A stretch of 64,000 bases of DNA from a bacterium. Its GTDB lineage: Bacteria; Omnitrophota; Gorgyraeia; Duberdicusellales; 4484-171. Shown in pieces: positions 1 through 64,000 of this stretch; positions within the stretch are counted from its first letter, which is position 1, and each line of letters opens with the position of its first letter. Made by a program: the position numbers and the translations under genes. The stretch is from positions 8,359-72,358 of the forward strand of contig JAJYOP010000006.1 in NCBI GenBank assembly GCA_021796115.1, in the 5' to 3' direction. Under the pieces are notes generated by a model. The model did no database searches and was not told the DNA's origin. It saw only the letters and a program-made list of their open reading frames with translations.

Positions 1-1
1 A

Positions 2-424
2 ACAAAAACAACTATCGAGAAGTTGCTCGATGAAAGAGGCGGACAGCCGGATATAGCCGCCTGCGATATCAGAGACAAAATGGAGAGAGTAAAACGATTC
101 ATCGAAAGGAATTGTTTTAAAAAAATTTCTCTAAGCGATGCAGCAAATGCGGTGTATTTGAGCCCGAAGTATTTAAGCCGGGCATTTAAAGAGCATACCG
201 GTGTGGGGTTCAGCGATTTCAAACTGACGGTAAAAATAGATAAATCCAAAGAACTTCTAAATAAAACAGGGTACAAAATAGACCAGATTTCCGATAAACT
301 TGATTATCAAAATACAGAATCATTCATAAGACAGTTCAAAAAATTTACCGGCCTCACGCCAACCCAATACCGGAAAAAAAAGTGGAAGGCAGTAAAGAAG
401 ATAAAAAAGAAATCAATAGCTTAA
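2..424 (+). CDS. AraC/XylS-family transcriptional regulator, C-terminal HTH part (5' end outside window)
   Basis: Frame is open from the window edge. Twin HTH signature LSDAANAVYLSPKYLSRAFK ... ESFIRQFKKFTGLTPTQYR. Confidence 0.8.
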   Translation, partial: TKTTIEKLLDERGGQPDIAACDIRDKMERVKRFIERNCFKKISLSDAANAVYLSPKYLSRAFKEHTGVGFSDFKLTVKIDKSKELLNKTGYKIDQISDKLDYQNTESFIRQFKKFTGLTPTQYRKKKWKAVKKIKKKSIA

Positions 425-550
425 GGCTAAAATTATTCAGGCAGCGTCGGATTGACTATGCATAAAGCCAGCCACATTTTTTCAGCCTTATTCCTCGCGA
501 GATACCCCGGGCTTTACCGACCGGGAAGGCCTTACTTTTAAAATCGAAAA

Positions 551-1294
551 ATGGAGAAGAAAATGGATAATACAAAAAGATTTTCCGAGGTAGAAATCCT
601 TGCCGGAGCTGTTGCACACGGATTGCGCAATCCTTTGGCAGCGATAAAGCTTGCGGTTTACAATATGAAGCGCAAAAAAACCGGCCTAGAGGAGGACAGG
701 CATCTTTTGAACATTGACAAGAAAATCGAAGAAAGCGAAAATCTTATAAATAGCCTTTTACTTTATTCACAATCAAGGCTTCTGCATTTTGATGAGATAG
801 ACATACATGAAATTCTTCTTGAATCTATCGCTTTCCTCAAGGGCAACCTTAAAAAAGACCGCCTAAAAGTTTCAGAAAAGAAGCGGTACCATGAGGACGC
901 GCTTACGGAAGCCGATCCTTTGCAAATAAAAGAAATGTTTGGCCATATCCTGAAAAACGCCTATGATGCCGTAAGCGAGAACGAAGGTAAAATAGAAATT
1001 ATAGCAGAGTATGCCGATAATGAATTTATTACGATACATTTTAAAGATGCGGGTTCAGGGATTGACGATGCGGACTTGCCCCGTATTTTTGAACCGTTTT
1101 TTACCACAAAACCAAAAGGTATCGGCCTTGGCCTTTCCATGAGCCGGCAGATAATCGAGCTGCACCAAGGAAAAATTAATATAACGAGCAAAAAAGGCGA
1201 AGGCACGACAGTAACCGTTATATTGCCGAAAAGGAAGCCAAATGACGCAGCAACTTTCCGGGTCTCTAGCGGCGACGAAAAATTACGTAGCTGA
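551..1294 (+). CDS. soluble sensor histidine kinase (HisKA + HATPase_c, no TM or sensor domain)
   Basis: H-box AHGLRNPLAAI. ATPase boxes LKNAYDA, DAGSGI, GIGLGLS. The last ~10 codons run into a palindromic repeat. Confidence 0.85.
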   Translation: MEKKMDNTKRFSEVEILAGAVAHGLRNPLAAIKLAVYNMKRKKTGLEEDRHLLNIDKKIEESENLINSLLLYSQSRLLHFDEIDIHEILLESIAFLKGNLKKDRLKVSEKKRYHEDALTEADPLQIKEMFGHILKNAYDAVSENEGKIEIIAEYADNEFITIHFKDAGSGIDDADLPRIFEPFFTTKPKGIGLGLSMSRQIIELHQGKINITSKKGEGTTVTVILPKRKPNDAATFRVSSGDEKLRS

Positions 1295-1476
1295 ATTTAG
1301 CCCCGCACTTACTTTTGTAACAACAATGTATTTATATAACAAAAAGTTATATCCAAAAACTCTTTTAATTTTGTTCAAACATACTTTCAAAAATAAGTGC
1401 GGAGCTAATTCGTACTATCATTTTTCCTTCGCCACTAGCGGCTCGGAAAAATGATGTACTCATTAAAGGAGGCAGA

Positions 1477-1839
1477 ATGTCAAAAAGGATTCTTATAACT
1501 GATGATGACCACGAACTCTGCGAGGAAATGGCTGAAATACTTAAAGTTGATGGCTATAATGTTGATATGGAATTTGACAGCTTATCTTGCGAAAGAGCCT
1601 TGAACAAGAAGAAATACGATATTTTTATCCTCGATTACAAAATGCCGGGTTTAAATGGCATTGAAATGCTAAAACTCATCAAACAAAGAGAACCGCAATC
1701 GAAAGTTTTTATTATCAGCGGCAAGCATAATATTAAAGATATGCTTCAGGAGGATAATCTTTATAATTTAGTAGATGGTTTTTTGAATAAGCCTTTTGAT
1801 GTTGACGAATTCCTCGCAAAAATAAAATCTGTATCCTAG
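1477..1839 (+). CDS. stand-alone response regulator receiver (CheY-like)
   Basis: ILITDDD ... ILDYKMPGLNG ... SGK receiver motifs. SD aaaggagg upstream. Confidence 0.85.
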   Translation: MSKRILITDDDHELCEEMAEILKVDGYNVDMEFDSLSCERALNKKKYDIFILDYKMPGLNGIEMLKLIKQREPQSKVFIISGKHNIKDMLQEDNLYNLVDGFLNKPFDVDEFLAKIKSVS

Positions 1840-1999
1840 GTGCGCTTTTACGAGCTATCACGTTAAAGCGTGTTACCTGCTACTTGTTACCTGATACGTT
1901 CCTCATAGATCAACGAAAAAAGTCAATAAAAATGAGAACTCGCCAATTTACTTTTCATACCCAGTGGTTAATATTATTTAGGTTAATTTTTATAATTAA

Positions 2000-2135
2000 C
2001 CCATTTTGTCAGAATTCCGCGGGCTTCGCCCCTTGGCCTTGCGGCGCAATGTATCAGCGTGGCGGAAAGGGACGTCGCCCGCGCTTTAAGCGGGCAAAAA
2101 AAGGGCCTACGGGTTTTGGCCGTGGGGGCCTCCAG
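2000..2135 (+). repeat. R1 repeat copy A (about 120-135 nt multi-hairpin element)
   Basis: Shares GGCGGAAAGGG-CGTCGCCCGCGCTTTAAGCGGGC-A-run-GGCC-ACGGG-TTT-GCCGTG-GGG-CTCCAG with copies at 12258, 23111 and 2704. ORF 1884..2138 is its translation artefact. Confidence 0.8.
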
Positions 2136-2221
2136 TAGTTGATATGTTTATTTTGACAGGGCAGTAATTAAGAAAATTTGTTGGTTCTTCGCCTGAAAAA
2201 ATTTTATGAGGGGGACGTAAT

Positions 2222-2617
2222 ATGAAAACAAAAAAAATATTAGTAGTTGATGATGACGAGGATTTTTTAAGAGAGTTAAGTGAAATGTTAACTTTAAGCG
2301 GCTATGCGATAATTTCTGCCCATGATAGCAAAATGGTAGCCCAGCTTGCTCAAAGTGTAAATCCCGATGTTATCCTTCTTGACCTTAAAATGAATGGGAT
2401 AGATGGATTTGAGGTAGCGCAAACTTTAAAAGATTCTTCGGAAACAAACCATATTCCGATTATAGCCATGACCGGATATTTTACTTCACCGGAGTACGCT
2501 GATTTGATAGAAAAATATGGCTTCAGGGGGTGCCTTAAAAAACCTTTCAATCCTTTAGACCTGATTATCCGCGTGGAAAGTATTCTGGCAAATAATAAGG
2601 ATAAGGACTGGATATAA
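2222..2617 (+). CDS. stand-alone response regulator receiver
   Basis: ILVVDDDEDF ... LLDLKMNGIDG ... MTG receiver motifs. SD gaggggga. Confidence 0.85.
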   Translation: MKTKKILVVDDDEDFLRELSEMLTLSGYAIISAHDSKMVAQLAQSVNPDVILLDLKMNGIDGFEVAQTLKDSSETNHIPIIAMTGYFTSPEYADLIEKYGFRGCLKKPFNPLDLIIRVESILANNKDKDWI

Positions 2618-2632
2618 TTTCGCGGGTTATTT

Positions 2633-2803
2633 ATGAAAGAAAACGCGCAATTTTATAACAAAATCCTGGATAATCTCTATGATGGCGTCTATGTATTAGA
2701 TATGGCGGGAAGGGGTGTCGCCCGCGCTTTAAGTGGGCGAAATAAAAATGAACCACGGGTAAAGCCCGTGCGGGCTCCAGTAAATTTTCGAAAAGCAGAT
2801 TAA
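2633..2803 (+). pseudogene. 5' remnant of a PAS-domain sensor gene truncated by an R1 repeat copy
   Basis: ATG at 2633 gives MKENAQFYNKILDNLYDGVYVLD, a typical PAS N-terminus. The frame then reads straight into repeat R1 (2704-2780) and stops at 2801. Confidence 0.6.
2704..2780 (+). repeat. R1 repeat copy B (3' two-thirds only)
   Basis: GGCGGGAAGGGGTGTCGCCCGCGCTTTAAGTGGGCGAAATAAAAATGAACCACGGGTAAAGCCCGTGCGGGCTCCAG matches the 3' part of the other copies. Confidence 0.8.
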
Positions 2804-2995
2804 CACAGATACGCGCAGGTTGCATAAAGTGTTCGCAGACAATTTTATCTATAATCTGCGCGTGTCTCGTGTTTTTATGTCCTGATTGCCGCACTTGTGA
2901 TATAATTTCAACCATTGAGTTCCAGGGAACAGGGCGCAGGTTAAACCATATTGGGCCCTGAACCCTGCACTCTGAAACTTGTTTAAAATAAGAAT

Positions 2996-4699
2996 ATGCT
3001 TAACGAACTTACGATAAAAATCGCAGGCGAAGCAGGCCAGGGAATGCAGACTGTCGGATTCAATCTTTGCCAGCTACTTAAAAGAACCGACTTTTACATT
3101 TTTGCCAATCAGGATTACATGTCCCGTGTGCGCGGCGGGAATAACTTTTTTCAACTCCGCATCTCACAAAAGCCTTCACAAGCTTGCCGAAAATTGAGCG
3201 ACATAATTGTTACGCTTGATAAGCAAAGCGTAGCTATCCATGGCACCAATCTTTCCGAAGGCGGCATACTCATAATGGATAGCAAAAAATTCAACATTGC
3301 CCAAGAAGAACGTTATTTTGATATTCCAATGTATGAAATGGCACTTAGCCTAGGTAGCGATTTATTCGTCAATTCGATAGTTTATGGATTAATTTCAGGG
3401 ATACTGGGTATAACCAACGGCAATATTTTTGAAGTTATTAAGGAAGCTTTTTCCGATAAGGGTGAAGAACTGATTTCAAAAAATATTGCCGCCGCAAAAG
3501 CTGGCATAGACTATGCGAAAAATAATTTCAAGGATGAAAGGTTTTTTATGACAGCAAGAACCGGAGAGCGTACTCTTCTGATGAACGGCAATGAGGCAAT
3601 TGCCCTGGGCGCGATACGCGCGGGTTGCAAATTTTATTCCGGTTACCCAATGACACCCTCAACAAGCATCATGAATGAAATGGCATATCACGCAAAAGAT
3701 TTTAATATCATAGTCGAACAGGCAGAAGACGAAATTGCGGCAATAAATATGGTAATCGGCGCTTCATTTGCCGGCGTAAGGGCGATGACAGCCACATCTG
3801 GCGGCGGCCTTTCTTTGATGGTCGAAGGATTATCGCTTGCGGCGATGACGGAAACGCCCGCAGTAATAGTAGATGCACAAAGGCCTGCGCCGGCCACGGG
3901 ATTTCCTACGCGCACTGAACAGGCTGATTTAAATTTTGTACTTTATTGCGGACACGGAGAATTTACCAGAGCAGTATTTACTCCGGGAACGATTGAGGAA
4001 GCCTACTATCTTACTATTCATGCTTTTAATCTTGCCGAAAAATATCAAATCCCGGTTTTGATTATGACTGATCAATATCTTGCCGATTCTTACCGCAACA
4101 TTTCAGAGCTTGACCGGAATGCGATAAAAGTTAAACGCTTTATTATCTCCAGAGAAGCTTCGAAAAACATTACAAATTATAAAAGGTATGAATTAACCGA
4201 TTCAGGCATATCGCCTCGCGCAATACCTTCCTGGATAAATGATGTAATCTATGCCGACAGCGATGAGCATAACCAAGAAGGCCATATCACCGAAGAGGCA
4301 AGAGTACGCGAGAGTATGGTAGAAAAAAGGCTTTATAAGAAAATGCAGGGCCTTGAGAAAGAAGTTATTGAGCCAAAATCTTATAACTTTGAAAAAGCAA
4401 CGATTGTAATTATCGGGTTTGGCTCAACTTTCGGAGCGATAAAAGAAGTTTCTGACGCATCTTCAGGAAAAATAGGGTTTATTCACCTTCCACAGGTTTG
4501 GCCTTTACCGAAAAAAGGACTGACAGATCTTTTAAAAAGCAAACAAAAGGTTATAACCGTAGAAAATAATGCTTCCGGACAGCTTGCAAAATTGCTGCAT
4601 TCCGAAGCCGATATAAAAATTGAAAAATCTATCCTTAAATTTGACGGAAGGCCGTTTAACGCGGACGATTTAATTGAAGAAGTAAATAAGTTATTATGA
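2996..4699 (+). CDS. 2-oxoacid:ferredoxin oxidoreductase, fused gamma/alpha subunit
   Basis: N-terminal gamma-type domain (IAGEAGQGMQTVG) followed by an alpha domain (GYPMTPST, AEDEIAA). Followed by the beta subunit gene. Confidence 0.85.
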   Translation: MLNELTIKIAGEAGQGMQTVGFNLCQLLKRTDFYIFANQDYMSRVRGGNNFFQLRISQKPSQACRKLSDIIVTLDKQSVAIHGTNLSEGGILIMDSKKFNIAQEERYFDIPMYEMALSLGSDLFVNSIVYGLISGILGITNGNIFEVIKEAFSDKGEELISKNIAAAKAGIDYAKNNFKDERFFMTARTGERTLLMNGNEAIALGAIRAGCKFYSGYPMTPSTSIMNEMAYHAKDFNIIVEQAEDEIAAINMVIGASFAGVRAMTATSGGGLSLMVEGLSLAAMTETPAVIVDAQRPAPATGFPTRTEQADLNFVLYCGHGEFTRAVFTPGTIEEAYYLTIHAFNLAEKYQIPVLIMTDQYLADSYRNISELDRNAIKVKRFIISREASKNITNYKRYELTDSGISPRAIPSWINDVIYADSDEHNQEGHITEEARVRESMVEKRLYKKMQGLEKEVIEPKSYNFEKATIVIIGFGSTFGAIKEVSDASSGKIGFIHLPQVWPLPKKGLTDLLKSKQKVITVENNASGQLAKLLHSEADIKIEKSILKFDGRPFNADDLIEEVNKLL

Positions 4700-4828
4700 C
4701 AAACTCTAAACTCGAAACCCTAAACTCTAAACAAACTATAAACTACAAAGTCCAAACACAAAACGTTTTGAGTTTAGAATTTTGAGTTTATGATTTGTTT
4801 AGAGTTTCGAGTTTAGTGTTTAGAATTT
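4700..4828. repeat. about 130-nt imperfect palindrome (word ctaaac/gtttag) between the oxidoreductase subunit genes
   Basis: Left arm is A/C-rich (caaactctaaactcgaaaccctaaactctaaac...). Centre is aaaacgtttt near 4760-4769. Right arm is G/T-rich (..gtttagagtttcgagtttagtgtttag). Confidence 0.85.
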
Positions 4829-4847
4829 AAATTAAACAGAGATATTT

Positions 4848-5705
4848 ATGAACATAAATGATTTCAAAAGTAATGACCCGATAGCCTGGTGTTCAGGTTG
4901 TGGAGATTTTGGCATTCTCACCGCATTAAAAAAATCTCTCCTCAAGCTGGGCAGAGAACCAAAGGATATTTTGCTTGTTTCAGGTATCGGCCAGGCAGCC
5001 AAGCTGCCGCACTATATAAAAAGCAATTGTTTTAACGGGCTTCACGGCAGGGCTATCCCTCCGGCAGTGGCGGCAAAAATTGCGAATAATAAATTAACCG
5101 TTATCGTTACTACCGGCGATGGCGATTGCTATGGAGAAGGCGGCAATCATTTTCTCCATAATATCAGACGAAACACGGATATAACCGTCATTGTCCATAA
5201 TAACCAGATTTACGGCCTTACCAAGGGGCAGGCTTCGCCAACCACAGACCCTGGTTATGTAACTAAAGTTCAAACCGAAGGAGTTGTTTTAGAGCCGCTA
5301 CATCCGCTTGAAATGGCTATTGCGCTGGGCTGTGCTTTTGTTGCGCGAGGATATTGCTCCGACCTTGAACATCTCTCCTGGCTGATACTTGAAGGGATAA
5401 ACCATAGGGGGTTTTCCCTTATCGACGTGCTTCAGCCCTGCGTAACTTTTAACAAAAAAAATACCTACGAATGGTATTCAAAACGGGTTTACAAATTGAA
5501 TGACGATAAATCCTATAACCCCAATGATAAAGATTCAGCTTACAGAAAAGCTGCGGAATGGGGAGAGAGGATACCCATAGGAATAATTTATAAGGCCGAA
5601 AAAGAGTCTTACGAAGAGAAAACAGGGCTTAACCAAAAAACCGCGCTTATAGATGAGAACATCGACGATATCGATATAAGTCCAGCCTTAAAAAAATTTA
5701 TCTGA
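4848..5705 (+). CDS. 2-oxoacid:ferredoxin oxidoreductase, beta (TPP-binding) subunit
   Basis: WCSGCGDFGIL and GDGDCYGEGGNH TPP-binding motifs. Confidence 0.9.
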   Translation: MNINDFKSNDPIAWCSGCGDFGILTALKKSLLKLGREPKDILLVSGIGQAAKLPHYIKSNCFNGLHGRAIPPAVAAKIANNKLTVIVTTGDGDCYGEGGNHFLHNIRRNTDITVIVHNNQIYGLTKGQASPTTDPGYVTKVQTEGVVLEPLHPLEMAIALGCAFVARGYCSDLEHLSWLILEGINHRGFSLIDVLQPCVTFNKKNTYEWYSKRVYKLNDDKSYNPNDKDSAYRKAAEWGERIPIGIIYKAEKESYEEKTGLNQKTALIDENIDDIDISPALKKFI

Positions 5706-5871
5706 CAAAGTTGCGCTTTTCCAAGTTATAACGGCCTAGCGAGCGGCACATTTGTAGAAAAAAGTCGGCAAAAAGAAGAAGCCAGCCATTTACTTAAAGC
5801 CTGCCCTTAACTACACTTCTATTTACAAGGTTATTTATAATTTCTGCAAACGTAACCAAAGGAAAGTAAAA

Positions 5872-7113
5872 ATGCCTAATCAATCCGCTATTTCTTCAAG
5901 AGATGCAAATTTATGCAGCTATGCTTTAAAAAAATTATTTACAACAAGCCGTGCATTAAAAACTTTACGCTACTGCAATCAAGTTTTTATAAAATCATCA
6001 AGCGAGAAAGAGTTGCTTGGTGGCGTGTGCAAAGTCATAGTTAAAGAAGGCGGCTATGTTCTGGCCTGGATTGGTTTTTGCGAAAAAAATCCGCAAAAAA
6101 GTGTTAAGCCTGTGGCCTGGGACGGGATAGGTGGCGCTTACATGAAGAACTTGAAAATTACATGGGCTGATGACGAACATGGTCGAGGGCCAGCAGGCAC
6201 GGCAATACGCACAGCCAAGCCTTATGTTGCTAAAGACATCCTAAAAGATCCCGGCTTTAATCCCTGGCGCCTGGAGGCTCTTAAATGCGGGTATCATTCT
6301 TCCATAGCTTTACCGCTAATTTTTGATAAACATGCCTTTGGAGTATTGTCAATATATGCCAAAGAACAGAATGGTTTTAACGATGAAGAAGAAAAACTGC
6401 TTTTTGAGCTTTCCAATAATCTCTCTTACAGCCTTATGAATTTAAAACTTCGTATCAGGCACCATCTTCAACATCACAAGATGCAGCGCAGGATAGAAGA
6501 TGCGTTTGTCTATACTGTAGGGGCTTTGGCAAGAGCAGCAGAGGCAAATGACGAAGACACAGGCAACCACATATTGAGGGTAGGAGAATATTGTGTGCTT
6601 ATTGCGAAAAAATTAAAAATGCCGAAAAAATTCATAGAAAATATAAGCCTTCAGGCACAACTTCATGATGTAGGCAAGATTCATGTTGACTCCTCCATAT
6701 TAAAAAAAGCCGGCAGCCTTACCTCTGATGAATGGGGCGAAATGAAAAAACATACGATTTTTGGTTCGCAGATAGTAGGCAACCACCCTGTATTTAAAAC
6801 AGCCGGCATCGTTGCGCTTACGCATCATGAAAGATGGGATGGCAGCGGTTATCCCTATGGATTAAAAGGAGGCAATATTCCTATCGAAGGACGGATAATT
6901 GCGATGGCCGATCAATATGATGCTATGAGAAATGCACGTATTTATAAACCGGCATTTGGCCATGAGGAAGTCTATAAAATTATTACCTCCGGCGATGGCA
7001 GGACCAAACCTTCTGATTTTGATCCAGATATTTTGCGGGTGTTTAAAGAAACCCATCTGGAGTTTAACAAAATCTATGAATCTCTCAAAATGAAAAATTC
7101 TCAACTTTTGTAG
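5872..7113 (+). CDS. GAF domain / HD-GYP domain protein (putative c-di-GMP phosphodiesterase)
   Basis: HDVGK ... HHERWDGSGYPYGL HD-GYP signature. GAF-like N-terminal half. Confidence 0.8.
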   Translation: MPNQSAISSRDANLCSYALKKLFTTSRALKTLRYCNQVFIKSSSEKELLGGVCKVIVKEGGYVLAWIGFCEKNPQKSVKPVAWDGIGGAYMKNLKITWADDEHGRGPAGTAIRTAKPYVAKDILKDPGFNPWRLEALKCGYHSSIALPLIFDKHAFGVLSIYAKEQNGFNDEEEKLLFELSNNLSYSLMNLKLRIRHHLQHHKMQRRIEDAFVYTVGALARAAEANDEDTGNHILRVGEYCVLIAKKLKMPKKFIENISLQAQLHDVGKIHVDSSILKKAGSLTSDEWGEMKKHTIFGSQIVGNHPVFKTAGIVALTHHERWDGSGYPYGLKGGNIPIEGRIIAMADQYDAMRNARIYKPAFGHEEVYKIITSGDGRTKPSDFDPDILRVFKETHLEFNKIYESLKMKNSQLL

Positions 7114-7133
7114 AAAGAGTATCAACATAATTC

Positions 7134-7544
7134 ATGTCACAAAAAATAAATAAGCCAAAAATTTTGTGCTCTTCGCTGATTATTTTCCCGCTTTTGTCCG
7201 TCTTTTTTTCTACTTCAAGTATTTTTATCTTACAAAAATGCCCGGCAGCCGAAGAAACACCTCATAAAAAAGCGGTGGTAATAAAAGTTGAGGCCTTCAG
7301 GTATGGCTACTTGCCAGACCCCATAAAAGTAAAAAAAGGCGATAAAGTAAAACTTCTTATAACCTCAAGAGACGTAAAACACGGTTTTTATATAAAGGAA
7401 TACGGCATAAACAGTACGGTGGAAAAAGGCAAAATTACAGAAGTAAATTTCCTTGCCAACAAAAGAGGAGAATTTACCATTGTCTGCACAGTTTACTGCG
7501 GCTCAGGCCATCTTTCCATGAAAGGTAAATTGGTTGTAGAATAA
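7134..7544 (+). CDS. small membrane-anchored or secreted cupredoxin with CuA-type ligand set
   Basis: DVKHGF plus C-TVY-C-GSG-H-LS-M (C-x3-C-x3-H-x2-M). N-terminal hydrophobic segment. Confidence 0.7.
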   Translation: MSQKINKPKILCSSLIIFPLLSVFFSTSSIFILQKCPAAEETPHKKAVVIKVEAFRYGYLPDPIKVKKGDKVKLLITSRDVKHGFYIKEYGINSTVEKGKITEVNFLANKRGEFTIVCTVYCGSGHLSMKGKLVVE

Positions 7545-7600
7545 AGCAAGTGATATTTATCTGGAGTTTCCCCATTTTTTTATTTTTAAAGGACGGGTGT

Positions 7601-7677
7601 CACGGATTGTTGCGGATTCATACGGATAATTATAAGGTTTTATCCGTTTGCATCCGTAACATCCGTTTAAATCCGTG
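7601..7677. repeat. acggat/atccgt word palindrome
   Basis: cacggattgttgcggattcatacggataa ... ttatccgtttgcatccgtaacatccgtttaaatccgtg. ORF 7550..7744 is an artefact of it. Confidence 0.8.
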
Positions 7678-7763
7678 CCTGAAATGTTTACAGATTTGGT
7701 GTTTTGGCGCTAATTCGTGCCATGATGTCAGGCTGCTAAAGTAAATTTTAAAGGAGGTGTGTT

Positions 7764-7961
7764 ATGGCTATCGAGCGAGTTTCGAGGTCCAATCCTTCAT
7801 TAGGTAAACCTAAGGAAGCAATGCATGAAATGATTGCCAAACGTGCTTTTGAGATTTGTCAAAAGCGCGGTTGCCGGCCCGGCAATGAGTGGTCAGACTG
7901 GTTTGACGCGGAAAAAGAGATAAGAGCTGAATTACAGGCGGATATATCAGGAAAAAAATAG
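7764..7961 (+). CDS. DUF2934-like small protein
   Basis: IAKRAFEICQKRGCRPGNEWSDWFDAEKEI motif. Strong SD aaaggaggtg. Confidence 0.65.
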   Translation: MAIERVSRSNPSLGKPKEAMHEMIAKRAFEICQKRGCRPGNEWSDWFDAEKEIRAELQADISGKK

Positions 7962-8018
7962 AAGCTAATCCAGGCTATTTTGCCTAAGGACTTTAGTTTG
8001 TTTTCAAAGGAGGCAGGT

Positions 8019-8435
8019 ATGAAAAAATGGTTTTTCTTGTTTGTTTTAGGAGTTTTATGCGCTCCCTTTTTTGCTTTTTCAGAAGAAAAAACAATCATCG
8101 GCGAAGTCATTGATGTATCATGCTATGTAGCACAGGGAGCCAAAGGCATGGAGCATAAGCAATGCGCAATTGCTTGTTTGACGGCAGGAGAGCCGGCTGG
8201 GATACTTGAAGATAAGACAGGCAAAATCTATCTGGTTGTTACCGAAGACCATAAAACAAATCCCAGAGATAAAGTTATGCCTTTTGTGGCAAAAATGGTT
8301 GAAGTAACTGGCGACGTTAATGAGCGTTCGGGCGTAAGCACTATTGACATCAAAGATATAAGAGAAAAAACCATGAATGAGATGCCGATGAATGAAGGCG
8401 GCAAAACTATGCCAAAAAAGAGCATGGCCCATTAA
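8019..8435 (+). CDS. secreted protein of unknown function
   Basis: ATG at 8019 preceded by aaggaggc. Signal peptide MKKWFFLFVLGVLCAPFFAFS. Confidence 0.6.
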   Translation: MKKWFFLFVLGVLCAPFFAFSEEKTIIGEVIDVSCYVAQGAKGMEHKQCAIACLTAGEPAGILEDKTGKIYLVVTEDHKTNPRDKVMPFVAKMVEVTGDVNERSGVSTIDIKDIREKTMNEMPMNEGGKTMPKKSMAH

Positions 8436-8606
8436 TCTCTTTGATTAAGCATAGTAAAAGAATTTAGTGAAACCTCATCGGACTAATCCGTGAGGCTTAC
8501 TCCCGAGCAGTGTCCGGTAAGTACGATAACGATTGAAAAATAGTTAATAGTCCACAGGTTTTCGTCTATGACCTCTGCTCTGGACTATGGGCCAGATGGA
8601 GATACA

Positions 8607-9118
8607 ATGAAAAAGATAGCTCTATTAGTCGAGGATACGTATCAGGTGCTCGAGGCATGGTACCTTATCTACGTTTAAGAGAAGAAAATCTTGCGGCCGT
8701 ATTTGTCGGAACCGGCAGAAAGAAGAAATATGGCAGCAAAGAAGGTTATCCGGTTCCAGAAGAAGTATCGGTTAAAAAAATAAAAAACTCGGATTTTTCA
8801 GGCGTAATAATTCCAGGAGGATATGCGCCTGATATTTTAAGAAGGGAAGAAGAGATGGTTTCTTTCGTTAAAAAAATTAACGAAGAAAAAAAGCTTGTTG
8901 CTGCGATATGCCATGGATTATGGATGTGCGTGTCCGCCGATATACTGAAAAATAAAAATGTGACCTGTTTCTTCTCAATAAAAGATGATGTGGTAAATGC
9001 CGGAGCTGAATATATAGACAAAGAAGTTGTAGTTGACGGGAATTTAATTACTTCGCGTAACCCCTATGATTTACCGTATTTTTTCCGGGAGGCTGTCGGA
9101 TTTCTGGGACGGAAATAA
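8607..9118 (+). pseudogene. DJ-1/PfpI family protein interrupted by a 1-nt frameshift
   Basis: MKKIALLVEDTYQVLEAWY (frame 1, stop at 8676) continues as PYLRLREEN...AICHG... in ORF 8657..9118. Restoring one C in tggtacc-ttat rejoins the frames. Confidence 0.75.
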
Positions 9119-9119
9119 C

Positions 9120-9776
9120 ATGGAAGAACCGCGCGTCATAAGTTACAGCAGCGAACCTTTCCTCGACAGGCCAGAGGCAGGAAAGCTTTTGGCTGATGAA
9201 TTGAAAAAAATTGTCGAAAAAGATGCGGTTGTATTAGGCATACCAAAAGGCGGAGTGGTAATAGCAAAAGAAATTGCCAAAGATCTTTCTATCGAATTTG
9301 ATATAGTCCTTTCAAGAAAAATAGGCGCGCCATTCAATCCGGAGTTTGCCATAGGGGCAGTTAGCGAAAACGGAAGGATATTTATCGATGAGGAGGCAGC
9401 CGGAGATGTAAGCGCAAGCGATGAATATATAATCAAAGAAAGAGAACGCGAATTAGAGGAAATCAAGCGGCGCCTGAAAGTTTATCGCACGGTAAAACCG
9501 AAAGTAGATCTTGAAGATAAGGCCGTTATAATTTGCGATGATGGTATAGCAACCGGCGCAACTATGCAGGCCAGCCTCTGGGCAATCAAGCAGGAAAACC
9601 CTAAAAAAACCATTGTCGCTGTGCCTATAGCTCCTTACGATAGTCTGGAAAAAATATCAAAGGAAGCAGACGAAACAGTGTGCCTTCGTGTCCCGGATTT
9701 TTTTTCGGCGGTAGGGCAGTTTTATATAAATTTTCTCCAGCTTGACGATAGAGAAATACTGGCACTATTAAAATAA
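9120..9776 (+). CDS. phosphoribosyltransferase-family protein
   Basis: VVLGIPKGGVVIA and VIICDDGIATGATM PRPP-binding motif. ATG at 9120 is preferred over the upstream start that overlaps the PfpI gene. Confidence 0.75.
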   Translation: MEEPRVISYSSEPFLDRPEAGKLLADELKKIVEKDAVVLGIPKGGVVIAKEIAKDLSIEFDIVLSRKIGAPFNPEFAIGAVSENGRIFIDEEAAGDVSASDEYIIKERERELEEIKRRLKVYRTVKPKVDLEDKAVIICDDGIATGATMQASLWAIKQENPKKTIVAVPIAPYDSLEKISKEADETVCLRVPDFFSAVGQFYINFLQLDDREILALLK

Positions 9777-10052
9777 AACTACTCGTGACAACGGAAGAAG
9801 TCAGAAATAAATGATATCGTCAAAGGCTCAGGATGTATTTATTGCTACCGCAAATAGGGAAAATTTTACCCACCCCATCTTTTTGAAAAACCAGGCAAGC
9901 TTGAGAAAGTTGCAGAGCTTGCGTTTACCGGTTTTCTAAATATTTATAACTAAAAATTCAGGATTAAAATTTATAGACTTATTTTTTGTGCTATAATATC
10001 TCCAACAAAAATAACAATTTTAGGTTACGAAAGTTACTTAAACATAAAAACT

Positions 10053-10529
10053 ATGGCTAAAATCTTGCTCACTGAGGAAATGATGAGGTTTCTTGAAAAA
10101 AAAGAATTCATTAATGTAGGGACGTGCGATTTTTCCGGCAGGCCGAATGTTGCGCCTAAATTTATAATAAAAGCCAATGGGAATACTTTATATCTGGCTG
10201 ACTATGTGTTTGGAAAAACATTCAACAACCTGAAAATAAATCCCCGCGTATCTCTATCGACCCTGAACCTCGACACATTGATTGGTTATCAAATAAATGG
10301 AATGTGCGGAATACTCACTAAGGGTAACGAATACCGGAAAATGCTGCGAGAAATGCAAAAAAAGCAGATAAATTTTTCCGTAAACAGGCTGATTGAGGGA
10401 ATCCATCGAGAAAAAAAATACAAAGATTTTGAGGTAACTTTGCCGGAAAAAGTCTGCATATTTAAAATAAGAATAAAGGAAATAGTTTCGATATGGACAA
10501 GCGGGAAACTTAAGAGGGAAAAAATCTAA
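10053..10529 (+). CDS. pyridoxamine 5'-phosphate oxidase-like FMN-binding split-barrel protein (tentative)
   Basis: N-terminal FLEKKEFINVGTCDFSGRPNVAPK pattern typical of the family. Extended -10 tgctataat at 9989-9997. Confidence 0.45.
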   Translation: MAKILLTEEMMRFLEKKEFINVGTCDFSGRPNVAPKFIIKANGNTLYLADYVFGKTFNNLKINPRVSLSTLNLDTLIGYQINGMCGILTKGNEYRKMLREMQKKQINFSVNRLIEGIHREKKYKDFEVTLPEKVCIFKIRIKEIVSIWTSGKLKREKI

Positions 10530-10537
10530 AAACTTAA

Positions 10538-12244
10538 ATGTTACGCATATTAAAAGGTTCATTCAACTCGGGATTTTTTATTGTCCTCATATTTATCTCA
10601 GGTATTCTTTTATCTTATGCCTTTTTCCATATGCATGCCCATATGTTTTCCTGGGTGATTTTGTTATGCGGTGTAATTATAACTTTCATTCTTACGGGTT
10701 ATGTTTTCGGCATTTTAAATAGAGCCCGGCATATAGAATCTCTGATTAAAGAACGTACGCGGGAACTTAGCAATTTGAACGAAGAGTTAAAGAATTTATC
10801 CAGGAAAAATGAATTAATTCTCTCTTCTGCGGGCGAAGGGATACTGGGTGTTGATACTGATGGCAGACACACTTTTTTAAACCCCATGGCTTTAGAAATG
10901 CTTGGGTATACGCCGGAAGAACTTATCGGCGAAGGCAGCCATCAAATATGGCATTATTCAAAAGTAGACGGCGGCATTTATAAGAAAGAAGGCTGTCCGA
11001 TATGTCTAGCATTTAAAGATGGCAAAGTGTATTATGGGAAAAATGAAATTTTTTTCCGTAAAGACGGCTCCACTTTTTATGTTGATTACATAAGCAAACC
11101 GATAATATCTGATGAAAAAATAATTGGCGCTGTAGTAACCTTCAGGGATATCACTGAACGCCGCCTTGCCGAAGAAAAAATAAAACAGGCCGCTCAAGAG
11201 TGGGAGAGGACATTTAATGCTATAACTGACCTTGTTTTTATCCAGGACAGGAACAATTTTATTTTAAAAGCAAACAAAGCGTGCCTAAAAGCCTTAAAAA
11301 TGAAACCGGAAGATGTAATCGGAAGAAAATGTTATGAGGTATTTCACGGTTTAAACGAGCCTTTTCCCGGGTGCCCTTTCGAAAAAACAAAAAAAGACGA
11401 GAAAGCACATACCGAGGAAATTTTTGACCCGAAAATAGGAATCCCGCTCCTTGTAACGACTTCCCCGATTTTTAATGACGCCGGCCGCATGATTGGTTCT
11501 GTGCATATTTCTAAAGATATAAGCCGGATAAAAGAAGTAGAGCGAAAAATGGAAGAAGCGCTGGAAATCGAATCAGATTTTATATCCACAGTTTCTCACG
11601 AATTACGTACGCCGCTTTCTGCAATGAAGGAAGCGATAAATTTGGTGAGTGAAGGTTTAACCGGCCCGGTAACCGGCGAACAGCAGGAATTTTTAATTAT
11701 CGCCAAAAGAAACGTAGAAAGGCTGACAAGATTGATAAATGACGTTTTAGATTTTAAAAAACTTGAATCGGGAAGAGTAATTTTTGATATGCAGGATAAC
11801 AGCATCAACGAGGTTGTCGAAGAGATAAAAGATACAATGATTGCTCTGGCGCAGAATAAAGGGTTAAGCATTAACTTTGAGCTTGACGTAAGTATTAAAA
11901 ATTTTAAATTTGACAGGGATATGATTATACAGGTTTTGACGAACATAATAAATAATGCGATTAAATTTACTGAAAACGGCGGAATAAATATTTCTACCAA
12001 AAAAGAGGCTAATTATGTTACGGTCGCAATAAAAGATACCGGGCCGGGCATAAAAAAAGAAGATATCCCGAAATTATTTCAAAAATTCTCGCAACTCGAG
12101 AAAGGAATATCCAGAAAAACCGGCGGTACGGGCTTAGGGCTTGCTATTTCCAAGGAAATAATAGAAAAACACGGCGGTAAAATCTGGATTGAATCTGAAT
12201 TTTCAAAAGGCACTACTTTTTATTTCACTTTACCGAACATCTAA
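10538..12244 (+). CDS. membrane-anchored tandem-PAS sensor histidine kinase
   Basis: Two N-terminal TM helices and two PAS-like regions. H-box SHELRTPL. ATPase boxes NNAIKFT, DTGPGI, GTGLGLAI. Confidence 0.9.
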   Translation: MLRILKGSFNSGFFIVLIFISGILLSYAFFHMHAHMFSWVILLCGVIITFILTGYVFGILNRARHIESLIKERTRELSNLNEELKNLSRKNELILSSAGEGILGVDTDGRHTFLNPMALEMLGYTPEELIGEGSHQIWHYSKVDGGIYKKEGCPICLAFKDGKVYYGKNEIFFRKDGSTFYVDYISKPIISDEKIIGAVVTFRDITERRLAEEKIKQAAQEWERTFNAITDLVFIQDRNNFILKANKACLKALKMKPEDVIGRKCYEVFHGLNEPFPGCPFEKTKKDEKAHTEEIFDPKIGIPLLVTTSPIFNDAGRMIGSVHISKDISRIKEVERKMEEALEIESDFISTVSHELRTPLSAMKEAINLVSEGLTGPVTGEQQEFLIIAKRNVERLTRLINDVLDFKKLESGRVIFDMQDNSINEVVEEIKDTMIALAQNKGLSINFELDVSIKNFKFDRDMIIQVLTNIINNAIKFTENGGINISTKKEANYVTVAIKDTGPGIKKEDIPKLFQKFSQLEKGISRKTGGTGLGLAISKEIIEKHGGKIWIESEFSKGTTFYFTLPNI

Positions 12245-12257
12245 CCGCTGAAATTTA

Positions 12258-12377
12258 ACCCTTTTTGCCAGAATTCCACAAGCGAAGCCCGGGGGCTGGT
12301 GGCGGAAAGTGGCGTCGCCCGCGCTTTAAGCGGGCAAAATAAAAATGGCCCACGGGCTTTAGCCGTGCGGGTTTCAG
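12258..12377 (+). repeat. R1 repeat copy C
   Basis: aaccctttttgccagaattcc...ggcggaaagtggcgtcgcccgcgctttaagcgggcaaaataaaaatggcccacgggctttagccgtgcgggtttcag. Confidence 0.85.
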
Positions 12378-12392
12378 ATGCTGAGGCATAAG

Positions 12393-13313
12393 ATGAGTCA
12401 TAATAACACAAAAAGCAAATATTGGCGTTACCGCGTCCTAATGGAAACGGTAATATCGCTTATCATATTTTTTATATCCATCAATTCAGGTTATGCGCTT
12501 GATTGGAAGAACCTGCACGAAGAGGCAGACAGAAAAAGCGTAGAGGAGGCAGTAAGAATACAAAGGGAATATCCTGATTCAAGCGAAAATTTATATGTCC
12601 TCGGGCTCTGCTATTTAGATAAGCATATGGACAAAAAAGCAAATCTGGTTTTTAAGGACCTCGCAGCAAGAGAACCTGGTTTAGTTGAAGCAAGGTGGGG
12701 TTTAGCTGAATGTTTACGCAGGGCGCACAAGCTGGATGAAAGCGAGAGGATGCTTAAAAAGATTATCCGCGAACAACCGTCATTTTCTCCTGCTTACATA
12801 AGCCTGGCTTATATAAAATATACAAAAATGAAATTCAATGATTCGGTCAGGCTGGCATATAAAGTAATAAAACAGGGTAAGAAGAATGTTGACCTGACAA
12901 ATTATACGAGAGCCTATCTAATGCTTGCCGGCGCTAAAGGAATGATTGCGCACTATGGAGGCCCTCTTTCAAAAGCCATAAATGGAACTTTTGTCTTTTC
13001 TAAACTCAAAAAAGCTCAAAGATTCTCCCCGCAATATGCAGGAGTTTTATTCGGCATGGGAAGTTTCTACCTCCTTGCGCCGAAATTCGCCGGCGGTAAT
13101 ATTCATAAAGCAGAAGATTATTTGAAAAAAGCCATTGCTGCCGATCCATTATTTTCCGATGCCTACGCCAGGCTTTCTCAGGTGTATCAGCAGAAAAGAG
13201 ACGGCAAGAAGGCAAAATTTTATTTAGAAAAAGCTTTACGGATTGATTCCGGAAGCGAGCTCGCGCTTGATATAAAAAGCGGCAGATGCAAATTTATTTG
13301 CGTTACAAAGTAG
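12393..13313 (+). CDS. TPR-repeat protein, probably exported
   Basis: TPR-like helical repeats. Hydrophobic N-terminus. The start is uncertain because the 12378 start abuts repeat R1. Confidence 0.6.
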   Translation: MSHNNTKSKYWRYRVLMETVISLIIFFISINSGYALDWKNLHEEADRKSVEEAVRIQREYPDSSENLYVLGLCYLDKHMDKKANLVFKDLAAREPGLVEARWGLAECLRRAHKLDESERMLKKIIREQPSFSPAYISLAYIKYTKMKFNDSVRLAYKVIKQGKKNVDLTNYTRAYLMLAGAKGMIAHYGGPLSKAINGTFVFSKLKKAQRFSPQYAGVLFGMGSFYLLAPKFAGGNIHKAEDYLKKAIAADPLFSDAYARLSQVYQQKRDGKKAKFYLEKALRIDSGSELALDIKSGRCKFICVTK

Positions 13314-14367
13314 GCGCAAAAAGCCAGCCTAATTCAAGAATTTCTTCAGAATAGCTTCTTAACATTTCCTTATATTGCGGTTTAATCGTCGAAGAGGAAA
13401 TCGTCTTTTTTGCTTTTTTGATAGACGCGGAGATCTCATTTTTGCAATAATCAAGCGCACCGGTTTCTTCCGTTATGACGCGGATTTTTTCAAGATCAGG
13501 CTTATTGGGGTTTTCCCTGGACATTATTTTTTTTATAAAAATCTTCTGTTTCCTTGAAGCTTTTTTGTAAGCATACCAGATAAGAAGCGTTTTTTTTGCT
13601 TCTTTCAAATCTGTAAGCGTCGATTTACCTGTTTCTTTCTCGTCGCCAAACATATCTAAGATATCATCTTTTATCTGGAAAGCTCTGCCAAGGTGTATGC
13701 CATAGTCATATAATTTCTTAATTTCTTTTTTACCGGCTCCGGCAAGAGTTGCGCCCATTATCAAAGGAGCTGAAAAAGTGTAGTAAGCTGTTTTTAAATC
13801 GTAAATTTTGTAAATATCATTCTTGTTTATCCTGCCGATGCTTTTAAGCCCGGCTAAGAGTTCGATAAACTCTCCGCTGCCGGTACGCATCGCCGCATCC
13901 GTAAGTATCCTAAGCGCTTTTTCTTTTGCTTCGTATTTTTCATTTATAGATAAAAATGCCTGCAGGCTCATCGCATAGATTATGTCGCCAATTACGATAC
14001 TTAAATCCTCGCCGCTGAACTTTGCACCTTTAGATTTAGAAAGATAGCTTGCAAGCATTGTGTGCATTGATGGTTTGCCGCGCCTGGTTTTTGACTTATC
14101 TATCACATCATCGTGGATGAGCATGAAATCATGCAGGAGCTCTAAAGAGATAGCGCTCCGATAAAAGCCTTGCGGAGTTCTGTTGCAAAAACCCCGGTAG
14201 CCTGCAATAAATAAAATAGGCCTGATGCGCTTTCCCTCCCGCAGAATGAAATTTTTTATATGCTTAAAGAGAATGCCGGATACTTTATGCAGGGAATATA
14301 ATTGTTCCGACTGGCGGGCATAATTGATAAGTTCAGCTTCGATTTTATTTTTTATTTTCAAAAACAT
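13303..14367 (-). CDS. polyprenyl diphosphate synthase (trans-isoprenyl diphosphate synthase family)
   Basis: First DDxxD motif is LIHDDVIDKSKTRRG, second is IKDDILD. The only convincing minus-strand gene. Internal Met (MFLKIK) taken as start. Confidence 0.85.
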   Translation of the reverse strand: MFLKIKNKIEAELINYARQSEQLYSLHKVSGILFKHIKNFILREGKRIRPILFIAGYRGFCNRTPQGFYRSAISLELLHDFMLIHDDVIDKSKTRRGKPSMHTMLASYLSKSKGAKFSGEDLSIVIGDIIYAMSLQAFLSINEKYEAKEKALRILTDAAMRTGSGEFIELLAGLKSIGRINKNDIYKIYDLKTAYYTFSAPLIMGATLAGAGKKEIKKLYDYGIHLGRAFQIKDDILDMFGDEKETGKSTLTDLKEAKKTLLIWYAYKKASRKQKIFIKKIMSRENPNKPDLEKIRVITEETGALDYCKNEISASIKKAKKTISSSTIKPQYKEMLRSYSEEILELGWLFAPTL

Positions 14368-14524
14368 GGCTTTATGGTAGCATAGGGTCAAAAGTAATGC
14401 AAATGAAATAACCAAGTTCTAAGAGACAATAATCCCAGGAGGGATAGGTCTTCCTGTATACATTTATAAGGAAGGCCCTAACCCCAAAGGGGTAGGGCTT
14501 CCTATACCTTTAAAGGAAGGCCCT

Positions 14525-14701
14525 AACCAAACAATGACCAAATCGCAAATCCCAAGTACCAAACAAATTCCAATATCCAATGTTTCAAATTCTAAACAAA
14601 ATGAGTTTGGAACATTGGAATTTGGAAATTGGAATTTATTTGGAATTTGGGATTTGGAGCTTGTAGTTTGTTTGTATCTTGTATCTTGGTTATTGGTTAT
14701 T
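14525..14701. repeat. ccaaat/atttgg long hairpin family, copy 1
   Basis: aaccaaacaatgaccaaatcgcaaatccc...ctaaacaaaatgagtttgg...ggaatttgggatttgg...cttggttattggtt. Related to copies at 44089, 55442, 56624 and 59509. Confidence 0.85.
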
Positions 14702-14717
14702 CCTCGAAATTGAATTT

Positions 14718-15611
14718 ATGATACGTAACTTTATTCAAGCCATCCGTCTCCCATTTATTACCGCAAGCCTCCTGCCATTTTTCTTTGGTTCGTTCATAGT
14801 CAGGAAACATTTCGCTTTCGCAGGTTTCGTCCTCGGCCTTATCGCCGCACTTTCTACGCATATAAGCGCAAATCTTATAAACGATTATGGTGATTCCCGT
14901 TCTGGCGCCGACTGGCATGATAAAAAAGCATATAAGTTTTTTGGCGGTTCAAAATTAATCCAACAAAACATATTTTCCGAAAAATTTTACCTGACAAGCG
15001 CAATTATTTTTATTTTAATTTCGGCTGCGTCGGTTGCTTTATTGTCAGTAGTATTAAAAAGTTATTTTGTCTTAGCCATTTATGCAATAATTGCTACCTT
15101 AAGCTGGCTTTACTCAATATCTCCTTTGAGATTTTCTTATCATAGAGTGGGGGAGGTGTTTCTTTTCTTGCTCTTCGGCCCGGCTCCAGTTATGGGCGGA
15201 TATTTTATCCAGACAGGAATATTTCCTGATTTCAAAAGCTTTCTCTTATCTCTGCCTTTCGGAATGTTTACGACAGCCATACTCTTTGCCAATGAAGTTC
15301 CTGATTTTGCTGACGACCAGAAAGCCGGGAAGAATACCTGGGTCAGTTTAATCGGGCCGCAAAATTGCTTCATTTTTTATTACTTTTTAATCTTTTCCGG
15401 TTTCTTTTTAATTTTATTGAATGTGCTTTTTGCTTTCTTAAGCCCGTTTGCTTTATTCACATTTTTCTTTGTGATACCTGCGCTTCAGGCAGCGCAAATA
15501 ATAAAAAAATCTTTCGAAAATAAAACAGAGTTAATAAAATCTTCCAAACTTACCATTATGGTGCAAAATCTTGTAGCTGTCTGTTTGGTGCTGGTAATAC
15601 TTTTTTCCTAG
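14718..15611 (+). CDS. UbiA-family aromatic prenyltransferase (MenA-like)
   Basis: NDYGDSRSGAD motif and multiple TM helices. The start at 14679 in the ORF track lies inside the hairpin repeat, so ATG 14718 is preferred. Confidence 0.75.
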   Translation: MIRNFIQAIRLPFITASLLPFFFGSFIVRKHFAFAGFVLGLIAALSTHISANLINDYGDSRSGADWHDKKAYKFFGGSKLIQQNIFSEKFYLTSAIIFILISAASVALLSVVLKSYFVLAIYAIIATLSWLYSISPLRFSYHRVGEVFLFLLFGPAPVMGGYFIQTGIFPDFKSFLLSLPFGMFTTAILFANEVPDFADDQKAGKNTWVSLIGPQNCFIFYYFLIFSGFFLILLNVLFAFLSPFALFTFFFVIPALQAAQIIKKSFENKTELIKSSKLTIMVQNLVAVCLVLVILFS

Positions 15612-15684
15612 CCTAGTGCCGGCAGGTCGATATTTGAAATAAGTTTATCTCAATAATTGTAATCTAAAACAAGGGGGGTGCACG

Positions 15685-16080
15685 ATGATTGATATTGTTA
15701 TTCTTATTTTGCGCTTATGTTTGGCGGTTGTGTTTATAGGCCACGGCATGCAATTTGCTTTTGGCGCTTTTGGCGGCCCGGGAATCCAGGGGGTCTCTTC
15801 GATGCTTACGAATTTGGGGTTTAAACAAGTTTTGTTCTGGGCGTATTTATCGGCATACACCCAGCTTATCGCAGGAATACTTCTTGCCCTTGGATTGTTC
15901 AGCCGGTTTGCGGCTTTTTCCATATTTATTTTTATGATTGTTGCGGTTATCAAGGTCCATCTCGCTAAAGGGTTCTTCATGCAATCAGGCGGATTTGAAT
16001 ATAATTTTGTGCTTATCTGTATATGTATTGTTTTAATGCTGTCCGGATCGGGAAAGTTCGGTATAACTCCTAAATTATAG
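15685..16080 (+). CDS. DoxX-family membrane protein
   Basis: LRLCLAVVFIGHGMQ...four-TM DoxX pattern. Confidence 0.7.
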   Translation: MIDIVILILRLCLAVVFIGHGMQFAFGAFGGPGIQGVSSMLTNLGFKQVLFWAYLSAYTQLIAGILLALGLFSRFAAFSIFIFMIVAVIKVHLAKGFFMQSGGFEYNFVLICICIVLMLSGSGKFGITPKL

Positions 16081-16332
16081 ATGGAGAAGTTAATTTATTT
16101 ACTTTTAGCTACAGGTTTTCTTTCAGGATTTTTTGCAGGATTGCTATTGGCAGCGAAGCCGCGGCTTGCCATAGAATTACAGAAAATATTTTACGCAAAA
16201 ATAAATTGGAGGATGGAGCCAATTTCTATGGAAAAAGAAATCCGCAACACTCGGATAATGGGCATTTTTTTAATCATTGTAACCGTCATTGGAACGGTTA
16301 TTGCTTTATTGCGATGGGAAAAAATTGTATAA
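16081..16332 (+). CDS. small membrane protein
   Basis: Two predicted TM helices. Start abuts the DoxX stop. Confidence 0.5.
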   Translation: MEKLIYLLLATGFLSGFFAGLLLAAKPRLAIELQKIFYAKINWRMEPISMEKEIRNTRIMGIFLIIVTVIGTVIALLRWEKIV

Positions 16333-16436
16333 ATTTTTATTTGCTTTCTGATTTTTTTTAGTTTAATATAAGATTAACTTTAAAGTTTATTCACCCCTTA
16401 AGGCAGGATGGCGGTTCGCGAAATTTTGCTTAAAAG

Positions 16437-17522
16437 ATGGTCAAATTTGACGAAATCATTTCCGGTTCTTTAGAATGGACGGTAACGGTCTTGTTCAGGC
16501 CTTTTTCTCCGAAGAAATGGCTTATCTTGGGTTTTGTCGCCTTAATGGCAGGGGCCCTTATGGGCGGTAATCTCAATTTACGCTCAGGCAGCCGTGATTA
16601 CCGCGTAAAAGAAACCAAAACCGAAGAGCTATCCCCGCAAAAATCCATAGAAAAGTCAAAAACCCCGGCTGTCCCGGCTAAAGTCCGGCTCAAAAATGCA
16701 ATTAAATCTTACCTGCGAGACATGCGGGGCAGTGGTTTTACCGGTATATTTATAGGGGTAGTTTTTATACTTTTTATAATACTTATAATATTTATCTGGC
16801 TCGGCGCACGCTTCCATTTTATATTTCTTGAAGATGTGATCAAAAATGATGCTTCAATAGTTCTGCCTTTTAAAAGCAACAAAGGCATAGGCAACTCTTT
16901 TTTCCAATTTAATATTCTATTTTTATTAATTTTTGCAATTGTATTTGGTTTAATTATTTTCGGCTGCATTCTAGCTTTGATAAAAATCGGAGCCTTCAAC
17001 CAGCAGGTATCGCCCGATTTTCTTAAAATTTTATCTGTAATCTTGCCATTTACCTTATTGCTTATATTAGCGATACTGATCTCTGTATTTATATTTATTA
17101 TTGTAGAAGATTTTGCGCTCATTATTATGTTAAAAGACAGAATAAAAATTACAGCAGCGATTAAAAAAGCCATGGCAATTTTAGGTGCAAACAAGGCAAA
17201 TTTCCTACTCTATGTTCTTATTAAATGGGGCCTGGCCATTTGCTCATCAATTATTTATGGAGTTATGTATTTTGTGACCTTCTTTGGATTGCTTTTTCCT
17301 GCAGTAACATCCGCTTCATTTTTATATTTTATTTACCGAACAATACCTAAAAATATCCAATCTGTTTTTTTAATGGTTATTGTTGTCATGGCCATATCCA
17401 TTTTGATATTTTTGTGGTACTGTTTCGCCTGTATGTCTTTACCATTTGCCGTTTTCTTCAGAACATTCAGTGTGAAATTTTTAGGAAGGCTCGATAACAG
17501 GTACGATCTTTTTAAGTACTAG
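16437..17522 (+). CDS. polytopic membrane protein of unknown function
   Basis: 361-aa ORF with several long hydrophobic segments. Confidence 0.6.
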   Translation: MVKFDEIISGSLEWTVTVLFRPFSPKKWLILGFVALMAGALMGGNLNLRSGSRDYRVKETKTEELSPQKSIEKSKTPAVPAKVRLKNAIKSYLRDMRGSGFTGIFIGVVFILFIILIIFIWLGARFHFIFLEDVIKNDASIVLPFKSNKGIGNSFFQFNILFLLIFAIVFGLIIFGCILALIKIGAFNQQVSPDFLKILSVILPFTLLLILAILISVFIFIIVEDFALIIMLKDRIKITAAIKKAMAILGANKANFLLYVLIKWGLAICSSIIYGVMYFVTFFGLLFPAVTSASFLYFIYRTIPKNIQSVFLMVIVVMAISILIFLWYCFACMSLPFAVFFRTFSVKFLGRLDNRYDLFKY

Positions 17523-17626
17523 TTTTAGGTTACGAAGATTACACTTTAACCACGAGGTTATAAATGTAACTTTCGTAACTTCCCGTAACATCCGTAACCT
17601 TCGTAACATATAATAGGGAGAAGGAA

Positions 17627-18388
17627 ATGAATTGTATAAATCATCCCGATAAAGAAGCCAAAGGCGTATGCAATCTTTGCGCCAAAACCATATGTTCCGA
17701 TTGCGCCGTTCTATTAAAAGGTGAGTTGTACTGCAAGAATTGCCTTCCTGCAAAAATGGGCGAAGCAAAAAGGCAGGAACATTCCCCGGCATTAGCCGCT
17801 ATTTTGAGTTTCGTAATCGCTGGTTTAGGCCAAATTTATAACGGCCAGGTCTGGAAAGGCTTATTAATATTTGTAACTTCATGGCTGGTATTTCCCTGGA
17901 TTATAGGTATTTTTGACGCATATTTTACTGGCAAAAAAATCAATGAAGGAAAAATTATTTTTAAGAAGAAAACCGGCTGCCTTATCGCGATGATAGTCGG
18001 GGTATTTTTATTATGGATAATGATTCTTATTCTTTTTTTAATTGCGGTGATAGCTGCGCCGGGCATACTTAAGGCAAAAGGAATGGCTGATGAGCAGGCT
18101 GCCAAATCGACTCTGCGGTCTGTATCGGCTGCGTTTGAGCTATATGCGACAGAGAACAATAATATATATCCGGAAAGTGAAGCAAGTTTAATCGCAATGC
18201 CGCCGCTTAATAACCGCAAAGTTCATGGTTATTTTTTTCGCGAAGAGCTCAAAACATCCGGCTATAAAATTACCGCAATTCCAGCTTATTGCTATAAAGG
18301 TATACATGCTTTTATAATTGAGACTGGCGGCAAATTATCGCAAGAAGATTGTAGGCTTGGGATCGATTCATATCACGACGGAAATTAG
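17627..18388 (+). CDS. zinc-ribbon (B-box-like) / TM2-like / pilin-like domain membrane protein
   Basis: CINHP..CNLC..CSDC..YCKNC, then SPALAAILSFVIAGLGQIYNG, then TM + APGILKAKGMADEQAAKSTLRSVSAAFELYATENNNIYP, which resembles the alpha1-C region of type IV pilins. Confidence 0.6.
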   Translation: MNCINHPDKEAKGVCNLCAKTICSDCAVLLKGELYCKNCLPAKMGEAKRQEHSPALAAILSFVIAGLGQIYNGQVWKGLLIFVTSWLVFPWIIGIFDAYFTGKKINEGKIIFKKKTGCLIAMIVGVFLLWIMILILFLIAVIAAPGILKAKGMADEQAAKSTLRSVSAAFELYATENNNIYPESEASLIAMPPLNNRKVHGYFFREELKTSGYKITAIPAYCYKGIHAFIIETGGKLSQEDCRLGIDSYHDGN

Positions 18389-18441
18389 TCCATAGTCGAC
18401 AAATTTAAGACTACGGATTGTCGACTAAAGGAAGGAGGTTT

Positions 18442-19416
18442 ATGCGTAATAAAATACTATCTTTGCTGGTTTTATCTTTTTTGGTTTGTGCCAGTCTTTT
18501 TGCTGATACCATTCTACTTAAATCCGGCAAAACAGTTGAGGGAAAAATAATAGAAAAGACCAGTGGCTCGGTAAAATTAGAAATCGAAGGCATACCCTTG
18601 ACTTATTATATTAGCGATATAGATTCAATAAATGGGCAAAAGATAGCTCAAAATTCCGGAAGTTCTAATCCTACTGCAATATCATCCACTCCCCGGGAAA
18701 ACCCCTCTATTCCGGAGCAGCGGAAAGTCGCAGCAACCGGAATAACTACAACTAATAATCAGACTCCTTCTGCCGGTGAAACGGATTTGTTTAAAGAAAA
18801 AGAAGTAAAAAATGAACAATCAGAAGCGAATCCGGAAAATAAGTCATATTTAGATTATTCAGACAGCAGAAAATTATCTTTGAATAAAATGGCTCCCGGC
18901 CAGGCCGGCATTGCGGCAGGATTTCTTGCCGGCATCTTCTTGTTTATGGCAATCTTTATTATTGTAACCTATATTTATTCCGCAATCTGCCTTTCCTTTA
19001 TCGCAAAAAAAACAAACTCCGGGCCTTCCTTCCTGGCTTGGATTCCTTTTGCGCATCATTTTCTAAGATTCAAAATTGCAAACACGAGCTATCTCTGGAT
19101 ATTTATTCCCATAGGTGTATTCATTATCGGTTTAATAAGCGGAATGTCTTCTGCTATAATGGGTGCCTTAAGCGGAGCGAGCAAATTTCCGGCCGCAGCA
19201 GTTAATCCTTTAACTATAATAATAAATTTTTTCCTTAGTGCAGTTTATGCTGCTTTTTCCGGTTTTGTCTGGTATAAAATCGCCCTGGCAAGAAATAAAC
19301 CAAGCTGGATTGGCGCTTTGATGGCGATAAGTATTTTAAATGGCCTGCCAATTATCTCTTTCTTATCGATTGTCGGCTGTTTAGTGATAATGGGTTATTT
19401 GGCTTTTGCCGAATAA
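18442..19416 (+). CDS. exported/membrane protein of unknown function
   Basis: ATG 18442 after aggagg. Signal peptide, low-complexity linker, C-terminal multi-TM region. Confidence 0.6.
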   Translation: MRNKILSLLVLSFLVCASLFADTILLKSGKTVEGKIIEKTSGSVKLEIEGIPLTYYISDIDSINGQKIAQNSGSSNPTAISSTPRENPSIPEQRKVAATGITTTNNQTPSAGETDLFKEKEVKNEQSEANPENKSYLDYSDSRKLSLNKMAPGQAGIAAGFLAGIFLFMAIFIIVTYIYSAICLSFIAKKTNSGPSFLAWIPFAHHFLRFKIANTSYLWIFIPIGVFIIGLISGMSSAIMGALSGASKFPAAAVNPLTIIINFFLSAVYAAFSGFVWYKIALARNKPSWIGALMAISILNGLPIISFLSIVGCLVIMGYLAFAE

Positions 19417-19483
19417 TTCCAGGCCAACAAGCTTCTACCTCAAGCATTGACAACTCATTGTTTAACCCCTATAGTATTCCGAT

Positions 19484-20413
19484 ATGCAAGACTCGATATA
19501 TTTAATTCTCAGGAAAATATTCTTCTGGTTTTTTCTGCTCGCTTTTCTTATTCTTACACCAATAATCGTCTACTATTCTTTAGGGTACAAATTTGATGCA
19601 ATGGCAAAAAAGTTCTTAAAGACCGGCGCCATTTCCATCAAAACATTTCCTAAAGGAATAAATGTCTATCTGGATGGTAAAAAAATTAAAGAAACCACCC
19701 CTTGCACCATAAGAGAGCTTTTGCCTAAAGAATATAACCTCACTCTTGAGAAAGAAGGGTTCTATCCTTATGAAATGAAAGTTGAGGTTAAGCCTTCACA
19801 GATACAGGATATAGATATTTTTATTGTTCCCAGGATGGTCGATATAACAAAACTCAAGATGGATTTACATATTTATAAATTTTTTGTGGCTAAACACTTA
19901 TTCGGAGAAACCATAATAGTTTTTACGGACAAAGGCATCTATTTTCTCGATGGAGACTTTAAAGGCGCCAGAAAGGTGTCTTCACAGATTTTTGAAGAGA
20001 ATATCGCAAATTCTATCGAAAATTTAAAGGAAAATAATGGCAGGTTTTTATTCTGGAATAAAAATAATCTTTGGATGCTAGATAGTTCCCAGGTAAACGA
20101 CAAAGACGAAAAATATCCTGGCGCTATGCTTATTTATAAAGCAGAGGATGAGATAAAAGATGTTTTCTTTGGCTTCAGGGGAAAATATATCGTGATTCAC
20201 GACGGGCTCAAAGTTATTGCTCTTGACGCCGAAAACCTTAAGGTTTCTTTCCCCCTCTATGAGTTAAAAAGCGTGCGCTCAAAGATTTTTTATGATTCGC
20301 GTTCCGAGACTATTTATATACAGGATAAGGTCCAGGGAACTAATGGATTTTCATTGTTTAGAGCAGAAATAATTCCGCTCATAAACGAAAGGATTCTCAA
20401 TGAACGAAAATAG
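19484..20413 (+). CDS. PEGA-domain membrane-anchored protein
   Basis: N-terminal TM. PEGA-like FPKGINVYLDGKKIKETTPCTIRELLPKEYNLTLEKEGFYPY. Overlaps the next gene by 14 nt. Confidence 0.7.
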   Translation: MQDSIYLILRKIFFWFFLLAFLILTPIIVYYSLGYKFDAMAKKFLKTGAISIKTFPKGINVYLDGKKIKETTPCTIRELLPKEYNLTLEKEGFYPYEMKVEVKPSQIQDIDIFIVPRMVDITKLKMDLHIYKFFVAKHLFGETIIVFTDKGIYFLDGDFKGARKVSSQIFEENIANSIENLKENNGRFLFWNKNNLWMLDSSQVNDKDEKYPGAMLIYKAEDEIKDVFFGFRGKYIVIHDGLKVIALDAENLKVSFPLYELKSVRSKIFYDSRSETIYIQDKVQGTNGFSLFRAEIIPLINERILNERK

Positions 20414-21896
20414 GACTAAACGCATATTGGAAATTATCCCCGGATTTTTAAGCTGGTCGATTATTATTTTTCTCATTTTGCTTTTTATTATTAAACCGCT
20501 GGCAGCTATTATCGTAATCATCATTTACCTGATATACTGGATATGCCGGCTGCTTTATTCGAGCTTACTTCTTTTAATGACTAATCAACGGATACTTTCC
20601 AAGAAAAATTACGATTGGCTCGTCCTTTGCAAAAGATTAAATTCCGACTTAAAATTTGAAAATATTATTCACGTCGTCCTTTATACTACTTACAAAGAAA
20701 CGAAAGAACTTTTAGCGGGAAGCCTTAATTTTTTAAAAGAGACGAATTACCCCAAAGATAAAATCATAGTAGTTTTAGCCGGAGAAGAGAGGGCGGCTGA
20801 TTCATATGCAAGGCTTGAAGCTTTAAAAAAAGAATATAAGGATTATTTTTTGGATGTGATAATAACTATTCATCCCAAAAACATAGAAGGAGAGATACCA
20901 ACGAAAGGAGCCAATGCTACTTTTTCGGCAAAACAGGTAAAAGTGCATCTTGAAGAGAAAGGCTATGACTTAAAAAATATAATAATATCGTGTTTTGACG
21001 CGGATACCTGCCCGGATAAAAGTTATTTTTCATGCCTCACTTACAATTTTCTAAATAATAAGAAGAGATATCAGATGAGTTTTCAGCCTTTACCGGTCTA
21101 TAGCAACAATATCTATTCGGCACCTGCTTTTGCACGGGTAATCGAGGTGGGTTCGACTTTCTGGCAGCTTATTGAAGGTATGAGGTTTGAAAAATTCATA
21201 ACTTTTTCTTCGCACAGTATGAGCTTTGATACTCTGGTTAAAGTAGATTATTGGCCGGTTGATTTAATCTCCGATGATTCATTGATATTCTGGAAGTGTT
21301 TTTTAAAATACAATGGAGACTATAAAACTTTCCCTTTAGATATTCCTGTTTATATGGATATAGCTGTGGGCAGGAATTTTCTTGATACAATAGCTGTCCA
21401 ATACCGGCAGAAAAGAAGATGGGCCTGGGGTGTCGAAAACTTTACCTTTGTCGCTCAACATTTTCTTAAAAATAAAGATATACCTTTATTTTTAAAAATA
21501 CGTAAATTATACCAAATCCTGGATGGCCACATAAGCTGGGCTACTTGGGCTATAATAATAAGTTTCATAACACCGCTTGTTTTATTTCTCGGAAAAATTA
21601 TTTTAAAAAATTCCCTGGCGCTTTTTAACCTTACCTATATAAATGGCGTAGTTTTTCATTCCCTCACTTTTATCTTAATGCTTTGCGTAATTATCAGCTG
21701 GGAATTTACGCCTCCGCGGCCGAAAAATGTATCGCGATTTATCTATCTTTCATTTTTGTTCCAATGGCTCCTTACGCCGTTGATTTCAGCAGCTTTAGGT
21801 TCAACGCCTTCTTTAGACGCGCAGACGCGGCTCATGTTTGGAAAGTATCTTTCGTTTAATACAACGCCTAAACAAAGAAAGAAGGACGAGGGGTAA
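20400..21896 (+). CDS. membrane-embedded processive family-2 glycosyltransferase (cellulose/chitin/PNAG-synthase-like)
   Basis: CFDADT motif and Q-K-R-R-W (QxxRW). TM helices at both ends. Confidence 0.8.
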   Translation: MNENRTKRILEIIPGFLSWSIIIFLILLFIIKPLAAIIVIIIYLIYWICRLLYSSLLLLMTNQRILSKKNYDWLVLCKRLNSDLKFENIIHVVLYTTYKETKELLAGSLNFLKETNYPKDKIIVVLAGEERAADSYARLEALKKEYKDYFLDVIITIHPKNIEGEIPTKGANATFSAKQVKVHLEEKGYDLKNIIISCFDADTCPDKSYFSCLTYNFLNNKKRYQMSFQPLPVYSNNIYSAPAFARVIEVGSTFWQLIEGMRFEKFITFSSHSMSFDTLVKVDYWPVDLISDDSLIFWKCFLKYNGDYKTFPLDIPVYMDIAVGRNFLDTIAVQYRQKRRWAWGVENFTFVAQHFLKNKDIPLFLKIRKLYQILDGHISWATWAIIISFITPLVLFLGKIILKNSLALFNLTYINGVVFHSLTFILMLCVIISWEFTPPRPKNVSRFIYLSFLFQWLLTPLISAALGSTPSLDAQTRLMFGKYLSFNTTPKQRKKDEG

Positions 21897-21971
21897 AATG
21901 AGAGGGGCAATAGTTTTTTGACTTCTCTCTTCTGTTTTCTGTCTTATGTCGCCATGATCATGAGTTACGAC

Positions 21972-21999
21972 TTGACAAAGAAATTTTTTTTAGTATATT
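21972..21999 (+). promoter_or_regulatory. sigma70-like promoter
   Basis: TTGACA (21972-21977), 16-nt spacer, TATATT (21994-21999). Confidence 0.4.
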
Positions 22000-22140
22000 T
22001 TATTTGTAAACACGATTAGCACAAATGTGGGATGCTTATCGGCAGGCAGGAATTTCCCACGAATAAAAAATGAATTTGTTTTCTATTCATGGCAATTCGT
22101 TTCTAGTTCGTGATAATTTGTATGTAAAAAAGGAGAAGCT

Positions 22141-22320
22141 ATGGCGAAAAAAATAGATAAGAAAAAAGAATCAGCAGAAAAATATTCTAAAGACGAAATA
22201 GCTAAAATATGCGAAAGAGCATATTTTATTTGGTTGAATAAATCAAAGCCGGCGAACAGTGCTCTTTCCGACTGGCTTCAGGCAGAGACAGAATTGAAAA
22301 AAGAACGTAAAATTAAATAA
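22141..22320 (+). CDS. DUF2934-like small protein (59 aa, below ORF-track cutoff)
   Basis: aaggagaagct ATG. ICERAYFIWLNKSKPANSALSDWLQAETEL resembles the 7764 protein. Confidence 0.6.
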   Translation: MAKKIDKKKESAEKYSKDEIAKICERAYFIWLNKSKPANSALSDWLQAETELKKERKIK

Positions 22321-22368
22321 GAGCCGGTTTTTTTGATTTTTTAATAACGCAATGCATGGGAGGTAAAG

Positions 22369-22587
22369 ATGGCAAAGGCGAGAACTATTAAATGCCCGGA
22401 ATGCCAAGATGAGTTTGAGTTAGAAGATTATTTAGAGGTGGGAGATACTACTTTTTGCGTAAGTTGCGATACGGAGCTTAAAGTTGTTAAGCTTGACCCT
22501 CCTCAAGTTGAGATAGTTGCTGTCAATGAAAATGAAGATGAAGGGCAAGATTTTGATGAAGATGACGCGGAAGATGAAGATTTTTAA
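22369..22587 (+). CDS. LysW-like zinc-ribbon protein with long acidic C-terminal tail
   Basis: IKCPECQDEFELEDYLEVGDTTFCVSCDTELKVVKLDPPQVE parallels Thermus LysW (CPECGAELRLEN..VCEDCGAELEVVGLDPLRLE). Tail is NENEDEGQDFDEDDAEDEDF. Confidence 0.65.
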   Translation: MAKARTIKCPECQDEFELEDYLEVGDTTFCVSCDTELKVVKLDPPQVEIVAVNENEDEGQDFDEDDAEDEDF

Positions 22588-22600
22588 AAAGGAGGATTAA

Positions 22601-23050
22601 ATGTTTAAAAAGACTTTACCCGTATTCTTAATCGCAATAGCCCTGTTGTCGCTGCCTAGTTTTGCTGAAGAAAAAAAGAGCAACGTTCCGCCGCAAGCTG
22701 CTAATACTACCGCACAAACCGCAGTTTCCAAAGAGCAGCCAAAGGCCCAAGTTCAGCCACAAACTACGCCGCAAAGTGCCCCTCAGGAAGAAGTCGTTAA
22801 GGGCGTAATAAAAGAGATAGCTAATGACGGAAGCTATGTAATTGTTAACGATACAAAAATCCTTACGACCAAAGAATTTCTGGAAGATTCATACCTCGAA
22901 GTTGGAGACAATGTAGAAATCACGGCAGAAAAAACTGACCAGGGCCTTAAGGCAAAGAGCTATAACTATATTTTTGAGGAAGAAGGCTCCACAGCAACTC
23001 CGGATGAGCCGTCTAATGACAGCACTGAAGAGTCGCCTCAAGGGTATTAA
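22601..23050 (+). CDS. secreted acidic protein of unknown function
   Basis: Signal peptide LLSLPSFA-EE, then a Q/P-rich linker and a small globular domain. Confidence 0.6.
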   Translation: MFKKTLPVFLIAIALLSLPSFAEEKKSNVPPQAANTTAQTAVSKEQPKAQVQPQTTPQSAPQEEVVKGVIKEIANDGSYVIVNDTKILTTKEFLEDSYLEVGDNVEITAEKTDQGLKAKSYNYIFEEEGSTATPDEPSNDSTEESPQGY

Positions 23051-23070
23051 TCATTTGGAATGATTATCAA

Positions 23071-23108
23071 ATAGCCCTCTCATATTCGTAATGAAAGGGC
23101 TATTTTTA
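23071..23108 (+). terminator. rho-independent terminator
   Basis: Stem atagccct/agggctat followed by ttttt. Confidence 0.6.
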
Positions 23109-23110
23109 TT

Positions 23111-23228
23111 AATCCCTTTTGCCAGAATTTCACGGGCTTCGTCCGTGGATGAATAGCGGAAAGGGGCGTCGCCTGCGCTTTAAGCGGGTAAAAAAAAGAC
23201 CTACAGGTTTTGCCTGTGCGGGCTCCAG
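23111..23228 (+). repeat. R1 repeat copy D
   Basis: aatcccttttgccagaatttcacgggcttcgtccgtg...gcggaaaggggcgtcgcctgcgctttaagcgggtaaaaaaaagacctacaggttttgcctgtgcgggctccag. ORF 23119..23313 is an artefact. Confidence 0.85.
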
Positions 23229-23331
23229 TGAGCACGTGATTTTTTCAAGCGACCGAAGGAAGTGGAGAAAAAATCACAGTGCGAATTACCCCTCAAGCGA
23301 AGCGAAGGGGTAATGCAAAGAGAGGAGAGGC

Positions 23332-24477
23332 TTGAAGTTAAGCAAATATAAAAATTTGAACACTTCTCTGGAGGATGAGCCCGACGGATGTAAAAATGAA
23401 ATATCCCAAAAAGAAAGCTGGCATAGCACATATTCGAATTCGCTAAAAAATATAGAAGACCTGTCAAAATTTATTTTCATTCCCGAAGCCGAAAAACCTG
23501 CCTTAAAACAAGTAATCAGAACTTTCCACATGAGAATACCTTTGTATTATCTTTCTTTAGCAAAAAATTTAAATAACTCTAACGACCCTATACGCAGGCA
23601 ATGTATCCCTTCTATTGAAGAGATAGAAAGAGAAATCCATGAAAAAATAGATCCGCTTGGCGAAGAAAAAACTTCGCCGGCACCTTGCCTTATCCATCGC
23701 TATCCCGACCGGGCTCTTTTGATAGTAACCGGAAGATGTTTTATGTATTGCCGCCACTGCACGCGAAAAAGATTATGGAGAAGCAGAATACCCGAGCCAG
23801 CCCTAAAGGATATTGAATTAGCTCTTGCCTACGTAAAGGAGAACAAAGAAATAAGAGAGATAATAGTATCCGGAGGAGACCCGCTAACTCTCCCCACAGA
23901 AAAATTAGATTACATCCTTTCTCTCTTAACGAACATTAAAAATATTGAGGTTATACGTATAGGCACAAGAGCGCCTGTGGTATTTCCTCAAAGAATAGAC
24001 GAAAATTTATGTAAAGTCATTGAAAAATACGAAAATCTCTGGATTAATACCCAATTCAACCATCCTGATGAAATTACCGCGCAATCGATACTTGCCTGCA
24101 AAATGCTTCAACGCTGCGGTATTGCCATAAGCAATCAATCGGTGCTTCTAAAAGGTATAAACGACAATATCAAAACAATGCTTGAGTTGTGCCATAAACT
24201 TCAAAATATAAGGGTGAGGCCGTACTATCTTTATCAGTGTGATCCGGTTATAGGTGCGCATCATTTTAGAACTTCTATATGGAGGGGCATAGATATTCTT
24301 GAAAATATGCGAGGACATACCAGCGGTATGTGTATACCTACCTTTGTCGTTGATGGTATAGACGGTAAAGGGAAAATTCCTATCGGGCCCAACTACGTTC
24401 TTTCTGTTTCGCCTGAAGGGCTTACACTTAGAAATTACAGAAACGAAATTTTGTTTTATTTTAATCCTAAGGAATAG
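23332..24477 (+). CDS. KamA-family radical SAM aminomutase (lysine 2,3-aminomutase-like)
   Basis: CFMYCRHCTRKR cluster motif, GGDPL, YLYQCD..GAHHFR. TTG start after agaggagagg. Confidence 0.85.
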   Translation: MKLSKYKNLNTSLEDEPDGCKNEISQKESWHSTYSNSLKNIEDLSKFIFIPEAEKPALKQVIRTFHMRIPLYYLSLAKNLNNSNDPIRRQCIPSIEEIEREIHEKIDPLGEEKTSPAPCLIHRYPDRALLIVTGRCFMYCRHCTRKRLWRSRIPEPALKDIELALAYVKENKEIREIIVSGGDPLTLPTEKLDYILSLLTNIKNIEVIRIGTRAPVVFPQRIDENLCKVIEKYENLWINTQFNHPDEITAQSILACKMLQRCGIAISNQSVLLKGINDNIKTMLELCHKLQNIRVRPYYLYQCDPVIGAHHFRTSIWRGIDILENMRGHTSGMCIPTFVVDGIDGKGKIPIGPNYVLSVSPEGLTLRNYRNEILFYFNPKE

Positions 24478-24598
24478 TAATAGAGATAGAATACGAAATT
24501 ATGAAGGACGATGGACGAGAGATGAAGGGCGATTCTATCGTCTTTCATCTCTCTTTATTCGTCCATTGTAACTCGAGTTTTTCGGAGCGATAACCGCC

Positions 24599-25591
24599 TT
24601 GCTGAATAAAATAGCGATAACCTTCAATCTAAAAAAAAGCGGCGCAAAGGACGATAGTTTTGCTGAATACGATGAGATAGAAACTATCGATGCCTTGGAG
24701 AAAGAATTGAAATTTTTTGCGCATTCAATTGTTCGTATCGAACAAACCCCAGATATAATAAAAAATCTAATAAAAGAAAAACCGGATTTTGTTTTTAACA
24801 TCGCAGAAGGCATAAATTCTGGCCGCGCAAGAGAATCCCAAGTTCCCGCTGTATTGGAAAGTTTAAATATACCCTATTCCGGTTCGGATCCGATAGCCCT
24901 GGGAATCGCTCTTGATAAATACCTTACAAATATTATATTAAAATATGCCGGGGTGCCGGTTCCTTTTGCGTTTATTATAAAAGATAAAGGCACTTTACCT
25001 TGCTATAAGAATATTTTCAGGAATAAAAAGAAATTTATAGTAAAACCCCGCTGGGAAGGTTCGTCAAAAGGCATATTTTCTGATTCCGTTGTTTGTGATT
25101 TCGAAAAATTAAAAGAAAAATTTTTTTATATAGTTTCTAAATATAAGCAACCGGCATTGGTTGAAGAATTCCTCCAGAAGGACGAAATTACTGTTGGCGT
25201 TTGCGGCAACGCTGAGCCGGTCATTTTAGGCATGATGCGCTTAAGCCAGGCCAATGGCAAGGGGCTATTTTTATATTGCCAGGAAAATAAACGTGATTGG
25301 CAAGCTAAAGTCAAATATGAATCGAAAAATTCAATACCCAAAAAAATTCAAAAAATCATAAAAGAAAACGCCATCAAGGCTTTTACGGCGCTTGAACTAA
25401 GAGACGTTGCGCGTATGGATTTCAGGCTTGATAAAAATAACATCCCCCATGTAATAGATGTTAACCCTTTACCGGGATTATCGCCCATTTACAGTGATTT
25501 GCCGATACTTTGCAAATTGGAAAACAAAAACTACAGCTATCTGATAAAAAAAATAATGTCTGAAACCTTAAAAAGAAATCGTTTAGCTTGA
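24599..25591 (+). CDS. ATP-grasp ligase, D-Ala-D-Ala-ligase-like (paralog 1)
   Basis: FNIAEGINSGRARESQVPAVLESLNIPYSGS, KPRWEGSSKGI and DVNPLPGL are typical Ddl-type ATP-grasp blocks. Confidence 0.8.
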   Translation: MLNKIAITFNLKKSGAKDDSFAEYDEIETIDALEKELKFFAHSIVRIEQTPDIIKNLIKEKPDFVFNIAEGINSGRARESQVPAVLESLNIPYSGSDPIALGIALDKYLTNIILKYAGVPVPFAFIIKDKGTLPCYKNIFRNKKKFIVKPRWEGSSKGIFSDSVVCDFEKLKEKFFYIVSKYKQPALVEEFLQKDEITVGVCGNAEPVILGMMRLSQANGKGLFLYCQENKRDWQAKVKYESKNSIPKKIQKIIKENAIKAFTALELRDVARMDFRLDKNNIPHVIDVNPLPGLSPIYSDLPILCKLENKNYSYLIKKIMSETLKRNRLA

Positions 25592-25604
25592 TCTTATAAA
25601 AAAA

Positions 25605-26903
25605 ATGAAAAAAATATTGCTGCTGTTTTTTCTAATTATAATTTGCCGTCCGGGCTTCTGCTCTGATGAGATAAATTTTTCGGCAAAAGACCGAGTTATT
25701 ATCTTTTCACCGCATCCGGACGATGAAATTATCGCCCTGGGAGGGTTAATCCAGAAAGTTTTAAAATCCGGAGCGAAACTAAAAATCGTTTACCTTACTA
25801 ACGGAGAATATAACGAAATAAATTATTTGTTTTATAAAAAACAGGCAGCTGTGTCGCCAGCAGGTTTTATCAAGATAGGAAAGGTTAGGGAAAAAGAAGC
25901 CTATGATGCGACTGGCGCTTTAGGCGTTGACAAAAAAGATTTAATATTTTTAGGCTATCCGGATAGATTTACAGAGGCCATCCTTACCAGCTTTTGGAAT
26001 AAAAAATGGCCCGCATCAAGCATGCTTACGCATATAAGCAAGGTTCCGTATAAAGACGCTTTATCTTTCGGCGCGCCTTATATAGGTGAAAGCATACTTA
26101 ACGATATAAAAAATGTTTTAAATGATTTTAAGCCGACAAAAGTTTTTCTATCGAGTCCTCAAGATACGAATCCCGACCATCGTGCTATGTATGTTTTTCT
26201 AAACGTTGCCTTGCTTGATTTAAAAGATAAATTCGTCCCGGATGCGCAATTTTCCTATTTGGTGCATAAGCCAGGCTGGCCAAAGGGAAAAAAATACCTT
26301 CCTTCTTTTGAGTTGGCTCCTCCGGAGGAGTTTACCGCTAGCGACGTAACTTGGATTAAGGTCCCGTTGAGCAGAAACGAGGTGGAGGATAAATATAAGG
26401 CATTGCTTCTTTATAGAAGCCAGCTTTCTCTGGGCAAGTATTATCTTGCGAGTTTTGTCAGATCAAACGAACTTTTATGCAAATATCCGGTTATCGCTAT
26501 GCGGCCCAAAGTTAAGAATGAAAGCAATAAATTTGAATCTAACCTGGTTTCCAGAATAACTTATTCAAGGGACGATGAATTTTTATACATTAATATTATA
26601 TTACGCAAAGCTATAGCGCCGACTATAAAGGCCGATATATATTTATTAGGTTACAGCTCAACTAAAGATTTTTCTCTTATGCCCAAAATATTTTTTAAAG
26701 TAAAAGACCGAAGCGCGATAATATATGATAAACGAAAAAGAATTTTTATCGATAATTTAAAAACCATTTCACGAGGCAATGCCATATTGATTAAATTTCC
26801 CCTTAAGGCACTGGATAATCCGCAATACGTTTTCAGCAGAATTATTCTTAAAGGAAATTTGCTCGCTTTGTATGCTTCAGCGTGGAGAATACTTGAGCTC
26901 TGA
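25605..26903 (+). CDS. PIG-L/LmbE-family de-N-acetylase with signal peptide and extra C-terminal domain
   Basis: FSPHPDDEIIALGG and NPDH motifs. N-terminal MKKILLLFFLIIICRPGFCS. About 130 extra C-terminal residues. Confidence 0.8.
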   Translation: MKKILLLFFLIIICRPGFCSDEINFSAKDRVIIFSPHPDDEIIALGGLIQKVLKSGAKLKIVYLTNGEYNEINYLFYKKQAAVSPAGFIKIGKVREKEAYDATGALGVDKKDLIFLGYPDRFTEAILTSFWNKKWPASSMLTHISKVPYKDALSFGAPYIGESILNDIKNVLNDFKPTKVFLSSPQDTNPDHRAMYVFLNVALLDLKDKFVPDAQFSYLVHKPGWPKGKKYLPSFELAPPEEFTASDVTWIKVPLSRNEVEDKYKALLLYRSQLSLGKYYLASFVRSNELLCKYPVIAMRPKVKNESNKFESNLVSRITYSRDDEFLYINIILRKAIAPTIKADIYLLGYSSTKDFSLMPKIFFKVKDRSAIIYDKRKRIFIDNLKTISRGNAILIKFPLKALDNPQYVFSRIILKGNLLALYASAWRILEL

Positions 26904-26911
26904 TTCGTAAC

Positions 26912-27898
26912 ATGGCAAAAAAACATACCATCCTAATTACGCTTGCTAAAGAAAATACCGGCAGAAAAGACATATCGGATGTTTTAAGGTGCAAAAAATC
27001 TATTTGTAAAATTTTATCCCAAAAAAAGACAAGGCCCAAAGTACTTTTCGTTAAAAGAGATGATTTCAACGCTGCTCAAAAACTTAAAAAAACAATTTTA
27101 AATAAAAAACCTTCCTGTATTTTTAATCTTTTCGAAGGTTTCAGCGATGAACCGTCTAAAGAGGCGGAATTCGTTAAAATTCTCGAAACTTTGGAGATTC
27201 CTTTCACCGGTAACTCGTCGTTTACGCTTAATTCATGTTTGGATAAGGCAAAGGCAAAGCGTATTTTAAAAGCTAAAGGCATTAAGGTGGCCGACGGCGT
27301 TATCGTAAAAAATATTAAAAAAATAAAAATGCCGGAAATAAAATTTCCTGTTTTTGTAAAGCCCCGTTTTGAAGATGCCAGCGTGGGCATAAACCGCGAT
27401 TCTCTTGTTTTTAACCAAGGAAAATTATTGAGTCTTTTAAAAACGCGCTTGAATGAATTTCCCGCAGGGCTTCTCGTCGAAAGTTTTCTGCCCGGTAAAG
27501 AATACAGCGTGGCATTTCTGGGTAACGGCCCGTATGAAGTACTAGGCATATCCACGATAGATTATTCACGATATAAAAAATTGCCGCATTTTTTAACTTA
27601 CGCTTCAAAATGGGATAAAATGGCAGGCGAATTCAAAAAAATTTTGCCTTACTCTAACGCCAGGATTGGCAAGAAATTAAAAATAATAATAAACAAAGCC
27701 CAAAAAGCCGCAACCGCGCTTGGTTGCAGGGGGTATTTCAGGGTAGATTTACGGGAAAAAAACGGATACGTTTTTGTGATAGACGTAAACCCTAACCCCG
27801 ATATAAATTGCGACAGCGGGTACATAAAACAAGCCTGCAAGAAAGGTTATAGCTATGCCGGAATTATCGAAAAAATAATTAATTTAGCCGGCGCCTGA
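26912..27898 (+). CDS. ATP-grasp ligase, D-Ala-D-Ala-ligase-like (paralog 2)
   Basis: FNLFEGFSDEPSKEAEFVKILETLEIPFTGN, KPRFEDASVGI, DVNPNPD. Confidence 0.8.
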   Translation: MAKKHTILITLAKENTGRKDISDVLRCKKSICKILSQKKTRPKVLFVKRDDFNAAQKLKKTILNKKPSCIFNLFEGFSDEPSKEAEFVKILETLEIPFTGNSSFTLNSCLDKAKAKRILKAKGIKVADGVIVKNIKKIKMPEIKFPVFVKPRFEDASVGINRDSLVFNQGKLLSLLKTRLNEFPAGLLVESFLPGKEYSVAFLGNGPYEVLGISTIDYSRYKKLPHFLTYASKWDKMAGEFKKILPYSNARIGKKLKIIINKAQKAATALGCRGYFRVDLREKNGYVFVIDVNPNPDINCDSGYIKQACKKGYSYAGIIEKIINLAGA

Positions 27899-27963
27899 CG
27901 CGGTTCTTTGCCATTGACAAACATGGTAAACGTTATATATTTTATAATAACAGGAGGTGGAAA

Positions 27964-28179
27964 ATGGAAGAGCAAAATAAAATTCAAACTACCGCAACGG
28001 ATAAAACATCCAATACCGGCAAAACGGCAGCAAAAATAATTCTCGGAATAATATTCATTATTTTAGGGTTATTCGCCCTTATACGCTGGTGGCCAAGCCT
28101 GGTTACTCTCATCAAAGGGTTTATAGGTTTATTTTTGATTCTTGCCGGGGCAATTACTTTAGCGGTTGCCAAAGAATAA
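27964..28179 (+). CDS. small two-TM membrane protein
   Basis: aggaggtgg SD. Two hydrophobic helices. Confidence 0.5.
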   Translation: MEEQNKIQTTATDKTSNTGKTAAKIILGIIFIILGLFALIRWWPSLVTLIKGFIGLFLILAGAITLAVAKE

Positions 28180-28252
28180 GCCCATAGTCGACAGTCGATA
28201 CTCCATAGATTAAAACTGTGGATTGTGAAATAAAAGGGTGGAGTTTTCAGAG

Positions 28253-29164
28253 ATGAAAATAGGTCTTGCATTAGGCGGAGGAGTAGCAAGAGGGTTCTTT
28301 CATATCGGAGCCATAAAGGCTTTAGAGAAAGCTAAAATAAAGATAGATATAATTTCAGGAACTTCCATCGGCTCATTAATCGGTGGGCTTTATGCCACTA
28401 ATGCGGATATAAAAAAAGTCGAAGAATGCACTTTCAAGATTCTCGAACAGCATCAAAAGGAAATTGCATTGCTTAAAACAAGTTTTTCCGCGACTAATGT
28501 CGAGGCAAAAACGCAATTTATAGAAAAATTCGTCGATTTAGCAAAGGAATTTTATATCTGGAATTTGCGTATCGCAAAGCCTTCCCTGGTTGCTTTAAAG
28601 CCATTCATAAAAATATTTACAAATCTTTTCGGAGAAAGCCATTTTTCGGATTGCAAAATACCTTTCTTTGTAACTGCAGTCGATATAGCCAAGGGAGAAG
28701 TTGTTACCATACAGGATGGGCCGATATATAAAGGCGTGCTTGCTTCTTCTTCCTATCCCGGTTTTTTCCCGCCGCTTAGAACCGAGAATAAACTTCTTAT
28801 TGACGGCGGAGTGCTCATGCCGGTTCCGGTAAGAGTTTTAAAAGGAAAATCGGATTTCATAATTGCGATAAACCTTGAAAAAACGGATTATAAACTTCCG
28901 CACGTTAGAAACGCTATGGACCTTATGAATTTAGCTGACAGGATAAGGTACAGAAGGATTATCCAGGAAAGCCTGGCCGGCGCAAATTTTCTTATTGCTC
29001 CGGATCTTGAAGACTTTTGTTGGGGAGATTTTAGCCGGGCAAAGGAGCTGGTCGAAAAGGGCGAAGTGGAAACCGCTAAGCTGGCAGAAAAACTGATAAA
29101 GGCTATAAATCAGCACAAATTCCGGAAATTTTTCTTTCTGGACCGGCTATTCAAACATTCCTAA
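28253..29164 (+). CDS. patatin-like phospholipase
   Basis: GGGVARG oxyanion motif, GTSIGS (GxSxG), DGG. Confidence 0.85.
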   Translation: MKIGLALGGGVARGFFHIGAIKALEKAKIKIDIISGTSIGSLIGGLYATNADIKKVEECTFKILEQHQKEIALLKTSFSATNVEAKTQFIEKFVDLAKEFYIWNLRIAKPSLVALKPFIKIFTNLFGESHFSDCKIPFFVTAVDIAKGEVVTIQDGPIYKGVLASSSYPGFFPPLRTENKLLIDGGVLMPVPVRVLKGKSDFIIAINLEKTDYKLPHVRNAMDLMNLADRIRYRRIIQESLAGANFLIAPDLEDFCWGDFSRAKELVEKGEVETAKLAEKLIKAINQHKFRKFFFLDRLFKHS

Positions 29165-29405
29165 TTTTTCCGCACCGTATCAATTGACTTTTCTTAAAGA
29201 TTTGATATCATACCCGAATCAAATGAAGCCAATATTTTCCAAGCCGTAGACTGCCATAAGGGCAGCCCAACGGGGCGTCCTGGTGGACAGGCATGGTGAA
29301 GGAAATTAGCGGATAAATATTTAAAATTGTTTTGGCTTATGTAATCAGCATAAAAACGGCGCAGAGTGTTAATCAGGCATCTAACTCTAAAGAGAAACCT
29401 GCCTT

Positions 29406-30068
29406 TTGGATGAACTTTCAGCTTCGATGGTCAAGAAGAGACTTTTTATTTTTGATTTAGACGGAACTTTGGCCGATGCCTATCGCGCCATAGAAAAAAG
29501 CCTTAATTTTACCCTCCAAAATCTTGGTTTTGAAAAAGTAAGCTATGAAGAAGCAAAGCGAAAAGTTGGCAGGGGAGACAAGGCATTCATGGAGACTTTT
29601 TTCCCTGAAAACGCTATTAAAAAGGCTTTACGTATATACCGTGCCCACCATAAGAAAGCACTGAAATTTTATTCACGGCCAAAGCCTTATGCTAGAGAGT
29701 TATTGCGAAAGCTAAAACAGAAAAATAAATTAACCGCCATAGCTTCCAACCGGCCGAGCGTCTATACCAATTTAATTTTAAAATCTCTGGAGATAAAAAA
29801 ATATTTCGATATCGTATTATGCGCGGATGAAATCAAAAGCAACAAACCAGACCCGAAAATATTGAATATTATCACAAAAAAGCTTAGAATAAAAAAAGCC
29901 GATGCAGTTTTTGTGGGCGATATGGACATCGACCTTGAAACGGCAAAACGCGCAGGCATGGATATGGTTTTTATTAAAGGCGGTTCGAGCCATTTACACA
30001 GTGTAAGAAAATACAAAAATAAAAAAGTAATTAGTTCTTTAAAAGAAATTTTAACGTTGTATAATTAA
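29406..30068 (+). CDS. HAD-superfamily hydrolase (phosphoglycolate-phosphatase-like)
   Basis: FIFDLDGTLADA, SN, KPDP, VGDMDIDLE motifs. The start could instead be the internal ATG at 29427. Confidence 0.8.
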   Translation: MDELSASMVKKRLFIFDLDGTLADAYRAIEKSLNFTLQNLGFEKVSYEEAKRKVGRGDKAFMETFFPENAIKKALRIYRAHHKKALKFYSRPKPYARELLRKLKQKNKLTAIASNRPSVYTNLILKSLEIKKYFDIVLCADEIKSNKPDPKILNIITKKLRIKKADAVFVGDMDIDLETAKRAGMDMVFIKGGSSHLHSVRKYKNKKVISSLKEILTLYN

Positions 30069-30129
30069 TAAATTTCTGGTTAAGATTAATACTGTACCCT
30101 TAACCTTGCCCCCTGTACTTTGGAGAAAC

Positions 30130-33100
30130 ATGGATAAAGATTACGCCTTACAAAACGACGGAAGTTTTATTATAAAAAATTACAACAGCAAATACCCGTT
30201 CTCTAATTTTCTTCCCGGTGTTGCCGGCGAATGGGGTGTACCGATGTGGGTTTTTTACGTAAACCGCGCTCAAGGCATCGCCAGCTTCGGTATAAAAGAT
30301 AAAGACCATTCAATCAGCGAATTTTTCCCGGCCAATAACTCCTATTCTTTCACGCCCCTTGTGGGCTTCAGGACATTTTTGAAAATCAATAATGAGATTA
30401 ATTATGAGCCTTTCCGTGTTATTTCCGATTATGAACGGGAAGAGGAAATGGTTATCAAAAGCGCATCATTCCAAATAAAGAAAATAAACAAAGAGCTGGG
30501 CCTCGAATTTAACATTAAGTATTTCACCCTTCCTAATACGCCGGTCGGCGCTTTAGCAAGGATTCTTTCCATAAAAAATATTTCGCATAAAGAAGCAGAC
30601 CTTGAGGTACTTGATGGCCTGTCAAAAATAGTTCCCTTTGGCTTAAGCCATGTCCTTCTTAAGGATTTAGCGCGTACCCTTGAAGCCTGGATGCGCGTTT
30701 CGATAGGGGGCAGCCTTTCGCTTTTCCGGTTAATCGTTGACCCGAAAGATTCGAGCCAGACGAAATTCGTCGATGGCGCAAATTTTAATTATGCCTTTTA
30801 CGAAGATGATTCGAAAAAGATTTCGCCCTACTTAATCGTTGACCCGGGCAGCATATTTTCTTACGATACGTCTTACTCCTGGCCGATAAATTTCTTTAAG
30901 AAAGAGTTTAAAGCCCCGCTCAATCAGATAACCTGCGGCAAAACTCCGTGTGCTTTCAGCTATTTCAAATGGAAGCTTTCGCCGGGCGAAGCGAAAAATT
31001 TCTATAGCATTTTTGGCGCCTCTTTCAAGTCGGAGCTGGTAGAAAATTTTTCGAAAAATATAAACAGTGCATTTTTAAAAGCAAAAGAAAATGAGAATGA
31101 AAAAATAATCGAGGATATAAAAAACTCTTGCCTATGCGTTTCTGCCAGCAAAGAGCTCGATCATTATGTAAAGTGTTCCTACCTCGATAATGTTTTAAGA
31201 GGGGGGCTGCCTTACTCGTTTAATACGGTTACAAAAGATAAATATAATGTTTATTATATTTATTCGCGTAAGCACGGCGATCTGGAAAGGGATTATAATA
31301 AATTCAAACTTCTGCCCTCGCCTTTCAGCGAAGGAGAAGCGAATTACCGGGATATTAACCAGAATCGCAGGATAGATTTATTTTTTAACCCGCATATCGG
31401 TAAAAACAACATTATTTACTTTTTAAATCTTTTAAAAATTGACGGATATAATCCTCTGGTGGTTAAAGGGGAACGGCTTTTCTTTTCGAAAAAAGACGCG
31501 CTCGAGATTCTTAAACAATTCGGCATAAACAAAGATGAAAAAATTATTTCATTGATGATCTGCGGTTTTCACCTTGGTGATTTCTTCAAGCTTCTTAAAG
31601 AAAGGGGAATAAATGTTCTGAAAGGACAGCTTCTGGCAAGTACCATTGTCCAAAGAGCATCCAGGGAGCCATTTGCTTCGCACGGGGAAGGTTACTGGAT
31701 TGACCACTGGAGATATAATCTTGACCTTATTGAAAATTTCTTAAGCATTTATCCCGACCAGCTTAAAAGCCTGTTTCTAACCAGGGGCTATCTATTTTGG
31801 GATGACGAATTTAGAGTTAGGCCTAGATTTGCCAGGCTTCACGTGAAAGATAAAAAAGTCTATCAGTGGCATTCTGTGGAAGAGGTGGCGGCAAAAAAAG
31901 ATGAGCTGGGTAAGAGGGATAAATTTGCCAACTTCCTGCGTAACAAGAAGGGCAATATTTACCGCACAAACCTTTTTGAGAAAATTTTAACCCTGATTTT
32001 GAATAAAGCTTCGAGCCTTGACCCGGAAGGCATCGGTGTTGAGATGGAGGCGGATAAGCCTGGCTGGTGTGATTCCTTAAACGGCCTGCCGGCGCTATTT
32101 GGCTCATCGCTTTGCGAAACGCTTGAATTAAAACGCGCCTGTATCCTGATAAAGGAAACATTGGAAGAATTGAAACTTAAAGAAGTGGCTGTTTCCGATG
32201 AAGTTTATTCATTCTACGTAAAGATAGAGAGACTGCTTAAGAACTATCTGGATAGAAATGATAAAAAGCGTGATTTTGACTGGTGGGAAAAAAGTAATTT
32301 AGTAAAAGAAAAATTCAGGGAAGAGGCTTTTCGGACGCTTTCCGGTAAGACAAAAAAAATCTCCGCTAAAGATCTCAAAGAGTTTCTCGCGGGACTTATT
32401 GAAAAGTTGGATTACGGTATAGCCAAAGCGAAAGATTCGACCGGAATGTATACCACATACTTTACTTATGAGCTAAAAAAATACCGGCTGATGAATAAAC
32501 AGGTGGTACCGCTAGAATTTATAAAAAGAGCCTTACCGTATTTTCTTGAAGGGCCAATGCACGCTTTAAGAACCGAAAAAGACCCTCTAACGTATCAGGC
32601 GGTGAGAGTGTCGCGTCTTTTTGACGAAAAGCTCAAAAGCTATCGCCTTAACGATTCGCTTAAGAACGAGTCGCTTGAAATCGGAAGGAGCCGGATTTTT
32701 ATCCCGGGTTGGCTTGAAAATGAATCCATATGGCTGCATATGGAGTATAAGTATCTTTTAGAGGTCTTAAAGAACGGGCTTTATGATGAGTTTTTCGCTG
32801 ACTTTAAAAATTGCGCCGTCTGTTTCTTTGATCCCGAACGTTACGGAAGAAACATTCTTGAAAATTCTTCTTTCATTGTCAGCAGCGCTTATCCTGACAG
32901 AAGCCTCTGGGGAAAAGGATTTGTTGCGCGCTTGTCCGGCGCAACGGTTGAGCTCTTAAATATTCTTTTTGTGATGTATCTGGGTAAAACCCCATTTTTT
33001 ATGAATGACAGGGGCGAACTTTGCCTGCGTTTTACACCGATTTTAAAAGGAACTTTTTTTACGAAAACCGAAACCAGGATTGATACCGGAAAAAAGGAAA

Positions 33101-33327
33101 TTACTTTAGAGAAAAATTCATTTGCTTTTAAATTATTTTCAAGCACGCTTGTTGTCTATCATAATTCGGCGAGAAAAGATACTTTTAATAAGGATTGCCG
33201 CGTCGAAAAAATTGTAGTTACTGCCGCAGATAAAGAGCAGGTAATCAATGGCGACGTTTTGCCGCCGCCATTGAGTAGCCTCATACGGGAAATGAAGTTT
33301 GAGCGGGTGGATGTGTATTTTAAGTGA
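30130..33327 (+). CDS. very large (about 1065 aa) cytoplasmic protein of unknown function
   Basis: Uninterrupted ORF with no signal peptide or TM and no motif I can assign. ATG 30130 is preferred over the TTG inside the upstream repeat. Confidence 0.7.
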   Translation: MDKDYALQNDGSFIIKNYNSKYPFSNFLPGVAGEWGVPMWVFYVNRAQGIASFGIKDKDHSISEFFPANNSYSFTPLVGFRTFLKINNEINYEPFRVISDYEREEEMVIKSASFQIKKINKELGLEFNIKYFTLPNTPVGALARILSIKNISHKEADLEVLDGLSKIVPFGLSHVLLKDLARTLEAWMRVSIGGSLSLFRLIVDPKDSSQTKFVDGANFNYAFYEDDSKKISPYLIVDPGSIFSYDTSYSWPINFFKKEFKAPLNQITCGKTPCAFSYFKWKLSPGEAKNFYSIFGASFKSELVENFSKNINSAFLKAKENENEKIIEDIKNSCLCVSASKELDHYVKCSYLDNVLRGGLPYSFNTVTKDKYNVYYIYSRKHGDLERDYNKFKLLPSPFSEGEANYRDINQNRRIDLFFNPHIGKNNIIYFLNLLKIDGYNPLVVKGERLFFSKKDALEILKQFGINKDEKIISLMICGFHLGDFFKLLKERGINVLKGQLLASTIVQRASREPFASHGEGYWIDHWRYNLDLIENFLSIYPDQLKSLFLTRGYLFWDDEFRVRPRFARLHVKDKKVYQWHSVEEVAAKKDELGKRDKFANFLRNKKGNIYRTNLFEKILTLILNKASSLDPEGIGVEMEADKPGWCDSLNGLPALFGSSLCETLELKRACILIKETLEELKLKEVAVSDEVYSFYVKIERLLKNYLDRNDKKRDFDWWEKSNLVKEKFREEAFRTLSGKTKKISAKDLKEFLAGLIEKLDYGIAKAKDSTGMYTTYFTYELKKYRLMNKQVVPLEFIKRALPYFLEGPMHALRTEKDPLTYQAVRVSRLFDEKLKSYRLNDSLKNESLEIGRSRIFIPGWLENESIWLHMEYKYLLEVLKNGLYDEFFADFKNCAVCFFDPERYGRNILENSSFIVSSAYPDRSLWGKGFVARLSGATVELLNILFVMYLGKTPFFMNDRGELCLRFTPILKGTFFTKTETRIDTGKKEITLEKNSFAFKLFSSTLVVYHNSARKDTFNKDCRVEKIVVTAADKEQVINGDVLPPPLSSLIREMKFERVDVYFK

Positions 33328-33529
33328 AGTTAATATCCAATTAGGTTAGAAGGTTGCGAAAGTTACGAAGATTGCAGAGGTTACACTGGAACCATATAAC
33401 CTTTGTAACCTAAAATTACTTCGTAATACGTATGTTAGCGTTAGCGGTTTAGAGGAAGCATCAAATTTTACTAAAAGCCCTAAAAACCCTTGTATTTGTT
33501 AGCTTTTTCCAATTTTTTTAAGAAAAGTC

Positions 33530-33559
33530 TTGACAAGGTTGGCGCTATTTGCTTATAAT
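33530..33559 (+). promoter_or_regulatory. strong sigma70-like promoter upstream of the porin gene
   Basis: TTGACA (33530-33535), 18-nt spacer, TATAAT (33554-33559). Confidence 0.55.
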
Positions 33560-33851
33560 AAAGTAGCTGAGCCGCGAAAAAAATTCCAGAAGGCTCATCC
33601 TAAAAGTCTTAAGAGACTGAAGGATCTCTTTGAAAATAGTTATTATAGTGGTTATACCGTCTGCAGGCGATTTTAATCTGGCAAAAAAGGAGGTGAGGAA
33701 TAAAAATTAAGCCAAAATCGTCAAAATCGTAGATGATATAACTATAGATTGGTCATAACAAGGAAGCCCCATTTTTAAGGGGTGGCTAACCTTGTGAGCA
33801 CATAAATAGTTTTTTAGGTTTATTTAAAAGGATTTTGAAAGGAGGAAACTA

Positions 33852-35231
33852 ATGAGTAAGAAACTACTACTTCTTGCAGCAGTTTTGTTCATGGCCGCAT
33901 CCGGCATGGCATTTGCTGCTGTAGAAAACATTAAAGTTAGTGGCGACATTAACATGGAAGCCGTGGGAAGAGATCTTTCTATGGGCGGAACTACCCATGG
34001 ACAGCTTGATGCAGAAAGCTATTTGTTTTCGCAGGTAAGGTTGAGATTCGACGCTGATTTAACGGAAAATGTTTCCGGAACCGTCCGTTTAATCAATGAA
34101 AGAACATGGGGCGAAGAAGATAGTTATGGCGATAACTCTTCAGTTGACCTTGACTTGGCCTACATTACCATGAAAGAGTTCTTGTATCAGCCTCTCACAA
34201 TCATTGCCGGACGCCAGAACCTCCATTATGGCAATGGGTTAATCGTTGGCGATCCTGATACAAACATGACAATGGCAACTAGTTCAACCACTGCCTATCG
34301 TTTTGGCGATTTATCTTTGAGAAAATCATTTGATGCAGTAAGAGCGATTCTTGATTTTTCACCGTGGACAATTGATGCAATTTACTCCAAAGTTAGAGAA
34401 CCGCATACGAATAGACTTGACAATACTAATCTTTGGGGCGTTAATGCTAATTATCAGTGGGGTTCATTTCAAGGAGTAAGCGAACTTTATTACTTTGGCG
34501 CACAGAATAATAGATACTCTTTGCTTTACACACCCATTGATAGCCAAGTTCCAGAAAATCAGGATATTACCAATGTAATCGGCGGAAGAGTGCAATTTAA
34601 CCCGATTGAAAAGATGACCTTGGGTTTAGAAGGCGCTTATCAATTTGGTGATGTACAGAATACTGTGGCTCAATCATATACGTCGCTTAATACACCCGCG
34701 CAACACTTAAGTGCTTATGCCATTGAAGCCATGGCTGAATACAGATTCATGACCAAGTACAATCCGAAACTTGGCTTAACCTATGTTTATTTAAGCGGCC
34801 AAGATGATTTGGATGGCAAAAATCGCGGCTGGGATCCGATGTTTGAAGACCAAAGCTTAGGCGAAATCATCAATGTGTTATTTCCGAACTCAAACATTCA
34901 GGGCGCAAGGGTTAATGGTTCGATTATGCCAAGAGAAGATATTACCCTCGGCCTTTCTTACAGCTGGTTGAAATTAGCAAATAACATAAACTATAGTGCA
35001 GCAAGCACCACCTACACACCGCCAATGGGCTGGTATTCACAGAATACATATGACATCAACCCTAACAACACCTATTTAGGCAGCGAAGTTGATGCCTATG
35101 CCTTGTATGACTACACCGAAGATGTCCAACTTAAGGTATCCGGCGCATGGTTCATACCGGGAAATTTCTTCGCCGACACGAATAACGATCTCGCGTATTC
35201 CCTAAGAGGCGGAGTTAACCTTAACTTCTAA
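33852..35231 (+). CDS. outer-membrane beta-barrel porin-like protein
   Basis: Signal peptide ...GMAFA-AV, alternating beta-strand pattern, C-terminal ...GGVNLNF with terminal Phe. SD aaaggagg. Confidence 0.7.
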   Translation: MSKKLLLLAAVLFMAASGMAFAAVENIKVSGDINMEAVGRDLSMGGTTHGQLDAESYLFSQVRLRFDADLTENVSGTVRLINERTWGEEDSYGDNSSVDLDLAYITMKEFLYQPLTIIAGRQNLHYGNGLIVGDPDTNMTMATSSTTAYRFGDLSLRKSFDAVRAILDFSPWTIDAIYSKVREPHTNRLDNTNLWGVNANYQWGSFQGVSELYYFGAQNNRYSLLYTPIDSQVPENQDITNVIGGRVQFNPIEKMTLGLEGAYQFGDVQNTVAQSYTSLNTPAQHLSAYAIEAMAEYRFMTKYNPKLGLTYVYLSGQDDLDGKNRGWDPMFEDQSLGEIINVLFPNSNIQGARVNGSIMPREDITLGLSYSWLKLANNINYSAASTTYTPPMGWYSQNTYDINPNNTYLGSEVDAYALYDYTEDVQLKVSGAWFIPGNFFADTNNDLAYSLRGGVNLNF

Positions 35232-35252
35232 TTGCTAATTTAAGTTAACAAT

Positions 35253-35291
35253 AACCCCCGTTTCGGGAAACCGGAACGGGGGTTATTATTT
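35253..35291 (+). terminator. rho-independent terminator
   Basis: aacccccgtttcgg-gaaa-ccggaacgggggtt followed by attattt. Confidence 0.65.
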
Positions 35292-35416
35292 ACCACGGCT
35301 GTCGCGGATAAAATCATCCGTCTGTATCCGTTCCCCCCGATACCCCCTTTATTTTTACTTTGCAAAAAATAAAAATTTAATTTGACAAATCATCAAACCT
35401 ATGATATAGCGGGTAC

Positions 35417-37678
35417 ATGGGTATTCGTCAATCGGTTGCGGTTGCGTTATGTGTGAGACGTTTGACAATATCGTTTTTATGTTTGTTGTTTGTCCCGGTT
35501 TCTCTTTTTGCCGCGAACTCCGCGCCTGCGATTGGGGCAATAATTCCTCAACGCGGCTCGTCAGTTGCGAACCAGCTAACTTACTTTGTAACCACCTTCA
35601 GCGATGCCAACGGCTGGCAGAATATCCAATATGTTTATTCTATCGTCAATAATTCGACTTCCTGCAAAAACTGTTTTTATGGCTACTATAACCAGAATAC
35701 TAATAAACTTTACCTTCGAAATGACGCAAATACTGCCTGGCTTGGAGGATATGTTCCAGGGGCAGCCAAGGTAATCGAAAATTCCTACGCAAAGTTAGAC
35801 TGTTCAAAAACCACGATTAGCGGTTCAGGCAATAATCTCTCTGTTAAATGGGCAGTAACCTTTAAATCCACTTTTACCGGAGCTAAAAAATGTTATCTCT
35901 ACGTTAAAGATGATGCCAATGCCTATCAGGGCTGGTTACAAAAAGGAACCTGGACGATTAATCTACCTGATACTATCTCGCCTACTGGTTCAATAAAGAT
36001 AAATAATGATGCTCAATATTCCAATCTAAATACCGTTACCCTTAATCTCTCGGCAACGGATAACGTTGGCGGAAGCGGACTTTCGCAAATGCAGTTTTCT
36101 AATAATAATTCCACCTGGTCAACTGCTGAGGGTTATGCCACAACTAAAAGTTGGACTTTAGCTTCTGGCGATGGACAAAAAACCGTTTACGTTAAATTTA
36201 AAGACATTGCCGGCAACTGGTCGCAAAGTTACTCCGCTACGATTATCCTTGACACAACGCCGCCGGTTATTGTAATTACCTTCCCAGGTAACGGCGCCTT
36301 TGTTGATGAAGCGCAAATAAGGCTTGAGGGCACTGTTGATGGAATTGCTTTTTCCGAGAATGTTACTTTACCGCAGGAAGGCGAAAACATAATCACAAAG
36401 ACGGCTCAAGATAGCGCCGGTAATTCTGCCACGGCCGCTATAAAGGTAAACCTTTATAGCGGAGAATTAATCGGCGCCGAAGGAGGAGCAGTGGTTTCGC
36501 CTGACGGTAAGGTGAAGTTAACTATTCCAAGCGGTGCCCTAGCCTCCCCGACCAGAATAAGAATCAAGAATGTAAACAATTCTGTTTTAGCCAATACCGC
36601 TCCACAAAATGAGCCGCTAATCAGCGCGGTTGAATGCACACCTTACGGCCTTGTCTTCGATAAACCAGCAACCATGACTTATACGCTTAATCAGGCAGAA
36701 GTTCCGGGAACAACCGTTGAACTTGGATATTATGACCCTACCCAGAATAAGACCATTCCCACCGGCCAGGTCTCAAGCGTTGGAACTGACAGCTATACAA
36801 TTAATTTCCTTATTCAGCACTTTTCAACTTATGCGGCATTGAAGAATCTGGTATCAAGCGGAGCGCCAATTGGCATAGGCGTGCAAATCCCTCTTCCGGA
36901 TATGTTTACCGGTTCTTTCAGCCACGCCATACCGATTACGGTTTCGCCGGGCAGAAAAGGCATGCAACCGTCCCTTAGCCTCGCCTATCGCTCGTCTAAC
37001 CCAAATTCCTGGGTGGGTATGGGTTTTAGCCTTAATCCCGGCTATATTGTGCGCTCGACCCGTTTAGGCCCGCCATCCTATAACGATACCCAGGATACCT
37101 TCTATTTTATCACTGATGCTGGAAGTACCGAATTAGTCCATTTGACCGATAATCTCTATCAGGCAAAAATCGAATCAAGCTTTGCTAAATTTTTTAAAGA
37201 AACCGATGACTCCTGGAAAGTAGCGGGAAAAGACGGAAGCGTTTTACGCTTCGGCCAGTCATCTTCTGCCAAAGAAACTTCTCCTTCAGGAACCTTTGCC
37301 TGGTACCTTACAAAAGCTATCGATGCTAATAAGAACTATATTGAATATACCTATATAAAGGATGAGGGTAAATCCTATCTTTCCCGCATTGACTATACCG
37401 GTAACGAAGCCGGCTTTTCTCCGACAAACAGCGTTGAATTCTTCCTTGAGTCAAGAGAAGACACCCCTTCAAGTTATATCTCAAACGCCAGAATCGCCAT
37501 TGCCAAACGCCTTCATGAAATTCAGGTTAAAGTCAATTCGGAGTTGGTTTGGAGGTATGTCCTTGAATATGAATATAGCCAGGATACAAATCGTTCTTTA
37601 CTTAAATCCGTCAAGCAATACGGAGCAGATGGCAAGGTTCTACCGGAACAGAAATTGAGCTATCAGAAAGCGAGATAG
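35417..37678 (+). CDS. secreted Ig-like-repeat protein ending in an SpvB/TcaC-type N-terminal domain (probably a truncated Tc/Rhs-class protein)
   Basis: Signal peptide. SpvB-type block VSPGRKGMQPSLSLAYRSSNPNSWVGMGFSL...RSTRLGPPSYND. The ORF stops inside the gtcgat/ccatag word repeat. Confidence 0.7.
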   Translation: MGIRQSVAVALCVRRLTISFLCLLFVPVSLFAANSAPAIGAIIPQRGSSVANQLTYFVTTFSDANGWQNIQYVYSIVNNSTSCKNCFYGYYNQNTNKLYLRNDANTAWLGGYVPGAAKVIENSYAKLDCSKTTISGSGNNLSVKWAVTFKSTFTGAKKCYLYVKDDANAYQGWLQKGTWTINLPDTISPTGSIKINNDAQYSNLNTVTLNLSATDNVGGSGLSQMQFSNNNSTWSTAEGYATTKSWTLASGDGQKTVYVKFKDIAGNWSQSYSATIILDTTPPVIVITFPGNGAFVDEAQIRLEGTVDGIAFSENVTLPQEGENIITKTAQDSAGNSATAAIKVNLYSGELIGAEGGAVVSPDGKVKLTIPSGALASPTRIRIKNVNNSVLANTAPQNEPLISAVECTPYGLVFDKPATMTYTLNQAEVPGTTVELGYYDPTQNKTIPTGQVSSVGTDSYTINFLIQHFSTYAALKNLVSSGAPIGIGVQIPLPDMFTGSFSHAIPITVSPGRKGMQPSLSLAYRSSNPNSWVGMGFSLNPGYIVRSTRLGPPSYNDTQDTFYFITDAGSTELVHLTDNLYQAKIESSFAKFFKETDDSWKVAGKDGSVLRFGQSSSAKETSPSGTFAWYLTKAIDANKNYIEYTYIKDEGKSYLSRIDYTGNEAGFSPTNSVEFFLESREDTPSSYISNARIAIAKRLHEIQVKVNSELVWRYVLEYEYSQDTNRSLLKSVKQYGADGKVLPEQKLSYQKAR

Positions 37679-37713
37679 TCGATAGTCCATAGATAGAAAA
37701 AACAAAGGGAAAA

Positions 37714-38228
37714 ATGCAAATGGCATTTAAATTTGAAAAATTAAAAGTTTGGCAAAAAGGTTTAGTTTTACTCAAGGCATTCACGAATTAACAAGAAAAT
37801 TTCCCAAGGAAGAGCTGCATATATTGACTAGTCAAATTAAAAGGGCGGCTGATTCTATTGTTTTGAATATTACTGAAGGCTCTACCGGTAAGAGCGATGC
37901 AGAGTTTAGACGGTTTATTGGCTATGCATTACGTTCAGCAATCGAGGTTGTATCTTGTCTTTGTATCGGCAAGAAACGAAAAATAATTGACGATAAAGAT
38001 TTCGAAAATTTATACAAGCAGGTAAAAGTTCTAAAAGTCTTCAAAAACGAAACTAAATATACTCCTACAGATACCATACGAGTTTCATATTACAGTTGGG
38101 AAAAAGGCGTTCCCAAGGGAATTTCTACGATTTACATCGAAAAATACGGTTCAGACAAAAGCAACCTCTGGAAACTCATCGGCGGCAAAGCCCAAACCGG
38201 TGTCAGCCACGCACGCCAGACGAAATAG
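37714..38228 (+). pseudogene. four-helix-bundle protein gene (23S rRNA IVS protein / Avd-like family), frameshifted and fused to an unrelated tail
   Basis: MQMAFKFEKLKVWQK (frame 1) continues as RFSFTQGIHELTRKFPKEELHILTSQIKRAADSIVLNITEG in ORF 37749..38228. One extra A in the A5 run at 37754-37758 would join them. Confidence 0.7.
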
Positions 38229-38253
38229 TTCTGCCAGTATAATGATTCAAGCC

Positions 38254-38285
38254 AAGCCCACCTTCGTGGTGGGCTTTATGTTTTT
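38254..38285 (+). terminator. rho-independent terminator
   Basis: aagcccacc-ttcgt-ggtgggctt followed by tatgttttt. Confidence 0.75.
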
Positions 38286-38386
38286 ACAAAAGCAAAGCTT
38301 GCCGGGGATTTACTTTTGATAAAAATTAAGTATAATATAGGCAATTTACGACTTATAAAGAAGGTATTACAAGAAAAGGAGTTATC

Positions 38387-38716
38387 ATGGAAGATTTAAA
38401 GCTTACGGAAGAGGAAATTCGGGATGGCGCGCCATTTGCCGCATTATCGTATGTATTTTTTATGTGGATTCTTACTTTTATCTGGAAAAAAGACAACCGT
38501 TTCGCACATTTTCATGCCAGACAAGGCATAGCATTGTTTATCGGTGAACTTGGAATAGGAATATTTGCCTTGATTCCTTTTGTCGGTATATTTTTTTATA
38601 CCATAGGTCTGATTATTTTTCTTTTTCTTTCTCTGTATGGCATATATTATTCACTTACCGGAAGAGCCAAGCGCATACCATTTATCAGCAATATTTCGGA
38701 TAAATTTATTGTCTAA
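38387..38716 (+). CDS. DUF4870-like small membrane protein
   Basis: FAALSYVFFMWILTFIWKKDNRFAHFHARQGIALFI pattern. Three TM helices. Confidence 0.6.
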   Translation: MEDLKLTEEEIRDGAPFAALSYVFFMWILTFIWKKDNRFAHFHARQGIALFIGELGIGIFALIPFVGIFFYTIGLIIFLFLSLYGIYYSLTGRAKRIPFISNISDKFIV

Positions 38717-38721
38717 ACAAA

Positions 38722-39024
38722 ATGAATCGAGCTTTCTTAAGAAGTTGGGAAGAATTTAATCTGCAGGAAATCGAAAAAAGCCTTCTTGTTATCGGTGAGT
38801 TGTCTGCTGATTGTTATTCCTGTCACAAAATAGGTATTGATTTGAAAGCGCATGTTTGCCCTGGTTGCGGAACTAATTTTAAATATATAGGTTTCAGAAA
38901 AAAGGTTGATGGCGCATATGTGCACAGGTTGAAAGCAGAAATGCCTTACGCTGTTTTTATTGATTTTGAAGATTTCAAAAAGGCAACCGGCAAAAACGAA
39001 GCAAGGAAGTTATTGGATATATAA
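38722..39024 (+). CDS. zinc-ribbon protein of unknown function
   Basis: CYSC ... CPGC pairs. 100 aa. Confidence 0.5.
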   Translation: MNRAFLRSWEEFNLQEIEKSLLVIGELSADCYSCHKIGIDLKAHVCPGCGTNFKYIGFRKKVDGAYVHRLKAEMPYAVFIDFEDFKKATGKNEARKLLDI

Positions 39025-39038
39025 ATTAAGGAGGCAAT

Positions 39039-39134
39039 ATGTCTAAGGGAAGAAAAGCTTTTGGCCCCAAAAAAAAGAAATATTGCGACCTTCATAAAAA
39101 ATCTTCGCGCTGCAGAAAAAGCAAAAAGAAATAA
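39039..39134 (+). CDS. possible 31-aa highly basic peptide
   Basis: aaggagg SD 6 nt upstream. MSKGRKAFGPKKKKYCDLHKKSSRCRKSKKK. No family recognised. Confidence 0.25.
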   Translation: MSKGRKAFGPKKKKYCDLHKKSSRCRKSKKK

Positions 39135-39302
39135 AATTTTTAATCCCTCGCAGGAACCCCCGGGCTTTAGCCCGTGGGAGGAATGTAGTTGTGATTTCTG
39201 CTCGGGAGGAACCCCGGACTTCAGGGTCCTTCCTTAAAAGGTATGAGGAAGGCCCATCCTTTAGGATAGCCCGGGGAAGCTTAACTTTGCTCTATTTGGT
39301 GT

Positions 39303-39376
39303 GCGCCTGTAGCTCAACTGGATAGAGCATCTGGCTTCGGACCAGAGGGTTGCAAGTTCAACTCTTGCCAGGCGCG
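39303..39376 (+). tRNA. tRNA-Arg (anticodon TCG)
   Basis: Manual cloverleaf: acceptor GCGCCTG/CAGGCGC, D arm GCTC/GAGC, anticodon arm TCTGG-CTTCGGA-CCAGA, T arm GCAAG-TTCAACT-CTTGC. Confidence 0.9.
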
Positions 39377-39411
39377 TGGTTACTGAAAAATCAAAAATTA
39401 GTTTTATTTTA

Positions 39412-39500
39412 GGAGAGGTGCGAGAGCGGTTTAATCGGCACGCCTGGAGAGCGTGTGTCCCAAGAAATTGGGACCGAGAGTTCAAATCTCTCCCTCTCCG
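39412..39500 (+). tRNA. tRNA-Ser (anticodon GGA), class II
   Basis: Acceptor GGAGAGG/CCTCTCC, anticodon arm CACGC-CTGGAGA-GCGTG, long variable arm, T arm GAGAG-TTCAAAT-CTCTC. Confidence 0.9.
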
Positions 39501-39687
39501 TATTATTGAAAATAAGTAGCAGCATAAGGTCGCCTCTGGCGGCGAAAGACTGAATTTCTTCACGACTATAGAATGAGTGAATGTATTAAAAATGGGCACG
39601 TAACTTGAACGAAGTGTTCCAAAAAATAAGGACAATGCAGAAAGTGTCAGCCTATACAATGGTGGTCTCAAAAGAAGCTATAAGTTT

Positions 39688-40230
39688 ATGAACAAATCAA
39701 AAGCATTAGACGATTTTAAAAGTTTAATCGAAATTTTAGAAAATAATATAAATCTATTTATGAAAGGAAAAACATCTACTTATCGTACGGTATCTGTACA
39801 ATTGAGAATGCTAATGTGCGATAAAGATTCGTTATCGCAACGTTTATTCCCATCAGCTAAACTACATAGGATTTCTAGCATAGCTAACAATTCTCCAGAA
39901 TTAGAAATGCCAGCACTGCAACTACCTATACAACTTAGATTTGATGGCGGAAAAGTAATTGATTGTGACCTTTCAGTGGATGATGTGCTTATAAGTATCA
40001 AGGAATGGCTTGAGCAACCTCTATTAACCCAACATATTACAGTGCGTGAATTCATTGAATCTGTATGTGACAAAGAAAGCAAACATTCAGACCCTGACTT
40101 TAATGATACTTTAAACTTTACAAAAAATATAAAATTTGGGAGAGATGAATCGAGAAAATGGCTCATGATTGCACTTGGCAAGTATATTTTAAATATCCTA
40201 AAAAATACCGTAGAATACAATAATCTATAG
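39688..40230 (+). CDS. orphan hypothetical protein, visibly lower GC than neighbours
   Basis: 180-aa ORF directly downstream of two tRNA genes. No recognisable motif. Confidence 0.5.
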   Translation: MNKSKALDDFKSLIEILENNINLFMKGKTSTYRTVSVQLRMLMCDKDSLSQRLFPSAKLHRISSIANNSPELEMPALQLPIQLRFDGGKVIDCDLSVDDVLISIKEWLEQPLLTQHITVREFIESVCDKESKHSDPDFNDTLNFTKNIKFGRDESRKWLMIALGKYILNILKNTVEYNNL

Positions 40231-40505
40231 TTCCTTGAGTTCATTGATTTATCCATCTTTGCGGGTTTATTAGAATATAGGTCCATCTAGGGCGAGAGCC
40301 AACCTATACCGTGCTTGTGGCAGATTTTTATAAGTAACTTTATGCCAGTAGCTGTAGGGTTCGACTGGCGCCCACGATTACCCGCCATTGATACCAACTC
40401 AGACTTTATTGTTTACAATAAGTTAATCTTCCCACGCACTTTATGCGATGATAGCTGGCTTACCATCTTGTAAAAGCAAATCAATTATGATACAATTCTG
40501 AATAT

Positions 40506-42035
40506 ATGAAGCAATTTTTATATTGCAGCAATAAATCCTCCAAGCGAAGATTAAAACTTCCCGTTACTTTTAAGAAAATATCTACCCCCAAAGAACTCAT
40601 CAAGAAAGGTTTTGCCGTAGCGATATTCGATAATTCCTGCGTAAAGAAAATAAAAACGCAACTTTCGCAATTTACCGATAAAGTATGCCTGCTCTATTCA
40701 GATAAAGAAGACAAAACAAGTATTTCTAAAGCGCAATCAAAAGGATTCTTTGACTACTTTTCAGCGAACTCAAGCGATAACGAAATTATTTTTAAATTAA
40801 AAAAAGCCGAAGAGTTTCTGGGATATAAAGAGCGCGTGAGTAATCTTGAGAGAGAACTTTTGAGTAAAGATAAAAAAATAAAAGAGATTGTTCTTGTAGA
40901 TTCGCATACCGGCTGCTATAACTGGCGTTATTTTTTACATCGTGCGCGTCAAGAGTTGAGCCGTGCCCGCAGGCATCTTCATAATATATCCTTTATCGTC
41001 ATCGACATCGATTATTTCCGGCAGATAAACGAGCTCTATAATACCAATATTGCCGATAGCGTCATAAAAGAAATGGTGGGTATACTTTCCGATAATTTAC
41101 GCAACGAAGACATCCTGACGCGCTGGCGGGAAGATGAGTTTTTCGTTATTTTACCTTATTTATCAAGAGAAAATGCCTTTCAGGTTGCCAAGCGCATAAA
41201 AGATAGAATTGCTCTGCATAAATTCAAATATAAAAAATTTTCTCTTAATATCAAAGTAAGCATGGGTGTAGTTTCGTTCCCAGGCGATAATGTCTATAAC
41301 ACCAAAGATGTGATAAATGCTTTCCATGAATGCCTTAGTATTGCCAAGAAAAAAGGAGGCAACAGCGTCGTACTTTACTCAAGGCCGGAGCATATGCAGC
41401 TTGTTAAGGAAAGAAAAACCGTTGGAGTGGATGCATTTAAAACAAAAATAGAAAAATTAAATGCGCTGCTTACGCGTGACCTTCTTGAGATGATCTATGG
41501 TTTTGCGCGCGCCATCGAAGCAAAGGATTATTATACCGGCAGGCACGTTGAATATACTTCTTTGATTGCGGAAAAAATTGCACAAGAGCTGAATTTGCCG
41601 CCGGCAGAGATAGAAAATATAAAGCACGCAGCCGCCCTGCACGATTTAGGAAAGGTCGGCATAGATGAAAGCATACTTTCTAAAAATGGCCCGCTTGTAG
41701 AAAAAGAAAAAGAGGTTATTAAAACTCATCCATGGACAGCCGCTGAAATTTTAAGAGAAATCCATGCTTTAAGAGGTGCTATACCGGCTATTTTGTATCA
41801 TCATGAGCGCTTTGACGGAAAAGGGTATCCGCTTGGCCTAAAAGGCGACGAAATACCTCTTAGTGCAAGAATTGTCGCAATCGCTGATGTTTATCAGGCG
41901 CTTGTATCAGACCGGCCATACCGAAAAGCCTTCAGTAAGGAAAAAGCTATCGAAATTATCAAAAAAGAAACCGGCGAGCATTTTGACCCCAAAGTGGCAA
42001 AGGTATTCTTCAAAGTTATCAATAAAATAAAATAA
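40506..42035 (+). CDS. degenerate GGDEF domain / HD-GYP domain signalling protein
   Basis: GGDEF fold with RWREDEFFVIL in place of GGDEF. HDLGK ... HHERFDGKGYPLGL HD-GYP. Confidence 0.8.
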   Translation: MKQFLYCSNKSSKRRLKLPVTFKKISTPKELIKKGFAVAIFDNSCVKKIKTQLSQFTDKVCLLYSDKEDKTSISKAQSKGFFDYFSANSSDNEIIFKLKKAEEFLGYKERVSNLERELLSKDKKIKEIVLVDSHTGCYNWRYFLHRARQELSRARRHLHNISFIVIDIDYFRQINELYNTNIADSVIKEMVGILSDNLRNEDILTRWREDEFFVILPYLSRENAFQVAKRIKDRIALHKFKYKKFSLNIKVSMGVVSFPGDNVYNTKDVINAFHECLSIAKKKGGNSVVLYSRPEHMQLVKERKTVGVDAFKTKIEKLNALLTRDLLEMIYGFARAIEAKDYYTGRHVEYTSLIAEKIAQELNLPPAEIENIKHAAALHDLGKVGIDESILSKNGPLVEKEKEVIKTHPWTAAEILREIHALRGAIPAILYHHERFDGKGYPLGLKGDEIPLSARIVAIADVYQALVSDRPYRKAFSKEKAIEIIKKETGEHFDPKVAKVFFKVINKIK

Positions 42036-42042
42036 ATTGCGC

Positions 42043-42513
42043 ATGTTTACCGAGCATCATCTTTATATGCAGAAAGCTCTTAGTGAAGCTCAATGCGCAT
42101 TCGATAAAAATGAGGTTCCTGTTGGGGCGGTGATAGCCCATGAAGGAAAAATAATTGCCAAGGCCCATAATCAAGTTGAAACTCTTCGCGATCCGACAGC
42201 GCACGCAGAAATGCTTGCTATCACTCAAGCCGCAAGCGCTTTAAAATCGAAATGGTTGAAAGGCTGCACACTTTATGTTACGGTAGAGCCGTGCACGATG
42301 TGCGCCGGAGCGCTTGTTCTTTCCCGCATAGAAAAAATAGTATTTGGGGTCTCTGATCCAAAGACAGGAGCCTTTGGTTCCAAAATCGATCTAAACATCT
42401 TAGGGCTTAATCATAAAATTAAAATAAAAAGAGGCATTCTGGAAGAAGAAAGCCATCAGTTATTAAAGAGCTTTTTCAAAACAAAAAGGAATAATGTAAA
42501 ATATTTTCATTAG
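42043..42513 (+). CDS. tadA: tRNA-specific adenosine deaminase
   Basis: HAEMLAI and PCTMCAGAL zinc-binding motifs. Confidence 0.9.
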   Translation: MFTEHHLYMQKALSEAQCAFDKNEVPVGAVIAHEGKIIAKAHNQVETLRDPTAHAEMLAITQAASALKSKWLKGCTLYVTVEPCTMCAGALVLSRIEKIVFGVSDPKTGAFGSKIDLNILGLNHKIKIKRGILEEESHQLLKSFFKTKRNNVKYFH

Positions 42514-42583
42514 GCACCTCGGAACGATTTACTCAGTGCCGATGAAAAATAATGAGTAACCCTGCATAGTTTTCTTTTTCATC

Positions 42584-42671
42584 GGAGAGGTGGCTGAGCG
42601 GTTGAAAGCGCCGGTCTTGAAAACCGGTGAGGTCCTCGTGGCCTCCGTGAGTTCAAATCTCACCCTCTCCG
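42584..42671 (+). tRNA. tRNA-Ser (anticodon TGA), class II
   Basis: Acceptor GGAGAGG/CCTCTCC, anticodon arm CCGGT-CTTGAAA-ACCGG, long variable arm, T arm GTGAG-TTCAAAT-CTCAC. Confidence 0.9.
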
Positions 42672-43016
42672 TGTTCTCACTAGTTTGATATCGTTATCCT
42701 GCCGGAAATAGTTGAGTGGTTAAAGATAGCGATATTTGGATACCACAAGGGACTTCGGCCTAACTACGGCTTCGCCGGAGGTTGCATGTAAATCTATCCT
42801 CTCCCACGCGATACCATTCGAGTCGGAGTCCGAACTTTTTTACAGAATTCAACAAAAGAAATGGCAGATTCCACGAGGTTCCGGCCGAGCCGGAATCAAA
42901 TAAAATAGACAGTGAAACAAAACGTTGTTTTTCTTGACTTTACGAGCCAATTGTGATAACGTAAATCTAATTATTTCACGATTTTAGTAAAGGATTTTTA
43001 GAGAAGGGAGGTCTAT

Positions 43017-43673
43017 ATGTCAAGAAAACTTTTATTGATTGGATTATTGTTATCTTTTGTTTTTATCAATGGCTGTACGGTAATATTCCAGTCGGGCCGC
43101 CGTTCTGATGCAGAACGGATAAAAAGCTTGGAAAAAGAATTAGAAGAATTAAAGAACACAAAAGGGTTGCTTGAGCAAAGCCTTGAAAAAGAGATAAAGG
43201 ATAAGCAAGTTCGCTTGAGTATGGAAGAGAAGGGCCTGGTTATTACCTTTGTTTCCGAAGTGCTTTTTGATTCAGGTAAGGACATACTTAAGCCGACAAG
43301 CTTGGCGAGTTTAAGTAAGGTAGCAAAAATACTTGTCAACAATGTCCCGGAAAATAATATCGGAATAGAAGGTTATACTGATAACGTGCCTATAAAATAT
43401 TCAAAGTGGAAATCAAACTGGGAGTTGTCTGCACACAGAGCTTTAAGTGTGCTTGAGTATCTTGAAACACAAGGAGTTAGTCCGCAAAGGCTATCTGCTT
43501 CTGGATACGGCGAGTATCATCCGGTTGCTTCAAATGACACAGCCGAAGGCAGGCAAATGAACCGTAGAGTTGAAATTGTTATTTTGCCAAAAACAGTTAA
43601 GAAAATTGAAAAAGGCGCTTTGACTAAAGAAAATGAAGAGCAGCTACCCAAAGAAGAGGAGGAGTTGAAATGA
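43017..43673 (+). CDS. OmpA/MotB-family peptidoglycan-binding lipoprotein
   Basis: Lipobox FINGC. OmpA_C block GYTDNVPI...WELSAHRALSVLEYL...GYGEYHPVASNDTAEGRQMNRRVEI. Confidence 0.85.
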   Translation: MSRKLLLIGLLLSFVFINGCTVIFQSGRRSDAERIKSLEKELEELKNTKGLLEQSLEKEIKDKQVRLSMEEKGLVITFVSEVLFDSGKDILKPTSLASLSKVAKILVNNVPENNIGIEGYTDNVPIKYSKWKSNWELSAHRALSVLEYLETQGVSPQRLSASGYGEYHPVASNDTAEGRQMNRRVEIVILPKTVKKIEKGALTKENEEQLPKEEEELK

Positions 43674-44008
43674 AAGATAGGCCTCTCATACTAAGTTTGC
43701 TTGTAGGCTTGATTATGGTGTTGGTTATTGCCGGGGTTTCGCTTTTGGTTAGAATAAATGCGTTATCGGGTTCAGAAAGAAAAATCCAGGCAGAAAAAAT
43801 GACGATTTCCGAACAGCTAGAGAATTTGAAAAAAGATAATTCTTCATTAACCGAAAAAAACAAAGGTCTCATTGATGATTTAGCGCAAGCTAATACCAAG
43901 CTTGAAGAGACCAAGACAGAATTGGCAAAATTGGAAAAGCTTAAAGATAAACTGGAAGAAAATTTAAAAGATGAATTGATGAAGAAAGAAACAAATGTAA
44001 AAAACTAA
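43670..44008 (+). CDS. membrane-anchored coiled-coil protein
   Basis: N-terminal TM, then heptad-rich sequence. Start overlaps the previous stop (ATGA). Confidence 0.55.
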   Translation: MKDRPLILSLLVGLIMVLVIAGVSLLVRINALSGSERKIQAEKMTISEQLENLKKDNSSLTEKNKGLIDDLAQANTKLEETKTELAKLEKLKDKLEENLKDELMKKETNVKN

Positions 44009-44036
44009 GGGAGGAATCAAAACCGTTTTACTTCGT

Positions 44037-44064
44037 AAGGGGGCATAAAGCCCCCTTATTTTTT
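44037..44064 (+). terminator. rho-independent terminator
   Basis: aagggggc-ataaa-gccccctt followed by attttttg. Confidence 0.85.
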
Positions 44065-44088
44065 GTATGGGGAGAAACCAAAATATAT

Positions 44089-44211
44089 GAAATTCCAAGC
44101 ATCAAGCTCCAAATTCCAAATAAATTCTAATGACCGAAATTCCAATGTCCTAAACGAAACCTGTTTCGGTCGTTTGAACATTGAAGCTTAGACCTTATTT
44201 GATGCCGGGAA
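44089..44211. repeat. ccaaat/atttgg hairpin family, copy 2 (right arm degenerate)
   Basis: gaaattccaagcatcaagctccaaattccaaataaattctaatgaccgaaattccaatgtcctaaacgaaacctgtttcggtcgtttgaacattg. Confidence 0.8.
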
Positions 44212-44226
44212 TTATCATCAGTTTTT

Positions 44227-44940
44227 ATGAAAGAAACAAATATTCCTCAACATATCGCGATTATCATGGACGGTAACGGCCGCTGGGCCAAAGAAAAAAG
44301 TTTACCGCGTTCGCTTGGGCACAGGGAGGGTTCTAAGCGAATAAAAGAAGTGATAGCAGAAGCAAAAAGAATAGGCGTAAAAATCATAACAGTTTTTGCC
44401 TTTTCTACGGAAAATTGGAACAGGCCCAAAGAGGAAATAAATTTGCTTTTCTCCTATCTTGAAGATTTTTTAAAAAATTACAAAGATAAATTGATGAAGG
44501 AAAATATAAAACTTAACATAATTGGCAGAAAAGACAGGTTACGCAGAGATATTGTTATAAAAATCGAAGAAATCGAAAAGTTAACCGCAAAAAATAATTC
44601 GTTTATTTTCAATATAGCTTTAGATTATGGAGGAAAATGGGACATAGTTACGGCAGCAAAAAAGCTCGTTCTGGATTGTCAAAGCGGGAAGATTTCGGAA
44701 AGCCAAATCAATGAAGATGCTTTTGCAAAATATTTAGCTTTAGATGATATGCCGGATCCGGACCTGCTTATACGGACTTCCGGTGAAGAGCGGATAAGTA
44801 ATTTTTTACTTTGGAATTTGGCATATACAGAGTTTTATTTCCCAAAAATATATTGGCCTGATTTTAATAAAAATGAATTGTTGAAAGCGGTCGACATCTA
44901 TTCTTCAAGAAAGAGGAGGTTTGGTAAAATCTATGGCTAA
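44227..44940 (+). CDS. uppS: undecaprenyl diphosphate synthase (cis-isoprenyl transferase)
   Basis: HIAIIMDGNGRWA ... RTSGEERISNFLLWNLAYTEF. Confidence 0.95.
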   Translation: MKETNIPQHIAIIMDGNGRWAKEKSLPRSLGHREGSKRIKEVIAEAKRIGVKIITVFAFSTENWNRPKEEINLLFSYLEDFLKNYKDKLMKENIKLNIIGRKDRLRRDIVIKIEEIEKLTAKNNSFIFNIALDYGGKWDIVTAAKKLVLDCQSGKISESQINEDAFAKYLALDDMPDPDLLIRTSGEERISNFLLWNLAYTEFYFPKIYWPDFNKNELLKAVDIYSSRKRRFGKIYG

Positions 44941-45748
44941 AAGAATTTTAAGCTCGATTTTTCTGGGGATAGTTGTTGTTTTTTCAGCTATGTTTTACCC
45001 TCTCTGCGGTTTCGTTACCTCTCTTTTGATATTAATCGGGTTATATGAATTTTTTTATATGGTAGAAAAAAAAGGAGTGCGGCTGTTTAAAATTTTTGGA
45101 ATCGCCGTTGGATTATTTATACCCATAAGCATATATTTTCATTTTTCGATAAAAGAAGGCGGGCAATTCTTATTTACAATTCTTGGGCTTTTTGCTTTGT
45201 TCCTGCTTGAGCTTACCAAAAAGGAGAATCATCAGGCCATACTTTCTCTCTCGACAACAGTTTTTGCCATCCTTTACATTTCCTGGTGTTTTAGTTTTTT
45301 GATAAGAATCAGGCAGCTTGAAGAAGGAACTATGCTCCTTGGATTTTTAATCGTCATAACCAAATCATCCGACATAGGGGCATATCTCTGGGGCAGAAAA
45401 TATGGCAGAACGCAACTTTTGGCAAGGATAAGCCCGAACAAATCGCTTGAGGGGGCAGTCGGAGGATTTTTCACAAGTATCATAGTTGGGTCTATTTTTT
45501 CGGTATTTGTTACAAGCATCGGTTCTTTAGAAAAGTTTTTTTTGATAATAATCGTCGCAATAATTTCACAACTCGGCGATCTTTTTGAATCGCTCATTAA
45601 AAGGGATTGCCAGGTCAAAGATTCAGGAAGAATTTTTCCGGGGATGGGCGGGGTGCTTGACGTTATAGATAGCATAATTTTTACCGCACCAATATTTTAT
45701 CTTTACGTCACAATGATGAAGGAAAGCCTGGTGCTTCCGCCTATGTAA
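44933..45748 (+). CDS. cdsA: phosphatidate cytidylyltransferase
   Basis: Multi-TM. C-terminal SLIKRDCQVKDSGRIFPGMGGVLDVIDS signature. Confidence 0.9.
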   Translation: MAKRILSSIFLGIVVVFSAMFYPLCGFVTSLLILIGLYEFFYMVEKKGVRLFKIFGIAVGLFIPISIYFHFSIKEGGQFLFTILGLFALFLLELTKKENHQAILSLSTTVFAILYISWCFSFLIRIRQLEEGTMLLGFLIVITKSSDIGAYLWGRKYGRTQLLARISPNKSLEGAVGGFFTSIIVGSIFSVFVTSIGSLEKFFLIIIVAIISQLGDLFESLIKRDCQVKDSGRIFPGMGGVLDVIDSIIFTAPIFYLYVTMMKESLVLPPM

Positions 45749-45759
45749 TTTAAACTAAT

Positions 45760-46899
45760 ATGAAAAAGGTAACGATTTTTGGTTCAACCGGATCCATAGG
45801 AAGAAACGCCCTTAGCGTAATACGAAAAAACAAAGCTGATTTTAAAATTCATGGCCTTTCTACTAACCAGAACGTAGATATTATTTGTTCACAAATAAAA
45901 GAATTTTCTCCTTCGTATGTATGTATAGTTGACAGCAAAAAAGCAGAACTGTTGAAAAAACGTATAGCTAAAAATATAAAAATATTTTCAGGAGAAGAAG
46001 GACTTTGTGAATTTGCAGCTCTTTCTTCGGACATTTCGCTTATGGCAATTTCCGGAATCAATGCGTTAAAGCCACTTATGATAAACATAAAGTATGCAAA
46101 GAGGATAGCTCTGGCGAATAAAGAATCTATTGTTACTGCCGGCAGCTTAGTCTTTAATAAGGCCAGGCGTTTTAATACTGAAATCATCCCGGTAGATAGC
46201 GAGATAAATGCTATTTTCCAGCTCTTAAAACCCGGCTTGGACTTTAAGAAAGTTTATCTTACCGCTTCCGGCGGTCCGCTACTAGATTATTCGGCAAGCG
46301 AATTATCCAAAGTAAGCGTAAAAAAGGTTTTGGCGCATCCGACCTGGGAGATGGGAAGAAAAATTACGGTTAACAGCGCAACATTATTAAACAAAGGTTT
46401 TGAGGTTATTGAGAGCCATCATTTTTTTAACCTGGATTACAGCAATATCGGAATAGTCATACACCGGGAATCTCATGTTCATGCCCTGGTAGAGTTCAAA
46501 GATTCAAGTCTATTCGCCTGTATGTACCAACCGGACATGAAGATACCGATTTCGTTTGCTTTGAATTATCCAAAAAGGATGCCGGTTTCAAACAGTGAAA
46601 ATTTTAAAACAAAGTTCAGCCTGACCTTTGAGCCATTGGAAGTAAAAAAATTCCCGTTTCTTGAAATTATCCTTGAAGCAGCGCGAAGGAAAGATAACGC
46701 TTTGGTTATCTTGAATGCCTGTGACGAGGTTCTGGTGGAATATTTTTTGAAGAATAAAATAAAGTTTATAGATATGCAGAAAGTCATGCGGCACATTTTT
46801 TCGAATTACAGGGCGCAAAAGATAAATAACGAAAACGATGTTTTTTACTGGGATGATTGGGCAAGATATAAAACAAAGGAGTATTTAGAAAAACTATGA
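45760..46899 (+). CDS. dxr: 1-deoxy-D-xylulose 5-phosphate reductoisomerase
   Basis: IFGSTGSIG, LANKES, HPTWEMG motifs. Confidence 0.95.
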   Translation: MKKVTIFGSTGSIGRNALSVIRKNKADFKIHGLSTNQNVDIICSQIKEFSPSYVCIVDSKKAELLKKRIAKNIKIFSGEEGLCEFAALSSDISLMAISGINALKPLMINIKYAKRIALANKESIVTAGSLVFNKARRFNTEIIPVDSEINAIFQLLKPGLDFKKVYLTASGGPLLDYSASELSKVSVKKVLAHPTWEMGRKITVNSATLLNKGFEVIESHHFFNLDYSNIGIVIHRESHVHALVEFKDSSLFACMYQPDMKIPISFALNYPKRMPVSNSENFKTKFSLTFEPLEVKKFPFLEIILEAARRKDNALVILNACDEVLVEYFLKNKIKFIDMQKVMRHIFSNYRAQKINNENDVFYWDDWARYKTKEYLEKL

Positions 46900-47960
46900 A
46901 CTTTATAATTTTTATCATCATCGTAGGTATTTTGATAATTGTCCATGAATTCGGCCATTTTATTGCCGCGCGCAAAAGCGGGGTTAAAGTGGAAAAATTT
47001 GCTATTGGTTTTGGCCCGGTTTTATTCACTATTAAAGGTAAAAACACGGATTTTCTTATTTGCCTTTTTCCGTTAGGCGGATACGTTAAAATGGCAGGAG
47101 AAAATCGCCTGGAAACAAAAGGCCTGGCGGACGAATTTTTTTCAAAACCCGTGCTGACCAGGATGAAAATAGTTTTTGCCGGGCCATTTTTTAATTATTT
47201 TTTTGCTTTCCTGCTTTTCTGGATTATAGCGGTTATAGGTTTTCCGTATATCGAGCCCATAGTAGGAAAAGTTAAGGAAGGTTTTCCCGCTCAATCCGCC
47301 GGCTTGAAAGAAGGCGATAGAATTCTATCGGTAAATGGGAAAAAAGTAGAACATTGGCTTGACATGACGCAGTTAATACGCGAAAGCAAAAATAGCGTTT
47401 TTCTTGATATCGACCGGCAAGGGCAAAAACTTTCGTTGAAGGTTCCTCTGGAAAAAGCCGAAGGAGGAGACGAATTTGGCAGAAAAAAAAGTGTTGCTGT
47501 AATCGGCATAGAAGCTTCTTCCAAGGTGAAGATCATAAAATATAATTTATTTCAAGGGGCACTAAAAGCTTTCGAAACAGTTGTTGGCCTTACGGTTTTA
47601 ACTATAAAGGGATTTTTTTATATGGTAGCGGGAACACTATCGCCGAAAGATGTCGCAGGGCCTTTAGGGATTTATTATATAACTTCCCAGACGATAAAAT
47701 TAGGAATTGTAGCGATTCTCAACCTTATGGCGATTCTAAATGTCAGCTTGGCGATAGTTAATCTCCTGCCACTGCCGGTATTCGACGGCGGCCATATTTT
47801 CCTGCTTTTTATTGAAAAGATCCGCCGTAAACCAATAAGCGAGAAAACAGATATATTACTTACACGTGTCGGAATCGCGATAATAGGGATATTAATGATT
47901 TTTGTGTTTTATAACGATATTGTTAATTTTGGTTCGAAGATTTGGGGAAAGTGGTTTTAA
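46896..47960 (+). CDS. rseP: site-2 (M50) zinc metalloprotease
   Basis: HEFGH motif, PDZ-like insert, NLLPLPVFDGGH. Confidence 0.9.
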   Translation: MNFIIFIIIVGILIIVHEFGHFIAARKSGVKVEKFAIGFGPVLFTIKGKNTDFLICLFPLGGYVKMAGENRLETKGLADEFFSKPVLTRMKIVFAGPFFNYFFAFLLFWIIAVIGFPYIEPIVGKVKEGFPAQSAGLKEGDRILSVNGKKVEHWLDMTQLIRESKNSVFLDIDRQGQKLSLKVPLEKAEGGDEFGRKKSVAVIGIEASSKVKIIKYNLFQGALKAFETVVGLTVLTIKGFFYMVAGTLSPKDVAGPLGIYYITSQTIKLGIVAILNLMAILNVSLAIVNLLPLPVFDGGHIFLLFIEKIRRKPISEKTDILLTRVGIAIIGILMIFVFYNDIVNFGSKIWGKWF

Positions 47961-48160
47961 TGAGAACATCATTTTTCCAAGCGACCTAAGGGAGTGTAGG
48001 AAAAATGATAGTGCGAATAATGAGCCAGCACTTTTGAAGCCGCAGACGCACAAAAGTGCGTTGGCGAATTATCACCGAAGGGGATTAACCCCGCCGAACG
48101 CTACAAATTTTAGAAGAAAATTTATAGCATCTTCTGTGAGGCGGGGTAATAGGTAGAAAA
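47961..48160 (+). repeat. R2 repeat (copy related to 23229-23331)
   Basis: tgagaacatcatttttccaagcgacctaagggagtgtaggaaaaatgatagtgcgaata parallels tgagcacgtgattttttcaagcgaccgaaggaagtggagaaaaaatcacagtgcgaatta. ORF 47902..48156 is an artefact. Confidence 0.7.
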
Positions 48161-48162
48161 AG

Positions 48163-49200
48163 ATGACCCGAACAGTAAAATTAGGGAGTTTAAAAATCGG
48201 CGCAAAGTACCCTGTACGAATAAAAGGGATGCTTAAGTCCCCTTATTCTAATATAGATACTTTAATTAAAGAAGCAAAATTGCTGGAAAAAGAAGGCGCA
48301 GAAGCTCTGCGCATGGCTATCAAAGAAGAACGCGATGTAAAACTGGTACTTCTTTTAAAAAAAGAAATTACGCTTCCGCTCGTTGCTGATATTCATTTTC
48401 ATTACCGCTTTGCCCTTAAGGCTATTGAAGGCGGATTTGATGGTATTAGGCTAAACCCTTTAAATATCACCAGTAAAAAAGAAGTAACCCGGGTAGTATG
48501 TGCCGCTAAAGCACATAAAATACCTATAAGAATAGGGATAAATTCCGGCGGATTTAAAAGGAGTTTTGGTAGCCCGGAGAGCCAGGCCAAAGAGATGGTT
48601 AGTGTTGTTGGCGATTACTTAAAGATTCTGGAGAAAGAAAATTTCTTTGATATAATGGTTTCGTTGAAAGGCTCGGATGTCAGGACTACGGCTATCGCCA
48701 ATGAGTTTTTTGCCAAAAAGTTCGATTACCCTTTACATCTGGGTATTACTGCTACCGGCACATTTTTAAACGGCGTAGTCAAATCTTCTATAGGGTTGGG
48801 CGGTCTTCTTTCTAAAAGCATAGGCAATGTGATAAGGGTGTCTTTGACGGCACCTTCTTATTGGGAGATTCGCATTGCTAAACAAATACTTGCGGCACTT
48901 TCTTTAAGAAAGTTGGGGCCGGAAATTATATCTTGCCCGACATGTTCCCGTTGTGAGGTAGATTTAATAAAAATAGTAGATAAATTCGACAAGGCACTTC
49001 TGCAATCGCATTTAGAAAAACCGCTGCATATTGCAATTATGGGTTGTGTGGTAAATGGCCCTGGCGAGGCAAGACAGGCTGACATCGGTGTTGCCTTTGG
49101 CAATAAAAAAGCCGTCGTTTTCAAAAAAGATAAGATTATAAAACAGACTGATGAAAAAAATATAATAACGGACTTATTCAAAGAGGTGGAGAGGCTATGA
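48163..49200 (+). CDS. ispG: 4-hydroxy-3-methylbut-2-enyl diphosphate synthase
   Basis: SCPTCSRC and GCVVNGPGE Fe-S ligand motifs. TIM-barrel N-domain. Confidence 0.95.
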   Translation: MTRTVKLGSLKIGAKYPVRIKGMLKSPYSNIDTLIKEAKLLEKEGAEALRMAIKEERDVKLVLLLKKEITLPLVADIHFHYRFALKAIEGGFDGIRLNPLNITSKKEVTRVVCAAKAHKIPIRIGINSGGFKRSFGSPESQAKEMVSVVGDYLKILEKENFFDIMVSLKGSDVRTTAIANEFFAKKFDYPLHLGITATGTFLNGVVKSSIGLGGLLSKSIGNVIRVSLTAPSYWEIRIAKQILAALSLRKLGPEIISCPTCSRCEVDLIKIVDKFDKALLQSHLEKPLHIAIMGCVVNGPGEARQADIGVAFGNKKAVVFKKDKIIKQTDEKNIITDLFKEVERL

Positions 49201-50450
49201 ATGTAAAAGAAATCAAAAAAGAGTTGCGTAAGGAGCTAAGTTTCCTTGGCGGTGCCGAAACCAAATTGAGTGAAGAGCTTGTCCGGGACAGAATAACAAA
49301 AATATTTGATTATTGGGAGAAAGAAAAAGCTAGAATTATTGAGCCTAAGGTAAGAGAAGCGGTCATAAAAGAACTTTGTGATGAATTCTTAGGCTGGGGC
49401 CCGCTGCAAAAACTTATGGATGACCCAGAAGTTACGGAAATAATGATAAACGGCCCGCATAAGATTTATATGGAAAAAGCCGGTAAAAAAATAATTACCG
49501 ATGTGCAATTCGACGATGAAACCCATCTGCGCCATAGTATAGAAAAGATGCTTATACCTGCGGCCAGGCGCGTCGATGAATCCTATCCCTATGTTGATTT
49601 TTCATTGAAAGACGGCTCGCGCGTGAATGTCATAATCCCGCCGCTTTCTGTAGGCGGTGCCACGGTTACCATCAGAAAATTTTTACGCAGTATCAGCGTA
49701 ATCGAAAACCTGGTTGAGCTTGGCACAATTGATGAGCGAATGGCAAAATTTCTGGTTGCCTGTATTAAGGCAAAGGTAAATATACTTTTTTCCGGTGCAA
49801 CCGGAAGCGGTAAAACAACTACCCTTGAAGTCCTCTCATCTTATATCAATCCCCAGGAAAGAATTATTGTTATCGAAGATACGCTAGAACTTACTTTAAG
49901 GCAGGAACATGTTGTGCGCTTATTGACGCGTCCGCCTAACATCGAAGGCAAAGGCGAGGTTACCATAAGAGACCTGTTTATTAATACTCTTCGTATGAGG
50001 CCGACGCGAATTATTCTTGGTGAAATTAGAGGCGCAGAATCAATGGACTATCTTCAGGCGTTAAACAGTGGACACCGTGGATGCCTTGCTGTAATTCATG
50101 CTTCCAGCCCGTTTGATGCGCTTACCCGCCTTGAAACAACGGCGCTTTATGCCGGATTGAATATGCCGGTTTGGGCAATAAGAAAACAAATTGCTTCGGG
50201 AGTTGATCTGATAGTTCAGCATGACCAATTGACTGATGGCTCAAGAAAGATAACTTACATCACAGAAGTAATCGATCGGCTTGAAAAAGATGAAGTAATT
50301 TTAAAAGACATTTTCCGTTACGACATAGAAAAGGTTGACGAAGACAAACGCGTAATCGGCTCATTTAAAGCTAAAGGCACACCGGTATTTTTGCCGATAT
50401 TTAAGAAAAAAGGAATTGAAATCGACGAGAACATTTTTAAAGAAGGCTAA
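49197..50450 (+). CDS. CpaF/VirB11-family secretion ATPase (orphan)
   Basis: Walker [10 protein letters not shown], Asp box VIEDTLEL, Walker [10 protein letters not shown], His box [11 protein letters not shown]. Start overlaps the ispG stop (ATGA). Confidence 0.85.
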
Positions 50451-50458
50451 TTCAACTT

Positions 50459-51688
50459 ATGCTGTACTCAAAAAGTTTCATTTTTACGTTACGAGAAGAC
50501 CCTAAAACTGCGGAATGCATAAGCCATAAGTTGCTTCTAAAAGGTTCGTATCTTTTTATGGTTTCTTCCGGCATCTACTCGTATTTGCCTTTAGGTTTCA
50601 GGGTTTTAGAGAATGTAAGCAACATAATCAGAAAACATATGAATTCAAAAGGTGCAGAGGAGCTTTTAATGAGCGCTTTGCAGCCTATTGAAATATGGCA
50701 GAAGACCGGCCGTCACGAGGTGCTTAAGGATGTAATGTTCAAATTCAAAGACCGCAAGAACCGCAATTTATGCCTGGGCCCGACCCATGAAGAAGAAATT
50801 ACGGAAATCGTGCGTAAATATGTTTCTTCTTATAAACAGCTGCCGCGCATACTCTATCAAATACAGACAAAGTTTAGGGATGAAATCCGTCCCAGGTTTG
50901 GCGTTGTAAGAAGCTGCGAATTCATAATGAAAGATGCTTACAGCTTTGACATTGATGAAAATGGTTTGAATGAAAATTACAACAAAATGTTTTCGGCCTA
51001 TAAAGATATATTTAAGGAATGCGGTTTAGAATTTATTACTACCGAAGCCGATTCCGGAGCGATGGGAGGAAGCGCTTCTCATGAATTTATGGTTCCTGCG
51101 GAAATTGGCGAAGATATATTATGTGAATGCGAAAAATGCGGCAAGCATTTTAAAGAAACAGAAAATTGCCCACATTGCGCAACAAAATTAAAAGAAAAGA
51201 GAATGATAGAAATCGGACATGTTTTTAAATTAGGAACAAAATATTCTGCCGCGCAAGAGGCGCTCTATCTTGACAATAGCGGCAAGAGAAAGCCGACTAT
51301 TATGGGCTGTTATGGTATCGGCGTCAGCCGTGTTCTTGCTGCCATAGTTGAGACGAATTATGACGAGAAAGGAATAATCTGGCCAAAGTCCGTAACCCCC
51401 TTTGATGCAACCCTGGTCTGCCTTGATGAGAAAATTAAAAGTGAAGCAATTAGTTTAGGCGAAAAACTTGAGAAAACTGGATTAAAAATATTGATTGATG
51501 AGCGGAGTGAAGGGGCAGGGGTAAAATTTAATGATGCATATTTGATAGGCAGCCCTTACATGGTAATTATGGGCAAAAACTATGTAAGCTATGGAAAAAT
51601 AGATTTAGAAGAAAGAAAAACCAAAGAGAAAAAGAGTTTCAGCGAGCAAGAGCTTATAAGTTTTTTAAAAGAAGCATATAATAAATGA
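50459..51688 (+). CDS. proS: prolyl-tRNA synthetase, short form lacking the INS editing domain
   Basis: Class II motifs (FRDEIRPRFGVVRSCEFIMKDAYSF, GCYGIGVSR). A CxCxxC-x10-CxxC segment sits where the INS domain would be. Confidence 0.85.
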   Translation: MLYSKSFIFTLREDPKTAECISHKLLLKGSYLFMVSSGIYSYLPLGFRVLENVSNIIRKHMNSKGAEELLMSALQPIEIWQKTGRHEVLKDVMFKFKDRKNRNLCLGPTHEEEITEIVRKYVSSYKQLPRILYQIQTKFRDEIRPRFGVVRSCEFIMKDAYSFDIDENGLNENYNKMFSAYKDIFKECGLEFITTEADSGAMGGSASHEFMVPAEIGEDILCECEKCGKHFKETENCPHCATKLKEKRMIEIGHVFKLGTKYSAAQEALYLDNSGKRKPTIMGCYGIGVSRVLAAIVETNYDEKGIIWPKSVTPFDATLVCLDEKIKSEAISLGEKLEKTGLKILIDERSEGAGVKFNDAYLIGSPYMVIMGKNYVSYGKIDLEERKTKEKKSFSEQELISFLKEAYNK

Positions 51689-51766
51689 TAATTTATGTTG
51701 CAAAGCGCAAAATTTTGCGTTTTAGCGTTTGCAAATTTGCGGTGTAAAATAATTTTTAAGAAACCA

Positions 51767-52234
51767 GTGAATATCATCGATAATTTTTATAGCCAATATA
51801 AAGAAAAGGTTGAAAAAATAATTAACGACGAAGGCGCAGAGCTAATAGATATCAAATTAAGCTTCTATATCGGCGATTATATTTTACGCTGCATTGTTGA
51901 TTATCCGGCAGGCGGCATAACTATCGACAAGTGTGCAAGACTTAATGGAAAAATTGTCAAATTTCTCGAGGAAAACAAAGCTTTGGGTGATAATTTCATT
52001 GTTGAGGTGAATTCTCCGGGCCTTGATAGGCCTTTAAAGACTTATAAAGATTTTGCAAGAATGAAGGGAAAAATTGTCGGTCTTTGGCCAAAGATTCCTT
52101 TGGAAGGAAAAGCATATTTTGAAGGTAAAGTATCGGAGGTATCAGAGAAAAATCTGACAGTAGAAATGAAAGGAAAAAAATATATTATTGATTTTGAGAA
52201 AATTCATTTAGGAAAAGAAAAATTGGAGGTCTAA
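51767..52234 (+). CDS. rimP: ribosome maturation factor RimP
   Basis: VEVNSPGLDRPLK motif, position upstream of nusA. The start is uncertain (GTG 51767 or upstream 51695, which lies in hairpin words). Confidence 0.8.
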   Translation: MNIIDNFYSQYKEKVEKIINDEGAELIDIKLSFYIGDYILRCIVDYPAGGITIDKCARLNGKIVKFLEENKALGDNFIVEVNSPGLDRPLKTYKDFARMKGKIVGLWPKIPLEGKAYFEGKVSEVSEKNLTVEMKGKKYIIDFEKIHLGKEKLEV

Positions 52235-52238
52235 AATA

Positions 52239-53495
52239 ATGAACAAAGAATTTATAACCGTGCTTGAACAATTAGAAAGAGAGAAGGGCCTTGATAAAAA
52301 CGTTCTTCTTGAGGCGGTAAAACACGCTTTAACCGTGGCCGCAAAAAAAATTGCAAAGATTACTTCTGCAACCGAGGATGTGAAAGTTGAGATAGACCCG
52401 GTAAAAGGGGATATCCATGTTTATATCTCCGATAAAGAAGTGGTTTCCAAGGAGTTCGGCAGGATTGCCGCTCAAACTGCAAGGCAGGTTATTATCCAAA
52501 AAATACGCGAAGCAGAAAAGGATAATGTTTATAATGAATTCAAAAAGAAAGAAGGCGATATTGTCGGCGGAATAGTTTACCGCATTGAACAAAAAGCGGT
52601 AATCCTGGATCTTCTGGGTAAAGCCGAGGGTGTTATTCCCTATTCTTTCCTTTCGCCTTTAGACCGATTCAGGCTTGGAGAAAGAGTAAAGGCTTTTGTT
52701 TATGAGGTTAAGAAAGACAAAGGAACGCAAATAATTCTTTCGAGAAAGCACGAAGGCCTTGTGAAAAAACTTTTTGAGCTTGAGGTCCCGGAAATTTTTG
52801 AAGGAGTGGTAGAAATCCGGTCGATTGCCAGAGAAGCCGGAGAAAGAACAAAGATAGCGGTTTTTTCTAAAGACGAAAAAGTCGACTGCGTAGGCGCCTG
52901 TGTCGGCATGCGCGGTTCACGGGTAAAAAATATAATCGAAGAGTTGCGCGGAGAAAAAATAGATATAGTCAGGTTCAGCGAAGACATAAAAGAATTTATC
53001 AAAGCCGCTTTAGCACCGGCAGTTATCTCAAGAATCGAGGTTGACCGTGAGGTTAAAAGAGCAAAGGTACTTGTCGCTAGCGATCAGCTTTCTCTTGCTA
53101 TAGGAAAAAGAGGGCAAAATGTACGGCTTGCTTCGCGGCTGGTCGGATGGGAAATAGATGTGCGTTCGCGCGAAGCTATTGAAGAAGAAGTCAACGATAT
53201 TTTGAAGTTAAAAAATATCGGCAAAAAACTTGCCGCAATTTTAGTCGATGCCGGATATGTGAGCCTTGAGAAGATCGCGGCAGTTAGTGCGGATGAGCTT
53301 TCGAAATTAAAAGGAATAGGCGAAAAGAAAGCGGCAAAAATTATCGAAGAAGCAAAAAAGGTGATCGAGGAGAAAAAAGCCGAGCTTGAAGTGGCTAAAA
53401 AAGAAACTGCGCAAAAAGAAGCGGAACAAAAAGCGATAGAACAAAAAGAGGCAGAACAGAAAGAAGCTTCCTCTGAAGAAAAAAAAACTGAATAA
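52239..53495 (+). CDS. nusA: transcription termination/antitermination factor NusA
   Basis: S1 and KH domains (GACVGMRGSRV, AIGKRGQNVRLAS). Confidence 0.95.
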   Translation: MNKEFITVLEQLEREKGLDKNVLLEAVKHALTVAAKKIAKITSATEDVKVEIDPVKGDIHVYISDKEVVSKEFGRIAAQTARQVIIQKIREAEKDNVYNEFKKKEGDIVGGIVYRIEQKAVILDLLGKAEGVIPYSFLSPLDRFRLGERVKAFVYEVKKDKGTQIILSRKHEGLVKKLFELEVPEIFEGVVEIRSIAREAGERTKIAVFSKDEKVDCVGACVGMRGSRVKNIIEELRGEKIDIVRFSEDIKEFIKAALAPAVISRIEVDREVKRAKVLVASDQLSLAIGKRGQNVRLASRLVGWEIDVRSREAIEEEVNDILKLKNIGKKLAAILVDAGYVSLEKIAAVSADELSKLKGIGEKKAAKIIEEAKKVIEEKKAELEVAKKETAQKEAEQKAIEQKEAEQKEASSEEKKTE

Positions 53496-53510
53496 AAAGG
53501 TGGTGCGAGA

Positions 53511-55421
53511 ATGCGAATCCATGAGTTAGCAAAAGAGCTGGGGATAGACACTAAGGAATTGATAACGAAATTACGCAGCATGAATTTTCCGGTTAAAAGC
53601 CATATGTCCAGCGTCGACAGCGATACTGCTGAAATTATCAAGAACGAAATATCCGTGCTCAAAGAAAAAGAAATAGAGGAAAATGTGATTGAGGCAGATT
53701 TCCCTATTTCGGTTAAAGATCTTGCGGTCAGATTAAATAAGAAACCTTCCGAACTTCTTGCAGATTTGTTAAGAGAAGGAAAATTTATTAATATAAATCA
53801 AAACCTTGATGAGGAAACCGCAAAAAAAATCGCTTATAAATATAAGATAAACTTAAAGAAGAAACCGAGTCAGGAAGAGGTAATTTTGCACACTGAGTCA
53901 AAGAATTTGAAGAGGAGGCCGCCGATAGTTACTCTTATGGGCCACATTGACCACGGGAAGACCAGCCTTCTTGACTATATCCGTAAAAGTAAAATCGCCG
54001 AGAAAGAAAGCGGAGGCATAACCCAGCATATCGGTGCATATCAGGTTACTCTTCCCAAGGGGAAAATTTCTTTTCTGGACACCCCAGGCCATGAAACTTT
54101 TACCGCAATGCGTTCGCGCGGAGCAAATCTTACCGATATTGTCATACTCGTGGTGGCTTCTGATGAAGGAGTGAAGCCTCAAACCGAAGAAGCGCTTGAT
54201 CACGCAAAAGCGGCAAATGTCCCGATTATCGTTGCGATAACCAAAATGGATAAAGCCAATGCCAATCCCGATATGGTAAAGCAGCAACTATCAAAGATTG
54301 GGCTTGTGCCGGAAGACTGGGGCGGTAAAACTACAACCATAGGAGTTTCTGCTAAAACCGGTAAGGGTATCGATGAACTATTGGAACTCATTCTGCTCCA
54401 GGCTGAATTACTCGATCTAAAAGCAGATTATACACGGCCGGCAGTTGGCGTAGCGGTTGAAGCTCGCCTGTCAAAAGGTAAAGGCCCATTGGTTGATATT
54501 TTAGTCAGGGAAGGGACGCTGCAAGTGGGTGATTGCTGTGTTTCCGGCCACTTCTGGGGAAAAATCAGAGCGATGAATGATGACCGTGGCGGCGCCGTTA
54601 ACGAAGCCTTGCCTGCGTCGGCAGTTGAAGTCGTCGGGCTGAATGGTGTTCCCAACCCGGGAGACCAGCTTTTCGTTGTTCCTGATGAAAAGGCGGCTAA
54701 AGAGATAGTTGAAAAACGAAGAGAAGAAGATGCGAAACTTAAACTAAAAAGCCCCGTGCATTTTAAACTCGAAGATTTATTCAAAAAGGTAAAAGAAGAA
54801 AAGATAAAACAATTAAAAGTAATATTAAAAGCCGATGTGGGCGGAACCCTTGAGGCAGTCGAAGAGGCTTTAAGGAAGATTTCTCACGAAGAAGTTGAAC
54901 TTGTGCTTACGCATAAAGGCGTCGGTTCAATAAATGCTTCGGATGTCCTTCTTGCGGAGGTAACTGATGCGATAATTGTAGGTTTCAAAGTTACCACAGA
55001 ACCGCAGGCAAGAGACCTGGCCAAGCAAAAAGGCATAGAGATCAGGGTTTATCAGATAGTTTATGAGCTCCTGGATGATATAAAAGCGGCATTTGAAGGA
55101 ATGCTTGCTCCGCATGTAAAGAAAATCTTTCTCGGCCGTGCCAGAGTAAAAACCGTTTTTAAACTTTCCAAATCCGGCATTATAGCTGGGTGTATTGTTG
55201 AAAAAGGAAGAGTCCAGAGAAATTTTGCCTGCCAGGTTTTACGCAGTAACGCACCGGTTTATGAAGGAAAAGTTCAGTCGCTCAAAAGATTTAAAGACGA
55301 TGTCAGGGATGTTGCCGAAGGCGTTGAATGCGGTATCGGTGTAGGGTTTGACGGCATCAAGGAAGGCGATGTTATTGATGTTTATAGCGAAGAGCTAGTT
55401 ACGAGGCGTTTGAAGGAATAG
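53511..55421 (+). CDS. infB: translation initiation factor IF-2
   Basis: [22 protein letters not shown] GTPase motifs. Confidence 0.95.
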
Positions 55422-55441
55422 ATAGAGAAACAATGCGAAAT

Positions 55442-55613
55442 AACCATGCTTCAAGATACAATAATCAAATAATGACCAAATCGCAAATTCCAAATACCAA
55501 ATAAATTCTAATATCCAATGACCAAAATTCCAAACCGAAAGCGTTTGGAACATTGGAATTTGGTACTTGAAGCTTGGAATTTGTTTAGGATTTGTATCTT
55601 GGTTATTGGTTAT
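55442..55613. repeat. ccaaat/atttgg hairpin family, copy 3
   Basis: ...aatgaccaaatcgcaaattccaaataccaaataaattctaatatccaatgaccaaaattccaaaccgaaagcgtttggaacattggaatttgg...cttggttattggtt. Confidence 0.85.
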
Positions 55614-55637
55614 TTTTTAAGTCACCTATCGAAAGAT

Positions 55638-56624
55638 ATGAACAAAAAAGTAATACTTAGCGGAATGCGGCCGACAGGCAAGCTTCACCTTGGCCATTGG
55701 GTTGGTGCTCTTTCTAACTGGGTTAAGCTCCAGAAAGATTATCAATGCTTTTTTATGGTGGCTGATTGGCACGCTTTAATGAGTGAATATAAAAATCCAG
55801 CTATATGCAGGGATTCTATGCTGGATAATGTCGCAGATTGGTTGGCTTACGGCATAGATCCAAAAAAATCAGTTGTTTTTGTACAATCAGAAGTAAAAGA
55901 ACATCTTGATCTTTTTGTCATACTTTCAAATTTAACTCCGCTTGGCTGGCTTTATCGCTGCCCTACTTTTAAAGAGCAGATAGAACAACTAAAAGAAAAA
56001 GAAATAAATACCTATTCATTCTTGGGGTATCCGGTTTTACAAGCGGCAGATATACTTTTGTATAAAGCGCATTTTGTTCCGGTAGGAGAAGACCAATTGC
56101 CCCATTTAGAGGTTGCGCGGGAAATCTTACGCCGTTTTCATTATTTATACCAAGCGCAGGTTTTTGTAGAACCCCAGGCGCTTCTTACCAAAGTGCCGCG
56201 GCTTATGGGTCTTGACGGCAGAAAAATGAGTAAAAGCTATAACAATTATATTGCTCTTGATGAAGAGGATAAAACGATTAAGGAAAAAGTTTCGAATATG
56301 ATTACCGATCCGGCAAGGATTAAGAAAGAAGACAAAGGCCACCCGGATGTTTGTAATATTTTCAGCTATTACGGTGTTTTTGCCGAGGATAAAAAAGAGG
56401 AAGTTTATAACTGGTGCACAAATGCTAAAAAGGGATGCGTAGAATGTAAAAAGATTTTTACAGATTTGCTAATTCAATTTGTTGCCCCGCACAGAGAAAA
56501 AAAGAAAGAATTTTTAAAGAAAAACGATTACATCTATGATATACTAAATGAAGGCAATAAGAAGGCGAGAGCGGTTGCGGAAAATACCCTGATTGAGACG
56601 AAAAAAGCAATGGGGTTAGTATGA
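55638..56624 (+). CDS. trpS: tryptophanyl-tRNA synthetase (with C-terminal four-Cys motif)
   Basis: GKLHLGHW (HIGH) and KMSKS motifs. ATG 55638 is preferred because the 55518 start lies inside the hairpin repeat. Confidence 0.9.
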   Translation: MNKKVILSGMRPTGKLHLGHWVGALSNWVKLQKDYQCFFMVADWHALMSEYKNPAICRDSMLDNVADWLAYGIDPKKSVVFVQSEVKEHLDLFVILSNLTPLGWLYRCPTFKEQIEQLKEKEINTYSFLGYPVLQAADILLYKAHFVPVGEDQLPHLEVAREILRRFHYLYQAQVFVEPQALLTKVPRLMGLDGRKMSKSYNNYIALDEEDKTIKEKVSNMITDPARIKKEDKGHPDVCNIFSYYGVFAEDKKEEVYNWCTNAKKGCVECKKIFTDLLIQFVAPHREKKKEFLKKNDYIYDILNEGNKKARAVAENTLIETKKAMGLV

Positions 56625-56816
56625 AATTCCAAATCCCAAATTCCAAGCATCAAATAAATTTCAATGACCAAAATTCCAATGTTCTAAACCGAACCTGTTT
56701 CGGTCATTCGGACATGGAAACTTGGAACTTATTTGGAATTTGTCCTTCGACTACGTTTAGGACAACCCTGGGCAAGTGCAACGCGTCGAAGGGTTGGAGC
56801 TTGGTGCTTGGGATTT
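56624..56816. repeat. ccaaat/atttgg hairpin family, copy 4, carrying a nested 52-nt mini-hairpin (56742-56793)
   Basis: gaaattccaaatcccaaattccaagcatcaaataaatttcaatgaccaaaattccaatgttctaaaccgaacctgtttcggtc...ggaattt[gtccttcgac...gtcgaaggg]ttggagcttgg. Confidence 0.85.
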
Positions 56817-56819
56817 AAC

Positions 56820-57527
56820 ATGAAAATTAGATTAGACATCTTCGAGGGCCCGCTGGATTTACTGCTTTATCTTATCAAAAAAGATCATTTAAACATTTAC
56901 GATATCCCCATAACCGTTGTTGTCGACCAATATTTACAATTTCTGGAACTCATGAAATTTCTGGATATTAATATTGCTTCAGAGTATATGGTTATGGCCG
57001 CAACTCTTATCAATATTAAATCAAAAACGCTTTTACCTAAGCCGCCAGAACCTGAAGAGCCGGAACTTGACCCGCGTGAAGAACTGGTGAAGCGCCTGCT
57101 TGAGTATGAGAAATTTAAAGAAGCAGCCGAATACCTTAAAGAGAAAGAAAGAGATCGTTTGAAATATATAGCCCGGTCGAGTTCGGAAATGGAAAGTAAA
57201 GAGATTTATCTTGAGGCTTCGATATTTGACCTCATAAGTGCTTTTAAGAGTGCGCTTTCCGATGTTCCAAGAGATATTTTCTTTGAAATCATAAAAGATG
57301 AATTTACAGTTGAGCAGAAAATACATGATCTCCTGCATCTGTTCCTGGTAAAAGAGACTGTCTCGCTTCATGATTTGTTTTCTTCCGCAAAAAGCAAACT
57401 GGAAGTGGTTGTAATATTCCTTGCTATATTAGAGCTTATTCGCTTGCGTGAAATAGTCGCCGTCCAAAAAGAGCTTTTTGGTTCGATTTCTCTTGCCAGA
57501 AGGCAAAATGTTGTAGCCTGCCCTTAA
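56820..57527 (+). CDS. scpA: segregation and condensation protein A
   Basis: FEGPLDLLLYLIKK N-terminal signature. ATG 56820 is preferred over the start inside the repeat. Confidence 0.9.
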   Translation: MKIRLDIFEGPLDLLLYLIKKDHLNIYDIPITVVVDQYLQFLELMKFLDINIASEYMVMAATLINIKSKTLLPKPPEPEEPELDPREELVKRLLEYEKFKEAAEYLKEKERDRLKYIARSSSEMESKEIYLEASIFDLISAFKSALSDVPRDIFFEIIKDEFTVEQKIHDLLHLFLVKETVSLHDLFSSAKSKLEVVVIFLAILELIRLREIVAVQKELFGSISLARRQNVVACP

Positions 57528-57562
57528 CAGCCGAAAAACCAAATGGTGAAGGACAATAGACG

Positions 57563-58567
57563 ATGGAGGAGGGACGAGTAGTAGATTATTTACAGGAAAA
57601 TGAGGAAGAGAAGGTAATAAATCTTTCCCTTCGTCCCCAGGGTATTTCTGATTTTATCGGCCAAACAAACGTAATTTCTGCGCTTGAGATAGCTATCCAG
57701 GCGGCCAAGAAAAGAGAAGAGCCGCTTGAGCATGTACTTTTATCAGGCCCTCCCGGGCTTGGCAAAACCAGCCTTGCGTATGTAATCGCTCATGAGATGG
57801 GCGCAAAATTAACTTCTACCAGCGGTCCGGCGATTGAGCGTGCCGGAGATTTAGTCGGTATTCTGACCAACCTCGAAAAGGGCGACATACTTTTTATCGA
57901 TGAAATCCATCGGCTTTCCAAGATAGTTGAAGAATTTTTATACCCGGCAATGGAAAATTTTCAGATTGATTTTGTTATCGATAAAGGGCCATACGCAAAA
58001 AGTGTAAAGTTCAATTTAAAACCGTTTACTTTGGTTGGCGCGACGACAAGGAAAGGTTTGCTTAGTTCTCCTTTACGGGGCAGATTCGGCCTTTTTTATG
58101 ATTTTGATTTTTATACCATCGAAGATCTTGCCAGAATAATTGAACGTAGCGCAAAACTTCTTGATATAAAAATAGATACGGAAAGTTCTCATGAGATAGC
58201 CGGTAGGGCCCGTGGTTCGCCCAGGCTCTCTAACCGCCTGCTAAAGAGAGTAAGAGATTACTCGCAAGTCCGGTCAGAGGGGATTATAAATTTAGAACTT
58301 GCCAAAGAGGCACTTGAGTATTCAAGGATTGATGCCAATGGTTTTGATGATTTGGATAGAAAATACCTTAAGGCATTAATTGAGCTTCACGGCGGCGGTC
58401 CCGCCGGCATAGAAGCGATTGCGGCTTCTTTAGGGGAGGATAAAGGAACTCTTGAGGACGTTGTTGAACCCTACCTTTTAAACAAAGGTTTTATTATACG
58501 GACACCTCGCGGCCGCCAGGTTACCGAATTAACCTACCAGCAGCTAAAAAATAGCTCAAAAAAATAA
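57563..58567 (+). CDS. ruvB: Holliday junction branch migration helicase RuvB
   Basis: GPPGLGKTS Walker A, FIDEIHRL, ATTRKGLLSSPLRGRFG. Confidence 0.95.
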   Translation: MEEGRVVDYLQENEEEKVINLSLRPQGISDFIGQTNVISALEIAIQAAKKREEPLEHVLLSGPPGLGKTSLAYVIAHEMGAKLTSTSGPAIERAGDLVGILTNLEKGDILFIDEIHRLSKIVEEFLYPAMENFQIDFVIDKGPYAKSVKFNLKPFTLVGATTRKGLLSSPLRGRFGLFYDFDFYTIEDLARIIERSAKLLDIKIDTESSHEIAGRARGSPRLSNRLLKRVRDYSQVRSEGIINLELAKEALEYSRIDANGFDDLDRKYLKALIELHGGGPAGIEAIAASLGEDKGTLEDVVEPYLLNKGFIIRTPRGRQVTELTYQQLKNSSKK

Positions 58568-58761
58568 ATCCCTAAAACCCCTTGTTTATCATTGATTTTT
58601 CCGCCAAATAGGCTTTTCTTCAAAACTGTAAACATTTACAAATCCGTAGTTTTTTTATTTTTAACTGGATTTATAAACAGATTTATGCTATATTGTAGTT
58701 GAGGTTAAACATATGATTATCGATAAAAGCCTGGCCGGGGCCAAGGCAGGGAGGTGAATAA

Positions 58762-58980
58762 ATGGCGCAAAAAATTAAACACAGAGATGGATTTATTGGA
58801 TGCCGGACTTCCAGAGCAATTGAAGATAAATTAAAAGAATTTTGTTCAGAGCACAGCCGCGAAGTTAGCGAAGTGATGAATTATCTTTGCAGGTTGTTTA
58901 TCGAAGACGCGTATCAGATTCGTACGAAATTCTTCTTTGGTTCGAACCACCCGGAGAATCCGGAAAAGACTGAAGTCTAA
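58762..58980 (+). CDS. small protein, possibly ribbon-helix-helix DNA-binding
   Basis: IGCRTSRAIEDKLKEFCSEHSREVSEVMNYLCRLFIE fits a beta-strand/helix/helix pattern. gggaggtg SD. Confidence 0.3.
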   Translation: MAQKIKHRDGFIGCRTSRAIEDKLKEFCSEHSREVSEVMNYLCRLFIEDAYQIRTKFFFGSNHPENPEKTEV

Positions 58981-59261
58981 AAGGAAAAGTTACTATCTTA
59001 TGGCTTGTGCTATTTAGATTATTATTCGCGGCGGCAATTTTTCTGGAATTGTGTTTACCGCAAGCAATGTCGCTAACGATGTTACTGCCATATTTTTCTA
59101 AAAAAACCACTTCTTGATTGCGAAAAGGCCATAGGAATTTACCGCTTACAAAACTTCATTTTTTCCTAAGTTGTGGTATAATCTAACCCAATTTTCTTAT
59201 CACAAAAGCGCAAAGGATTTTTTGCAGCTTTGCGGAATTTTACGGTTTAGCGGTGTCAACC

Positions 59262-59489
59262 ATGAACAATTTAGGAAAATCTCTTATAATAATTGGCATT
59301 TTCATAACTCTGGCAGGATTGCTTCTGGTTTTATTCACACGCTTTAAAATTCCTTTCTTGGGAAGGCTTCCCGGCGATATTTTAATCAAAAAAGAAAATT
59401 TTACTTTTTATTTTCCACTGGCCACATCAATTTTGATCAGTGTTATTTTAAGCGCAATTTTATATCTTATTGCAAAGATACATAAATGA
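59262..59489 (+). CDS. DUF2905-family small membrane protein
   Basis: GRLPGDI motif between two TM helices. Confidence 0.7.
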   Translation: MNNLGKSLIIIGIFITLAGLLLVLFTRFKIPFLGRLPGDILIKKENFTFYFPLATSILISVILSAILYLIAKIHK

Positions 59490-59508
59490 CAAAACGATAG
59501 CTGGAGAA

Positions 59509-60899
<1,391 letters not shown>

Positions 60900-60907
60900 T
60901 TTTTTAT

Positions 60908-60960
60908 ACGGATTCAAACGGATGGTTACGGATTCAGCGGATTAATCCGTCCGCATCCGT
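60908..60960. repeat. acggat/atccgt word palindrome
   Basis: acggattcaaacggatggttacggattcagcggattaatccgtccgcatccgt. Shares acggattcaaacggatg with the reverse complement of 62895-62974. Confidence 0.8.
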
Positions 60961-60995
60961 ACTAAATATTTGATATATAATTTTTAGTTTATTCA

Positions 60996-61688
60996 ATGAT
61001 TATTGATATTATAACCATTTTCCCCGAGATGTTTGCGCCGGTAATCAACGAATCGATTATTAAACGGGCGCAAACTAAAGGGCTTCTTAAGATAAATATC
61101 CACGATTTAAGAAAATACACTGATGATCCGCACAAAAAGGTTGACGCACCAGGCTATGGCGGAGGCGGCATGGTTTTCCGGCCGGAGCCGTTTTTTAAAG
61201 CGACAGAATCGATTCTGGGATATAAAATTTATCCCCCGGAAAAAAAAGATAAAAATAAACGGATTATTCTTTTGAGTCCGCAGGGTAAAACTCTAAAACA
61301 GGCAACTGCGAAAAAATTTCTCAATTACGAAAGGCTGATACTTCTTGCGCCGCGCTATGAAGGGGTTGATGAGCGAGTGGCCAGATATTTAGCGGAAGAG
61401 GAAGTTTCTGTCGGTGATTATGTATTAAGCGGGGCAGAGCTTGCAGCCATGCTTTTTGTTGATTGCGTAACCAGGCTTATCCCGGGGGTTGTCTCGGACA
61501 AGGAATCGATAAAGCGGGAAAGTTTTGAGAATAAGCTTCTTGATTACCCGTCTTATACGAGGCCCGAAGATTTTCGCGGCCTGAAGGTGCCGGAAGTTTT
61601 ACTTTCCGGCAACCACGGAAAGATTGATAAATGGCGTGAAGAAAAAGCTTTAGAGGCGACAAAAAAGAAAAGGCCAGATTTATTATGA
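60996..61688 (+). CDS. trmD: tRNA (guanine37-N1)-methyltransferase
   Basis: IFPEMF, GGGGMV, LLAPRYEGVDERV, SVGDYVLSGAELAAM motifs. Confidence 0.95.
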   Translation: MIIDIITIFPEMFAPVINESIIKRAQTKGLLKINIHDLRKYTDDPHKKVDAPGYGGGGMVFRPEPFFKATESILGYKIYPPEKKDKNKRIILLSPQGKTLKQATAKKFLNYERLILLAPRYEGVDERVARYLAEEEVSVGDYVLSGAELAAMLFVDCVTRLIPGVVSDKESIKRESFENKLLDYPSYTRPEDFRGLKVPEVLLSGNHGKIDKWREEKALEATKKKRPDLL

Positions 61689-61727
61689 TAATAACCCCCT
61701 CGCTACGTCCCAAACTTCGTTTGGGAC

Positions 61728-61826
61728 AATTCGACTAGGCTTTTTTGCTTCGCAAAAAAGCAAGTCTCATTGCTCGGGGGTATAATTCGACTAGGCTTTT
61801 TTCGATAGAAAAAAGCAAGTCTCATT
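61728..61826 (+). repeat. two tandem about 44-nt hairpin units separated by 12 nt
   Basis: aattcgactaggcttttttgcttcgcaaaaaagcaagtctcatt / aattcgactaggcttttttcgatagaaaaaagcaagtctcatt. Confidence 0.85.
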
Positions 61827-61893
61827 ATCGCACTAACATTTTTTCTGCGCCACTGGGGGCTTGAAAAAATGTTGTGCTCATTAGGAGGTACAA

Positions 61894-62241
61894 ATGGATA
61901 AACTAATGATGGTGGAAAAGGAATTAAGAGACAGTATGGCAAAGAAATACGGCGCATTCTCACCCGGAGACATTGTCAATGTTTATTACAAGATTCGGGA
62001 AAAAGACAAAGAGAGGATACAGCACCTTGAGGGTATAGTAATAAAAATTCACGGTGCAATGAACCGTAAATCTTTTACTTTAAGAAGAATATCTTACGGA
62101 GAGGCATACGAAATTACTTTTCCGTATTATTCACCGAACATTGATAAGATCGAATTGGTTAAGAAGGCTGCAAAAGCGCCAAGGCGGAATAAACTATACT
62201 ATTTAAGAGAAAGAATTGGGAAGCAGGCAATGACGGTATAA
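61894..62241 (+). CDS. rplS: 50S ribosomal protein L19
   Basis: [29 protein letters not shown] ... [16 protein letters not shown] aggagg. Confidence 0.95.
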
Positions 62242-62253
62242 ATTCAGGGTACA

Positions 62254-62298
62254 GGGTAAAGGGTGCAGGGTTCAGTCTTAAAACTGCACCCTTTACCC
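62254..62298. repeat. perfect 15-bp stem hairpin of the cagggt/accctg word family
   Basis: gggtaaagggtgcag (62254-62268) pairs with ctgcaccctttaccc (62284-62298). No T-run follows. Confidence 0.85.
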
Positions 62299-62332
62299 TT
62301 AACCTTCTACTCTGTAAATTATTGGTTCAATT

Positions 62333-62887
62333 ATGATAGTAGGCGTTGACGAAGCAGGCCGCGGGCCATTAGCGGGAGCGGTAACCAGCTGTGCACTTTA
62401 TCTTGAAAAAAATCCGCCTTTAGAAATTAAGGATTCAAAAGAATTAACGCCTCAAGCGCGTGAGAAAATTTTTTGCTGGCTCCAAAATAACGCTCTTTTT
62501 TCAGTAAGTATTGCGACTCATACGGAAATCGACAGGTTCAATATCCTTAACGCAACTTTTTTGTCCTTTGAGCGTTCTATTTCAGGACTCATCAGGCAAG
62601 CGCCGTATTTAAAGAAAGCAATGTTTATCATTGATGGCAATCTCTTTCGGACGAATTTAGATATTAAATACAAATGCATACCGAAAGCTGATAAAACCGT
62701 AAAACAAGTTTCCTGTGCTTCGATAATCGCAAAGGTGACAAGAGACCATTTGATGAATTCGGCCCATTTCCTGTATCCGGAATGGAATTTCGCAAAGCAC
62801 AAAGGTTATCCTACCAAGGAACATTATTCGTTAATAAAGAAATACGCTCTTTCACCGTTACACAGAAGGAGTTTCCGGTTAGGATAG
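62333..62887 (+). CDS. rnhB: ribonuclease HII
   Basis: GVDEAGRGPLAGAV, IIDGN, ASIIAKVTRD motifs. Confidence 0.9.
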   Translation: MIVGVDEAGRGPLAGAVTSCALYLEKNPPLEIKDSKELTPQAREKIFCWLQNNALFSVSIATHTEIDRFNILNATFLSFERSISGLIRQAPYLKKAMFIIDGNLFRTNLDIKYKCIPKADKTVKQVSCASIIAKVTRDHLMNSAHFLYPEWNFAKHKGYPTKEHYSLIKKYALSPLHRRSFRLG

Positions 62888-62894
62888 TTTTTAT

Positions 62895-62974
62895 GGACGG
62901 ATGCAGACAGATGGTTACGGATGCCACGGATGAAATCATCCGTTTGAATCCGTAATAATCCGTGACATCCGCGC
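62895..62974. repeat. acggat/atccgt word palindrome
   Basis: ggacggatgcagacagatggttacggatgccacggatgaaatcatccgtttgaatccgtaataatccgtgacatccgc. Confidence 0.8.
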
Positions 62975-62980
62975 TAACAA

Positions 62981-63328
62981 ATGCAAACGGGTAAATTTTA
63001 CGAAGATAAAGCGGTAGATTACTTACAGTCAAACGGTTACAAAATTTATAAAAGAAATTTTCGCTGCCGTTTCGGAGAAATTGATATAATCGCCAAAAAT
63101 GACAAATATGTCTGTTTTATTGAAGTAAAAGCGAGAAATTACGATTATCTTGTTTCCGGCTTAGAAGCCGTAGATTGCCGAAAGATTGTAAAGATTAAAA
63201 AAACTGCCCTTTTTTATACGGCAAATAAACCGGATGAATTTTATCGGTTCGATGTCCTGGAAATAATCCGGAATAAAGATTACTGGCAATATAATTTAAT
63301 TAAAGGAGCTTTCGACTTTAGCGATTAA
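62981..63328 (+). CDS. yraN: YraN-family (UPF0102) endonuclease-like protein
   Basis: GEIDIIAKNDKYVCFIEVKAR ... RFDVLEI pattern. Confidence 0.85.
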   Translation: MQTGKFYEDKAVDYLQSNGYKIYKRNFRCRFGEIDIIAKNDKYVCFIEVKARNYDYLVSGLEAVDCRKIVKIKKTALFYTANKPDEFYRFDVLEIIRNKDYWQYNLIKGAFDFSD

Positions 63329-63333
63329 AACCC

Positions 63334-63855
63334 ATGCCGAAATACCAAAAAAATCTAAAAAAATATCTAAACGACATTGCTGCAAAAAGACCAGCGCCTG
63401 GCGGAGGAAGCGCTGCGGCTTTATCCTTTTGCCTTGGCTTGGCGCTTATCGAAAAAGCGATGAATTATTCTCTTAATAAAAGCCCGTCATTTAACAAGGA
63501 AATTTTTGCGCTCAAGAAACTACGCAATAACATTGCAGTATATATCAATAAAGACGGCGAGATTTTTGAAAAATTTATGAAAGCCCAGGGCCGGGGGAAA
63601 CTGTATTTTCTTAAACAAAGTAATCACCTGATCCAAAATTTAGGTAATGCCTGTATCAAGAGTTTCTGCCTTGTAAAAAAAGTTGAATCTGGTATAAAAA
63701 AGAGTATAATTAGTGATTTTTATATAGGTTTATATTTTGTAAAATTATCGCTCAAAGCCTGTATTTTAAATCTTAAGGCCAATTCCAGAACCCTGGGCAA
63801 AAAAGATAAACATATCGCAATTTTTACAAATGTTTTAAAAGGGATGGATGTTTAA
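63334..63855 (+). CDS. cyclodeaminase/cyclohydrolase-family protein (FtcD C-terminal / FchA-like)
   Basis: KRPAPGGGSAAALSFCLGLALIEK motif. Followed by folD. Confidence 0.75.
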   Translation: MPKYQKNLKKYLNDIAAKRPAPGGGSAAALSFCLGLALIEKAMNYSLNKSPSFNKEIFALKKLRNNIAVYINKDGEIFEKFMKAQGRGKLYFLKQSNHLIQNLGNACIKSFCLVKKVESGIKKSIISDFYIGLYFVKLSLKACILNLKANSRTLGKKDKHIAIFTNVLKGMDV

Positions 63856-63856
63856 T

Positions 63857-64000
63857 ATGACTAAAATTTTAAATGCCCAAAAATTCTATGATGGCTTTAA
63901 AAATAAATTAAAAAGCGAAATTCATAGCCTGCCCATTCTCGCGCTTGCATCTTTAAGCATAGGGAAAAATTATTCTTGCCAGGTATATCGCGCATCGCAA
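63857..64000 (+). CDS. folD: bifunctional methylenetetrahydrofolate dehydrogenase/cyclohydrolase, N-terminal part (3' end outside window)
   Basis: MTKILNAQKFYDGFKNKLKSEI...LALASLSIGKNYSCQVY resembles the FolD N-terminus. Open to the window edge. Confidence 0.7.
   Translation, partial: MTKILNAQKFYDGFKNKLKSEIHSLPILALASLSIGKNYSCQVYRASQ

Follow-up and report, generated by a model that had tools for sequence, protein, structure and literature searches.

The functional unit at this locus is a widespread cassette of a KamA-family aminomutase (KamA) and two ATP-grasp ligases (AG1 and AG2), to which a small GNAT acetyltransferase usually belongs, and not the arrangement KamA / ATP-grasp / PIG-L / ATP-grasp displayed by the window (the whole 64-kb stretch of DNA analyzed here). 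The explanation we favor, with somewhat more confidence than doubt, is that KamA, AG1 and AG2, usually together with the GNAT, use ATP to ligate beta-lysine into a small, usually N-acetylated amide or peptide, and that the PIG-L-type deacetylase is a passenger. No description of the cassette was found in the literature searched, in agreement with an earlier annotation made without database searches (the sequence-only reading), which had called it a candidate for an undescribed pathway.

Organization of the locus

The features of the locus, which is from a Candidatus Omnitrophota genome, are as follows.

22369..22587, + strand: LysW-like zinc-ribbon protein, 72 aa (context only, outside the core)
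22601..23050, + strand: 149-aa secreted protein (sec149) with a signal-like N-terminus (context only)
23332..24477, + strand: KamA-family radical-SAM/PLP lysine 2,3-aminomutase, 381 aa, short form, TTG start; predicted beta-lysine supplier
24485..24583, + strand: long, near-perfect hairpin in the KamA-AG1 spacer (RNA fold)
24599..25591, + strand: AG1, Ddl-like ATP-grasp ligase, 330 aa; predicted beta-lysine ligation
25605..26903, + strand: PIG-L/LmbE-family metal-dependent de-N-acetylase, predicted exported, 432 aa, with a C-terminal beta-sandwich domain
26912..27898, + strand: AG2, second Ddl-like ATP-grasp ligase, 328 aa; predicted to form a second amide bond

The four same-strand open reading frames of the sequence-only reading matched exactly, and its intergenic gaps of 13 nt (25591 to 25605) and 8 nt (26903 to 26912) are real. 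Its description of a tight cassette applies to AG1, PIG-L and AG2 only, because a hairpin-bearing spacer of 121 nt splits KamA from AG1. The spacer hairpin is very stable (-46.3 kcal/mol, z = -5.4; none of 200 shuffled sequences folds as stably) and was flagged as terminator-like by the terminator scan (17-bp stem, weak T tail). It has no second copy within the window and belongs to no Rfam family, yielding only weak matches to microRNA precursor families that are hairpin-shaped but unrelated. Its possible roles are partial termination, attenuation or RNA stabilization. Another hairpin, with a T-run, is located at about 23070-23110, 3' of the gene for the 149-aa secreted protein, and this gene with its hairpin and T-run delimits the kamA transcription unit on the upstream side. 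In 14 loci, homologues of the 149-aa protein are found beside the cassette or beside PIG-L on its own.

Classification of the aminomutase

Profile searches detected the domains Radical_SAM and LAM_C in KamA, which scored 308 bits with the KamA family model TIGR00238 (cut-off 199). Regarding the more specific models, the scores were 445 bits for AblA (cut-off 525), 396 bits for the Glu-2,3 model (cut-off 650) and 244 bits for EpmB (cut-off 369), each below the respective cut-off. The previously noted CxxxCRHCTRKR motif is present as CFMYCRHCTRKR at residues 136-147. KamA matches PDB 2A5H, the lysine 2,3-aminomutase of C. subterminale (416 aa), with E = 9e-109, and the residue opposite Cys268 of 2A5H is Asn. 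Because the alignment goes no further than chain residue 368 of 2A5H, where KamA ends, KamA is without the C-terminal extension, which we take to hold the zinc site of 2A5H. The alignment thus bears out the earlier statement that the 381-aa protein stops short of the C-terminal part of long KamA enzymes.

KamA of the window retains C136, C140 and C143 as well as R145 (= R134), D304 (= D293), D341 (= D330) and K348 (= K337), and these positions (the cysteines of the cluster and the counterparts of R134, D293, D330 and K337) are conserved in all 62 cassette KamA proteins, i.e., the substrate-binding residues are the lysine-type set. A KamA from a Synergistota cassette even clears the AblA equivalog cut-off (571 vs 525 bits). 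These comparisons support a lysine-type aminomutase, neither glutamate-type nor EpmB-type. The grouping with EpmB that the sequence-only reading had allowed for is not supported: KamA shares with EpmB the short form without C-terminal extension, but its EpmB score is lower than its AblA score, its partners are ATP-grasp ligases rather than LysRS paralogues, and efp, epmA and mur genes were found neither in the 89 loci examined nor in the window.

The ATP-grasp ligases

The domain Dala_Dala_lig_C (PF07478) was found by profile search in AG1 (E = 4e-25) and AG2 (E = 2.8e-20), which are 34% identical to each other, consistent with the divergent Ddl-like paralogs described earlier. Their PDB relatives are Ddl enzymes only; they have the fold of the Ddl/Van ligases, and residue comparison indicated that both keep the ATP/Mg catalytic residues of ATP-grasp enzymes. 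However, with the best Ddl NCBIfam model AG1 scores 128 bits and AG2 110 bits, about half the cut-off of 243, and the substrate pocket is changed. The changes over both ligases are H63 to E, Y216 to W, L282 to D or G, and G276 to D; those in the D-Ala pocket of AG1 are H63 to E, Y216 to W and L282 to an invariant D. The acidic gains (E at 63 in AG1 and AG2, D at 282 in AG1, D at 276 in AG2) would fit a cationic substrate. Unlike Ddl/Van ligases, AG1 and AG2 always occur as a pair that is linked to KamA and the GNAT or fused with them, and no mur genes are nearby. The evidence supports the view that they are not bona fide Ddl, contrary to the label D-alanine--D-alanine ligase in the sequence sources and to the possibility, raised in the sequence-only reading, of ordinary peptidoglycan enzymes.

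Relatives of AG1 are 44-75% identical across 80 loci. AG1 and AG2 form two cleanly separated orthologous groups (minimum bit-score gap 142), and by this comparison AG2 is an ancient orthologous group separate from AG1. Among ATP-grasp ligases for beta- or non-proteinogenic amino acids, carnosine synthase, which uses the beta-amino acid beta-alanine, and bacterial L-amino-acid ligases such as BacD/YwfE convert free amino acids into di- or tripeptides by ATP-grasp acyl-phosphate chemistry. No specific sequence relationship of AG1 or AG2 to these enzymes was found, Ddl being the nearest family, and no member of this class is known to be coupled to, or to form a fusion with, a radical-SAM aminomutase.

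Distribution of the cassette

A synteny survey of 80 loci, collected with an AG1 profile, revealed KamA, AG1, AG2 and a small GNAT acetyltransferase as the recurring unit. The gene orders were KamA-AG1-AG2-GNAT (32 loci), AG1-AG2-GNAT-KamA (17 loci), AG1-AG2-GNAT (13 loci), KamA-AG1-AG2 (7 loci) and KamA-AG1-GNAT (3 loci); AG1 directly adjoins AG2, followed by the GNAT, in 62 of the 80. The loci are labeled as Omnitrophota, 'Planctomycetia', Thermodesulfobacteriota and Synergistota, with one cultured strain (CP159918) among the carriers, and many host genomes are from fresh water or groundwater. Beyond the survey, the cassette was found in Nitrospirota (Ca. Magnetoovum) and in one Thermoplasmatota archaeon, where two polypeptides carry all four activities. 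The synteny of KamA with two ATP-grasp ligases, part of the four-gene order that the sequence-only reading had proposed to look for, thus extends over the 80 loci and several phyla.

Gene fusions were also observed. KamA and AG1 form a single ORF in nine surveyed loci, and among protein clusters at 90% identity at least 60 distinct ones combine KamA with Dala_Dala_lig_C domains. AG1 of the window is orthologous to the ligase domain that is joined to KamA elsewhere. In L054 and L092, AG2 and the GNAT are one protein. Together, synteny and sequence comparison support KamA with its two Ddl-like ATP-grasp paralogues as a conserved functional unit. A chance juxtaposition, in which KamA would take part in lysine fermentation or EF-P modification and the ligases would be ordinary peptidoglycan D-Ala-D-Ala ligases, could appeal to the annotation of the ligases and to the part that KamA enzymes also play in lysine fermentation, a common trait of Synergistota. 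It is nevertheless effectively refuted because KamA~AG1 and AG2~GNAT fusions exist; cross-phylum synteny, the low Ddl scores, the altered D-Ala pocket, the sub-cut-off EpmB score with no efp nearby and the lack of kamD/kamE-type genes among the recurrent cassette neighbors also speak against it, and we regard it as scarcely credible.

Regarding other neighbors, an MFS transporter gene follows the cassette in eight Synergistota loci. An HDAC-type deacetylase (PF00850), of a superfamily different from that of PIG-L, adjoins the canonical cassette in four loci from two phyla, so deacetylation may belong to the biology of the pathway. In L091, a peptidase S51 domain (cyanophycinase / dipeptidase E family) is fused to AG1 and KamA. 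This fusion, weak matches of AG2 homologues to cyanophycin synthetase, and the possibility that two paralogous ligases split initiation and elongation would suit an oligomeric or polymeric product, such as N-capped oligo-beta-lysine or a cyanophycin-like Asp/beta-Lys material serving as nitrogen store or polycation. We consider this quite improbable: the S51 fusion is a single case, the ligases are without the Mur-ligase-like second domain that cyanophycin synthetase has, and a capping GNAT with a compact two-ligase set fits a defined small product better.

Modification of a macromolecule, either beta-lysylation of a protein carboxylate (e.g., on the acidic C-terminal stretch of the LysW-like protein, by an amino-group-carrier or RimK/TTL-like logic) or modification of a cell-wall peptide, is an unlikely alternative to the small product preferred here. 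RimK, LysX and TTL are ATP-grasp enzymes that modify protein C-termini; AG1 has a weak TTL match (E = 0.009), and the nearest relatives of both ligases are the cell-wall enzyme Ddl. The LysW-like protein two genes upstream of kamA (PF21344 Zn_ribbon_LysW, E = 2.3e-8) has a long acidic tail ending in Phe, and homologues occur in several Omnitrophota loci. Six distinct cassette loci (seven entries, L001 being the window's own contig) have a homologue upstream of kamA, and in L021 and L028 it is about 5 kb or more from the cassette. However, the Synergistota, Nitrospirota and archaeal loci lack the gene, L004 carries it without the cassette, and the tail ends in Phe or Tyr in most cassette-adjacent homologues, not in the terminal Glu used by LysW. 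Moreover, the ligases are Ddl-type and not RimK/LysX-type, no efp, epmA or mur genes accompany them in the window or the 89 loci examined, and the MFS transporter of the Synergistota loci suits a small molecule better.

The PIG-L deacetylase

The PIG-L domain (PF02585, E = 3e-25) covers residues 33-199, and its motifs HPDDE and DxNxDH are invariant in 31 orthologues. In the AF2 model (mean pLDDT 89), the N-terminal domain has its matches in MshB, BshB and diacetylchitobiose deacetylase (E = 1e-11 to 1e-8); the extra all-beta C-terminal domain (about residues 300-432) yielded no significant match. The N-terminus is hydrophobic, positively charged and signal-peptide-like in 31 of 31 orthologues; the signal peptide and additional domain noted earlier were thus both recovered. 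Because the N-terminus is signal-like with positive charges first, the catalytic domain should sit outside the cytoplasm, and PIG-L looks like an exported envelope enzyme. The caveat of the sequence-only reading, an exported deacetylase beside cytoplasmic ATP-grasp enzymes, turned out to be the decisive point.

PIG-L is found beside AG1 in only six of the 80 loci, all of the window clade, and separates the two ligases in each of these whose contig extends to AG2; the other 74 have no PIG-L within the flanks examined. PIG-L also occurs without the cassette inside the same flanks in L004 and L005 (sec149 ... 72-aa gene - patatin) and alone in a different context in L006, and many Omnitrophota carry a stand-alone PIG-L. 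It shares fold and metal-binding motifs with MshB and BshB, but scores far below their equivalog cut-offs, bears a signal peptide and a beta-sandwich domain, has no conserved adjacent glycosyltransferase-ligase logic and is not co-inherited with the ligases. The mycothiol-like logic suggested earlier (deacetylation of an aminosugar, then acylation) is not supported for this cassette-independent, signal-bearing protein.

It could still be argued that in the window clade PIG-L de-N-acetylates an aminosugar or other acceptor, to which the ligases add beta-lysine, giving a beta-lysyl-aminosugar or a decorated envelope glycan. The catalytic motifs are intact, the fold matches MshB/BshB, PIG-L gain and GNAT loss coincide perfectly in the survey, and the tight AG1-PIG-L-AG2 packing, with overlapping coding regions in L002, is kept in every window-clade locus reaching that far, down to 56% PIG-L identity, a persistence that leaves room for a functional link. 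We nonetheless judge such membership improbable, given the cassette-free orthologues, the 74 loci with no PIG-L nearby, the 31 signal-like N-termini of an enzyme whose supposed partners need cytoplasmic ATP, and the presence in five phyla of a complete, conserved cassette that has no PIG-L. The place in the pathway proposed for PIG-L by the sequence-only reading is accordingly not supported, AG1 and AG2 being adjacent in 62 of the 80 loci; PIG-L is probably a passenger gene, found between the ligases in the window clade only.

Predicted pathway

In the pathway that we prefer, KamA would convert L-lysine to beta-lysine, as its conserved active-site residues suggest. AG1, often fused to KamA, would activate a carboxylate as acyl phosphate and then form an amide bond involving beta-lysine, AG2 would form a second amide bond, and in most genomes the RimI-like GNAT would acetylate a free amine. 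The pathway would end in a small cytoplasmic peptide or amide that contains beta-lysine and in most cases carries an N-acetyl group.

The ablA/ablB genes, which make N-epsilon-acetyl-beta-lysine, likewise place a KamA-type lysine 2,3-aminomutase in an operon with a GNAT acetyltransferase (PMC1224877). AblA is also the top-scoring of the specific models for KamA of the window; in contrast to ablA/ablB, the cassette has two ATP-grasp ligases between, or fused to, aminomutase and acetyltransferase, and its GNAT (150-170 aa, RimI-like) has no AblB-family match. Ngg, which functions in the synthesis of NAGGN, an N-acetylated dipeptide osmolyte, acetylates glutamine and forms a peptide bond (PMC8070244), and thus resembles the cassette in combining acetylation of an amino acid with ribosome-free ligation, activities that the AG2~GNAT fusions also join. 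The substrates differ, however (glutamine vs beta-lysine), the cassette is without an AsnO-type amidotransferase, and the likeness drawn here is one of logic. An osmolyte role for the product would be only an analogy, against which the origin of many host genomes in fresh water or groundwater counts.

The loci of the window clade, which belongs to Omnitrophota, are without GNAT, and an HMM of the cassette GNAT found nothing in the 64 kb of the window even at E <= 10, so that the product of this clade may differ from that of the canonical cassette. Here PIG-L, probably co-transcribed with the ligases, would act on an N-acetylated substrate of the envelope or periplasm, outside the beta-lysine pathway.

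Gene organization

Judged by its named database relatives, the window belongs to a member of Candidatus Omnitrophota. The four genes under study, encoding a KamA-type aminomutase, two Ddl-like ATP-grasp paralogues (AG1 and AG2) and a PIG-L-type deacetylase, lie where the sequence-only reading had placed them. The gaps of 13 nt and 8 nt noted between cassette ORFs are correct, and the family assignments were upheld in Pfam and NCBIfam profile searches.

Features of the cassette region
23332-24477, +, KamA, 381 aa
24485-24583, +, hairpin between kamA and AG1, about 100 nt, near-perfect, -46.3 kcal/mol, z = -5.4
24599-25591, +, ATP-grasp 1 (AG1), 330 aa
25605-26903, +, PIG-L, 432 aa
26912-27898, +, ATP-grasp 2 (AG2), 328 aa

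The spacer between kamA and AG1 measures 121 nt and contains a very stable hairpin, which could uncouple the expression of kamA from that of the downstream genes. The hairpin is present as a single copy within the window, which led to its rejection as a repeated element, and it matched no Rfam family. At gathering thresholds, the Rfam scan of the whole window yielded three tRNAs only; a permissive scan of positions 22950-24700 gave only sub-threshold matches, e.g., GA-cis (24 bits vs. 34.7) and several unrelated families of hairpin-shaped microRNA precursors. Although well folded (z = -4.7), the kamA leader was dropped as a riboswitch candidate because it is not conserved among loci of the window clade, i.e., the Omnitrophota loci with PIG-L between AG1 and AG2 and no small acetyltransferase (GNAT) at the locus. 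The same promoter-like pair of hexamers stands at 21972 and again at 27914; with dissimilar DNA around the two, this was regarded as coincidence.

Conservation of the cassette and gene fusions

At loci with AG1 homologues, AG2 directly adjoins AG1 and is followed by a small GNAT, with KamA placed before or after. To survey the arrangements, a profile built from 28 AG1 homologues was run against one genome per species, and neighbors were sorted by tblastn; the best 80 of 117 confirmed relatives are summarized below.

Gene order at the best 80 of 117 confirmed AG1 loci
KamA-AG1-AG2-GNAT, 32 loci
AG1-AG2-GNAT-KamA, 17 loci
AG1-AG2-GNAT, 13 loci
KamA-AG1-AG2, 7 loci
PIG-L next to AG1, 6 loci (4 KamA-AG1-PIG-L-AG2, 1 KamA-AG1-PIG-L, 1 AG1-PIG-L-AG2)
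KamA-AG1-GNAT, 3 loci
KamA-AG1, 1 locus
AG1-AG2, 1 locus

In the two incomplete PIG-L loci a contig end falls inside the arrangement. The single KamA-AG1 and AG1-AG2 loci are probably incomplete as well, since a contig end cuts at least one of them. Of the gene order noted in the sequence-only reading, the KamA/AG1/AG2 part recurs across the best 80 of 117 confirmed relatives; the PIG-L part is limited to six of these loci. Hosts in the survey are labeled Omnitrophota, 'Planctomycetia', Thermodesulfobacteriota and Synergistota, the last including Acetomicrobium, Aminivibrio and Thermovirgaceae, and one locus lies in the complete genome of the cultured strain M3-1 (CP159918). AG1 identity across Omnitrophota, Synergistota and Thermodesulfobacteriota is 44-75%.

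KamA and AG1 share an unbroken reading frame of 718-814 aa in nine of the surveyed loci, and Pfam finds both domain sets in the one protein. A database search with the fusion as query returned at least 60 distinct clusters combining Radical_SAM/LAM_C with Dala_Dala_lig_C, about 39 of them Omnitrophota-like (53-99% identity). A divergent fused set (34-47% identity) includes Ca. Magnetoovum (Nitrospirota), where the order is KamA-AG1 fusion, AG2, GNAT, and a Thermoplasmatota archaeon (locus L092, 1037-9613), where a KamA-AG1 fusion is followed by an AG2-GNAT fusion, so that four activities reside on two polypeptides. One of the Synergistaceae loci (L054) has a second AG2-GNAT fusion. The fusions speak strongly for a single pathway served by KamA, AG1, AG2 and GNAT, and they suggest that the product of KamA is what AG1 acts on.

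Beside the archaeal cassette lie homocitrate-synthase-like and aconitase-family genes, a possible source of lysine via the aminoadipate route. Another locus (L091, 6001-8835) encodes a 944-aa triple fusion of a peptidase S51 domain (cyanophycinase / dipeptidase E family), AG1 and KamA; just before it lies an overlapping 440-aa ORF with no Pfam match.

Aminomutase

KamA passes the KamA-family model TIGR00238 (308 bits vs. a cut-off of 199) and retains the radical-SAM CxxxCxxC cysteines C136, C140 and C143, which are invariant in all 62 cassette KamAs, so its designation as a KamA-type aminomutase stands. Among the narrower models its highest score is with the AblA (lysine 2,3-aminomutase) equivalog TIGR03820; its 445 bits do not reach the cut-off of 525, a value that the Synergistota cassette KamA exceeds (571 bits). 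The window protein was aligned against lysine 2,3-aminomutase from C. subterminale (2A5H) at E = 9e-109. In this alignment K348 and R145 correspond to K337 and R134 of 2A5H, which we take to be the PLP-binding lysine and the carboxylate-binding residue, respectively; D304 and D341 correspond to D293 and D330, presumably the binders of the lysine epsilon-ammonium group. All four residues are invariant in the 62 cassette KamAs.

In glutamate 2,3-aminomutase both lysine-binding aspartates are replaced (by Lys and Asn). Because both are kept here, the substrate residues that the sequence-only reading had singled out for inspection point to the lysine type, and, as far as the roles assigned to them hold, the cassette KamA would be lysine-type throughout. 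A glutamate 2,3-aminomutase was rejected on the retained aspartates and on the score with the glutamate-type model TIGR04368 (396 bits vs. a cut-off of 650); the arginine-type model gave 346 bits.

The enzyme ends where residue 368 of the 416 residues of 2A5H aligns, and it has Asn in place of Cys268, a presumed zinc ligand of the long clostridial enzymes. The C-terminal zinc site of those enzymes is accordingly missing, as had been read from the sequence.

EF-P modification as the function of the cassette, which would call for an aminomutase of the EpmB type beside efp/epmA, is unlikely. The EpmB model TIGR03821 gave 244 bits (cut-off 369), and a tblastn search with an E. coli EF-P sequence found no efp in the window or in 89 loci. 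An EpmB-type enzyme, which the sequence-only reading had named as a possible counter-finding, was rejected on these grounds and on the residues.

ATP-grasp ligases

AG1 and AG2 both match Dala_Dala_lig_C and are named 'D-alanine--D-alanine ligase' or 'ATP-grasp domain-containing protein' in the source databases. The solved structures related to them are Ddl enzymes only (E = 1e-17 to 1e-19). With the best Ddl model, NF002378, they score 128 and 110 bits, respectively, against a cut-off of 243. They form two clean orthologous groups (61 AG1 and 62 AG2 sequences; minimum bit-score gap 142), and therefore derive from an old duplication with both copies kept under selection.

Residues were numbered after E. 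coli DdlB. The ATP-grasp catalytic residues K97, K144, E180, E187, R255, D257 and N272 are kept in all 61 AG1 and 62 AG2 sequences. Position E270 is Asp in 61/61 AG1 and in 55/62 AG2 sequences, and Glu in the other seven AG2 sequences. The D-Ala pocket is altered: both groups have Glu for H63 and Trp for Y216, L282 has become Asp without exception in AG1 and Gly in AG2, and AG2 has Asp for G276; S281 is retained for the most part. The added acidic pocket residues would suit a cationic substrate such as beta-lysine.

That the two proteins are ordinary Ddl enzymes, another counter-finding considered in advance, is excluded by the sub-cut-off scores, the altered pocket and the gene fusions, and the 'D-alanine--D-alanine ligase' label is very probably wrong. 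No NCBIfam equivalog was found for AG1, AG2 or the cassette GNAT.

Acetyltransferase

The cassette GNAT is a RimI-like protein of 150-170 aa. In the relatives it weakly matches RimI/AAC(6')-type models only, with no AblB model among them, and its identification as AblB was rejected on these matches. Even at E <= 10, an HMM built from 32 cassette GNATs had no match in the 64 kb of the window, and no AblB-type acetyltransferase stands beside the aminomutase there. In contrast to the AblA/AblB pathway, the window clade is without GNAT, and the GNAT of the relatives is not AblB-like.

At four loci in two phyla, a 580-aa protein of the HDAC/acetylpolyamine-amidohydrolase type (PF00850) directly adjoins the canonical KamA-AG1-AG2-GNAT cassette. 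Beside the PF00850 domain it has an unassigned N-terminal domain of about 260 aa, which was rejected as a copy of the cassette GNAT for want of an HMM match.

Loci of the HDAC-type protein
L018, 3803-5545
L038, 4506-6251, -
L055, 10432-12168
L083, 10611-12353

PIG-L deacetylase

PF02585 matches residues 33-199 of PIG-L (89.5 bits vs. a cut-off of 28.2) and leaves about 230 more residues. The HPDDE and DxNxDH motifs are invariant in 31 orthologues, as are H37, D40 and H192. In the AlphaFold model (mean pLDDT 89, pTM 0.89), an N-terminal LmbE-type domain is followed by an all-beta C-terminal domain. With Foldseek the former resembles MshB, BshB and diacetylchitobiose deacetylase (Dac) at E = 1e-11 to 1e-8; the latter gave no significant structural match in the PDB. 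Pfam domain, metal-binding motifs and fold all place the protein in the PIG-L family. Although it shares its N-domain fold with MshB and BshB, it scores only 25-38 bits with their equivalog models (cut-offs 182-224). At the N-terminus, each of the 31 orthologues has a few positively charged residues and then a hydrophobic segment, often with an AxA-like site, a pattern that by its sequence is that of an exported protein. This accords with the signal peptide that had been entered as a caveat, and the model shows the extra C-terminal domain named with it.

The whole arrangement of the window is found again in close relatives; in one of them (L002; 61% PIG-L identity) the coding regions overlap. 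In two other loci (L004 and L005) a 49%-identical PIG-L has the same flanking genes as in the window, without KamA and the ATP-grasp genes: upstream lie a LysW-like zinc ribbon and a secreted protein of 136-149 aa, downstream a membrane protein of 72 aa and a patatin. A 41%-identical PIG-L stands alone in an unrelated context (L006). More than 120 clusters of full-length relatives score above 335 bits, and those that are named are all labeled Omnitrophota or Omnitrophica. The six survey loci with PIG-L (L010-L015) all belong to the window's own clade; none was found within the fetched flanks of the other 74 of the best 80.

Because of its exported-type N-terminus and its occurrence independent of the cassette, PIG-L is an unlikely cytoplasmic partner of the ATP-grasp enzymes. 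The mycothiol/bacillithiol type of pathway pairs a cytoplasmic deacetylase with a co-inherited ligase, a pairing that is not seen here. The aminosugar deacetylation proposed in the sequence-only reading is poorly compatible with the signal-like N-termini (31/31), the PIG-L genes without a cassette in L004, L005 and L006 and the absence from 74 of 80 cassette loci. A functional link of some kind would accord with the survey, in which gain of PIG-L coincides perfectly with loss of GNAT, and with the unrelated HDAC-type deacetylase beside four canonical cassettes; as an aminosugar route it is not supported. The most economical explanation is that a block of PIG-L, the 72-aa protein gene and patatin neighbored the cassette and that a local rearrangement put PIG-L between AG1 and AG2 in one clade.

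Neighboring genes

Features around the cassette
18418-19416, +, 332-aa ORF, no Pfam match
22369-22587, +, LysW-like zinc-ribbon protein (PF21344), long acidic tail ending in Phe
22601-23050, +, small secreted protein, next after the LysW-like gene
27964-28179, +, two-helix membrane protein, 71 aa, kept between PIG-L/AG2 and the patatin gene
30106-33327, +, 1073-aa ORF, no Pfam match

The LysW-like/secreted-protein pair is kept on the upstream side of the cassette or of a lone PIG-L, with homologues in L002, L004, L010, L012, L032 and L039. Most homologues of the LysW-like protein have Phe or Tyr as the last residue of the acidic tail; the C-terminus of the secreted protein is also acidic and mostly ends in Tyr or Trp.

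With a zinc ribbon bearing an acidic tail encoded two genes upstream, a LysW-type carrier system, in which the ligases would load the tail, is tempting. The gene is, however, also present in L004, which lacks the cassette, and missing at the cassette loci in other phyla, its link to the cassette being confined to some Omnitrophota, and most cassette-adjacent homologues have Phe or Tyr at the tail end. The zinc-ribbon domain is shared with the LysW/LysX system, but the window tail ends in Phe and the ligases are of the Ddl type; neither an acceptor Glu at the C-terminus nor a LysX ligase of the RimK family nor co-inheritance was found.

Other recurrent neighbors are lineage-restricted and gave no clear functional clue: a 4-alpha-glucanotransferase-like protein and an encapsulin-like set with a rubrerythrin-like gene (these named by sequence reading only), an aminotransferase and an MFS transporter. 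In eight Synergistota loci the transporter gene lies near the cassette on the opposite strand, in most cases directly following kamA. An ArsR/SmtB-type HTH regulator is encoded just upstream of the cassette (kamA) in eight Omnitrophota-type loci (L016, L023, L027, L035, L036, L039, L055 and L061). The 71-aa membrane protein has a precomputed Pfam match to MamI, and our own Pfam scan gave none at E <= 0.001. The 1073-aa ORF has a syntenic counterpart of 1063 aa in L002, likewise without a Pfam match.

Proposed pathway and implications

The cassette probably yields a beta-lysine metabolite. KamA would turn lysine into beta-lysine, AG1 would make a first amide bond and AG2 a second, and in most genomes GNAT would then N-acetylate. 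Two precedents support such a ligate-and-acetylate logic: ablA/ablB lead to N-epsilon-acetyl-beta-lysine (PMC1224877), and Ngg combines glutamine acetylation with peptide bond formation to give the osmolyte NAGGN (PMC8070244). Bacterial ablA genes have been placed under Na+ riboswitch control (PMC9337991). A polymer or oligomer as product is hinted at by the single S51 fusion, the sole hint of this kind. It seems improbable that the ligases put beta-lysine, and then a second unit, on a macromolecule, be it the LysW-like acidic tail or a PIG-L-deacetylated envelope glycan intermediate. With the tail as acceptor, this would be a carrier-protein or tail-modification system of a new kind; with the glycan as acceptor, the exchange of GNAT for PIG-L in the window clade would reflect a rewired function and not a chance gene order.

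Full-text searches of mainly open-access literature found no report of a KamA and ATP-grasp cassette, and to that extent the earlier description as undescribed still applies. The aminomutase, the ATP-grasp ligases and GNAT are known kinds of enzyme, here combined, and not categorically new. Two dedicated ATP-grasp enzymes ligating beta-lysine independently of ribosome and NRPS would form a new branch of this chemistry. From the natural fusions one can guess which enzyme acts on the KamA product, and cultured carriers, among the Synergistota and in strain M3-1, make the question directly testable. Conserved as it is across Omnitrophota, Synergistota and Thermodesulfobacteriota, the cassette points to a metabolite of physiological importance in these mostly uncultured lineages.
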